Assembly: GCA_951406725.2 (NCBI GenBank)
Contig: OX597817.1
Location: 13,082,001 to 13,146,000 of the forward strand
Reading direction: 5' to 3'
Length of the DNA stretch: 64,000 nt
Source of the DNA: Octopus vulgaris
Taxonomy: Eukaryota
The position numbers and the translations under genes were made by a program. The notes beneath the pieces are model-generated. The model did no database searches. It saw only the letters and a program-made list of their open reading frames with translations, and was not told the origin of the DNA. Positions 1-64,000 of this stretch are shown piece after piece. Each line of letters starts with the position of its first letter. Position 1 is the first letter of the stretch.

Positions 1-354
1 ATCAACTAAACTATTGACATTTCCTATGCCCATCCACCAAAAGGTGCTTACAAAAAGTTCTACATATGTGAATAAATTCTAAACAATAGCATAACCCCCA
101 AATTTAATCACTATAAATTTCTCAAAAACACCTCTCCATAACAACCCACCCTAAAACCTAATTCACATGCCTAAGGAAGGTTTTAACTCAACACAAACTA
201 TATAAAAGCAAGATTAACTTCAATACATTGCAGTCTGATGATGGCTTAACTGGCCCAAACTTGATTAAGAATAATAAATTTGTACTCTACAAAAATATGG
301 AGTAACCATCAGATTAATGTAAAATTAATCAGAGTAACCATCAGATTAATGTAA

Positions 355-750
355 AAGGAGTGGATGTGTGGTAAGTAGCTTGTTTTTCAACCACATGGTT
401 CCGGGTTCAGTCTCACTGCGTGGCATCTTGGGCAAGTGTCTTCTGCTATGGCCTCGGACCGACCAAAGCCTTGTGAGTGGATTTGGTAGACGGAAACTGA
501 AGGAAGCCTGTCGTATATATGTATATATATATATATATGCGTCTGTGTGTTTGTCCCCCTAGCATTGCTTGACAACCGATGCTGGTGTGTTTACGTCCCC
601 GTCACTTAGCGGTTCGGCAAAAGAGACCGATAGAATAAGTACTGGGCTTACAAAAGAATAAGTCACGGGGTCGAGTTGCTTGACTAAAGGCGGTGCTCCA
701 GCATGGCCACAGTCAAATGACTGAAACAAGTAAAAGAGAGTAAAGAGAGA
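355..750 (+). mobile_element. tRNA-derived SINE, family A
   Basis: A box (tggntgtgtggtaa) and B box (ggttcagtc) head, gggcaagtgtcttc core, central (TA)n(TG)n, tail gactgaaacaagtaaaagag; more than 10 similar copies in the window. Confidence 0.85.
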
Positions 751-1420
751 GAGTATTATAACAGAACATAAACACAAACACATACATATATACCGCATAA
801 TAGCAGTATTGGTGATAATTACACCACAGCTGGAAATTGATTGCTGATGAGAGTAGGGAATAACCCCCTACCTTTTACTCTCAAAGCCAACAGGTGCCGT
901 GACTGAACGAGAACAATACAGCTGAAGACGATGACTAGCACCAAAGATGCCGAAAAGACATGAAAATTAATATTTAATCTCTTTAAATCTTAAATGCCAC
1001 ATAAGTGAATTGATCATTAAACTATAATAATAATGAAATTATTGTATACAGTGCTCAGGTGCACCACAACTTGTCAGAAAGTGTGTATGTAGGTAGGAAT
1101 TTTTTTTTTTTTGCCAGATCTGACTGGGCCTGATGCGGTCTTCCGGCTTCACAGACCCCAGTTGAACCGTCCAACCCATGCTAGCATGGAAAACGGATGC
1201 TAAATGATGGTGATGATGATGTGTCCATTTGGCTTCTGCAAAAGTGCATTCGGCATCCTGTCTGAGCATGATAAGTATGTATATATGTATGCATGTATGT
1301 ATGTTTTCACATGGACAGTATAAAAATGATGCTCTTTGTTTCTGTCCATAACTTAGTGTTTTAGTGAATAAAGACTGATTGTTACCAGAGTTAAAAATAT
1401 GTACTGGGGTTTATATATAT

Positions 1421-1630
1421 ATTTCTTTACTACCCACAAGGGGCTTGACACAGAGAGGACAAACAAGGACAGACAAAGGGATTAAGTCGATTACATTGAC
1501 TCCAGTGCGTAACTGGTACTTAATTTATCAACCCCGAAAGGATGAAAGGCAACGTCGACCTCGGCGGAATTTGAACTTGGAACGTAACGACAGATGAAAT
1601 ACATCAACGCATTTCGCCCGGCGTGCTAAA
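1421..1630 (-). mobile_element. SINE family D, 5'-truncated
   Basis: Core gcctttcatcctttcggggttgataaattaagtaccag; tail ccccttgtgggtagtaaagaaata. Confidence 0.78.
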
Positions 1631-2103
1631 CTGGGGTTTATATGATTGATTAAAACCCTTCGTGGTGGTCCTCCAGCTTCACTACAATTCATTGACTGGC
1701 ACAAGAGTAAACTGTTAAAGATATAACCTCTCAGTTTTCATACAACATAGATAAGACATTAACTAAGTTAAATGCTTTATTTTAATTTTATTTTTCTTGG
1801 ATGCCTTTAATGCCAACACTTTGTCCTTGGATGCCTTTATCAGAGTTCACTGTAGAACCCTTCAAATCAGAACCCTTGTTCTGCTCCACAAACCCTTTTC
1901 CTGCAGATATTCAAGTTGGTCATCAATCTCACAAGCCTGGGATGACTTACAAAGGCCATGGGCACTATCCCATCCTCCCCTGACTAAATTTAGTTTTTAA
2001 GTTTACTTCTTTTGTGATTATAACAAGTTCTGCTTCTCTAAACTTCACTTTTATTACAATGACTGTGAAATAAGAAAGAAATAAACAAAAGAATAGATAT
2101 ATT

Positions 2104-2492
2104 CGCAGGAGTGGCTGTGTGGTAAGTAGCTTGCTAACCAACCACATGGTTCCGGGTTCAGTTCCACTGCGTGGCATCTTGGGCAAGTGTCTTCTGCTAT
2201 AGCCCCGGGCCGACCAATGCTTTGTGAGTGGATTTGGTAGACGGAAACTGAAATAAGCCTTTCGTATATATATATATATGTGTGTGTGTTTGTGTTTGTC
2301 CCCCTAGCATTGCTTGACAACCGATGCTGGTGTGTTTACGTCCCCGTCACTTAGCGGTTCGTCAAAAGAGACCGATAGAATAAGTACTGGGCTTACAAAG
2401 AATAAGTCCCGGGGTCGATTTGCTCGACTAAAGGCGGTGCTCCAGCATGGCCGCAGTCAAATGACTGAAACAAGTAGAAGAGTAAGAGAGTA
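2104..2492 (+). mobile_element. SINE family A
   Basis: Full-length match to the other family A copies. Confidence 0.88.
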
Positions 2493-2959
2493 ATATAGGG
2501 AGGAAAGTGATGGGCTTAGTGATTACAGATTTGGCTACAGAGCATTAAGATTTAGATGTGTATGAATCATTTAATTAGAAGGAAGGAGCAGTACCTCACA
2601 AATCACAATTCCTTCAGAAGGGCTGAGATTTGTACTGTCAGTCTTTAATTTGAACCTCTGTAAATGCATATCTTAAGGAGAATGTGGGGAGGAAGGAATT
2701 CTCAAGGGTTGATGTTCAGAGGAGAAGGAATGGATAAAGTGTTTAGTGAAGTAGGAGATGTGGTATGAGTGGAAATAAGAGGAGAGACAGATGGAGGTGG
2801 TATGCAACTAGCCAACTCAGAGTAACAGAAAACATTGTAATGAGCATGGTGAGGAGACTGGGAAACTGTGGGCGAGAAGTTGTTATGTGTTGGTGAATGA
2901 ATCTACCAGTTAGTTGAATTACCTTTTTTTCTATTTTTGATGCAATGTGGCATCTCTGA

Positions 2960-3329
2960 TATAATAATAATAATAATAATAAACATTGTGTACAGTGCTC
3001 AGGTGCACTACAACTCATCTAAAGTGTATATATAATCAGGTGTAGTTTCGACGGATTTCGGAAAGCATGAGGGCCTTAAAGGATGCAGTGTCATGGCAGT
3101 CAACAACTGACGCAGGCAGTTTATTCCATGCTTCAGCAACTCTGAGCATGAAGAAATGTTTCCGAAAGTCATGGGAGCTGTGTTGTTTTCTGACTTTGTA
3201 GGCATGTCCACGTGTGTTAGACACATGGAGATCAAAAAGGTGTTCAGTGTTGTTGTTGGTGAGGTGGTTGATAACTTTGTGGGCGTTTACCAAGTCCGTC
3301 GCCAGACGCCGGAGCTTCAGTGAATCCAT
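2960..3329 (-). mobile_element. CR1-type LINE 3' fragment (end of RT ORF plus (TTA)n tail)
   Basis: LRRLATDL...TRGHAYK...RKHFF..RVAEAWNKLP motif, typical of the CR1 ORF2 C-terminus. Confidence 0.82.
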
Positions 3330-3855
3330 ATATTAGTATGCCTAAAGCCAAAATATAATAACTAAAATATTTAAGACATAATAATCTTTTAAGAAACATG
3401 TAATACACAGACATTGAAATATTGGCATCGAACTTTGGGACAAGGCCAGCAATTTGTGGGGTGGGATAAATCGATTACATTGACCCATAATGTCCAGCTG
3501 GTATTTATTTTATCAAACCTCGAAGGCTGAATGGTAAAATCGGAGTACAAAGACAGACAAAATGCTGCTAAGCATTTTACCTGGCATGCTAAAGATTCTT
3601 CCACCTCACCGCCTTATACAAACAAACATTGAAATATTAAAATTTAAAAAAATATAAATACAGTTCGTGGCTAGTGCTCATTAAATAATGTGAGATGTGT
3701 CCATTCTATAATTTTTACATCCCACGGCTGACATTCACTCTCATAACATACCCGGCCGAATACCATTTCACTTCTTAATAGTCAAAAGAAGTCTCCCTAT
3801 TTTTGTATATCCATTTACTGATTCTCCAGTAGATATCTAAAATGATGAATTACTG

Positions 3856-4066
3856 TTTTTTACTCTTTTACTTGTTTCAGTCATTTGATTGTGGCCATGC
3901 TGGAGCTCCGCCTTTAGTCGAGCAAATCAACCCCCAGGACATATTCTTTGTAAGCCCAGTACTTATTCTATCGGCCTCTTTTGCTGAACCGCTAAGTTAC
4001 GGGGACATAAACACACCAGTATTAGTTTTCAAGCGATGTTGGTGGGGGTGAGGGGGTCAAACACAG

Positions 4067-4121
<55 letters not shown>

Positions 4122-4288
4122 TATATAAGACAGGCTTCTTTCAGTTTCCGTCTACCAAATCCACTCACAAGGCTTTGGTCGGCCCGAGGCTATAGTAGAA
4201 GACACTTGCCCAAGGTGTCACGCAGTGGGACTGAACCCGGAACCATGTGGTTGGTAAACAAGTTACTTACCACACAGCCACTCCTACT
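3856..4288 (-). mobile_element. SINE family A
   Basis: Reverse-complement full-length copy. Confidence 0.85.
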
Positions 4289-4845
4289 CCTAAACTTTAT
4301 GGATATTTATTTGTTGGCTTTGTGGGAGTTTCCTGGTTTCAAGATGTTCATTGTTGGTATGAGGCATTGATTGTAGGTGTTATCTTTCAATAGGTGCAAA
4401 CATGTTTATGTGTTTAAGGAGTTCACTTTGCAACAACATGGTTTTTGATTCAATTGCACTGCACAGTACCTTGAAGTGTCTTCTATCATGGCCCTGAGTT
4501 GTCCACAACCTTATGGGTGAAATCTGGCAATGGAAACTGAATAGAAGCCTGATGGAAGGAGTGTTCTTTTACTGGAGGCAAACTAAATCAGTTGCTTGGT
4601 TTAAAACCACCACTTAGTACTTAAGGACTTTAGCCGAGTTCCCTCTGTTGCAAGCATTTAGGCTTGATATTCAGTCTAAGGATAATTTTTTACTCTTCTC
4701 TCCACCAGTCTCAGAGCTGCTGAAAGGATTCATAGGTGCTGCCCTTGCCTTCTAACAAAGCCATCAAAAACAGGATGATGTGCTTATAGTATTCAGATAT
4801 TCATCTGTTCATATATGGCTACACACATCAATACTTTGGATATCA

Positions 4846-5910
4846 TAATCATCATCATCATCATCATCATTTAACGTCCGCTTTCCATGCTAGCATGGGT
4901 TGGACGGTTCAACTGGGGTCTGGGGAGCCCGAAGGCTGCACCAGGCCAGTCAGATCTGGCAGTGTTTCTACAGCCCTTCCTAACGCCAACCACTCCGAGA
5001 GTGTAGTGGGTGTTTTTATGTGCCACCGACACAGGTGCCAGACGAGGCAGGCAGACGGCCACGCTCGGATGGTGCTTTTATGTGCCACCGACACAGGTGC
5101 CAGACGAGGCTGGCAGACGGCCACGCTCGGATGGTGTTTTTATGTGCCACCGACACAGGTGCCAGACGAGGCTGGCAGACGGCCACGCTCGGATGGTGTT
5201 TTTTATGTGCCACCGACACAGGTGCCAGACGAGGCTGGCAGACGGCCACGCTCGGATGGTGTTTTTATGTGCCACCGACACAGGTGCCAGACGAGGCAGG
5301 CAGACGGCCACGCTCGGATGGTGTTTTTATGTGCCACCGACACAGGTGCCAGACGAGGCTGGCAGACGGCCACGCTCGGATGGTGTTTTTATGTGCCACC
5401 GACACAGGTGCCAGACGAGGCTGGCAGACGGCCACGCTCGGATGGTGTTTTTATGTGCCACCGACACAGGTGCCAGACGAGGCTGGCAGACGGCCACGCT
5501 CGGATGGTGTTTTTATGTGCCACCGACACAGGTGCCAGACGAGGCTGGCAGACGGCCACGCTCGGATGGTGTTTTTATGTGCCACCGACACAGGTGCCAG
5601 ACGAGGCTGGCAGACGGCCACGCTCGGATGGTGTTTTTATGTTCCACCGACACAGGTGCCAGACGAGGCTGGCAGACGGCCACGCTCGGATGGTGTTTTT
5701 ATGTTCCACCGACACAGGTGCCAGACGAGGCTGGCAGACGGCCACGCTCGGATGGTGTTTTTATGTTCCACCGACACAGGTGCCAGACGAGGCTGGCAGA
5801 CGGCCACGCTCGGACGGTGTTTGTTACGTGCCCACAGCACGGAGGCCAGTCGATGCGGTACTGGCTACGATCCCGTTCGGATGGTTTTCTTATGTGCCAC
5901 CGGCACTGGT
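4846..5910 (-). mobile_element. Non-autonomous retroposon, family B ((GAT)n tail, probably RTE-dependent), with expanded internal 62-bp array
   Basis: Element sense contains ggttggcgttaggaagggc...ccatgctagcatggaaagcggacgttaaa(tga)n, shared with more than 15 copies that have variable 5' ends. Confidence 0.8.
5012..5818. repeat. 62-bp tandem repeat, about 13 near-identical units plus a diverged 14th
   Basis: Unit tttttatgtgccaccgacacaggtgccagacgaggctggcagacggccacgctcggatggtg; no spacers; explains the repetitive ORFs at 4895-6003. Confidence 0.95.
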
Positions 5911-6270
5911 AATAATAATAATAATAATAATAATGAAATTATTGTATACAGTGCTCAAGTGCACCACAACTTATCAAAAGTGCGTATAAAGCATATGCAG
6001 TAATGTACAAATGTCTGGAAAGTGAACAGTGTATGTTCATGAAAGCAAAATTCTATTATTTCATCCTTCAAAACTTCCATGCTTTCTGAGATTCGCCAAC
6101 ACTACACCTGATTTTCTCCCCTCCATACACACGCAAGCATGTATCTGACTCATACATTGTTCGCTTACCAGACATTTCTACATTACTGTATGTACTTTAT
6201 ACGCACTTTCTGACAAGTTGTGGTGCACCTGAGCACTGTATACAATAATTTCATCATTATTATTATTATA
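5910..6270. mobile_element. Two related CR1-type 3' tails in inverted arrangement
   Basis: 5910-6035 is the reverse complement of about 6150-6270; same tail at 1025-1090, 24880-25100 and 40215-40420. Confidence 0.7.
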
Positions 6271-6496
6271 AACAGGTAGCTTACTAAGAGATCTGCATTG
6301 GAGTCGTCATAGTTGTTCCTGTCAGCTGATCTATTTTTAATCTTTAATACTTTATTTTTTTAACTTCTAAATGTTTCAAAAGCTCAGATATATGGTAGAA
6401 AAAAAACTAGGCTATAAATGCAGTGAGATAGACTGAATAAATCAATGAAAAATTAACCACAAAAAAAGGAACAAAACGAAAACAGATGTTATAAAA

Positions 6497-6909
6497 TAGG
6501 AGTGGCTGTTTGGTAAGTAGCTTGCTAACCAACCACATGGTTCCGGGTTCAGTCCCACTGCGTGGCATCTTGGGCAAGTGTCTTCTGCTATAGCCCCGGG
6601 CCGACCAATGCCTTGTGAGTGGATTTGGTAGACGAAAACTGAAAGAAGCCTGTCGTATATATGTACATATATATATATATATGTGTGTGTATGGGTTTGT
6701 GTGTCTGTGTTTGTCCCCCTAGCATTGCTTGACAACCGATGCTGGTGTGTTTACGTCCCCGTAACTTAGCGGTTCGGCAAAAGAAACTGATAGAATAAGT
6801 ACTGGGCTTACAAAGAATAAGTCCCGGGGTCGATTTGCTCGACTAAAGGCGGTGCTCCAGCATGGGCGCAGTCAAATGACTGAAACAAGTAAAAAGAGTA
6901 AAAAGAGTA
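6497..6909 (+). mobile_element. SINE family A
   Basis: Full-length copy. Confidence 0.88.
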
Positions 6910-7948
6910 AACTGAATATTAAATAAAAGTATTTTAAACAAGAAAGAAAGGGTTGAAAGAAAGGGTTAATCAACATATTTATTCCAGAAATAGAATTGAC
7001 AGAGAAATGTTCAGTGCACTTGATACAGTTGTAAAGAAATTAGTGCATTTATTGCAATACAATATCTTCTCACAACAGAATATTGATAGCAATAGCAATA
7101 GAAGATATACCACAACTTTAGAGCACAACTGTAGCCTCTGTGAAGAGATCAGCAAAAAGAAAAAAAATATAATAATTTACAATGGAGAAATTTTGAGTTT
7201 TCTTTCTAGAGAATATTGAAGTCATTTTGCTAAGGTGAGGGAGAGAAAGAGAGAGAGAGAGGGAGAGAGACTGGTGGAGAGGTGTATATTGAGGAAAAGG
7301 TACAACAGTTTTAAAATGTCAATCTAAATTCTTATGTGCAGCTTTATTGCAAATGTGCATAAACAGTATAACTATCAATTCCTATAATATATAATATATA
7401 TTAATATATGTTGTCACAAAACATACATTGACCAGTTGCACAAGTTAGTTTTCAACTATTCTAAGGTATTGCACAAATTTAGTTATAAAACCAGATATAA
7501 TGATATTATTTTCTTTTCACTAGATACAAAGCCAATTTTTTTGGTTTTTGTTATTTTTCTTTGGTGGGAGAGGAAGTTTAGTGAATTGGATCAAATCCAA
7601 TACAATACTGGGTTTTTTATTTGATTGGCCTTAGTGAAATTTGAACTCATAACATAGATGTCAGAACTAAAAACTGTAAAGTGTTTAGTCTGATGCTGCA
7701 CCACTTCTGACTTCATATAACACTAATAATAATAATAATAATAATAAATTCTTTTAATCATGAATAAGGCTAGTTTTAGTTGTAGAGGAGCGCAGGTGGT
7801 TAGATCTGCTTGCTTCTCGTTTTACTGAACTAGAAATGATAAAAGGCAAAATAACCTCAATGGAATTTGACCTCAGAAATTCGGTGCCTCAATGGAAAAG
7901 ATCTTGTCCAATTCTTTTATTGTCTTCATTGATGCCATCAATTAAATA

Positions 7949-8089
7949 TAAGGTTGTCCCAAAAGTCCGTAGAAAGTCTTGGAAAATAATGGTCTTTATT
8001 TTGAGGAATAATGTTTGTTGTTTTTGTTAGTACTTGGTGAGTAAAAATTCAATTTTCGCAAGTGTTTACAAACTTTTGGGACAACCTAA
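7949..8089. mobile_element. 141-bp mariner-type MITE
   Basis: TIRs taaggttgtcccaaaagt / acttttgggacaacctaa flanked by TA. Confidence 0.78.
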
Positions 8090-8559
8090 TAGTAATATCT
8101 TTGATATATGTACTTGCCACCAGTGGCAGAGAAGTATAGTTAAATCTTTAGAAGTAATGGTATTAAGGTATTAATTTTTAATTTGTACACGAGGGTGTAT
8201 TTTAGTCCCTAAGGCAGTCTGATACACAGCTGAATTCTAGAAGTGCTTATACGAAGTTGTATCACTGTTTACTCATATACTCTACTTTTGGACTACAGCA
8301 ATGTTGCTTCAGGAACATGGTTCTCCTTGCTTATGTCCGAATGTCCAACACTAGCTGAGTAGCAGGCTCTTGCATCTATTCCAAATAAGTTGAATTTGAA
8401 GGTAAAAGCAGACAGAATAGTGATGCAAGCTATGTTTAGTAATACTACGATTGATAAGTTCAAAGTAGAATCTAACATACAAAAGAACAGTATCATTAAT
8501 CAAATTAGATTACGCAAATATTTTCAAAACATAAATTTACTGAAATACACTAAAAGATT

Positions 8560-8613
8560 GTTTGTATGTATGTATGTATTATGTAAATAGGTATACATAC
8601 ATACGTGTGTGTG

Positions 8614-8653
<40 letters not shown>

Positions 8654-9213
8654 TACATATACATGTATGTATTCATATATATACATATATATATTCATAC
8701 ATACATATATATACATATATATATTCATATATATATATACATATATTCATACATACATATATATACATATATATATTCATATATATACATACATATATGA
8801 ATACATATATTCATACATACATATATATACATATATATATTCATATATATATATACATATATGAATATATATACATATATGAATATATATACATATATGT
8901 ATATATATACATATATGTATGTATATATATACATATATGTATGTATATATATACATATATGTATGTATATATATACATATATGTATGTATATACATATAT
9001 GTATGTATATATATACATATATGTATGTATATATATACATATATGTATGTATATATATACATATATGTATGTATATATATACATATATGTATGTATATAC
9101 ATATATGTATGTATATACATATATGTATATATATATACATACATATATGTATATATATACATATATGTATGTATATACATATATGTATGTATATATATAT
9201 ATATATATATACA

Positions 9214-9295
<82 letters not shown>

Positions 9296-9302
9296 CACAC
9301 AC

Positions 9303-9338
<36 letters not shown>
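8560..9338. repeat. Compound (TA)/(TACA)/(TATG)/(CA) microsatellite
   Basis: Direct inspection; source of the YI-rich spurious ORFs. Confidence 0.95.
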
Positions 9339-9339
<1 letters not shown>

Positions 9340-9743
9340 ATGTAATATGATGTAATATAATACCAATTACTTCGAATCTTCTTTTCTTATCCTCTTTTAA
9401 AGTAATTTTGTTCTGTAGAGTGAATGTTGAATAAGTAATAATTTCTAAATCAACCACAGTACGTCCATGATACTTAATTTATTAATTCTAGAAGGGCAGA
9501 ATGGGAAATCAACTTTCTTGGGACACAAATTATGGATAGATGCCACAAGACAATTAGTAACGACACCCCATTCCTGCTACTCCAGTACCCTCAAATATTA
9601 ATAAATAACAACAATCTTAAGCATACATTACTGTGATGAAGAAAAGTTATCTCTTCCCCTTAAATCACGTGAAAGGTACAAAATTTTAGCCAAAAACTTT
9701 ATTTAAGATTAAATTATACAAGTGACATTCAACCTTTATTTAA

Positions 9744-9965
9744 CCCTTTAGTTACCAACCCGGCTGAAACGGGCTCTGACTCTGTAGTATAAATGTCTTG
9801 TTTTCATAAGCTTTGAATTCAAATCTTCCACCAAATCTTAGTTAAAATTTAAGTTCCTAACACTGGCTTAATGATAACAAAATTATTTTACTAAATTCTT
9901 TGTTATATTTAAAATAATTGAAAGAAACACAGAGCATCTCAAAATAAATACGGTAAAAAAAAGGG
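9744..9965. mobile_element. piggyBac-type MITE, family 1
   Basis: TTAA|ccctt...aaggg|TTAA; copies at 17124 and 34107. Confidence 0.82.
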
Positions 9966-10392
9966 TTAATTGAATAATGCTTCAATTGCATATACTGGAT
10001 TTTTAATCAGTTGGGTAGCTATTTGTAACATCAGTGAATGTTTTATTCATTTCTTCCATCATCAGAGATAACAAATTCTTGTTCACTTGTGTTGCTGGCT
10101 GTGAGTATACACCACTGAAGAGACCCAAATGAAAGGGTTAATGATATCACTCCCATGTTAAATGCCTTTAATTGTAGTATGCTTAGTTAATTTTCTTTAT
10201 GAAATTTCAGTATTTTATTTTTCTATTTTAATGCTATCAATGTTCCAAGATTATTACAAGTTAATTTTGTAAATCTTGTCTGTAATTACATCAAGGTTCT
10301 GCAGCATCATAGCTGAAGAACATTGATTTATGCTAATGCAATTCCAATATTTTTCGTTAAATTGAATTTGAATCATTTTATATTAATAAAAA

Positions 10393-10652
10393 TAATAATA
10401 ATAATAATAATAATTGTGTACAGTGCTCAGGTGCACTACAACTCATCTAAAGTGTATATATAATCAGGTGTAGTTTCGGCGGATTTTGGAAAGCATGAGG
10501 GCCTTAAAAGATGCAGTGTCATGGCAGTCAACAACTGACACAGGCAGTTTATTCCATTTTGCTTCAGCAACTCTGAGCGTGAAAAAATGTTTCCGAAAGT
10601 CATGGGAGTTGTGCTGTTTTCTGACTTTGTAGGCATGTCCACGTGTGTTAGA
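10393..10652 (-). mobile_element. CR1-type LINE 3' fragment, shorter copy of 2960-3329
   Basis: Near-identical to 2985-3220. Confidence 0.8.
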
Positions 10653-10911
10653 AACTAACTAAGCTTAAATCAATGAACCACAGTTGGGAACTTCGAGTAA
10701 CTTGGTATGTTAATATTATTAATAATTCAAGTGAAATATTAATATTAGTTCTGAGGAAAATAATTGAACAGAAATAGTAGTTCACTGATATTTTCCTAAC
10801 ATTTAAGGGCAATTCATACCGTTATTCATTTCATATATATATGAAAATAAATTCCTTGGAAGTAATTACATATCGATAAGCATGTGTATGTATATGTGGT
10901 CACAAAGGCTT

Positions 10912-10947
<36 letters not shown>

Positions 10948-10950
<3 letters not shown>

Positions 10951-12493
10951 GGCAATTCAAAAAGAACGAACCGGTTTCATCACGCAATATTTTAATATGG
11001 AAATGCAATATAAAACTCCAGCTGAGTCCCAAGTATTTACTCACAATCAAGTTTTATCTCCCGTCTTCCAAATGTCCAATGTGGCCACCACCTGCAGCAC
11101 AGGTAACATCAACGCAATAAGAGAATTCCTCCCAGCCGTGTGTATCAGCATATCACGATCCACTGAGTTGATTACTGTTGTTATTCGATATTTAAGGCCA
11201 TCGAGGTTAGTGGGTTGCGGTGGAGTCTTCTAAGTTTTAAATGGCTGCCACAGGGGCAGCTGTAGTCGTGTCATTCTTCCGGCAACTTTTAGTTGTTTGT
11301 TTGCACTCAGAATGGTGAGTCCTTAGCAAAAGGCATTGTGTTATAGAGTTTGCGAAAACAAATTCAGTTGTCACGGTTCCGCGTGGTTTTCGAATGCAGT
11401 TCGACATTAATCCACCCCCTCTTAAGAACATTCAATGGTGGTTTCAACAGTTTGAAAAGAGATGGGTGTCTGTGTAAAGGGAGAAGTCCATGAGTTTCGG
11501 AGAAACAAGTGGTAAGAATGCATATGAGGGGAGCCCTCAGATGTGCACAAATCGAGCTAGCTGTGAGCTTGCGATCGCTCAATCCACTATCTGGTGTGTG
11601 CTAAGAAGATGTCTACATTTGAAACCATACAGACTACACCTTGTTCAGGCACTTACCAATGACAACAAGAAGAAGCAGATGGAATTTTGCGAATCGATGC
11701 TGGGGATGATGGAAGACAAAACCTTCATTTCACAGGTAATTTTTAGTGATGAAGTGACTTTGCACCTGAGCAGCACAGCCAATCATCATCATGTGCATAT
11801 TTGGGGAACAGAGCACCGACATGAAACAGTTGAGCATGAAAGGGAATCCCCCAAAGGGGAATATCTTCTGTGCTGTGTCTCAGTACAAGGTTTATGGTCC
11901 CTTTTTCCTCGAAGGAAACACTGTTACACGACATCTTGATACCTTGATATGCTCCAAAACTGGCTCTTCCCTTCATTGCAAGCAGATTCGTATGATTTCA
12001 TTTTACAAGATGGAGCACCGCCCCATTGGCACCTGCTGGTTTGAGCCTTTTTTTAGATGAAAAAGTGCCCCAGCGATGGATTGGTTGGAAACACACCCAA
12101 GACCTTGCTCTTTGTGCTTGGCCTGTGAGATCCCCGTACCTCACTCTGTGTGATTTTTTTTCTTGTAGGGATATGTAAAAGATTGCATTTATGTTCCACC
12201 ACTATACACTAACCTACAATGACCTTAAACATCGAATAACAACAGTGATCAACTCAATGCTGTGTAAAGGAAAAAAAGTCCAGGACGACCATGAGAAGAA
12301 TTCCCAGAGAAGAATTCTCTTATCACGTTCATGTTGTGCGTGCTGCAGGTGGTGGTCACATGGAACACTTGTAAGACAGGAAATAAAAGTTGACTGTGAG
12401 TAAAATACTTGTGACTCAGCTGGAGTTTTCTATTGCTTTCCCTTATTAACATACTGCGTATTGAAATAGGTTCATTTTTTTTTAATAACCCTG
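10948..12493 (+). mobile_element. Tc1/mariner DNA transposon (rosa/DD41D-related, DUF4817-type HTH), decayed, long TIRs, in a TA-rich site
   Basis: Inverted termini cagggcaattcaaaaagaacgaacc / ggttcattttttttaataaccctg; transposase motifs FSDE..HL, QDGAPPHW, RWIG, WP.RSP.LT.CDFF. Confidence 0.88.
11300..12375 (+). pseudogene. Tc1/mariner transposase pseudogene
   Basis: CVIEFAKTNSVVTV..GFR.QF...PP (HTH), HLKPYRLHLVQAL, IFSDEVTLHL, VHIWGTE, GPFFLEG; several frameshifts and stops. Confidence 0.85.
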
Positions 12494-12494
12494 T

Positions 12495-12530
12495 GTATAT
12501 ATATATATATACACATTTATGCACATAAAC

Positions 12531-12561
<31 letters not shown>

Positions 12562-12625
12562 TACATGCATGTGTGTATGTATACATATACATATATATTT
12601 ATGCATGTATGTATGTATCTATTTA

Positions 12626-12669
<44 letters not shown>

Positions 12670-12695
12670 CGTGCATGTGTGTGTGTGTGTGTGTG

Positions 12696-12740
<45 letters not shown>

Positions 12741-12742
12741 CA

Positions 12743-12777
<35 letters not shown>
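12495..12777. repeat. Compound (TA)/(TG) microsatellite
   Basis: Direct inspection. Confidence 0.92.
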
Positions 12778-13651
12778 CCAGAAGGATTTTCAATGAACTA
12801 AACAACACTTAAAATAATCGTCATAAACATTTCACTTCAGAAATATAAATATTTAACTATTATTGTTAAGCTATGACAAACGGGTTTTTTTGTCAACAAC
12901 CTGAAATATAGATATATGTTGTTGCTTAGTTCCAGTTGAGCAGACCTGTGCTCAAAGCTACACAAGCTATAATACAGTACTGTCATTTTGTATATCTAAG
13001 ACTACATTGTTTGCTATTACACATATATACATATACAGAAATACATTTTTTCCAAGATTTAGACTTTAAACTGTGAATGAAAATGAGGTGAAATTAAAAA
13101 AAAAATATATATAAGTAGTTATAAAGTTGCAGTCAAACAGAGTAAACTAATTTAAGGCAAAATGACTTATTCTTTAAAATATGAACATTTTTTTGGAATG
13201 AATTGATTGAAGGCATTATAGTTAATACAAAAATATAAACAACCAATAACAAATAAATATAATCATCTGAAAGATAATCTCATAAACTAAAGACAAAATA
13301 ATGGCATCTAAATTGTCTACACACTATATACATATATACATGGTTACTGGAACACCAATACGGTGTGGGTTGTGTGTATATAACTTTTGGGCCTTTTAAT
13401 AATTCAAATCCTATAGCAATCACTTTCACAAATTGTCTATGAAATCACAAAAAAGAGAGTAGTGATCAAGTGAATCTTTACTTGTAATAGATGAAAGTGT
13501 ATATGTATATATATATGCATACAAATATATATATATATATACATATATATATAAATATACATACATCTATATACTTATATACATAGTGAGAATTTACAGA
13601 AAAACAAGACGAAGACTTGTCTAAACAACAAACAGATGTATTAGAATTACT

Positions 13652-13693
<42 letters not shown>

Positions 13694-13744
13694 ATCCAAA
13701 TATGAAAGCACAAAGAGAAAACAACGTGAGGACGTGGAACAAGT

Positions 13745-14143
13745 ATAATACATATATACATACATATATATATATATACATATACATACACATATATATT
13801 CATATACATACACATATATATTCATATATATACACACATATATATACATATATATATATATATACATATATATACACACATATATATATGTATACACATA
13901 TAAATACATATGTATTATATACATATATATATATACATATATGCATACATATATATATACATATACATACATACATGCATATATACATACATATATACAT
14001 ATATACATACATATATACATACATATATACATACGTATATACATACATACGCACATATATATATATATACATACACATATATATACATATACACACACAT
14101 ATACATACACAAGGACACACACACACATATATATATATATATA
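13745..14143. repeat. Compound (TA)/(CA)/(TACA) microsatellite
   Basis: Direct inspection. Confidence 0.93.
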
Positions 14144-14417
14144 TGGAGAATTATTGTTTTCAAAAGTTATATAATTTGAATTTATATTTATGTTACAAAC
14201 ATATCAATATCTTTTAACCTGAAGATACTAATAACAGTTTTACTAACTCAAATAGATATTTTTAAAAAATCCTTCTGGTACAGCTAAGAAAAAAAAATAC
14301 TTAGAGGAATGTTACAGTTTATACTTAAACAGTTATTAGCAGCATATTTAAGAAAGATTTCTAAATCACTTTGTTCTTTCAAATACTTCTGAGACATATA
14401 TCTTTTTAGTTGAAAGC

Positions 14418-15192
14418 TTAGAAAGCCCTGTTGACAGGTGTTTTCTTTGAAGAATCTTTTTTTATGTTGTGAACGCCATTTGAATCAGAATCAGCGGAAT
14501 CTTGGACCAGACCAACGTCTGACCAACTGGAGCTTTCAGAATCTGAATGGCCAGCATTAGATTCTAAATGTTCACTATTCTTTTCCACATCATCTGAGAG
14601 ATTTGGTAGAACTCTCTGCGGACATGGTGCAGAGGTATTTTCTGATTCTTTTTCCAACGGTATTTCTTCATTTTTGGGAGTACAGTCATTATTGAGACTG
14701 TCTGTGGTATCATTAGCAGACAAAGTAGAAGCAATTGCATTACCATTATCAGCAGGATCACAAAAAGCAACTAAATCGGGTTTAGCTGTGTCATTAGAAT
14801 TATTTGCTTCAACTTTGGCTTTGATGCCAGGTGGTGACACTGTAATGTTTGTATTGCTAGTTTTATTCTTATCAGATTTTTCTTTAGGAGATCTGAACAT
14901 CATTAATTGGTGTTGGCGAGTCATTTCACTTGCAGCACTACTAGGAGGTTCACTGTCACTATCCATGGTTGGGGAGCCATCTGTTGGGCCTGCCACACAC
15001 TGATTATCAATCATTTTCATACTTGCTTCAGATGAGAATGAGCCAGCCAAAGGAACCAAACTCTGAGAATCTTCTTTCTTTTGACTTTTATACAGGGGTA
15101 CCGTTAAAGAAGATTGATTACTAATGTCACTGTTATGATGTTGACTTGAATGACTCAGAACAGAAATGCATTCAGGTGAGGCATATGAAGAT
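14418..15192 (-). CDS. RUNDC3: RUNDC3 probable terminal exon, Ser/Asp-rich low-complexity tail (~257 aa) ending in TAA
   Basis: Acceptor ttttcag at 15193-15195, phase 2, open through ORF 14418..15059. Linkage to RUNDC3 is inferred from strand and phase only. Confidence 0.75.
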
Positions 15193-15465
15193 CTGAAAAA
15201 TAAATAAATAAATAAATAAATAAAATTTCCAACATTTTCAGTGAATTTGCAAAATGGAAAAATTTATTTTGAATATTTTTTGTATTTTTGCAGCAAACTT
15301 TGAAAACAATAAACTGTTTTAGAATACTTAGAAAATAATATTTTTTCCTCATTTTTTTTTTCTTTTTCTCTCTCTCTCTCCCATTTTGTTTTCAGTTGTT
15401 TGTTTCTGTTCTGAATTCCAACTCTAAATATCTCAGTTTGATATGTATGTATGTATATATATATG

Positions 15466-15509
<44 letters not shown>

Positions 15510-15631
15510 TGCTTCACCACATACCAAAAATTTAGAAATAGCAGCCAAAAGACAGCTAATTCTTTTAACTACAAATATGACTCCACAGACAATAAATAAT
15601 TAATTAATAATTCTTTACCCTATATCTGTAA

Positions 15632-15664
<33 letters not shown>

Positions 15665-18600
15665 CACGTTTTAAGTGGGCTTTTGGGGTTTTCTTGTTCC
15701 TTTGGACCAGTAGGTTTACTACACTGTTGTTGAACTTTGGACATAAGAGTATTTAGTCAGTTTTAGATTCAATTCTTTGTGGATATCATAGGTATGATAT
15801 ATGTATTCATATGCGTATTCATTCATTTGTATTCATACATAGTTGTTTTTTTCTCTCCCATGGTAGTGTGGGTTAGATAAATATCACAACGGAACACCTT
15901 AGATAAATATATCACAGTGGAACACCCTTACCTGCTTTTCAAATAAAGGATTTCTTAATCTATGCATCTTCAAAGGAACAAAGCCAGTGAATGATTTGTT
16001 GACTGAGGAAATGATAACATTACTACCCAAAGCTCAGTGACTTTTGGAATAGTACAGATCTAAACACACACACACAGAGGTTTCTTTTAGTTTCCATCTC
16101 CCAAATTCATTTACAAGGCTTTGATAGATTCAAGGCTATAATAGAAGACACTAGCCCATCGTGCAGAATGATTGAACTGAAACAATGAGGTTGGGAAACA
16201 AAATTCTTAACCATACAATCATGCCTGCATCTATATATGTAAATGTATATATCCTCATCACCATCATCATCATCAAGCTTTAACATCTGTTTCCAATGCT
16301 GTCATGGGTTGGATAGTTTGATCAGAGCTGGCAAGCTGGAGAGCTACACCAGGTTCCGGTCTGATTTGGCTTGCATTGTACCACTGGATGCCCTCCTAAC
16401 ACCAACCACTTTAGAGTGTGTGCTGGGTGCCTTTAACATGGCATATATGTCTGTGTGTTTGTGTGTGTGTGTGTAGGTGCATGTGTACGTGTATACAAAT
16501 ACATATCAATATGTGTAATTTTATTTTATTGTACTATTTCTTATTTTATCAAGATTATTTTTATTGTTTGCATTAATGGTTAAATACATCAACTTAGGAA
16601 GAATCTATTGTTAAAAAACCTCAATTATAAGCAGAAAAATTAGTATACTTAAAAACAACTTATTTATACTTAGCAAGCAATGCTTCCAAACTTTGAAAGC
16701 CAGCATCCATGAGGTAACAGAAAAAAAAAACGAAAAAAACTATCAAGTATTGTGTATGAAAAAAGAAAAAGAAAGAATAATGACAATAAATTGAGTAAAT
16801 AGATAATTATGCAATACAATGAGAGAGAGAAAACTGAATCTGAAACTGACTGAATACTCAAGAGTCAAAAGTTGAAACAGTAACAATACAATAACCATAC
16901 AGGTACAGAGGTGAAAAAACAAAAAAATAGAATACAGTTCAGGAATGAACTAACTCGTATATCAAGGCATTACTGTATGTATTAAACTGACCAACTGAGG
17001 CAGTATATAACAAATTGTCAACAGGCCAGTTAATGCAGTATTTGTCCCAAGATGACAACTCTTCTTGGTGAGCGTATCAACAGTGTGTATACAAAAAGTA
17101 TGATACATAGCTGGCTAATTTAACCCTTTTGATACCAACCCGGCTGAAACCGCCTCTGGCTCTGTAGTACAAATGTCTTGTTTTCAAAAGTTCTGAATTA
17201 AAATCTTCCACCAAAACTTAGTCGTAATATATGTTCCTAACACTAGTTTAATGATAACTAAGTTATTTTACTAAATTCTTTGTTATATTTAAAATCAATT
17301 AAAAGAAACACAGAGCATCTCAAAATAAATATGGTAACAAAAGGGTTAATTGAATAATGCTTCAATTGCATATACTGGATTTTTAATCAGTTGGGTAGCT
17401 ATTTGCAACATCAGTGAATCTTTTATTCATTTCTTCCATCATCAGAGATGACTAATTCTTGTTCACTTGTGTTGCTGGCTGTGAGTATACACCATTGAAG
17501 AGACCCAAAAAGGTTGAAATGCATCTGGTGCTTTTGTTGGGACAAATTTTCATCTCTCTCTGATATTTGTCGTGTTTTTTAAAGTCTACAAGAGATGTTA
17601 TCTCTGAACAAATACTGCAGTAACTGGCCTATCAAATGTGTGTAGACATTAAGTATGATACCTAGATGGCTATTTTGGCATGAATAATGTTGAAGGAACA
17701 CAAAAGAATAAGGGGAGAGAGAGGGGGAAAAGGGAGCGGAACCCCAGAAGTATATAAAAGCTTATCAATAACTTTTTCTTAAATGAAAGCAGTGGAACGG
17801 GTCAGTGATCAGTTTACAAAGTACAAAAGTACCTTTTGACAAAACAAACTGTACTACTAAAAATAAAAGTGAATAAAGCAAACAGCTTTTATGTGTACTT
17901 AAATGTTAGCCATCCTTCATGATGTTAAAAATATATATATTATTGATTAAAAACAACAGTCCAAATTTATCATAAATAGCACAAAGATTTGTGATAACAA
18001 AAGTAGAAATATTATGTAACTGATGATATCTGAGGACCTATATTTAAAACTGAGTTGTGTAAAACAGTATCTAATCGCCAAAATATAACTGTGTGTGTGT
18101 ATAAGACAAAAATCAAATATAACTGAGTGGCCAGTGCCATAAGTTTGGATGGACAACAAAGATTCATAAAGGTATAGAAAATACCATACAAGATAAATTC
18201 TTGATTAAAAAGTGATATGGATTTGAACAATGAAAATGAATGAAGGTATATTATTAAACATGTCTGAGCATGTGCATGTATGTGTGCCTTCAGCACTTTG
18301 ACCCGTGTCTTGCTTGAGGAAGACCCAGGAGGACATGAGACAAAGTACTGGAGGTTGATCTCAAGACCTTCCACCTCAAGGAAGCGATGACAAAGGCTAG
18401 GCTGGACTGACTGGTGATATGCAGTTCTCAAGAAAACTCACCTATCTCAGTAACAGGGATTCAAGAACCATAATGTGATATGTATATATATATATATATA
18501 TTACGTTTATATATTTGTTTTGCAAGATTCTTGATGTGAAATCGTGTGTTGAAACAGATGTTGTTGCATTTAGGAATGGTCATTTTGCCAGTTTAGCCAA

Positions 18601-21600
18601 TAAAAACACACGCATATTTGCTTCAGCTTTATTTATTTTTTTATTTTTTACATTAATCTTAATCTTATTTCAGCCAAATAAGATTAAGATTAATGTAAAA
18701 AATAAATAAAGCTGAAGCAAATTAACACCAAATATATAGTGCGTGTGTTTTTATTGGCTAAACTGGCAACATGACCATTCCTAAATACAACATATACATA
18801 TTTCACCATTCACTACATCCTCCCCTAAATCCTACCCAATTTCTATAGTTGTCACCTATTCTGCCCTTTACCTACTTATCATCCCTCAACACCTATTCAT
18901 CACTACATTTACTTACCATTCCCCAGTTTCTAATCATTGCTCACTTTCCCATACACTTTCAACCTCTACCCACCTACATTCTCCGGTTTCCCATCCCCAC
19001 TCGTATTCACCTTGTATTTTGAGGGTCCAGCCTGATACTTCATCACCACTATTTAATCTCTTCAGCTCTATCACAATCATTTCTACCCCACTTTTATGAT
19101 GCAAATGGCTGTGTAGCTCCTCTACATCAACAAAACTGTTGTGATTTGGCCCCTTCTCTCATACTTTAATCCCTTATCTCCTGGCACAAAGCTGCCTCCC
19201 TCTGTACTGCAGCCCCACTCAGTCAAAGAAGATTTTAGTCATGTAAGTTTCCCTAACACTCACTCCATACACTGGGAAAGGTATCCAGCCCTAAAACCCA
19301 TACCAAAGCAGACCCTTTGTTTGTTCCTTCTCGAGCCACACCTAGCTCATAAGGGCCGGTTTCCCAGTTTCCTTGGCATATAGGTTCCCCACCTGGACGG
19401 GATGCCAGTCCGTCGCAGGTGAGCTGCAAGATGCAGGAGGAAAGAGTGAGAGAAAGTTGTGGGGAAAGAATCAGCAGAAGTTCGCCATTACCTTCTGCCG
19501 GAGCCGCGTGGAGCTTAGGTGTTTCGTTTATAAACACACACATCGCCCGGTCTGAGATTCGAACCCGCGATCCCTCGGCCACAAGTCTGCTGCTCTAACC
19601 ACTAGGCCATGTGCCTCCACTCAAAGCAGACACTGGAGCATGGTGTAGTCTCTGGACCTGTCATAACCTGTTAAAGCCATCTTACCCATGCCAGCATAGA
19701 GCATGGACAAGGAAGAGTTATTTCTCATGGATTGAGTTTAGCCATGGGTGAAGAGCGTAGGTTGTGTGCGTGTATGTACATGTTGTCCTCTTGGACATGA
19801 CCACATTGTCAAAACGAATTTCTGCTCATGAGAGTAGCATCTGAATATTTCACACGAGTTTAAGAAAGCACTCAGATCATGTGAATTCTTTTTGAATGAT
19901 TCTCTTTTCTGCTATGCAGGACCTGCAATATCTACTGCCATTCCCATACAGCCCAAGTCATTTCAGCAACTTCCAGTTGATTTTGTATGGTGTTGTTTCC
20001 TCTTTTAATCACCATATATAGCTGGCTAACACTGTAACATTGCATCTCACTTGAATCCTAAAAGAGGATTTCTGATTATTCAACCTGGCCTTAAAGAATC
20101 TCACCTTCACCTTAATATACTTCTGTATATGTGTCACTTTGTTTTTAGTGGACAACACCACCACTGCTTCATAGACCAGAGCTTCTCTATTGTACTAACC
20201 ATTCACTATAAACCTTCTATCTTTGCTCAGGGTTTTGGGGTACTCACTAATATGTTTTGATACTAGGTGCACAGCTAATTGAAAGTTATGCCTACTGAAT
20301 TATGAAGCTATGCTGACTGAATATTTTCTGTACCTATTATCTTATGTAAAATGCTAATCCACTGAACTAAGAAAGGCTCTTCTTTCACAGATCTTCACAC
20401 TGTGTAAGAAGTGGGGTACAAACCAGATAACTTTTCAGCAGCACTTTCTCTTGTGGATTTTTGGGCTGGGCATAGAAATGGTGTGGCTGCTAGAGCCTCG
20501 TTATAATAAGGAGCCAGTGTGTGTCTAAGACAGCTTTATTTTGAGAATAAGCTTGAAATCTTCCTACTTAGACCCTTGACAAGGTTTTTAAACACCATAT
20601 GCAGGTGACAGGAGGCTATGTTGATGTAAAGTAGCCTTTTGTTTGATTTTCAATAGGACCTGCATGAACTTATACTGATCCTGAGCATTGTGTTTAAGAA
20701 ACTAACTATGGTTAGGTTGATCTCCATAGTGAGTTAAGAGTGTGAATCATATCTTTCCTGAGCCTCTCCAGGGTGTGCCTGTTTACATCTCTAATGATAG
20801 CCAAAGGATCATGTCTATATAGGCTAAAATGGCTTGATGGGCATTTCTTACCAAGTATGTTTAGTATAAAGAGACTTACATAGTCACAGATATCTATGCT
20901 GACAAATGCTCTCATTGCCATGTTGAAGAAGCCTTCTGTGTCTGTCTAACCCAGGCCAAATCTCTTTGGCATGCACATCAGAAAAAACCTTGCTGTTCAA
21001 TAAAGGTTTGTTTTTGGAACACTGCTAATTAGGCAACCTAAGTGAAAAAAAAAACTATGAGCTAATTCTATAGAACCTTCTGAGGATTAAAAAGAATTTA
21101 TTACATGGGTGCTCTTGGGTATTTACCACATGTGAAGTTTTCTTTCTCTGTCATCATACCTTGTATGCATGTAAAAATGATGATGAGGATGCTGATATAT
21201 AAATGATGATGATGATGACCACATAAGGCAGAGGTATAATTTATACAATCAATAAGTGGTTTTGTACAAACTGATTAGAAACAAATTTTTATCCAGCAAT
21301 TCATTGTGATTAAAGAAATCAAAAATAACTGTGAATATTAATTTAAATTTATTTTATTAATTAAAGAAAATGTATATTGGGATTAATTTAACAATCTATT
21401 TATGTAGGATATGAGAAACCTATTTGTCCAGTGAGATAATGCTTAGAAATCATTGTGCAGTTAGTGTAATATGAATGGATTGTCATAATGAATCATGAAG
21501 TATGAAAAGTAAATAATAATGGATCAGAATTGATATGCAGGAGACAAAGGAACCAGCTCAATCTTATGAAACACTTATCAGATGTCACCTCTTTACTAGT

Positions 21601-24399
21601 TTCAGTCACTGGACTGCAGCCATGCTTGAGCACAATCATGAAGGGTTTAGATAAACAAATTAACTCCAGCACTTTATTTCATTTAAAGTCTGGTATTTAT
21701 TCTATTAGCCACTTTTGTCAAATCACAAAGTCAGAGGGATGTAAACAAACCAATACTAGTTGTCAAGTAGTTGGAGGATAAACACAAACAGATGCACATA
21801 TATATACATATATAAATATACAACAGGCCACCACACAGTTTCTGTCAACTAAATTCATCTCAAGGCATTGGTGAGCCCAGGGCCTGTAGTAGAAGACACT
21901 TGTCTGAGGTACCATGCATCATTTACAATGTTTTCATAAACTAATTTTTTTCTTTGTAGATTTGACATGCCAGCATTTTTTCATGCATTAGTTCACAATT
22001 TAAGTTAAAAGATAGCAGTTTAAAAAATCTCATTGCACATTAAAAACTTTTTTAATATTTTCATTCCTTGTGAAAATGATTAAAGCATTAAAAAACAATA
22101 TTTGTATATTAGACAATGTAACCAATAATTTAAGATAGAAATGAGCAAAAGATCCATGGATGGGAATAAAGTATAATTATAAAAGGGAAAATGGCAGAAA
22201 CTGATGTATAATCAGAGATGGGGTTGTGTAGCAAGCAAAAAATATGTAGCCTATGTCCTGCCAGTAAAACTGTAGCTTTTTTAAATCTTAAATCAGTACT
22301 TATCATTTTTTAATATCATTAATATATAAAACATTTTATATATAAAGTCATTAATATATGATATCATTAATATATAAAAAATATATAAACCCGACAAAAT
22401 CCAAGTAAGAAAAAGAAGTTAATAACTAAAGTTTAAATATATCAATATTCAACTGTGTATGTATTCTGGCATGTATTATATTTTGTGCATTTTGGGGAAA
22501 AGACAAAGAAATAAACAGCTTGAGAAGTTAAGGTAGTGAATTATTGATGTATATTACATCCAGTAACATACAGTATGTTGTCTCCTAATACTAAACATTA
22601 ACTGATCAGACAAACTTGTTAAAACATAATTATGATATTCATGCTATAATGATTACTATTTGGAAACAGGAATAGTCACTAGTTGTAAAAATACCTACTG
22701 CAATAAATTTATTTACATATTTTGGTTTGTAAAGGCAAGAAAACTGATGCCAATATAGGAAAAGAGGTGTAAAGATTTTAAGAGAAAAATGTGTGGAAAA
22801 AATTCTTTGACAACTTAAAAAACCCAATTCAAATAAATAAAAACACAGATGATTTTATTCAAAACCTCAAAGAAACCTAAGTTGATTTAATTTTTGAAGC
22901 CTCTGCCTCCACATATATCTAACAAGATCAAATTTAGAATCCAAGATATAAAAAGAAAACAACTCAGATATATGACTATTACTTTCTTTGAAAATGAATG
23001 ATGGAAGAAAAAATGAAAACAAAGAACATGACTTAAATTCTTACAACAAAATCTTGGCAGCTATGCTTTTACCAAAACAATTTATATCAACTTCTACAAT
23101 CCTGACATTTTATTCATTGCCTACTGTATGAAAAGAAAGGAAAATAATGATTTCTCAAACTGAAGTATCCTAAAAATATATACAATGGGAAAAAAAATGT
23201 ACCAGACAATCCAATGTGAGAACAGAAACAATTTGTTTATACTGACCAAAACTGTTCTTTGTTCAGCCTGAAGAGATTCGAATAAGATTCAGCAATATGT
23301 TAAAGTAGGTATTTCAATTTCATTTTTTGAACTGATTAATCCCAGAGCTGTGAAAGAAGAATTCTACAGTGTTCTGGTTAAAAGAAGGCAAGATTTTTCT
23401 TGTTACTTGATAATTTTAAGAAATTATTCCAGTTATAAGTCCAAAATTTTTTTTTTTTTAAATGTAAATTGGAAAAGATAAAAGATAACAGTACTTTAAA
23501 ATTTGAATTATAGTTTTATAAACCATAGATAATCTTTGTATTTTGCACTAGAGAAGTGTATTTGCAGTGCTGCAGATTTCTGGATTTCTACTGATTATGC
23601 TTTAACAAGTAAAAAGATTTTCAGATTGAAACATGAAGACATAATTGTCTAGGTACATAGATAAAATAAAAAGTTCTGAAAGAAAATTAACTAAATGTGC
23701 CGTATTTTAAAACATATTAGCAAGCAGTGCTGTCAATGAAAAATTGAACACCTCAAGATTTATATAAGCTTATCAACTAGAAAAGAGCCATTGTAACAAA
23801 CATTTCATAGAAGCAGAAACCAATTGACAGAATGTAGTAAAAGAATAACTTGCTACCAAATAAAATCTTTATTACAAAACAAAACACTGACATAAAGAAG
23901 CCAGAATCTAACCCAAAGAGGCAATAAAAAAAGAGACAACTGTCTGGCAAATACATTTTCAATTTAGAATTACAAACATTTAAAAAGAGTAAAATACAAG
24001 TTAATTCGCAGTTTTGAATATTTCTGTTATCATAATATAAATCAGTGAATACCAAATATATTTATTGATATTTAAAATGCTCTTTGTGATTTGTTGTTAT
24101 GGTTACAGGTATACTTGGGAAAGTCTGTGTAACCAATGGTAATGCCAGTGTAAGTGATTCTTCTTATTTATTACTTTTTAAACCGTTTTTCTATTTCTCT
24201 TTACTCTTTTACTTGTTTCAGTCATTTGACTGCGGCCATGCTGGAGCACCACCTTTAATCGAGCAACTCGATCCCGGGACTTATTCTTTTGTAAGCCCAG
24301 TACTTATTCTATCGGTCTTTTTTGCTGAACCGCTAAGTAACGGGGACATAAATACACCAGCATCGGTTGTCAAGCAATGCTAGGGGTACAAACACACAA

Positions 24400-24436
<37 letters not shown>

Positions 24437-27400
24437 CAACGGGCTTCTTTCAGTTTCTGTCTACCAAATCCACTCACAGGGCTTTGGTCGGCCCGAGGCT
24501 ATAGTAGAAGACACTTGCCCAAGGTGCCATGCAGTGGGACTGAACCCGGAACCATGTGGTTGGTAAACAAGCTACTTACCACACAACCACTCCTCCCTAC
24601 TTTTCTCATTTTTAAAGCTAATCTAATTGTGTTAGACTGAGTAGATTCTTCTACTACCAAGCAATAATGTCCTTCATTTGACTAACCTAGGCACTACTAC
24701 ACCATTCTTTTCTCTAAGATAACTAAAGTCTTTGTTGGCTCTAGAATGTTGCATCCCTGTTTTAAGAAACATATGAAGGCATTCATTATACATCATATTT
24801 AAGCTGAAGAAGACTGATCATCAATGAATAAATGTAATTAAAATGTCAGAAATAACAAACTGTCGGCATCAGTTGTTAGTTGTCGGAGCACTGCATCCTT
24901 CAAAACTGCCATGCTTTCTGAGATTCGCCAACACCACACCTGATTTTCTCCCCTCCATACACACACAAGCATGTATCTGACTCATGCATTGTTCGCTTTC
25001 CAGACATTTGTACATTACTGCATATGCTTTATATGCACTGTCTGACAAGTTGTGGTGCACCTGAGCACTGTATACAATAATTTCATTATTATTATTATAA
25101 TACATATGAAATAACGGTGGTATCATGTCACACCTGCATTTCCTGGGTTCAAACAACAATGTCGAATGACCTCAAGAATCTTCTTTTATGAACGAAGCTA
25201 CTTTTGATGAGAAGATATTCATTATACATAAATTGGAAAAACACAACTACCAGGGAGGGTTCTCTTTTCTGATATTAGCTTTTCCTTTTGGAGTATCAAT
25301 GCAGGGAATCTGGAATCTGTTTCTGATCACCTGAGCAACTAATTACTGTGTCTATGTATTTGAACACCATATATTTAAAGTATACAGGTTACTACAATAC
25401 GATGATCATATGTTCCACAAATAGGAAATATTTTTTTCCCTCTTGCACTACACAGGATCTCACCCAAGAATAAAAAAATATTTCCACTGAGTGACTAAAT
25501 AACAGTGGTCTGACTTAGCTATTTTTTGTAGCTAGATAGGTTAAAGTATACAAATTTTGAAATATTACCAACAATGAGCTTCTCTTATTATTTCTCTTTA
25601 GGAGGTTTTGTCTCATCATTTCTAATGTTATCTTCCAGAATAGATTATAAATAAAAACTTTTAGAAGCAGCTAAGATGCAACAAGAGGCATGTGATAGAC
25701 TGTCAAAGTTCAACTCAGATACCACAGAAATGACAAACACACACTCCCATGCTTATACTTTGCTGTGTACCATGAAAGAAGCTGATGTGTAAGAAACAAG
25801 CCCCGAGGCTCCTATCAAAAGGAAAACTCCAATGCAACATGATACCTTAGAAGTTAAATGTCAGTACAATTTATACATCTGTCATGTTTTCTCATTCGTA
25901 CAAGAAACAGATATATACATGGTTTGGAGATGATGTTAAGAATACACAGATCTTTCATAGTGCTAGCTGTAGACATTTTTCTCATAACTTCTGGAGTTTA
26001 CTCAATGTTAGCATAAAGATGGATTTGATGGCAACGAGATGGACAGTGTTCAGTATTCAGGGACTAGATCGACAACATAAATCTATGATGACATAGCCCC
26101 TCAGAGCTACAATGTGTGCAATAAAGATCTAGTACAGAAGTATGTGAGACATCTCAAGGAAATACACAATCAGCTGATGTTTGTAACATGAGAAGGTTCT
26201 ACAGCAACTTAGAAACTATCTATGAATCTATTCTGGCCATAAGCATCCTAAAACGATACAGACTCTGCTGATAACTTCTTTGTCATGAATTATGTTAACA
26301 GAAATATGTCTTAAAATATTTAATACATGCTCCATTTTAATCAAATTGCCCATAAAGCAGATGTTAATGAAGACTCCATAGAGTAAGTGCTGACTGGCAA
26401 GACTTAAGCAATCGTTTTACATAGAAATAAGAATAGTTTAAGTACACCTCCATATTATACCTTCGTAAGAATAAGAACAAAGGAAAAAAAAGGCTGACAG
26501 AGTTTGTAAAATCAAAGGTTTCAGAGTTTCAATATGAAGGTGGAAACAACAATGACAAGGCATGCAACAACAGCTATGGGAACTTTATGTACATATACAT
26601 TGTGAGCCTTTTTCGTTTAAAGAAAGACTAAGCTGACACTGTACATGTATCATCAAGGTCACGCTTATAAATGGCAGTTAAGTACACTGATGTCATATCA
26701 CTTCAAAACAGTATGAAAGCATAGAAACAAATACAAAACAAAACTCCTATGATGACAATGCTCCTTGAGCTGACATAAAACAACCAGCATAAACATAATA
26801 TTAGCAAGAATAAGAGAAAAATTGTTGGGGTTTTTTTTTTTTGAAGGTTTTGTTATAGGTAGAAAGGCAGTAGCAATGACCTTTAGAGGGGCCTTGAGGG
26901 AGTGTGGGGGGGAATGAGAGGGGAAGAAACAATGATTTATGGATTACTGCTGTAAGAAGCAGCACATATGGAGATATGGAGATACTGAATTTATCTTCAG
27001 ACCAGAAAAATGATTGCATTTGAGTGGAATCCAGGGCCATGTGGTGGTGTTAAGCTGAGTGACATATTAAGTCTATCAGTCAAAAACAGGTATAATCTAT
27101 TCAATAGGTTTCCTCACAGTTAATATTTGCCAATTTCACTTAAACAATTTGAGTTAGCCTTGAGACTATAATAGAGGACATTGGCACAACATACAGCATA
27201 GCGAGATCAAATCTGGAACCATCATCATTGTTTAACGTCTGGTTTCAATGCTAGCATGGGTTGGACGATTTTGACTGAGGGCTGGCGAACCTGATGGCTG
27301 CACCAGGCTCCAATCTTTATTTGGTAGAGTTTCTACAGCTGGATGCCCTTCCTAATGCCAACCACTCCGAGAGTGTAGTGGGTGCTTTTTACGTGCCACT

Positions 27401-30126
27401 GGCACGGGGGCCAGTCAGGCGGTACTTGCAATGACCTCACTCGAATCTTTTTTAAAATGCCACCAGCACAGGTGCCAGTAAAGCGACGTTGGTAACGATC
27501 ATGCTCAAATGGTGCCCTTTTACGTGCCACCAGCATGGAAGCCAGTTGGCTGCTCTGGCAACGATCACACTCGGATGGTGCTCTTGGCACCCTACTAGCA
27601 CAGGCACAACTGCCAGTAAGGCGACACTGGTAATGATCACACTCGAATGGTGCTTTTTATGTGCCACTGGCACGGAAGCCAGTTAGCCGCTCTGTCAACG
27701 ATCACGCTCATATGGTGCTCTTTGCACCCCACTAGTATGGATGCCAGTCATCGAATGTGATTGAGAAACTGAACTTCTTAATCACATGGTTACATCTATA
27801 CTAATTATTGTAAAAACAAAGGCAGATTGAAAAAAAATATCAGAACTATAATAAAATAAATCAGAATATGAATAGTTAAGGCACAAAATTTGTTCTGGAG
27901 TTTGAAATATGTTCAACACATTTAATACGTGTGAATTAAGAGATATTATAAAAGGCTATAAATAGAAAGGATAATATCACTAAATCTTAACGGAAAATAC
28001 AAAAGAAACTATAATATATTTAGAGCTCAAATGTGAAATAGCTTCAGTATTTTAATAGACAAGTCAGTACATTATTTGACCATGTAAATCAATGTAATAA
28101 GAATGACTTCAAATGTACTTAATGCCTTGCCTGTAGCCGCATAATGTAATATAGACAACTTGACCCAGCAACACTTTCACTTTTGAAACTTTGAAATATA
28201 TATATCATCATCATCATCATCGTTTAATGTCCGTTTTCCATGCTAGCATGGGTTGGACAGTTCGACCGGGGTCTGGGACGCCAGGAGGCTGCACTGGGTT
28301 TCAGTCTGATCTGGCAATGTTTCTACAGCTGGATGCCCTTCCTAATACCAACCACTCCGAGAATGTAGTGGGTGCTTTTTACGTGCCACCAGCACAGGTG
28401 CCAGGGGAGGCTGGCAATGGCCACGATTGGTTGGTGCTTTTTATGTGCCACTGGCACGGAAGCCAGTCAAGGCGGTGCTGGCATCGGCCACGTTCAGATG
28501 GTGCTTTTTACGTGCCACCAACTCAGGTATCACAACTACAATTTCCATTTGATTTCTATTTTGATGTCGATGTACTTGACTCAATAGGTCTCCTCAAGCA
28601 CAGCAGGTTGCCTTACGATCCAAGGTAAGCACAGCAGGCCGTCTTGTGATCCAAGGCACTTTGGATGGGCTGGGGCTATATATATATATATATATATATA
28701 TATGACATTTGACTACTCTAAAATGTCTTGAATTGAGTTTTACTTGAACACAAAACCTATGTGACTAATGTAAGGGTAACTTACACACACACAGGGCATA
28801 TTTATTGATATGTTAAGGCAATATGATATCAAATATTAACATCAAAGTAAGTGAATATGTAATCCTTAACCCACTTGGTTCATTATATGGCAGAGGTACT
28901 TCAAGAAGACTTTGTTTCCACTTAATGTGGCTAAAACAAGCTTTCTACAAGTATTTTCTGTTGGATCTGAACTAAATGATATAAGCTAATGAAACAATTA
29001 TTAATTATTCAACACTGCTATTGCCAATGTTTAACTGCACCGACCACATAATAGTATGCAAATAACTTAATTTTTTGTAGGTGAAAAGCTATGTCCATAG
29101 ACACAGCTGGTAAGTGGATATGAAACAGGAGTTCTTTCATCAGAAATCTAATAATCTGCCTGAAAACCTGTTGTGTGGCTCACCTAGATAAAGGAGTGTG
29201 CATAATTAGCTGATATGTGAATGCGATAATTTGACTAAATATTCATTCATAGAATATATGTATTAGGCAAATGCATAATCATGTATTTGGCAGGTCTTTT
29301 ATGTAAATTATTAAATGTACAACTGATAACAACTGTAAGTTTTTTATTAGTCAATCCAAGAAGAAGAGCAGAGTCAATCACCTTTGCAGATTCTTTCAGA
29401 TTAACAAGAATGAAGTGCAGTTGATATGTTTGAACTTGTAAAAATTGATGCTTGCACAGGAAACTCAGACAGGAAAGAAATTCCAGAAGATTGAGCTCTA
29501 TAGAAGAATGATTGACTAAAGTGTTTAATATGAGAATTGATGAGTGAGACACTAGGAATGACAAAAGAGGCAGAGGTGAGTTTATCAGGTAGCTTGGGGC
29601 AAAGGTGATATGTGGCTTTGTTAGTTGAAAGGAAAAGAGAATGTAGTAGTAATAGTAGAAAAAATGTTTTTTGTGATGCAGTTTGTAGGATATTGGTAAG
29701 TTAATCTTTGCCAATCAGCTGAATGTGTTTCAGGATAATTGCCCATGTAACAGTTGGCAATGTCACAGACATAAAGTTAATACTCCAATGGGGATTGTGT
29801 TTGAGCAAATGATCAGAGATGAAATATTTTCTAACCCTGAAGAAGAAGCCTAGTCTTTAACCCTTTAGCATTTAAACCGGCCATATTCGGCCAAAAGTAT
29901 TCTGCTTGTTTTATGTTCAAACTGGCCATATGTGGTCTCTTACACCAACCCTACAATATTGTTTTAAAAATTAACAGCTACCTCATCAAAATCTCAAAGC
30001 TACAAGATTAATGCATGATTAGTTCAAAACAAAGTGGATGAAAAAGCATTAATTTTAGCAGAATAATGTGAACACTAAAGGGTTAAGATGCAGCATAGGC
30101 AATGTTATATGTATATGTGGATTTAT

Positions 30127-30165
<39 letters not shown>

Positions 30166-31954
30166 TACAAAGAGAAATTGTCAGAGATTGTGAAGCTTAA
30201 CATAAAACTGAAGATGAAAAAAAATATATATAAATACATAACTAAATAAAGCTACAGATTAATTAATGAGGAAAAGAGAAGAATAAGAAATCAAAGTTTT
30301 TTTTGTTTTTTTTCTCACGGGTCATTATCCAATTCTGAACAATGTTCTTTCTGGGTTGAAATAGGTTCCATAGCTGAAGACAGTGGCATCATTTGTTGAC
30401 GTGACATCAAAAAAAGTAATTCTTGTTGAAGTGAATGGCTATAATCTTTCATAGCACTCCTGAAAGAAAATAAATAACAAGGATTGTAACATTTCATCAT
30501 TATGATATTGACTGAAGCAACATTCTAGAGGTTTTATTCAACAACAAACTGCTAGCCACGAAGCAATGTATATTAGCAAAACCCCCGACTTCTAACACTG
30601 CATTTGCCTTACCAAGTGATAGGCGTATATTTGATGATACTGAATAAACCAGTAAACAGAACATGTAAAAGCAAACTTGTGAAATAAATTTAGATCTAAC
30701 AATATTTGAGGTCCAACCTATCTTTTGGATACTTTAAAGAGTAAACATAACAAAAGCATTTAAACATTTTAATAACAGAATAATAGTTCTAACTGAAACA
30801 AATGTAAGATTTAATAAAAAAAACACCATCCGAGCGTGGCGGTTCGCCAGCCTCGTCTGGCACCTGTGTCGGTGGCACATAAAAAACACCATCCGAGCGT
30901 GGCCGTTCGCCTGTGTCGGTGGCACATAAAAAGCACCATCCGAGCGTGGCCGCTCGCCAGCCTTGTCTGGCACCTGTGTCGGTGGCACATAAAAAACACC
31001 ATCCGAGCGTGGCCGTTTGCCAGCCTCGTCTGGCACCTGTGTCGGTGGCACATAAAAAGCACCCACTACACTCATGGAGTGGTTGGCGTTAGGAAGGGCA
31101 TCCAGCTGTAGAAACACTGCCAGATCAGACTGGGCCTGGTGCAGCCTCCTGGCTTCCCAGACCTCAGTTGAACCGTCCAACCCATGCTAGCATGGAAAGC
31201 GGACGTTAAACGATGATGATGATGAATATAAGATAACTAGTTACATGTAATTAAAACACTTCCTAAGAAGTAAATACAGTTTACAAAATAGAACAGATTA
31301 GTTTACTATGAGGAAGAAGAAAGATCTCATGTTTTAAAATCTCAAACTCTCCTCTTCTTCAAGGTAAACTAATTTCTTCCATTTTATGAGTGGTTAGTAT
31401 CAGGATTTTAGTCCTCTTACTGCTGTAGTAAGAGTTAATGTGTTTGTAATATATCATCTGCTTATTCATCTTAGTCTTACATAATCCCCTCCTAGATACA
31501 TTAATCCCAATAATTCCTCTCAGGAAGGTGGCAAGCTAGTATAACTGTTAGCATGCCAGGCAAAATGCTTAGCAGAAGTTCATCTGTCTTTACATTCTGA
31601 GTTCAAATTCCACTGAAGTGGACTTTGCCTTTCATCCTTTTGGGGATGATAAAATACGAATCAGTTGAGTAGGCGGGAGGGAGGGGGCGATGCAACTGAC
31701 TTCCCCCAAATTGCTAGTTGTATATATATATAGTTTGATTTAATTTGAAATCGGATTTTATTATTATCTATTTGAAAATATAGCCATGTAACGTGCGTAG
31801 TCTTTTTACTACTATTTACTATTTATTGTACTTTATTGATTTTTAGAATAAGTTTTTTTTTATAGTACATGTTTTCTATATGGTGTGAATAACATCTTTC
31901 TTTATTGAATTGTTTAATAGAGGTTTTTCTCTAAATTATATAAATACATACATA

Positions 31955-31999
<45 letters not shown>

Positions 32000-34900
32000 G
32001 GTGGGTTTCTTTCAGTTTCCATCTACCAAATCCACTCACAAGGCTTTGATTGGCCTGAGGCTTTAGTAGAAGGTGCCATGCAGTGGGACTGAACCTGGAA
32101 CCATGTAGTTGGGAAGCAAGCTTCTTACCACGCAGCCACTCCATTATTTACATACATGTTCAAAGAAACATAATTGCTCTTCCTGCATTAATTGACCATT
32201 GTCTTAGGTACCTAGCTACCCTTCTAAACTCACCTGTGCTCAGCCTTTCTTATGAATTAATATTCTATGGCCCCGAGATTGTACTAAGTTCATTCCACTC
32301 CACTTACAGCAAATCTTGCAGGCTCATTGCCCATGTTTTACTATCATATAGCATCATAAATTACGCTTCTTTCCCTTCAGTCTTACCCAGAGTACTTTCA
32401 CTAGAAGCATCCTCATCATTGTTCGACCGTGATCGAGACTTTCATAGTCTTTTCAAATGGCTAATAATGTGTGCGCGCGCCACTACTACACACATTGGAA
32501 AGCATTGTACAACCAAGTACTAAAGAAGATCTTTCCTCCTCCATGAAACAAAGCTGTTCCCGCTGGACGTCAGCCCAGTATTTCTAAGCTACGGACCGAG
32601 TGATTTATTGTAAGGTTATCTCCCTAGATAGATTGCCTTCACTACGGCTAAGGAGCCCTTTCTACCCCAGATGATGTATCTCTAGATACAGCATTTGAGT
32701 AGAAGAAATGATCTATTTCCAATTAATTATTTAAATAGTCCATGGGTCCCATTCCATTAGCTGTGTCCAGTGCATCAGAAGAAACTGAACTAAACTGGTC
32801 AATTGTCAGTCTGACATTGCATACACTAGATCAGTGGTTCCCAAACCGTGCACCGCAAGATGTAATTAGGTGCACCTCGAAAAAGTAAGATTATATTTCA
32901 AAATATGAAAAATACACACTGAAATGCACTAAAAAGTTCATATATAAATGTCAAAGTGTCAAAAAACTAAATGGAGGGAAGTACTTCGTCGGTTACGACG
33001 ATGAGGGTTCCAGTTGATCCGAATCAACAGAACAGCCTGCTCGTGAAATTAACGTGTAAGTGGCTGAGCACTTCACAGACACGTGTACTCTTAACGTAGT
33101 TCTCGGGGATATTCAGCGTGACACAGAGATTGACAAGGCCAGCCCCTTGAAATACAGGTACAACAGAAACAGGAAGTAAGAGTGAGAGAAAGTTGTGGTG
33201 AAAGAGTACAGCAGGGATCACCACCATCCCCTGTCGGAGCCTCGTGGAGCTTTTAGGTGTTTTTGCTCAATAAACACTCACAATGCCCGGTCTGGGAATC
33301 GAAACCGCGATCCTATGACCGCGAGTCCGCTGCCCTAACCACTGGGCCATTGCGCCTCCACCAAAAAAATAAATACTAAACTAAACTAAGAATGAGAGGT
33401 GGTTGTGTCATTCAATTTATTTAGGCTAATTATGGTATGACAATGTTATTCAATTTTGAATTTGAAATTTCATAAGGATAAGAACTAAATTAGCATCAAA
33501 CTATCCTAGAAATTGGTACACCACTATCATCATCGTGTAACGTCCGCTTTCCATGCTAGCATGGGTTGGACGATTTGACTGAGGTCTGGCGAACCAGATG
33601 GCTGCACCAGACTCCAATCTGATCTGGCAGAGTTTCTACAGCTGGATGCCCTTCCTAACGCCAACCACTCCGAGAGTGTAGTGGGTGCTTTTACATGCCA
33701 CCGGCACCAGGGCCAGTCAGGCGGTACTGGCAATGGCCACGCTCAAATGGTGCTTTTTATGTGCCACTTGCACAGGTGGCACATATGTTTCAGTTTATTT
33801 CAGTTGTAGCTTCAGCAGTTTTCATTTCAATAATAAATATGAAAAATAAACTATTGAACATCGTTAATATATGACATTGAACTAAATCTTTTAATATGTC
33901 CTCATGTATTGGGGGCTGTGTTTCAATCTTTTTTCATTTACATAGTGGCAAGAATTTTCATCTTTTCAATTAATTTTGAAAGACTTCTCAAAAGAGTCCG
34001 ATAATATATGACACTGCCACTTTTCACAGCTCACTGGTCACTTGTCTCAGTCTCAGTTTGATTCTGTTAGTAATCTGTGCTCTTTGTCTGAGACAATTCA
34101 TATTAACTCTTTTGTTACTAACCCGGTCAAAACCAGCTCTGGCTCTGTGGTAAAATATCTTGTTTTCATAAGTTTTGAATTAAAATCTTCCACCAAACTT
34201 TAGTCACAATTTATGTTCCTAACACTAGCTTAAAGATGACTAAGTTATTTTACTAAATTCTTTGTTGTATTTAAAATGATTGAAAGAAACACAGAACATC
34301 TCAATAGAAATACAGTAATGAAAGGGTTAACAGACTAAATTACCCATAAAATAGAAAAATTTATTAAGAGGAAACATAACCATGACAATTATGAATCTGA
34401 AAGTGAACGTTTGTTCGTTAAAAGCAACTAAGCGTAGTTATAATAATGCAAAAGTTCAACCCAATCGTTAATATTGCAATAGCTATTTAAAGTTGGGGTT
34501 TCATTGGACTGGCAATGAAGATCAACCTCTTCTACTGTATGTTGTTTGTGGTGAAAAGATGTCTAATAAAGGAATGTTGCCCAGCAAATTGAAAAGACAT
34601 TTTACAACTAAACATTCGCATCTTCAATGTAAAGATCTGAATTATTTTCAAAGACTACTAGAACAGCAATCTAAACAAAGAAACTATCTTGGAAAAAGGA
34701 TGAATGCATCTGAAAAGGCTCAAGTCGAGTTTATTGAGATAGACAAAATTATTGCACTACAAACGAAATTGCATACTTTAGCCAAGTCAATTATTTTACC
34801 TGCTTGTAGAAAGATGGTTAAAACCATGGTAGGTGATGAAGCCAAGCAAGAAATAAGCAAGAGTCTGCTCTCAAATAATACAATCCATAGGAGAATTATG

Positions 34901-37900
34901 GATTTATCTCTCGATATAGAGGAAAATGTAGAGAACAAACTTCAGAACTCAGAATTTGCTCTACAGGTTGACAAATCAACTGATATTAGCAACAAAGCAC
35001 AATTACTTACATTTATTCACTTTATTGATGGTAAACAAATCATAAATCAGTTCTCTTTTTGTGAAGAAATGCCACTCACTACAAAAGGTATTTTTATCAT
35101 TTTATCTGCCAACCTTGAAAAATTGAATTTATCCTGGAATTCTACATTGGGATATATACTGATAGAGCACCATCTATGGTAGGCTCTATTAAAGGTTTTG
35201 TATCCCTTGTACAACAGCAAAATCCTAATGTTATATGTATTCATTGCTTCCTACATAGGGAGGTACTAGTTTCAAAAACAATACCAGTTGAGTTAAAGCA
35301 ATTATTAAACCAAGTTGTTGAAATAGTTATTCATATTAAAAGTAGTCCATTGAAATGTTGCTTATTTGAACAAATTTGTATTGATATGGACTCCCAGCAC
35401 AAGCGCTTACTTTTACACACAAAAGTCAGATGGCTCTCAAAATGTAAGGTGCTACGTTGCATACATGAATTCCAGAAGGAATTGCATGCATTTTTTAAAG
35501 AAGAAAAACATGAAGGCTTCTTGGAATATCTACAAAGTGAATTTTGGATTTCCAAGCTGGAATATTTAACAGAGATATTTGCACAACTTAATAGCGTCAA
35601 CACAAGTATACAAGGTAGAGATAAAAACATTCTCACTTCAACAAACAAGCTGGTTTCATATAAAAATAAAGTTATAATTTGGAATAATAGAGCTGAAAGT
35701 GATAACTTCAAAATGTTTCCCTTAATGCATAAAAGAAATGACTCCTATTGCATTTGAACATCTGACAAATCTGGAAGAAAAAAAAATTTTTCTTTTTTGT
35801 CATTGAACACAGAAGAGTATGATTGAGTTTTAAATCTTTTCATAAAAATTCCATTTTAATATTGGTCTGAAAATATGTGAAGAAGAGGAATTGGCATCTA
35901 TATCCAATGATCAAGAATGGTGAGTTAACTACTGATACATTTTGAATTGCTGTTATGGAAGAAAACTCCTCAGTAGCAAAAAAGCTTTATCAAAATCATA
36001 ATCTATCAACATCAATGGAATTTGTAGCTGTGATACCAGTGCCGGTGGCACGTAAGAGAACCATCCAAACGTGGCCGTAGCCAGCGCCGCCCGACTGGCC
36101 TCCGTGCCTGTGGTACGTAAAAAGCACCATCCGACCATGGCCGTTGCCAGCCTCGTCTGGTCCCCATGCTGGTGGCGCGTAAAAAGCACCATCCGATCGT
36201 GGCCGTTTGCCAGCCTCGTCTGGCACCTGTGCCGGTGGCATGAAAAAAGCACCCACTACACTCATGGAGTGGTTGGCATTAGGAAGGGCATCCAGCTGTA
36301 GAAACACTGCCAGATCAGACTGTGTCTGGTGCAGCCTTCTGGCTTCCCAGACCCCAGTCGAACCGTCCAACCCATGCCAGCATGGAAAGCGAACGTTAAA
36401 TGATGATGATGATGATGATGATGATGCAGTTTTCCACATCGTATTTATATGAGTTGGGATTTTCAGCCTTCAATAACATCAAATCCAAAACATGAGAGAG
36501 GCTCTGTTGCATCAAAGAAGAAATGAGGGTTTGTCTTTCTGAAATATGCCCTAATATTGAAAATATTTCCCAAAACTGTCAAGCGCATGTTTCTTATTGA
36601 TAACTTCACTTCATATATTGAATAAAGAGTAAGTACATGCAAATTTTCTGTATTTTTAATTATCTATATATTACCTTATAGTTTATACTTAGTTAATATA
36701 TATATAAAACCCCATCTGAATAAATTTTAGAATTTATGTACAAAGAAAGCCAAAATATTTTGACTTCTTGAAAGGTGTGCCATGAGTAAAAAAAAAGTTT
36801 AGGAACCACTGCACTAGATAAACAGCATTAAGTTCCTTCTGCCTTGCTTCCAATTGATTAACAATTTTGAAGATAGCCCTGATCAACTTTTAAACCTTTT
36901 CTGTAGATATTCTTTTATAGATTCTGTAATGAAACTTAGATCATCAAGAAATAAAATTTCCTACAGATATTTAACCCTAAACTCCTGGCCATGAGTGCCA
37001 GCATTATTACTATAGCCATAGCCAGTATCGCATCGACTGGCCTCTGTGCTGAGGGCACATAACAAACACCATCCGAGTGTGGCCGTTCGCCAGCCTTGTC
37101 TGGCACATGTGTCGGTGGCACATAAAAACACCATCCGAGCGTGGCCGTCTGCCAGCCTCGCCTGGCACCTGTGTCGGTGGCACATAAAATCACCCACTAC
37201 ACTCTCGGAGTGGTTGGCGTTAGGAAGGGCATCCAGCTGTAGAAACACTGCCAGATCTGACTGGCCTGGTGCAGCCTTCGAGCTTGCCAGACCCCAGTTG
37301 AACTGTCCAACCCATGCTAGCATGGAAAGCGGACGTTAAACGATGATGATGATGATGTATTGTGATCCTTGGTAAAGCCTATTTTCGGCTACCAAGTTAA
37401 TATTAGGTACTACTTCTACTTGATGGTTAGGAAGTTGAAGTATGTCTATGTATCATAAAATCACTCTGCACAAAATGCTGATGTCTAAATTTCCCAACTT
37501 TGCAGGCATAAAAAAAAATGCATGTGAAACAGAAAAACATTTCATAGTAGATTCATAAATTTATGAAAATATAATCTTATATGCGTACAATTGTCCTTGT
37601 AACTCTATTATCACAGATTCCAGTTGACATCTTTCTCGAATTCCATCCGATTCCATAGACCGTAGCGTCTCAACATGCTTTTCATACTGCTTATGAATTT
37701 CATGAAGTTGGTCCTCTCTTAACCGAACAAGTTCTTCAAAGTATCCCTGCAAAGAACAATAAAATGTGGATAAAAAACAACTCTATCTTCATTAGTTTTA
37801 AATTTTTGTAATCTCAGTTAATAAACTAATATAGTTTGAAATTACAATTGATTTTTCTTTTTTGTCAAAGTTACTAAGCTTTTTTGATAGAGAGTAACAA

Positions 37901-40900
37901 AAGACAAAATTAGACCTGGCAGAAATTGAAACCAGAAACTTGGAGCATGAATCTAGATTCTACAACCAATAACCTCTAATACTTCTTGTTTATTCTCTTT
38001 ATTCTCTCTTCTAACCTCACTTCCCTGAGGCTAACAAATATATATATTAAACAAACAGGATCAAGTAGATCAAGGCAGATCAGGTAACTAGGAGGCACCT
38101 GCATCATTTTGGCAAAGCAGGTTACTCAGAAAAATTCCAGATAATTCAACAGGTCAATTTAGCAGTCCATACAGAGTTAGACAGGTGTTCACTGGTCCCA
38201 AGTATCTTGCAAAGGATAATTGATACATATTACATAGTGCAATATTTAGTAAACAAAATCGAATGTACAGTTTAAAACATCACTACATGCATTTCAGTAG
38301 CATGGTTTGATTCAAATACAAGTTCATTACATAATAGGTTAACATTATGTAAATTCATATTTTTACATACTTGCCATCTCATCAGATGATATTCTCCCAA
38401 GTATTTTACCATGAATTAAACCATGCTAGTGAAATGTGTGCAGTGATGTTTTCAACTATACATTCATTTTTGTTTACTATATCTATCTATGGCAGGTAAA
38501 ATTACCAAGATCCAAAGTGGTCTTTGTCCCTCATCATTGCTGCCATATCCTGTGTCTCCCAGAGACCAGTGTCTGTCCTTGGGGCATCAACATATGTCAT
38601 CTTCAGTCTCCCTCTTCTAGTATGTTCATGTAGGGGCTCCACAGGAGCATAGAGTGCAGTATCAACTCTGAATGATGGTGAGCATGTCCAGCTAACCGCA
38701 GTCTCCTCTGTCTTATATTTGAGTTATGCCTTTCAGAAGAACATTAGTTTCTATTTCATGATTTCTTTATCATCAATTATATATCAAAGTATTTACCTTC
38801 TGTTCATGGATTATCTTGTAGTTAGCTTCCAGCTTATAGTATTTCATTCGCCATGAATCTTCATTCAAGTTTTCAGCATTCAAAAGACTGCTACTACTAT
38901 TAGAATTAGTGAAGTCCCTTAAGTCTGCTTCAATACTCTCTGAACTACAAAAAGAGAAAGAAAAAAAATACAGTAAATATCAATTTTTGACACTGGCACA
39001 AGACCACAAATTAGTCAATTAACCCAGACCCAATACTTAATTGGTACTTATTTTATGGACCCTGGAAGGCTGAATGGTAAAATGATTTTCAGTAGAATTT
39101 GAACAGAGGACATCATTTTGTCTGACACTCTAACACTTCAGCAGATATTAAAGTAAAGATGAAAAGGGCTAACAAAATACCTATTTCTTTACTACCCACA
39201 AGGGGCTAAACACAGAGAGGACAAACAAGGGGAGACACACAGATTAAGTCGATTATATCGACCCCAGTGCGTAACTGGTACTTATTTAATCGACTCCAAA
39301 AGGATGAAAGGCAAAGTCAACCTCGGCGGAATTTAAACTCACAACGTAACGGCAGTCGAAATACGGCTATGCATTTCGCCCGGCGTGCTAACGTTTCTGC
39401 CAGCTCGCCACCATCCTTACCACACCACCCTCTCTGTGTTTCAGTACTCCTGCTTCCATTTCTCTTCTTTCTTATCATACCACTCCTTACCAATAATCGT
39501 CATGTAACTCTGTTCCATCATATTGTTCCTATCACTCAGTTTTTTTTTTTTCTTATTCCTCTCAGTGGCATAGCATGGGTTTTAGCCACTCTATACAGCA
39601 GCCATGTTGGTTGTCCCCTTCCTTAAACATAACATACCCTTGACAACAGCAAACACATGTCTGTAAAATAGCTGCCCCATGTAGTTCACACACCCAGCAC
39701 ATCCCACACTGTGTCACTGGTTTCTTTCTCTCTCTCATTCTTTTTCCTAATTCTCTCATTCGTGTGGCTTCAATCCAACCTCCTAATCAACAACCATCAT
39801 GTAGCTGTTTGTATCTCTCTTTCTCTTTCATCTTCTATCAACCTCTTGCTCTTATCACTCTGGTTTTTTTTCTTTTACTTTTCTGTCACTTTCTTACTCT
39901 GGTTCTCTTCTCGCCCAGTTGTGTGAGAAAGGGATGAATTAAGAGAGACAATATGAGGGGATTCTCTTTAGTCTTGCTGGCGGTGTAAAACATCTGCTCT
40001 GGTGCTGTTGAAGGAACAGAGATAACATGGGGCAAAAAGGTATCTTTAGATTTGGATTACTCTGTAAGTAGTCACTGTAAAGGGACTGGTAAGAGGAAGA
40101 GAATCTAGACATAGAAACCACACTAAAGATGGAATGTGTGAGAAAGATGTGGCCCCTAATCCATTGATAACTCCAAATAAGGACTGATGTGAACCATAAT
40201 GATCTGCCAAGACCATAATAATAATAATAATAATGAAATTATTGTATACAGTGCTCAGGTGCACCACAACTTGTCAGAAAGTGCATATAAAGTACATGCA
40301 GTAATGTAGAAATGTCTGGAAAGTGAACATGCTTGTGTGTGTATGGAGGGGAGAAAATCAAGTGTAGTGTTGGCGAATCTCAGGAAGCATGGAAGTCTTG
40401 AAGGATGCAGTGCTCCGACAACCATAGACTTGTGGTATGAAATGGTGATGATGATGATGAAGATAATAATGATGACTATCACACAAACACAAATGGATGT
40501 TAATTTATTGTTGGTTGGTTAGCTTGCAAGAATTTATGATTAAAGGAATTGTAAATCAACTAATGCTGTAGAAGCAAAATTATTCCTAATTTTGACTTAA
40601 CCCTGTAAAATTTCCTTTCTAGAACAGTCCCTAAATTCAAACATTAAGGTTTTGCTATATTTTTTTCTAGATAAATGTGAAGGTGGGTTACACAACTAGT
40701 AATAAGATAAATGGTATTTCGTGTATTGTTAAAAAACATTAACAAGAAAAGCAAAACGGAGATAAAAGTTTTACCTAGAAAAATATTGTAAATATGGAGT
40801 GTAGTCAACAGCAATTGGGCCAAGTAATTCAATGTTCTCTCCTTTCAAACAAAAGCTGAAAAAAACAAAGACAAAAAAAAAACACGTTTTTATATGTGTG

Positions 40901-43900
40901 AGCTCTTTTCAAGAATTACCTGAAAATATAATTTCATAATAGCATGTATCAGCCCCTCTCTTTAGCAAAGTTTTTCACTCACTTTCTCAAGATTTCTTCA
41001 AGCCCTCACTTACTCTTTCTTATCTTTTCTTTTTAATGGTTTCTGAACACACATACACACACACATTGCATCAAATTTTGTATTACAAGCAGGAGTGGCT
41101 GTGTGGTAAGTAGCTTGCTAGCCGACCACATGGTTCCGGGTTCAGTCCCACTGCATGGCATCTTGGGCAAGTGTCTTCTGCTATAGCCCCGGGCCGACCA
41201 ATGCCTTGTGAGTGGATTTGGTAGACGGAAACTGAAAGAAGCCTGTCGTATATATGTTTATATATATGTGTGTGTATGTGTGTGTTTGTCCCCCTAGCAT
41301 TGCTTGACAACCGATGCTGGTGTGTTTACGTCCCCGTCACTTAGCGGTTCGGCAAAAGAAACCGATAGAATAAGTACTGGGCTTACAAAGAATAAGTCCC
41401 GGGGTCGATTTGCTCGACTAAAAGCGGTGCTCTAGCATGGCCGCAGTCAAATGACTGAAACAAGTAAAAAAAGAGATAAAAAAAAAAAATATGTAAGTGT
41501 ATGGCATTGTTTAGGTTCACACACAACTTTTTAAAAATTACACCAATGATTAAGAAATAATTTTGTCTCCCTTCACACCAAATTGGATTTTCTTTGTCAT
41601 TATGGGAAAGTCAGTGTGATTTGAGGATTTAATTTTAGGTGCAAATTCAACTTGAAAAAAAAAAAAAAAGCATTGTATAGTGAACCAAAAATATTAAAAA
41701 CAAAAAAAATAATTATATACATTCTTGATATTGGATGCTTTTGTTAATAAAACTGTGAATAGAAAAACTACAGAAGTGAAACAATGACCATTGAAAATAT
41801 AAAAACAAAAAAATCTGATCAAAATCTGTTTACATGTGTAAACGTTTTTTTTTTTTTTTCTTGATGGATTCAGTCATTGGACTACAGCCATTGAAGAGCC
41901 TTATTGCCTTCAAAGATTGTCTAGAAAGACAACTGTGTTGACCACAGTATTGTTTCAGTCTGACATTTATTTTATTACGGAGATGTACTCGCATAGCAAG
42001 TGATTTGATCTGAGATCGTGTGCTGAAACGAAAACAATTGCAGCATGGAAGGTGTTTGTAAGCCATTTAAGAAACACACAAAACCATTAGATTCACTTCA
42101 ACATTTAAATTTAATTTGTCAAAATATTTTCATCACTAAAATCCGCGACCTGTTCACTGACAAAAATCCATGCTGCATCACGGATTTTCGTCAGTGAGCA
42201 GGTCGCGGATTTTAGCGACGAAAATATTTTGACAAATTAAACTTAAATGTTGAAGTGAATCCAACGGCTTTTGTGTGTTTCTTAAATGGCTTACAAACAC
42301 CTTCCACGCTGCAATTGATTTATTTTATTGATGTCCATTTATCAACTAGTTATGCTACCTTTTCAAGTAAGGGATGTAACTTGGTACACTGGTTTACACC
42401 AGTATACACAAACACTTTAAATATATGTGTGTATAATGGGCTTTCACATAGTTCATTCTGTTATAGGTACAAGGCTTAAAATATTGGTGGGAAGGTACTA
42501 GTCAATTACTTCAACCCCAGTGCTCAACTAGTGCACATTTTATCGACCCTGAAAGGAGGGAATGCAAACTTGATCCCGGCAGAATATGAACTCAGAACAT
42601 AAAGCTGAAAGTAATGTCACTAAACATTTTGCCCAGCATGGTAACAACCCTGCCAGCTTGCTTTACATGGTTACCATTCAGAAAGCATTGGACAACCGAT
42701 GGCAAAACTAAGCAATATTTACCTAACTTGTTGCATATTTAAAAAAAAAGGAACATAGGCGCAGGAGTGACTGTGTGGTAAGTAGCTTGCTTACAAACCA
42801 CATGGTTCCGGGTTCAGTTCCACTGCGTGGTACCTTGGGCAAGTGTCTTCTACTATACCCTCAGGCCAACCAAAGCCTTGTGAGTGGATTTGGTAGACGG
42901 AAACTGAAAGAAGCCTGTCGTATATATGTACATATATATATATATGTATGTGTGTGTGTTTGTGTGTCTGTGTTTGTCCCTCTAGCATTGCTTGACAACC
43001 GATGCTGGTGTGTGTTTACGTCCCCGTCACTTAGCAGTTCGGCAAAACAGACCGATAGAATAAGTACTGGGCTTACAAAATGAATAAGTCCCGGGGTCGA
43101 GTTGCTCGATTAAAGGCAGTGCTCCAGCATGGCTGCAGTCAAATGAGTGAAACAAGTAAAAGAGTAATAGTTTTGAAGTAAAATTCTTAATTATACAGCT
43201 GATATGTATTATTAACCATTTTACCTTCATTTTTCCATGCTTGTATGGATTGAACGAATATGTTATTTGAGGCAATGTTTTACAACCTGATTCCCATCTT
43301 GATTACAACTCTTACCTGGGTTTTTTTTTTTTTAGTAAGGACTCACTTATTCCACAGAGTTTTGAAGGCATAAACTGCCAAGATGATTTGTTGAGAGAAA
43401 AAATTTGACAACACTGTTTGCTATACTTTTGTACAAGTGATTGAAGATGTAATCATACACACATACATACACACACACATACAACATGGTCTTTCAGTTT
43501 CTGTCTACCAAATTCACTCACAAGGCATTAGCTGGCCAAAGGCTATAGTAAATGTCACTTGTGTAAGGTATTGAGCAATAGGACTGAACCTGAAACTACA
43601 CAGTTGGAATGTGAATTTCTCAACCACACAGCTATGCAAGAACTATACCAACACAGTGTACTACAATAACCATCAATAAAATACGAAATAGCTTTGTCAA
43701 GTAACACAATTCACACAACACCATATCAATACAGTTAGAATAGTTTCAAGTGATTGTACAAAGGTTCGTTATTTACATCAGAGCCAGCATAATTTACACA
43801 GTCACAGTTTTAAAGAAATTTTAAAGAAAAATGGATTGAAAAATAATACTTTGAGTATTTTACAATATCAGATGTCAGTTAACAGTGGGAGGAAGAAATT

Positions 43901-46900
43901 TCAAACTTAAGACTTCAATCAGTGACAACTGAAAAGAGGACCTAACACAGACACACAGACATGCATTGTATGTAAATCCTATCTTTTATTTCTTCATTTC
44001 TTTTATACAAACAACCTGTTTTATTTACAAGACTATGAATATAATTCAATGAACTTCCAAATACTTTTTATTGAAGAGAAAAAGACATATAGTTTATACA
44101 TGATTTTATATACAATTTCCAGAGGTCAATACTTCATGTCTAATTTCTGAGAAAATATATTGATTTATTGAGACAATTGTTTTTGTAATGGTTAGATCAA
44201 CAAACCTGAAGTCAATGGCATTCATTCCAAGTAAGGTATCACACAGCATTTTTGCATCATCAGACAACATAACAGCACCTTCTTGATAGAAGTTCCTGAA
44301 ATGAAAACCACATCGATCTATTAATGAGAGGTAAATTATAAATAACTATATTAATTATAACTTGAATAACAATTTGTGATAAATATGGTTTTAACCCTTT
44401 AGTATTTAAACCGGCCATATCCGGCCAAAATAGTTAATCTGTTTTATGTTCAAACTGACCAGATCCAGGCTCTTGCACCTACCCTACAATGTTATTCTAC
44501 ATTAAGCAATTACACCATCGAGATCTTGGAGATATGAGATAATGCATGATTAATTCAAATCAATGGGAATCAATAAGCATTACGTTTGATAGAATAATCT
44601 GAACACTAAAGGGTTAATCCAGCACATGATAAAATTTACAAACTGAAACTGCTTGATTTAAAATATTTATTCTGTTACTTGAAAAAGCAAAATAGCTTTT
44701 GACTACCTTTACTTGTGAGTAAGCTCTGAGGGCAAAACTGACTCAAAATTCATATGCTATGTTCTAACCAATCACTTAGATTTAAATAACATTTCAGAAA
44801 CTCATTTAAAAACTATGCATTATTACATAATGACATTATAGAGTGATTACTTCTGTGAAATAAAACCTCCACAAATGTGTTTAGAAAGATGCGCTTTAAT
44901 GATTTTAGAAAACAAATCAATTAATCATTGTCATCATCATCATCACTATTGTCGCCATCATTATCATTTAACATCCATTTTCGATGTTGGCAAAGGTTGG
45001 ATTTTTGAGAGGATCTGATAAGCTGGAGGCCTGTGTTGAGCTCCATGGTTTCTATGGCTGGATGCCTTCCCTATTGCCAGTTGCTTTACAGAGTGTACAA
45101 AGTGCTTTTTTCCATGACAGCAGCACTAGTGAGTTTTCTTTGTCTTGCAATTGCAAGACAAAGAAAAAGAGGAAAAAATCCCCCTCAACTTAGTGGAGTG
45201 GTAGTGGAGGTGAGGTTGTTTTATACCAGGTGTTGAGATGCTAAAGTATGATAGAGGGGCAGGTAAAGATGCCCTACTACAACCTCATATTATATATGAA
45301 TAGGTGGGAGTAAGTGGAAAGAAGATAAAAATGTTGGTGATGAGGTGTCAGATTGTACTCTCAGGGTACCACAAGGTGAATCATCATCATCATCATCATC
45401 ATCATTTAGCGTCCGCTTTCCATGCTAGCATGGGTTGGACGGTTCAACAGGGGTCTGGGAAGCCAGAAGGCTGCACCACTCCAGTCTGATCTGGCAGTGT
45501 TTCTACGGCTGGATGCCCTTCCTAACGCCAACCACTCCGTGAGTGTAGTGGGTGCTTTTTACGTGCCACTGGCACAGGTGCCAGGCGGAGCTGGCAAACG
45601 GCCACGAACGGATGGTGCTTTTTACGTGCCACGATCGGATGGTGCTTTTTACGTGCCACGATCGGATGGTGCTTTTACGTGCCACCGGCACGGGGGCCAG
45701 GCGTTACGAGGGCCAGGTGAATATACAAGAATATACAAGAAAATATGAACTGAGTATGGGGAGGTATGGGTGCATAAGTTAATAGTAGTGTGATGAGGGC
45801 AATAGGAGGTTAGAGTTAGAGGTTGAGTTTAATGCCAAACACTAACAATCAAAGCAGGGATATGGATACATCTTTCTAGGGGTCTATAACTTTAGTGCTA
45901 ACCATTAGCAACACACTACAGGCCGAGGTAACATAAAATAGACAGCCTAACTAGTTAGCTGCTTCGAGGTTCTGAAGTTAGATCACATCAAGATTAATTT
46001 GGCCTTTCAGAGATGATAAAATAAGTAATAAAGATATATAGTTATGATCATGAGACCGACCGATGTTGCTACACATCGCTGGTCACAATGCGTTCACATT
46101 GTTTTAGCCTTTGAATGACGCCACCCCGCTGGCTAAGCGAGCAGGCCAACAGACGAAAGAGTGAGAGAAAGAGTGGTGAAAGAGTACAGCAGGGATCACC
46201 ACCCCCTGCCGGAGCATCGTGGAGCTTTTAGGTGTTTTTGCTCAATAAACACACACAACGCCCGGTCTGGGATCGAAACCGCGATCCTACGACCGCGAGT
46301 CCGCTACCCTCACCACTGGGCCATTGCGCCTCCATGATATATAGTTATGTACATTGCAATATCTGACTTACCACACCTAAAAAAATATTCATACTAAATG
46401 AAAATTTTTTTAAAAACCCTGATATATGCAACAAATAAACCAATTAAGACTGTAATTAACTATCATGAAAATTTGTAATTAAAAAATTATAAATGATAAT
46501 TTTCTGATACAAAAACTTACTTTGTTATCCTAGTTTGCTTCAGAGCTTCAGATAGATATTCAGATAATCTCTTTTCCATCAGTACAACTCTTAACCAAGC
46601 TTGTCCCTTGGAATGAAGAGGAAAAATTGAATTAGAATAATGTGTAACATTTTCTAAGATTTTGAAATATGATTAAATTAAAATAAGGAATTTAGCATAT
46701 CAAAACCATTTTTGAAAAAAAAAAAAAAATATTTAACAAAAGTTTTGGCTGTGTGGTAAGTAGCTTGTTTACCAACCACATGGTTCCAGGTTCATTACCA
46801 CTGCATGGCACCTTAGGCAAGTGTCTTCTACTATGGCTGACCAAAGCCTTGTGAATGGATTTGGTAGACAGAAACTGAAAGAAGCCCGTCGTATATATAT

Positions 46901-49900
46901 ATGTATGTGTGTGTATATGTTTGTGCATCTGTGTTTGTTCCCCCAACATCGCTTGACAACCAATGGAGGTGTGTTTATATCCCCGTAACTTAGTGGTTCG
47001 GCAAAAGAAACCAATAGAATAAGTACTAGGCTTCCAAAGAATAAGTCCTGGGGTCGATTTGCTCGACTAAAGGTGGTGCCCCAGCATGGCCAAAGTCAAA
47101 TGACTGAAACAAGTAAAAGAGTAAAAGAGTTATATCTCATGGAAGAGGTGAAACAGTCAAGAATGTGTTTGCAGTTTTTAACCCTTTTAGCATTCAGAGT
47201 ACTCACATCATTGATTAGCATTGTCTTTCTATGCTGGCATGGATTGGATGGTTTGACATGGAGCTGGCTAGCAGAGAGCTGTCCAGACTCCAACTGTCTG
47301 TTGTAGCATGATTTCTATGGCTGGATGCCTTCCTAATGCCAACCACTTAGCAGAATGTGCTGGGTGCGTTTTACACAGACAAATGTAATACTTATTTACT
47401 GACAATGTTTTGAATTAATCATGCTTTATCTTGCAACTTCAAGACTTCAATGGTGTGAAATTGTAGCGTAGATGTGAAAGGCCAGATCTGGCCTGCTTGA
47501 ACATAACAAAAGGTAGAATATTTAGGCTGGATATGGCCAGTTTAAATGCTAAAAGTTTCAACTGTCAAGCAGGTGACCCAGCAATTATTAAGAACCAAGG
47601 TATAGGTACAAGGAAGTATAAATGAGGCTTGAATCTGTACAGCTGAGTGTAATTAGAGTAGTGTACCTAGAAGGTGCTGCACTTGAGAATAACGGATCTG
47701 TGGTTGACAAGCAATGAAGCACATCAATATTGAATAATAGGATATTACAATCAATGAAGTGATCTGGTAAGAATGAAGTAACATTGAAACAGAGATAGAT
47801 TCAGTTGCAGTGATGTGTAGATAGCCTTGATACTGTTATAGTAGACATATGATGAATATATTTAGTGTGGTTGCATTGTTTGTGCGATGGCCATTGGCAA
47901 TACTGAACGAGTTAATGAAGACTAGCCATTAAACACTTGGCAAAGTAGTCATATATGGAAACAACAGAGTGAATATTTTGATGAGAATATCCAGGTCATA
48001 ATTATTCAAATTGGAATCCCAAGTTTATATCAACATACAACACTAAGTATATAATTTTGGCATTAACCAGATCTTTACATTTTAATTATGAATTTGATAC
48101 TTATGGTTTGAAAAAGTAAGTATAGATTGTCATGTAAGGATGTTGCAAGCAGCCATCTAATAACAATGTTTTAAAGTAGTAATTATTAGTAGGTGTCATT
48201 TAATTATTTGGGTCAAAGTACCTAACCCAGGTAACAGCTGCTTTGTATACCACATTTAATAACAAACCAAGTAGGAAAACTACAGTAGCAAGGAAAATTT
48301 AACTATTTGTTATGAACAAGGTCCATTACAGTTAATAGATGAGACAAAAGTTGGATATTTCATTGAATGGGAGTAGAGAGAGACTATTTTGAAAGTATGT
48401 GTTTGACTAGCTGTTTGTTTTACAAACCACCTGTCTGAAAACAGTACAATGGATCATAATATGGATGGAAGCACTCCATCGGTTACGACGATGAGGGTTC
48501 CGGTTGATCCGAATCAACGGAACAGCCTGCTCGTGAAATTAACGTGTAAGTGGCTGAGCACTCCACAGACACGTGCACCCTTAACGTAGTTCTCGGGGAT
48601 ATTCAGCGTGACACAGAGAGGGACAAGGCCGGCCCCTTGAAATACAGGTACAACAGAAACAGGAAGTAAGAGTGAGAGAAAGTTGTGGTGAAAGAGTACA
48701 GCAGGGATCACCACCACCCCCTGCCGGAGCCTCGTGTAGCTTTTAGGTGTTTTCGCTCAATAAACACTCACAACGCCTGGTCTAGGAATCGAAACCGCGA
48801 TCCTATGACCGCGAGTCTGCTGCCCTAACCACTGGGCCATTGCGCCTCCACAACTGTTTGTTTTACCAACCACCTGTCTGGAAACAGTACAATGGATCAT
48901 AATAACCAAACTGATGGCACGAAGGATAGGGAGATCATCTGATAGAACAATATAGCTATATTAATTTTGTCTCTTGTAAATGCAACATTAATCGCATGTC
49001 CCAACTTTTCACGTAATATTCTAGAAATCTTTCGTTGTTAACAAGTTATGCAAGTAAAAACTCGGAAGGAATGATCCTAGGTAAGACAAGAGAAGGAATC
49101 AAGTGAAACCAAATGTTGATATAAAGGATTGTCATGCCAATAATTATTTGGGGTCAGAAAAAATTGGAAGCTTATAATTATGGATCACCTAGTTCATGCA
49201 GACCAGTATAGAAAATTCAACAAATGATATCCACTATACATAATAAATAACTACCATCATGTCTCCATGATTGTGTTGCTAGTTTATTTGATGGTTTAGT
49301 AATATACAAAGAACACCGTAAATTTCAAATAATGAGAATGACAAAAGACTAATCCTCAAAGAAACTATACATTAAACAAAAAATTATATGGAGTTATGCA
49401 AAACAAAAATGACAAAGCAGACACGGGAGCAGGTTTACAGACTCAGTAATTTACATGACAACAGTGAAAATATTTTTTTTGTAACTTTAAAAGTATTTTA
49501 ACACAATGGTAAAAATCCCTGCTTGTTATGACTTTTGATAAATAAGGTTCACAGTATAAATAACTGGTTAAGAATACAGAAGGTTTCTCATGCCAGTTAT
49601 TCTCTTGTGTCTTATGTAATCATCATCATCATCATCATCATTTAGCGTCCGCTTTCCATGCTAGCATGGGTTCGACGGTTCAACTAGGGTCTGAGAAGCC
49701 AGAAGGCTGCATCAGGCCCAGTCTCATCTGGCAGTGTTTCTACGGCTGGATGCCCTTCCTAATGCCAACCACTCTATGAGTGTAGTGGGTGCTTTTTACA
49801 TGCCACCGGTACAGGTGCCAGACGAGTCTGGCAAACGGCCACGATCGGATGGTGCTTTTTTTGTGCCACCGGCACAAGGGCCAGGCGAGGCTGGCAACGG

Positions 49901-50537
49901 CCACGAACGGATGGTTCGTTTACCTGCCACCAGCACGAGTCCAGTCGGGGCGGCGCTACAGGTGCCAGACGAGTCTGGCAAACGGTCACAATCGGATGGT
50001 GCTTTTTATGTGCCACCGGCACAAGGGCCAGGCGAGGCTGGCAACGGCCACAAACGGATGGTGCTACTTCTCTAAAATGACATACAAAGTCTCCTTGAAA
50101 CAATGTAAGACTTCTATTTAAGAGACAAAAATCATTGTTTGGGATTTTAGCAGTAGTACTATGACAACATTTAATACAAACTGTTGTCAAATCATCTGCT
50201 TTCATAGTCATTCACTGTCATACACCAATACTGTTTTGACACACCTGTCATACTCTATTTTAACTTGTTATTTAACTTGTTAATAGCTTTCTATTAATCT
50301 GCAGAAAAATGGTTTTCTTAAAATTATTCAATTAACTGTAGATTTCCGACCTGTGTCGGTGGCACGTAAAAAGCACCCACTACACTCACGGAGTGGTTGG
50401 CGTTAGGAAGGGCATCCAGCTGTAGAAACACTACCAGATCAGACTGGAGCCTGGTGCAGCCTTCTGGCTTCCCAGATCCCCAGTCGAACCATCCAACCCA
50501 TGCTAGCATGGAGAACGGACGTTAAACAATGATGATG

Positions 50538-50570
<33 letters not shown>

Positions 50571-51389
50571 AAGAGAGAGAAATATAACAGTGAGATCTTT
50601 CCATCTTTTGGAGAGTTCAGCCTCTGGCAAACATTCAGAGCAGATAGTTTTCTCCTACCCTAGTCACTCAGGTTGAGTATCAGCCACATTGTTCTACCAG
50701 TCTAAGAGGTCTACAAAGATGATGGGTACTGTCCCTCATCTGACTAACTTATTAGAGGATATAGAAGAAGACATCCAAGATGTTGTGCAATGGAATGAAC
50801 CCTAAGGCCTGATGATTTCAAACTGAATTCCTTAACCCTTTAGCCATACCTACCCTATACCTAGAATACTTTATCATTTAATAACTATACTTTAAAATTC
50901 TTACCCAATTATCATATCATTTGATAAGAAACTAATTAGGATTCATACAAAATCCTAAACGGAATACAGCTTGGGAATTTCTAACTATATTAAGACAACT
51001 TATGTCAAAATATAGGCGGCATTATTTGGTCACTTAACCTATTAACTGAATCTCCCTCAAATAATTCAACCTTCATTATATAAAAAGGACATTTTGGACA
51101 ATACAGTACCCAATATCCAAACTGTTTATGGCTAGAATACTTTAGATCAGGTAACCTTTTGTGAGAAGCAGGACCCCATGAGACATGGCTCATCAACAGA
51201 TTGGGCCACACTACTAAAAAAAAATTCAAGGTAATTCTGTTCATTAAGCATGCCGTTTAGAAAGTCCCATGGGCTGCGGTTTGTCCAGGACTGCTTAATC
51301 AGAGCTGGCCAGGGCTAAAAACAACAACAATGCTGCTGCCAGCACTGAAATTACTGCCGTCGCCTCCGCCACAACCACCACCACTTGGT

Positions 51390-51428
<39 letters not shown>

Positions 51429-54400
51429 GTTTAGCGTTCGCTTTCCATGCTGGCATGGGTTGGACGGTTCAACTGGGGTCTGGGAAGCCAGAAGGCTGCA
51501 TCAGGCCCAGTCTGATCTGGCAATGTTTCTACGGCTGGATGCCCTTCCTAATGCCAACCACTCTGAGAGTGTAGTGGGTGCTTTTTACGTGCCACCGGCA
51601 CAGGTGCCAGACGAGGCTGGCAAACGGCCACGATCGGATGCTGCTTTTTACGCGCCACTGGCACGGAAGCATTAAAATCTGTCAGTAGGTTTCAGTGTGG
51701 TGAAGGCTTTATAGTTTATAGCTTGCTTCCCAACTACATGGTTTCGGGTTCAGTCCCACAGCGTGGCACTTTGGGTAGGTGTCTTCCGCTATAGCCCCGA
51801 GTCGACCGAAGCTTTGTGATTGAATTCGGTAGGTGGAAGTTACTGCCGTGTGTGTATGTGTGCGTATAGCTGCTCAGTGCCTCTTCGAAAGAGAGAGAGA
51901 GAGAGAGAGAGGGAATACAGCATGTAATTTTATGTAGTATAATGAAATATATATTTTTTGAATATCAAAGTAAACATGTAAGAGTCCTTCATCAATAATT
52001 CAGCTGAGTACAAAATAAGTTTTTAAATTCTTTACAAGTTTAACATTAATTTTTCCAGTTTGATAAAAACAAAACTAAAAGATGTAGAGGCGCAATGGCC
52101 TAGTGGTTAGGGCAGCGGACTCGCGGTCGCAGGATCGCGGTTTCGATTCTCAGACCGGGCGTTGTGTGTGTTTATTGAGCGAAAACACCTAAAAGCTCTA
52201 CGAGGCTCCGGCAGGGTGTGGTGATCCCTGCTGTACTCTTTCACCACAATGGCGGTGCCCCAGCATGGCCACAGCTCAAGAGCTGAAACTGGAAAAAACA
52301 AAAACAAACAAAAACAAATATGCATATGATTTGTCAACATTGAGAGCAATCTTTTATAATAAAGAATGATATGTTAACTAACAAAAGAACATTATTTCAA
52401 TATTCACATGGTCTTCTTTTAACAGCAATTAACCTATATATAACTACACATGTACACACACACACACGTGTATACACATATATGTTTCTTCTCTATTGGA
52501 GAATTTTATCTTTCTTCTTATCACTTTCCCTCTTACACTTAGACTTTCTCTTCCTCTCATTTTGCTTTCTATCTCACCCTTTATTAGACTATCATTTTGT
52601 ATGGCAGCCTGCCTGTATCACAAACTGCTGACTTACATCCAGTCAATCTTCCACCTAGCTGAGATACCAGTGCCGGTGGCACGTAAGAGAACCATCCGAA
52701 CGTGGCCGTTGCCAGCGCCGCCCCAAATGGCCTCTGTGCCAGTGGCACGTAAAAAGCACCATCCGATCGTGGCCGTTTGTCAGCCTCGTCTGGCACCTGT
52801 ACAGGTGGCACATAAAAAGTACCCACTACACTCTCGGAGTGGTTGGCGTTAGGAAGGGCATCCAGCTGTAGAAACACTGCTAGATCAGACTGGGCCTGGT
52901 GCAGCCTTCTGGCTTCCCAGACCCCAGTTGAACCGTCCAACACATGCTAGCATGGAAAACGGACGTTAAACGATGATGATGATGATGAATCCATCACACT
53001 TTATAGCAGTTTCTTCCCCTGTTTTTCACTTTTCTCGGCACAGCTTCTGCTTTCTCCTTCCTTTCAGTGTGACAAAAAAAAAAAATCCACCATCAAAAAT
53101 ATTGACATGTAACTTGGATACTTCAAACCAAAAATTTATACGATAACTAAAACTAATAATTTTTTTTTTATGCGCCCTTTTCAATCCTAGCCAGACTCAT
53201 GGGCCCTGTTTCTCGGTTTCTGTGGCATATGTGTTCCCCCCAGCTGGACGGGACGCCAGTCCATTGCAGCGTTACCCAAGAAACAGGAAGAAAGCGTGAG
53301 AGAAAGTTGAGGCAAAAGAGTACAACAGGGGTCGCCACCCCACCCCCCTGCTGAAGCCTCCTGGAGCTTTTAGGTGTTTTCGCTCAATAAACACACACAA
53401 TGCCCGGTCCGGGAATCGAAACCGCGATCCTCCGACTGCGAGTCCGCTGCCCTAACCACTGGGCCATTGCGCCTCCATGAAACTAATAATACTACTTACT
53501 TTTGCATGAGGAGAACGAATATTTTCAATTGTATTAATGCTCTCGATGCAGTTATGTGCAACACCCTGACAAGCAACTCGGATGTAATCCCAAAATGGTC
53601 GTGTTCCTTCAGATCCATACCAGGTTTTGTGTGCTGAAATTAAGCAGATATTTATAATGTAATTTCAATTTTTTTTTTTTAAATAGGTAAAAACTGGTTA
53701 ATATTCTTCTTTTTTTAAAAAATTAAATCATGCAGAAGATCAGTAAATTAATAAGTTACCAAATTTTCAAGAAGAGCAATTATTTTTAAAATAGCAAAAA
53801 TAACTTCTTCCTTAGCAGCAGAGCAAAAAGAATCCAAGCAGATTTCAGTTAAAAAATGTTGATATTAAAACTTCATTCTTAATGGTAGAATTAGGTTTTA
53901 TTGATAGGCATTGATTTTATATCAATGAGAGAGGTGGGGTGTATGTGTGTGATAAGTAAAATGGTATATTGATGTTGGCCATTTAACAAACAGTCTTTTA
54001 AATTTAATGAGTTTTAAAAACTGTGTGGTATTAAAATGCAATTTAACAAAAGAATTTTTGTGAATGGATATGTTAACCATTCTATGTATTTCAGTATTTT
54101 ATATTTTTATAAGTTAAGTTTTTATATCCAACACAGCATGTAAAAAACACCAACCGATTGTGGCTGTCATCAGCTTCCCCTGGCACCTGTGCTGGTGGCA
54201 CGTAAAAAAAAGCCACTACACTCGCAGAGTGGTTGGCGTTAGGAAGGGCATCCAGCTGTAGAAACACTGCCAGATCAGACTGGAGCCTGGTGCAGCCTCC
54301 TGGCTTCCCAGACTCCAGTCAAACTGTCAAACCCATGCTAGCATGGAAAGCGGACGTTAAATGATGATGATGATGATGATAGTAATGCTTTTCTTGTAGC

Positions 54401-54862
54401 AAGGCTCTTCTGATAGAAGCATATATCACCAAAAGTTTACTGTACAAGGACCAGAGCCTATGTGTATTGAAACTGGGACTACACACCAGTCTTTATGACT
54501 TCCTGTTTTTGAAGTAAAGATGAATTGGTTTACTTATATGCATTATGTAAACAATATGAAATACCAAGTATACTAATAAGTCTACAGTTGGTATTTTGTC
54601 ATGGATAAAACAAGTGGAGAGAGAGAGAGAGATAGAAACAAAGACAGTCGGACAGAAACAAACATAGATTTAAAAAATCATTATTAATAAAATAGCAATT
54701 AATTTTTTTAAATGTATTAATTACTCAAAAATATTCAGATACTTACGCCGTAAACGGTGCATCAAAATTTGTTCAAGAATAGCCAATAAATTGATGAGTT
54801 CTTCACAATCATCATCAATGATATCCAATGCAGCCATATCTATCAGACTTTTCACTGCAAGT
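14418..54862 (-). CDS. RUNDC3: RUN domain-containing protein 3 (RPIP8/RUNDC3A/B-like), 5'-partial; join of 9 exons, 1729 nt, ~575 aa
   Basis: Manually spliced exons 54747-54862, 53500-53633, 46521-46606, 44206-44295, 40775-40855, 38797-38944, 37589-37746, 30319-30459, 14418-15192 all have GT-AG boundaries and compatible phases. The peptide carries RUNDC3 motifs recalled from the human protein (FWDYIR, G.AW.RV.LMEKR.SEY, AIDFSFCLKGE, DYTPYL, QKGY.EELVRLRE.QL, LE.VI.ELQ.QL). Confidence 0.92.
17124..17345. mobile_element. piggyBac-type MITE, family 1
   Basis: TTAA TSD, CCC/GGG termini. Confidence 0.82.
17490..17530 (+). ncRNA. Degenerate minimal hammerhead ribozyme motif (Penelope-like)
   Basis: cacca-TTGAAGA-gacc(caaaaa)ggtt-GAAA-tgca-TC-tggtg; the paralogous copy at 10110 has the canonical CTGAAGA. 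Confidence 0.55.
18562..18792. repeat. Fold-back inverted repeat (arms about 110 bp, 5-nt loop)
   Basis: tgttgcatttaggaatggtcat...aatcttattt cagcc aaataagatt...atgaccattcctaaatacaaca. Confidence 0.85.
19315..19619 (-). mobile_element. tRNA-derived SINE, family C (tail type 2)
   Basis: Head ggaggcacatggcctagtggttagagcagcagacttgtgg...ggttcgaatctc; TSD caaagcagac on both sides. Confidence 0.82.
24196..24597 (-). mobile_element. SINE family A
   Basis: Reverse-complement full-length copy. Confidence 0.85.
24880..25100 (+). mobile_element. CR1-type LINE 3' tail
   Basis: Ends agttgtggtgcacctgagcactgtatacaataatttc(att)n. Confidence 0.7.
27220..27755 (-). mobile_element. Family B retroposon, older copy with several diverged internal repeat units
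   Basis: Same tail; recurring ggtgc.ttttacgtgccac unit motif. Confidence 0.78.
28205..28677 (-). mobile_element. Family B retroposon with the longest 5' extension in the window
   Basis: Tail plus 2 repeat units plus upstream atcaaatggaaattgtagttgtgatacc segment, also seen in the 35990 and 63191 copies. Confidence 0.75.
29861..30082. mobile_element. piggyBac-type MITE, family 2
   Basis: TTAA|ccctttag...ctaaaggg|TTAA. Confidence 0.8.
30319..30459 (-). CDS. RUNDC3: RUNDC3 exon: SAMKDYSHSLQQELLFLMSRQQMMPLSSAMEPISTQKEHCSELDND(P)
   Basis: 141 nt; strong polypyrimidine acceptor tttcag, donor gtgag; phase 2/2 fits both neighbours; weak homology. Confidence 0.78.
30815..31225 (+). mobile_element. 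Family B retroposon (about 4 repeat units, one internally deleted)
   Basis: Repeat units followed by the conserved tail and (gat)n. Confidence 0.85.
32977..33360 (-). mobile_element. tRNA-derived SINE, family C (tail type 1), nested in hAT
   Basis: Head tggaggcgcaatggcccagtggttagggcagcggactcgcgg; near-identical to 48465-48850. Confidence 0.85.
33527..33785 (-). mobile_element. Family B retroposon nested in the hAT element
   Basis: Conserved tail plus one repeat unit. Confidence 0.8.
34107..34326. mobile_element. piggyBac-type MITE, family 1, nested in hAT
   Basis: TTAA TSD; same body. Confidence 0.8.
34350..36600 (+). pseudogene. hAT transposase pseudogene (ZBED5/FAM200/SCAND3-like)
   Basis: VCGE.MSN..M.PSKLKRH, FALQVD.STD, HCFLHRE.L, HT.VRWLS and C-terminal EEMRVCLS...QAHVS motifs; frameshifts, stops and a retroposon insertion. 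Confidence 0.88.
35990..36426 (+). mobile_element. Family B retroposon nested in the hAT transposase C-terminus
   Basis: 3 repeat units, conserved tail, (gat)n. Confidence 0.85.
37013..37357 (+). mobile_element. Family B retroposon
   Basis: Repeat units, conserved tail, (gat)n. Confidence 0.85.
37589..37746 (-). CDS. RUNDC3: RUNDC3 exon (coiled coil): GYFEELVRLREDQLHEIHKQYEKHVETLRSMESDGIRERCQLESVIIELQGQ(L)
   Basis: 158 nt; acceptor ttgcag, donor gtacgc; overlaps ORF 37561..37752. Confidence 0.92.
38797..38944 (-). CDS. RUNDC3: RUNDC3 exon: SESIEADLRDFTNSNSSSSLLNAENLNEDSWRMKYYKLEANYKIIHEQK
   Basis: 148 nt; acceptor tttgtag, donor gtaaat; EDSW..K...E...I...QK motif. Confidence 0.9.
39180..39410 (-). 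mobile_element. SINE family D, full length
   Basis: Head ggcgagctggcagaaacgttagcacgccgggcgaaa; same core and tail. Confidence 0.82.
40215..40420 (-). mobile_element. CR1-type LINE 3' tail
   Basis: Reverse complement of the 24880 copy. Confidence 0.7.
40775..40855 (-). CDS. RUNDC3: RUNDC3 exon: FCLKGENIELLGPIAVDYTPYLQYFS(S)
   Basis: 81 nt; acceptor tttcag, donor gtaaa; FCLKGE and DYTPYL motifs. Confidence 0.93.
41088..41475 (+). mobile_element. SINE family A
   Basis: Full-length copy. Confidence 0.88.
42118..42161 (-). ncRNA. Minimal type I hammerhead ribozyme motif, G3-C8 variant (mirror copy)
   Basis: Minus strand tttgtca-GTGAACA-g-gtcgc(ggatttta)gtgat-GAAA-atat-TT-tgacaaa; stem II kept by G.U pairs. 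Confidence 0.55.
42190..42233 (+). ncRNA. Minimal type I hammerhead ribozyme motif, G3-C8 variant
   Basis: gtca-GTGAGCA-g-gtcgc(ggatttta)gcgac-GAAA-atat-TT-tgac: stem I, core, stem II, palindromic stem III loop, UH site. Confidence 0.62.
42756..43166 (+). mobile_element. SINE family A
   Basis: Full-length copy. Confidence 0.88.
44206..44295 (-). CDS. RUNDC3: RUNDC3 exon: NFYQEGAVMLSDDAKMLCDTLLGMNAIDF(S)
   Basis: 90 nt; acceptor tttcag, donor gtttg; RUN-domain FY...A.ML...L.GL.AIDF motif. Confidence 0.93.
44395..44613. mobile_element. piggyBac-type MITE, family 2
   Basis: TTAA|ccctttagt...actaaaggg|TTAA; an interrupted reverse copy lies at about 47182-47555. Confidence 0.8.
45381..45705 (-). 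mobile_element. Family B retroposon with short 27-bp sub-repeats
   Basis: Conserved tail; gccacgatcggatggtgctttttacgt repeated. Confidence 0.85.
46047..46335 (-). mobile_element. SINE family C (tail type 3)
   Basis: Same head; 14-bp TSD gatatatagttatg. Confidence 0.85.
46521..46606 (-). CDS. RUNDC3: RUNDC3 exon: GQAWLRVVLMEKRLSEYLSEALKQTRIT(K)
   Basis: 86 nt; acceptor ttccaag, donor gtaagt; RUN-domain GRAWIR.ALMEK motif. Confidence 0.93.
46746..47129 (+). mobile_element. SINE family A (slightly 5'-clipped, diverged)
   Basis: Matches family A body and tail. Confidence 0.82.
48465..48850 (-). mobile_element. SINE family C (tail type 1)
   Basis: Same head; flanked by a 50-bp direct duplication. 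Confidence 0.87.
49619..50066 (-). mobile_element. Family B retroposon
   Basis: Conserved tail plus alternating repeat-unit variants. Confidence 0.85.
50345..50538 (+). mobile_element. Family B retroposon, 5'-truncated
   Basis: Conserved tail. Confidence 0.8.
51392..51670 (-). mobile_element. Family B retroposon
   Basis: (cat)n plus conserved tail plus one repeat unit. Confidence 0.85.
52086..52300 (+). mobile_element. SINE family C (tail type 4, resembling the family A tail)
   Basis: Same head, then ggcggtgccccagcatggccacagc...ctgaaac. Confidence 0.8.
52655..52988 (+). mobile_element. Family B retroposon
   Basis: 2 repeat units, conserved tail. Confidence 0.85.
53170..53478 (-). mobile_element. 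SINE family C (tail type 2), about 20 nt downstream of an exon donor
   Basis: Same head; TSD aaactaataat. Confidence 0.83.
53500..53633 (-). CDS. RUNDC3: RUNDC3 exon: PHKTWYGSEGTRPFWDYIRVACQGVAHNCIESINTIENIRSPHAK
   Basis: Acceptor atttcag, donor gtaagt; RUN-domain FWDYI motif; not in the ORF track. Confidence 0.93.
54137..54380 (+). mobile_element. Family B retroposon
   Basis: Conserved tail and (gat)n. Confidence 0.82.
54747..54862 (-). CDS. RUNDC3: RUNDC3 exon: (R)LAVKSLIDMAALDIIDDDCEELINLLAILEQILMHRLR
   Basis: Acceptor ttttcag, donor gtaagt; resembles vertebrate FSVKTL...[22 protein letters not shown]. Confidence 0.92.
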
Positions 54863-54993
54863 CTGAAAACAAAAGTCAACAGACAAAACTTAAGTAAAAG
54901 AAAAAGAAGAGATAGAGAAGTAAAAAACATTCACGATGGCAGCACACACTGTTAAATATAACAGTATTGGAGCTAGTAGCCATGACAGAGCAT

Positions 54994-55408
54994 ACTCTTT
55001 ACACTTTTACTCTTTTACTTGTTTCAGTCATTTGACTGTGGCCATGCTGGAGCAGCACCTTTAGTCGAGCAAATCAACCCCGGGACTTATTCTTTTGTAA
55101 GCCCAGTACTTATTCTATCGGCCTCTTTTGCCGAACCGCTAAGTGACGGGGACATAAACACACCAGCATCGGTTGTCAAGCAACGCTAGGGGGACAAACA
55201 CACACACACAAACACATACACACACATACATATATATACATATATACGACAGGCTTCTTTCAGTTTCCGTCTACCAAATCCACTCACAAGGCATTGGTTG
55301 GCCCGGGACTATAGCAGAAGACACTTGCCCAAGATGCCACACAGTGGGACTGAACCCGGAACTATGTGGTTGGTTAGCAAGCTACTTACCACACAGCCAC
55401 TCCTGCGC
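54994..55408 (-). mobile_element. SINE family A
   Basis: Reverse-complement full-length copy. Confidence 0.88.
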
Positions 55409-55774
55409 ATCAGATTAAATATTTTACACTATTTAATTTTTTGTGTTGAAATCTCATCAGATTTTCTTTTCAGGGATATAATGAAATTGGCTCAACTGTC
55501 TGTGTAACATTTTCCAAACTTTTAGTTTTTTCCTATTCTTATAGCATTAAATTAACAAATAATAGGTTTGTTAATTGGTTACATGGTGGTTTTAAATAGT
55601 ACCAAGCAATTACTTGGTTGAAAGAAGTATAAACACAAAAGGGATCATTAAATGATGTCTATTACAAATTGTTCATTCTCTATTTACATTGATTGTTGGA
55701 GAAAATATTTGGACAAATGGTATATGAGGCAGCTAATGTAGATCTACAGTGTAAATACATATTTATAACTTGAC

Positions 55775-55805
<31 letters not shown>

Positions 55806-55874
55806 CACGTGTGCATAACTGCATTTTCTGAATTTATGGTAATATATTATAATTTCATGAAGAAATAGAGAGTG

Positions 55875-56710
55875 CTAGCTGCAGGAGAAATACCTAGTCA
55901 AAGATAAACCTCTGTACTAGACCTTTGTTAACATGGAGAAAGCCTTTGACAGGGGCCCCCCCGATTTCTTATCTGGCAGTCAATGCAGAACCTAGAGATA
56001 GATGAGTGGTCACTGAGAGCTGTACAAGCCATGTACAGAGATGCTGTCAGTAAGGTGAGAGTTGGCAATGAGTATAGTGAAGAATTCCAAGTAGGGGTAA
56101 GGGTCCACAAAGGATCAGTCCTTAGCCACCTCTTATTCATCATAGTCCTCCAGGCAATTACAGAGGACAGGATCTCCTGGGAGCCTCTCTATGCTGATGA
56201 CCTTGCTCTAATAGCTGAGTCACAATCAGAACTAGAGGAGAAGGTTCAGGTGTGGAAGCAAGGTCTAGAATTGGAGGGCCTTAGAGTGAATCTAGCAAAA
56301 CCAAAGTAAGAAGGCAGACAAATCACAAATCCCTTCAGGTAGATGGCCCTGAATTTGGAGAAAGGCATAGGTAGAAACTCCATAAGATGTACCCAGAATA
56401 AGCTATGGACACATAAAAGGTGCAGCAATATCAAAGGAAGGCTAACTGGGAAGACAGTTTTTGTGTGTGGCAAATGCATAGGGGCAATAAACACTGAAAA
56501 TGTGCAGAAAACAGCTTCTGTCACATGCCAGGGGGAAAAACTAGAAGTAGTTGATAGCCTTCGTTACCTAGGTGACCAAGTCAGTAGTGGGTGTAGATGC
56601 TCTGAGAGCGTAACTGCTAGAATAAGAATATCCTGGCAAAGTTCAGAGAGCTCCTACCTCTGCTGGTAACAAAGGGTCTCTCGCTAAGAATGAAAGGTAG
56701 ACTATGTGAT
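55875..56710 (+). mobile_element. Decayed RTE-clade LINE reverse transcriptase fragment
   Basis: EKAFDR, VHKGSVLS.LLFIIVL and LYADDLAL motifs plus a Cys-rich insert (RCTQ..LWTHKRCS...FVCGKC); frameshifts and stops. Confidence 0.85.
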
Positions 56711-57447
56711 TTGGAACTGTCTCCTGTATGCATTAGTGTAAATATTACAATGCTAATTCTCATTAAAAAGATATATTTATTGACTAGCAAAATATTTTTC
56801 TAACACATCCCCACCATCTTTGTCTCTCTTTCTCTGTCTCTCCCTAGCTCTCCTGAAATTACTCCCACTCACCATCATATAAGGCAAGGTGGCTATGTAT
56901 CTCTTCTGCAGTATTCTTGTCCCTTCTTTCATATGTCAACCTTTCAATGCCTAGCATAAAGCTGCTGTTCTCTCTTTCTCTCAGCTATATTTCCACTCAG
57001 TTGAAAGGACTCTTTCATCTTTTGAGTTGCATGGTGACCTCCCTAAAACTGGAGCCATGACAAAAGCACCTGGGGTACTCTGTAAGGGTATCCAGCTGTG
57101 GAAGCCATGCAAAAGCAGAGTGTAGAGCATGATGCAGTTGTCCAACTCATCAGATCATCTTTAACCATTCACTCCATGTCAGCATGTAAGATGGACATTA
57201 AATGATGATGATGATGATGATGATGATGAATGTTACAATAAGCCTCTCTGTAGTTTAACATGCAGGAGTTCATAAGTACAAATTTGCTAGAACCTCAATT
57301 TTTATAGGTGCAAGCATGGCTGTAAGGTTAAGAAGCTCACTTCACAACCACAAGGTCTCAGGGTGAGTATCTTCTATTATAGCCCTAGGATGTGGCATGA
57401 TCAATGCCTTGTAAGTGAATTTGGTAGATGGAAACTAAGGTAAAGGC

Positions 57448-57494
<47 letters not shown>

Positions 57495-57497
<3 letters not shown>

Positions 57498-57642
57498 TCA
57501 TCATCGTTTAACGTCCGTTTTCCGCGCTAGCACGGGTTGGACAGTTCGACCGGAGTCTGGGAAGCCAGGGGCTGCACCAGGCTCCAGTCTGATCTGGCAG
57601 TGTTTCTACAGCTGGATGGCCTTCCTAACGCCAACCACTCCG
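57495..57642 (-). mobile_element. Family B retroposon, 5'-truncated
   Basis: Conserved tail only. Confidence 0.78.
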
Positions 57643-57650
57643 TATATATA

Positions 57651-58163
57651 CCGTAAATCCTCAAGTATAGTCTGCCCTTGAGTATAATACACAGGAGATT
57701 TTTAGGGGGCTGTACCTCTGAAAAACTTAAACCTTGTGTACAATACGTACCCCTTCTCTAACTTGAGTCAAGGAGGTCTATATAACGTCCTTGGTTTGTA
57801 AAAATGTATACGGTAACGTCCTTTATTATTATTGTATATATAACATAATGCAAACATGTAGCTTTTTTGTGCATTTTGTTTGCAGAAAATAAAGAAATGA
57901 CAGTAATAACATTTAATAAATGTTGCTTTCTGCATGTTATGGATGATTCTTTTATGACTTCATTGCTTTCAGGCTTAGCTTAAGGTATTTTCGCACCCGA
58001 CATCACAAAATGTGTCTGAGTAAACATTGCCTGGACAGCAAATTGAGACTCAGACATTGCTTAGAAAATATTTTTCATTTTTAACCTTGTATATAGTACG
58101 CACTAGAGATTTTGACCTTTAAATTTTGGGAAAAAAGTGCGGATTATACTCGAGGATTTACGG
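57651..58163. mobile_element. 513-bp Tc1/mariner (pogo/Tc2-like) non-autonomous element
   Basis: 25-bp TIRs ccgtaaatcctcaagtatagtctgc / gcggattatactcgaggatttacgg; TA TSD. Confidence 0.85.
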
Positions 58164-58486
58164 TATATATACCAGACTTACAAAAGATAAGCAGTGAGGT
58201 CAATTTGTTTGAGTAAACCATTCAGGGTGAAGCCCCAGCATGGCCACAGTCCAATGACTGAAACAAGTAAAAGATAAAGACTGATTCTCCTTCATTAATA
58301 TTCACAGTATCACATGCAGCAAACAAACAGTATAATACTTCTTCATAAACACTGCTCTCTATTTCCACAAAAGGTATGAAGAGAAAAAAAAAAGAAACTA
58401 CACAGATCTCATTGTATATTTACAGGAGTTAAAACATATTTACACCTCCGAACATTACCTGTAATAGGTCATTAGATATATATATT

Positions 58487-58898
58487 TATTTACTACCCAC
58501 AAGGGGCTAAACACAGAGGGGACAAACAAGGACAAACAAAGGGATTAAGTTGATTACATCGACCCCAGTGCGAAATTGGTACTTTATTTATCGACCCTGA
58601 AAGGATAAAAGGCAAAGTCGACCTCGGCGGAATTTGAACTCACAACGTAACGACAGGCGAAATACCTATTTCTTTATTACCCACAAGGGGCTAAACACAG
58701 AGGGGACAAACAAGGACAGACATAGGTATTAAGTCGATTACATCGACCCCAGTGCGTAACTGGTACTTAATTTATCAACCCCGAAAGGATGAAAGGCAAA
58801 GTCGACCTCGGCGGAATTTGAACTCACAACGTAACGAGAGGCGAAATACCACTAAGCATTTCGCCCGGTGCGCTAACGTTTCTGCCATCTCGCCGCCT
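58487..58898 (-). mobile_element. SINE family D, head-to-tail partial dimer
   Basis: Full copy at about 58665-58898 plus a second 3' portion at 58487-58664. Confidence 0.82.
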
Positions 58899-59433
58899 TT
58901 TGCGGATCGTGTCGTTCGCGAGAAGAGACTCAATAGATCGCAGTGTGGTAGCTGCTCTACTAAGCACGTCACTCCGAACAGCAAGTCGGGTCGTATGCAA
59001 GCAATCCAAATATATATCATTAGATATATATATATAACACTATCAAAATAATACTTATCTGATAGACTAAGAGGTACGTTATTGTATTTGCCAACAAAGT
59101 GTGAAAGAGTGCAAAATAATCAAATTTTTTGTACAATCAGTTTCAACTGTCAAGGTTCCAACATGAGTGTGTTGCATGTAATGGAAGTGCAACATGATGA
59201 ATTCAATGGAGGTATCAAGTATTTTCGTCTTTGTTTTTTTTTATTTTATTTTTATCCATCCAGAATACCACCATAGTTTTATTACAGAGCTCAAAGGTCT
59301 TAAATTAGTTAATCAGACTAAATGCAATGGCTAAGATTCTTTCACTGAATATACAGGCAGACAAACAACAAGAACATTTTTTTTATTTTTGTGGTAGATT
59401 TATCCTTCTTAATCAGATAATAGCAACATACAT

Positions 59434-59930
59434 AGGCGCAGGATTGGCTGTGTGGTAAGTAGCTTGCTTACCAACCACATGGTTCTGGGTTCAGTCCCAC
59501 TGCGTGGCACATTGGGCAAGTGTCTTCTACTATAGCCTCGGGCTAATCAAAGCCTTGTGAGCAGATTTGGTAGACAGAAACTGAAAGAAGCCCATCGTAT
59601 GTATCTGTGTGTGTTGATAGCCCAGTATTCAGGCTGAGTGCTTCTCTGGAAATACCCCCAGCTTCACACCCAACTGACATTAGCCATTTGCTCTATATGT
59701 GTGTGTGTGTGCATTTATGTCTGTGTTTATCCCCCCATCACTGCTTGACAACCAATGTTGGTGTGTTTATGTCCCAGTAGCTTAATGGTTTGGCAAAAGA
59801 TACTGATAGAATGAGTAGTAAGCTTAAGAAATAAGCCCTGGGGTCGATTTCTTTGGCTAAAACCCCTTCAAGGCAGTGCTCAGTATGGCCACAGTCAAAT
59901 GACCAAAAGAAGTAAAATAATAAAAGAATA
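59434..59930 (+). mobile_element. SINE family A, diverged, with ~70-bp insertion in the central microsatellite
   Basis: Head and tail match family A; extra sequence at about 59620-59690. Confidence 0.78.
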
Positions 59931-60299
59931 AACTAAACAAAAATCTTGTTCATATTAAAGACACTGGATTTATTCCATCTCAATCACAGATTTTTTAATT
60001 AATTCTTTTTAACTAAACAGTTTGAACTTTGAATACTGGTAGAATTTCTCAAGTAGAACATGGTTTACTCTGAACGTTTTTGAGAAAATTTCGTATTTTA
60101 GAAGTTATTTCATGTTAAAGTCGTCATTGGCATAACTGAAATAGTGAGAGTGTGTGTGACGCAATGGCACACACACACACGTAATGGACCATGGTGATAA
60201 GCTGAAGCCTTACTATGCTGATGTATGATGCCTATGCTCTCACCGCTCTATGTCACGCTGGTGAGACCCATATTGGAGTACGGGATTCAAGCCTCTTCT

Positions 60300-60680
60300 C
60301 CTTATCTCCTCAAAGACATACAGCATCTCGAAAGAGTCTCATTCTTGCTCACAACATTATAAGTGGAAAGTGTAACCTCTCGAAAGAGCTGTTCTTCACT
60401 CCTGCTCCAGAGCGTTGGCTGCGGGGTCATTCCAAAAAGCTCTATCTGCGATGATTTCATCTCAATCGAAGGAAAGGAGCTTTCTCCGTCCGGGCTGCAG
60501 ATCCGTGGAATAAGCTGCCGGACGAGATGGTGAAGATGCCGACGACCGCTCGGTTCAAAGTCTCCCTTGACCACAAGTGGCCTGAACTCTTTACATGAAA
60601 ACCACCCTGTACATAACTCCATGTCTCCCTACATGGCCTTGCTTTTTGCTTTTTGAACAAAAAAATTAACTAACTAACTA
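60300..60680 (+). mobile_element. CR1-type LINE 3' fragment with (TAAC)n tail
   Basis: LILAHNIISGK...LRGHSKKL...FSVRAADPWNKLP. Confidence 0.82.
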
Positions 60681-60840
60681 TCAGTAACAAGTGTAAAGAT
60701 GAGCAACAGCTTTCACATCTAACTCATCATCATCATCATCATCATCGTCGTTTAGCACAGATGTAGAAACCAATGTTCTAAAAAGTGTGCAAAAATTGCA
60801 AAATGTCTTAATGTTCAGTTGATAAGCTATATTTGTGTGT

Positions 60841-61250
60841 TAGTTAGTTAGTTAATTTTTTGGCTCAAAAAGCAAAAAGCCAGGCCATGTAGGGGGACAT
60901 GGAGTTATGTACAGGGTGGTGTTCATGTAAAGAGTTCAGGCTACTTGTGGTCAAGGGAGACTTTGAACCGAGCGGTCGTCGGCATCTTCACCATCTCGTC
61001 CGGCAGCTTATTCCACGGATCCGCAACCCGAACAGAGAAAGCCCCTCTCCTTCGATTGATGAAATCGTCGCAGATAGAGCTTTTCGGAGTGACCTCGCAG
61101 CCGACGCTCTGGAGCAGGAGTGAAGAACAGCTCTTTCGAGAGGTTACACTTTCCGCTTATGATGTTGTGAGCAAGAATGAGATCACCACGGTGGCGGCGT
61201 TTTTCTATAGAATAAAGGTCGAGCGTCTTCAGCCTTTCTTCATAAGACGT
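60841..61250 (-). mobile_element. CR1-type LINE 3' fragment, inverted relative to the 60300 copy
   Basis: YEERLKTLDLYSIEKRRHRGDLILAHNII...LRGHSEKL. Confidence 0.85.
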
Positions 61251-61737
61251 GTGTGTGTGTGTGTGTACATGCATGTGTGGTGTGATAGGAAGGGCACCAG
61301 CTGTAAAAACCGTGGCAAAACAGACACGAAACTCTGGTGCAGTCTTTTGCCTGACCAGCTCCTGTCAAACCATTCACCCTATGCTAGCATGGAAGGAGGA
61401 CATTAAATGATGACGATGATGATGATGGTGATAAAAGTAAAGACATTACTCTCTCATGTTCTAAAACTCATAGGGCCAGTTATTCAGTTTGCATGGCATG
61501 TAAGTGAGGGAGATCACAACATTCCCACCGAATGAGACGCCAGTCCATTGCAGGGTTTATTCATTTACAACTGAGTGAACTGGAACAATGTGAAATGAAG
61601 CGTCTTGCTCAAGAACACAATGCACAAATCAGTTTGGGAATCGAAACCACAATCTTGCAAGGCCATGCATTTTCACACACACACTGCTACCTCTGCTGCT
61701 GCCCCCACCACCACTACAGGCACACACACACACACAC

Positions 61738-61773
<36 letters not shown>

Positions 61774-62639
61774 GTGCGTGCGTGCGTGTGTGCGTGCGTG
61801 CATGCGTGTGTACGTGTGTGGAGATAATGGTTAGCAGGATTGGTGAGATGAACAAAAATCCTGTCCTGGTATTTGGTCTGTACATTTTACATCTCTTTAT
61901 GCTCAGATCATCTTACAAGATGGTTAAAATAAATACTGGACAAAGAAGTGGGGATAATATAATCAAGAGAAAAAGAGACCTTGAAGATAATGCCCCAGCA
62001 TGACCACAGTCAAATAATGGACACTAAGTAATATGTATATGAGAGAGATGTATTAATTATAAATACAACAGTGATGGTTCATTAATAGCCTACGTTGATT
62101 ATTGACTGTTAAAATATATCTTCAAGAGCAATTAGGTGCAGATTAGGTTAACATATTCAAACTTATTAGTTTAACCAAAGAAATCAAATGATTTGTAAAG
62201 CACATCATAAAAAAGTGAATCTAGGTCAATTATACAAATGCACCATCTATTAAATAGCTTAGCAGCTGATTTCTGCTTTTTATTTCAGGTTTAATTTTAA
62301 TTCTTTCTCACAAAGTAACTTGTTTTACAAATATGTGTTTTGAAACAAAGACAGTTTTTATTGTCAAAACACAAATCATGAAATTAAATATTTTTTTCTT
62401 TTTTACTAACCTGAATATTTTTCGTTAGTTTCCATAACTATTTACAATTAAATGTATTGAAATAGTATTATTGTCACTGGCTAACATGCATTTTTTATGA
62501 CAGAATAGATGAGTGCAAATAGCAATATAATTTCCAGTTGTCCAACAAAGTGATGCATAGCAGACATGAAGAGCATTGACATTTTGAGCTAAAAATAATG
62601 ATTTTTTAGTTCATTTGGAGCCAAAAGATGAGCATATGA

Positions 62640-63060
62640 TAGGCGCAGGAGTGGCTGTGTGGTAAGTAGCTTGCTAACCAACCACATGGTTCCGGGTTCA
62701 GTCCCACTGCGTGGCATCTTGGGCAAGTGTCTTCTGCTATAGCCCCAGGCCGACCAATGCCTTGTGAGTGGATTTGGTAGACGGAAACTGAAAGAAGCCT
62801 GTCATATATATGTATATATATATATGTGTGTGTGTGTGTGTTTGTGTCTGCTGTGTTTGTCCCCCTAGCATTGCTTGACAACCGATGCTGGTGTGTTTAC
62901 GTCCCCGTCACTTAGCGGTTCGGCAAAAAGAGACCGATAGAATAAGTACTGGGCTTACAAAGAATAAGTCCCGGGGTCGAGTTGCTCGACTAAAGGCGGT
63001 GCTCCAGCATGGCCGCAGTCAAATGACTGAAACAAGTAAAAGAATAAAAGAGTAAAAGAA
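62640..63060 (+). mobile_element. SINE family A
   Basis: Full-length copy. Confidence 0.88.
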
Positions 63061-63190
63061 TGTGTGTATGTGTGCGTAGAAAGGAGGTGCATGAAAATGA
63101 TGTGAGAAATATAGTGTAAATGAGGATATAAAGATGAAGCAGATAATGGGGGAAAATTCACATCCAAAATACTGACAGGCAACACATATT

Positions 63191-63580
63191 TCATCATCAT
63201 CATCATCATCGTTCAGCGTCCGTTTTCCATGCTAGCTTGGGTTGGACGGTTCTACTGGGGTCTGTGAAGCCAGAAGGCTTCATCAGGCCCAGTCAAATCT
63301 GGCAGTGTTTCTACGGCTGGATGCCCTTCCTAACGCCAACCACTCCTTGAGTGTAGTGGGTGCTTTTTACGTGCCACCCGCACAGGTGCCAGACGGAGCT
63401 GGCAAACGGCCACGAACGGATGGTGCTTTTTATGTGCCACCGGCACAAGGGCCGGGCGAGGCTGGCAACGGACACGAAACGGGGCAGTGCTGGCAACGGT
63501 CGCGAAACGGAAGGTTCTCTTACATGCCACCGGCACTGGTAACACATCTGCAATTTCCATTGATCGATTTCCATTCTGAT
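63191..63580 (-). mobile_element. Family B retroposon
   Basis: Conserved tail, repeat units and 5' segment. Confidence 0.83.
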
Positions 63581-64000
63581 CCTCACTTGCCTCAACATTT
63601 AGTTGTCTTTAATCTCGTATCATCTTACAGCTGGAATCTAATTTTTGTGAGCTGATCTATTTCTTGGTCTATTATAACTCTAGTTATAAGAAATCAATAT
63701 CCAGCGTTTTCATACAATGTACACCATCTATTATTATTGTGTTCATATGAATAATGCCCCCAGTGACCTTTTTTTTTTTTTTTTTTAATTTATAAACATC
63801 TAGTTTATTTCTCAATTAAGGTACTACTTTAAATTCAATTCTAATGTTTGGGTTAATAGTTTAGTGACTAAAAAGATGAAAATGTTTATGTTGTGGCTTC
63901 AAATTCTGACTCAAATAGGTATCTATCTCTAAAGTATCTCATCCAGAAAATAGAGATTAACTTTCTTTCACAAGAAATTTCAGAAGGGTAACATTGGCTT

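Follow-up and report, generated by a model that had tools for sequence, protein, structure and literature searches.

Hammerhead ribozymes within Penelope-like elements (PLEs), and inverted, tailed insertions of these retroelements, are already known. The minimal hammerheads surveyed by Cervera and De la Pena 2014 (PMC4209133) lie in the pLTRs and combine a short helix I, an unpaired nucleotide that separates position 9 from 10.1, a G10.1-C11.1 pair, a palindromic 15.2-16.2/loop 3 region and a frequent U17; they also occur as pairs on opposite strands, 100-700 bp apart, and in the accessible part of that survey their 3-8 pairs are C3-G8 and U3-A8 only. Canonical EN+ PLEs, among them Neptune (PMC8557442, Craig et al. 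2021), are described with a C-terminal GIY-YIG domain, a CX2-5CxxC linker, inverted 5'-truncated pLTRs, a one-sided tail of 30-40 nt and a (TA)n bias. For Poseidon PAc of Anolis, reverse transcription is reported to start at two internal 5'-ORF sites that define a tail of 30-40 nt, with both strands cut and extended, an ATT preference, a predicted protein dimer and an uncut RNA template; the accessible text states the completion of PLE integration and the origin of inverted pLTRs as unvalidated (PMC11167929, Frangieh et al. 2024). Also comparable are L1 twin priming, where two strands primed on poly(A) yield an inversion and an untemplated 5' G, attributed to cap copying in L1 and SVA, marks the capped end (PMC4859970), and animal non-LTR retrozymes, which are non-coding, PLE-derived tandem direct repeats with a type I hammerhead per unit (bioRxiv 10.64898/2026.07.22.740005).

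The locus analysed here lies in a 64-kb stretch (the window, G000:C4:13082001-13146000) of the 2.8-Gb octopus genome. Its family, designated family A, is like the PLE minimal hammerheads of PMC4209133 in the structural features and pLTR location listed above, but carries G3-C8 and a 5-bp stem II, and three 3-8 pairings coexist among sister families of this one genome. With the canonical EN+ PLEs of PMC8557442 it shares the C-terminal GIY-YIG domain, the linker, the inverted truncated pLTR, the one-sided tail and the (TA)n bias, whereas its tail, at 58-59 nt, exceeds both theirs and that of Poseidon PAc, and the copy in the window is minimal (341 bp) and flanked by a clean 12-bp duplication. 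The route of insertion considered below would resemble that of PAc in its two internal start sites in the 5' ORF, strand cutting and extension, ATT preference, protein dimer and uncut template. In PAc, by comparison, C3G/G8C is a laboratory mutant and the ORF starts inside the hammerhead, whereas in family A G3-C8 is natural and 92 nt separate G3 from the ATG downstream; cap run-off stubs, as proposed for family A, and the strict pairing of long with short arms seen there are not described in the accessible text on PAc (PMC11167929). Two primed strands and an untemplated G recall L1 twin priming, but family A does without poly(A) priming and both its primers would start at fixed internal sites, so that the two arms cover nearly the same stretch and make up a palindrome. 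The window element resembles retrozymes in being non-coding, PLE-derived and furnished with a type I hammerhead motif, but unlike their tandem direct repeats it is an inverted pair.

The original prediction described a palindrome at 42035-42317 with two divergent hammerhead-type motifs, and arms and cores were both located as described. The inner arms (42080-42175/42176-42271) are 90% complementary and the outer ones (42026-42083/42269-42326) 93%. Comparison with 30 close copies of 95-100% identity (327 candidates, 40 scored) extended these bounds: the right end at 42317 stands, whereas the left end is at 41977, the minus-strand arm carrying a 58-nt tail. The full element thus spans 341 bp (41977-42317) and is flanked by 12-bp target-site duplications at 41965-41976, whose last 3 nt (ATT) match the element end too, and at 42318-42329. 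The minus-strand unit had been thought to continue to about 41930, past an AATAAA; family contigs have loose ends at 41974, family coverage begins at about the same position, and the AATAAA sits in the left target duplication, leaving the element without a poly(A) signal of its own. The long arm (41977-42179, minus strand, 203 nt) starts at the hotspot of 5' ends, which precedes the core G3 by 21 nt, then includes the hammerhead and the ORF start (ATG at 42064-42066, minus strand, MAYKHL...) and stops at the end of the one-sided tail (41977-42034, minus strand), equivalent to roughly codons 12-30 in the PLE ORF. The short arm (42180-42317, plus strand, 138 nt) is without tail and ends at the short 3' site, ~32 nt inside the ORF that opens with the ATG at 42286-42288 (plus strand). 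Both arms meet at a centre junction (42172-42183) with 1-nt microhomology, the long arm reaching 8 nt farther toward the RNA 5' end than the short one. Contigs of three organism labels cross the flank into the element by less than 31 nt and were not counted as bridging, and no empty-site joint was found among the joints listed. A>G differences in contigs match family variants and were set aside as a sign of editing.

A minus-strand exon with a RUN domain (PF02759, E 2e-4, 21.9 bits at a cut-off of 22 in a direct Pfam scan) has its GT donor near 44205, and an AG acceptor comes next near 40855; the 341-bp element between them is therefore intronic, in an intron of approximate bounds 40856-44205 on the minus strand. 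The proposed placement in a RUNDC3 intron holds for an intron of a minus-strand RUN-domain gene; from peptide motifs we take the host gene to be putatively RUNDC3-like. The window was absent from the listing of a whole-genome RUN-domain search, and a PDB sequence search returned weak RUN matches only (E 0.58). The minus strand of 42035-42317 is predicted to form a single hairpin of -223.7 kcal/mol (z -33.9; 0/200 shuffles as stable). As had been proposed, the long-arm motif on the minus strand is in sense orientation within the host pre-mRNA, where the predicted -224 kcal/mol hairpin would compete with it. The window insertion itself is ordinary and probably inert, since the long hairpin would bury the one copy that the host pre-mRNA holds in sense.

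Read outward from the centre, each arm comprises stem I, GUGANCA, an unpaired G, a 5-bp stem II, GAAA, AUAU, UU and the closing strand of stem I. The right minimal type I motif (42190-42233, plus strand) has the core GUGAGCA with G3 at 42194 and a predicted cut at 42229/42230; stem I lies at 42190-42193, the core occupies 42194-42200, the unpaired G is at 42201 and stem II at 42202-42206/42215-42219, followed by GAAA (42220-42223), AUAU and UU (42228-42229), which yield a palindromic AAUAUU and U17. Its counterpart on the left (42118-42161, minus strand) has the core GUGAACA, G3 at 42157 and a predicted cut at 42122/42121. In isolated 52-mers the minimum free energy fold forms stems I and II. 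An unpaired base before 10.1, G10.1-C11.1 and a palindromic helix III region are all present, the extra unpaired G being a known feature of PLE minimal hammerheads (PMC4209133). Across 80 arms, G3 is found in 76 and C8 in 78, so that the motif departs from the canonical sequence of the core (C3 U G A N G8 A9) and keeps a Watson-Crick 3-8 pair with the rest of the core intact. Rfam returned no hammerhead match even at E<=10, in line with the expectation that canonical models miss this core; its hairpin-type microRNA matches fell below the gathering score and were dismissed as generic. A loose core pattern gives 14 overlapping matches in the window, a number reached by 8/100 shuffles and thus not above chance. 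A descriptor with both stems, by comparison, gives 257 matches in 2.2 Mb of fetched loci, a set enriched for family A by design, and 0 in one block-shuffled control.

The G.U pairs in stem II of the left arm, taken as covariation, arise from two C-to-T changes at CpG sites; at the stem II CpGs of 80 arms, C-to-T changes that keep the pair number 9 and 6, and changes that break it 7 and 6. With pair-keeping and pair-breaking changes about equally common, these G.U pairs reflect CpG decay. The family copies decay neutrally, and the G.U pairs are no evidence for a hammerhead. Nor do the two motifs form a dimer in cis, being on opposite strands with one sense copy per transcript, and the gain in helix III from dimer pairing is -0.2 kcal/mol, almost nothing. 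Among subfamilies of family A, loop II varies and core and stems are constant. One older copy (L146, minus strand, 4599) has C at position 17 and another loop II and keeps the G3-C8 core.

The palindrome is almost certainly an inverted pair of pLTR stubs of a young, high-copy autonomous Penelope-like retroelement. A GIY-YIG ORF upstream of the arm in one copy (L023/L031) gave the first link, and a protein search with this ORF recovered many 97%-identical copies. The arm lies ~950 nt past the stop codon in 30/30 loci with the C-terminus of the RT/GIY-YIG ORF. At one locus (L077) 3' UTR, pLTR, hammerhead and tail are continuous into the ORF, in a tandem pLTR-ORF arrangement with the ATG inside the arm; at another (L076) the 3' part of the hammerhead and the tail continue into the ORF. 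A third (L065) holds an open frame with the RT motif YVDD and a GIY-YIG domain (PF01541) above the Pfam cut-off, the Pfam scan of this frame giving no RT match. Six of ten long ORF loci are themselves inverted pairs on the kilobase scale, with one 203-nt and one ~146-nt arm end. Genome-wide, the 35-nt core of the arm has 1,936 exact occurrences (control, 0) and the adjoining 19-mer 11,073 matches. A PLE origin with an adjacent RT/GIY-YIG ORF, as anticipated, is thereby borne out. The alternative anticipated at the same time, a retrozyme-like non-autonomous element, does not fit the direct link to an RT-GIY-YIG ORF, and tandem direct hammerhead units were found in none of the copies examined. 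The linker that joins RT to EN reads CX3CxxC in family A and in a sister family C, and CX4CxxC in a second sister, family B. Since Nematis also has a linker motif, CX2-5CxxC does not fix the clade; CX3CxxC together with (TA)n targets would be compatible with the Neptune clade. Searched against the PDB, the ORF of family B returned no match.

Opening the descriptor to all 16 pairs at positions 3 and 8 divides the 257 matches in the fetched loci into 213 GC, 40 CG, 2 UA and two single-copy mutants, and no family-level core with an unpaired 3-8 position occurs among these matches. Family B has C3-G8 (3,329 matches genome-wide; 55% protein identity to family A), and family C has U3-A8 (2,440 matches; 53% protein identity to family A). 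In families A, B and C and in a further stub type (L112), the motif lies shortly upstream of the homologous ORF start with differing stems. Sister families with C3-G8 and U3-A8 at the homologous site support the hammerhead reading of the family A motif: in two families the bases at 3 and 8 have changed jointly without loss of Watson-Crick pairing. This between-family comparison covers about five families, with selection acting on source elements and not on copies. In family B, position 9 is C in 97 and A in 3 of the first 100 of 3,329 matches; cores in this PLE clade can therefore drift from the catalytic consensus, to judge from the matches listed. Many near-identical open frames of 1,310-1,312 aa with pLTRs on both sides (L149, G000:C17:6330000-6338000) mark family B as a candidate active element, as far as its sequence indicates. 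Family C (L152:5890, L319-L343) consists mostly of short stubs with the same extra-G 5' end as family A. Two more stub types have canonical CUGAUGA minimal hammerheads (L112, minus strand, near 743; L139:3128; L167), of which the L112 type has a GUCA/UGAC stem I in common with family A.

U3-A8 hammerheads are natural (PMC3088659, PMC4209133), and G3-C8 appears in the accessible parts of the literature searched as a laboratory variant only (PMC11167929, PMC3884650). No natural G3-C8 core was found in that literature, outside of which lie the PLE variants of Lunse et al. and supplement file 1 of PMC4209133, which could list it. G3-C8 would therefore appear to be a new core variant, and its thousands of copies would be the natural form of the laboratory double mutant found in print. 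As canonical descriptors and Rfam miss the G3-C8 core, hammerhead counts in animal genomes may be low.

We lean towards the view that the G3-C8 motif is catalytically competent in the parent element, each copy likely being a weak ribozyme that would be assisted by protein or dimer. In the anole PLE, C3G/G8C partly restores cleavage and the protein is required for it (PMC11167929). A possible, if less probable, reading is a PLE stub with a vestigial hammerhead, whose fold would be maintained, without cutting, for a role in the promoter, in protein binding or in connection with RT. This reading agrees with the copies, which show no pile-up at the predicted cut: one of 101 arms on contig C1 starts there, explained by stem I microhomology, and genome-wide there is no excess (19 vs 7, p 0.35) with microhomology joints set aside, the value being p 0.011 when the 18 such joints are kept, in counts made by hand on the first 100 of 108 matches. 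It agrees further with the tolerance of A9C in family B, and with the accessible reports that catalytic mutants of the anole PLE insert normally, that no RNA-seq reads of that element end at the cut (PMC11167929) and that minimal hammerheads cut poorly in vitro (PMC4209133). On the other side, a vestigial fold does not account for the joint change of positions 3 and 8 in two families with Watson-Crick pairing retained, at a pair that matters in the active conformation (PMC3088659, PMC3884650), and a cleaved RNA might just not serve as a template. A9C in family B, the negligible helix III dimer energy and the missing cut-site pile-up together raise doubt about the activity of these cores. De la Pena and Flores are said to have found in 2001 that, in the hammerhead of a viroid, a G inserted after A9 has a harmful effect. 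Sister families with C3-G8, U3-A8 and A9C offer a ready panel on whether PLE hammerheads must cut. Two copies (L291, L298) have short tandem duplications starting exactly at the predicted cut.

The ends of the stubs were mapped on the first 101 arms of contig C1. Their 3' ends form two clusters near +125 and +185 from G3, about 58-60 nt apart, and all 18 inverted pairs in this set join one long and one short arm (18/18, chance 3.5e-6). At the other side, the 5' ends of 40/101 arms fall at -27 to -20 from G3, only 6/101 extend at least 14 nt upstream beyond this peak, and 55/101 end downstream of -20, many of them being the second arm at a palindrome centre. Not all of these 55 are independent, seven having one junction in common and two others one flank. 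Arms ending at A-22 are preceded by G in 15 of 22 cases, where long copies have C or T; genome-wide, 1,039 copies have G and 163 have A before A-22, short copies being counted for G and A only, and 804 copies extend at least 6 nt upstream. The extra G is without template in several copies (e.g. L249, L259, L268), in which it belongs to neither target duplication nor inverted arm; in 11/30 copies the inverted arm is lengthened by it as well, and for some of the rest the target duplication may be its source. Among 30 copies with the extra G the letters upstream are unshared. By eye, family C shows the same extra G in 4/25 copies, and family B has a 5' cluster of its own ~65 nt upstream. At 42201-42205 of the window, ~30 nt downstream of the inferred start of family A, lies GGTCG, which we take to be DPE-like, and in family B a presumably YY1-like AAAATGGC sits ~55 nt upstream of the core, close to the 5' cluster. 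The centre junction is identical in seven palindromic copies (L171, L174, L217, L218, L222, L223, L227), suggesting that they were amplified as a unit or as part of another repeat.

We judge it probable that the 5' peak represents run-off from the capped 5' end of the RNA, a process expected to place 5' ends 20-27 nt before the core and to add an untemplated G. A pLTR promoter would start a capped transcript ~22 nt upstream of the core, whose hammerhead would stay uncut in template RNAs. The PLE protein, probably a dimer, would nick both strands 12 nt apart in AT-rich DNA, one nick priming distally, at the tail end, and the other proximally, with both sites inside the initial 30 codons of the ORF. 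Synthesis of the two cDNAs would end by run-off ~145 and ~205 nt on, at the 5' end or close to it, as with a strong-stop product, and the cap would often be copied into an extra G. Their 3' ends would be joined by microhomology, and the two arms could stem from two RNA molecules. The whole explanation, two short inverted pLTR copies reverse-transcribed from two internal sites and joined, with a G3-C8 motif, we regard as likely. A more far-reaching version is put forward only tentatively: the stubs may be frozen intermediates of PLE integration by a dimeric two-RNA RNP, with two strands primed from fixed internal sites, cap run-off like a strong-stop product, and joining, in which a working natural G3-C8 hammerhead would have come from repeated 3-8 flips among sister retroelements. 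Concrete predictions on PLE integration follow from the strict pairing of long with short arms, from the extra G and from the mixed arms, and family B, with many intact 1,312-aa frames, is usable to test them.

Mixed arms bear on the number of templates. Among 34 inverted pairs found, 30 could be typed by loop II (4 untyped), in a sample chosen in part for the young type; in 3/30 the two arms differ in their multi-base loop II type, and two more mixed pairs were seen by eye (L195, L197). We give about an even chance to the reading that mixed arms point to two RNA templates; they could also be the product of later gene conversion. The same loop type in both arms of the remaining 27/30 pairs agrees with another account, on which a single cDNA folding back on itself, or ordinary twin priming on a single RNA, gave rise to the palindrome and the 5' peak is a splice acceptor or a stall of reverse transcription at the hammerhead base. 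This account is unlikely as a whole, the mixed arms being unexplained by fold-back of one cDNA, but it draws on a good 3' splice-site consensus (branch point, pyrimidine tract, AG) that ends exactly at the 5' peak. It also has a parallel in D. virilis, where an intron ends at helix I (PMC4209133) and helix I lies at least 46 nt downstream of the element start (PMC2377424). Against it, short copies retain the AG that splicing would remove, the extra G is absent from the template, and in family C (U3-A8), where no pyrimidine tract precedes the peak, the ends follow the same pattern. A shared upstream exon was ruled out by 30 copies without common upstream sequence. Contigs of four sequencing runs, in which the stretch is covered without a known donor, show no splice joint, which speaks neither for nor against splicing. 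An ordinary foldback or TIR MITE-type DNA transposon with a chance hammerhead-like motif, set out beforehand as the outcome that would overturn the PLE reading, would suit a short, palindromic, high-copy sequence with target duplication but is highly improbable given asymmetric ends in 18/18 pairs, variable centres, many copies that are single arms, and an arm that is the pLTR of an RT-GIY-YIG element, the ORF link refuting it.

Other repeats were encountered around family A copies. Near 40826900 of another contig (L073/L049, G000:C25), a family A element has inserted immediately at the short 3' end of a pLTR that belongs to family B. In the window, the element is bracketed by a common SINE-like repeat, present at 41089-41469 and 42761-43161 in two ~90% alike copies spaced ~1.7 kb apart, and on the plus strand at 34472-35757 two overlapping frames of 236 and 212 aa were found, which we take to be akin to a broken hAT/ZBED-type transposase.
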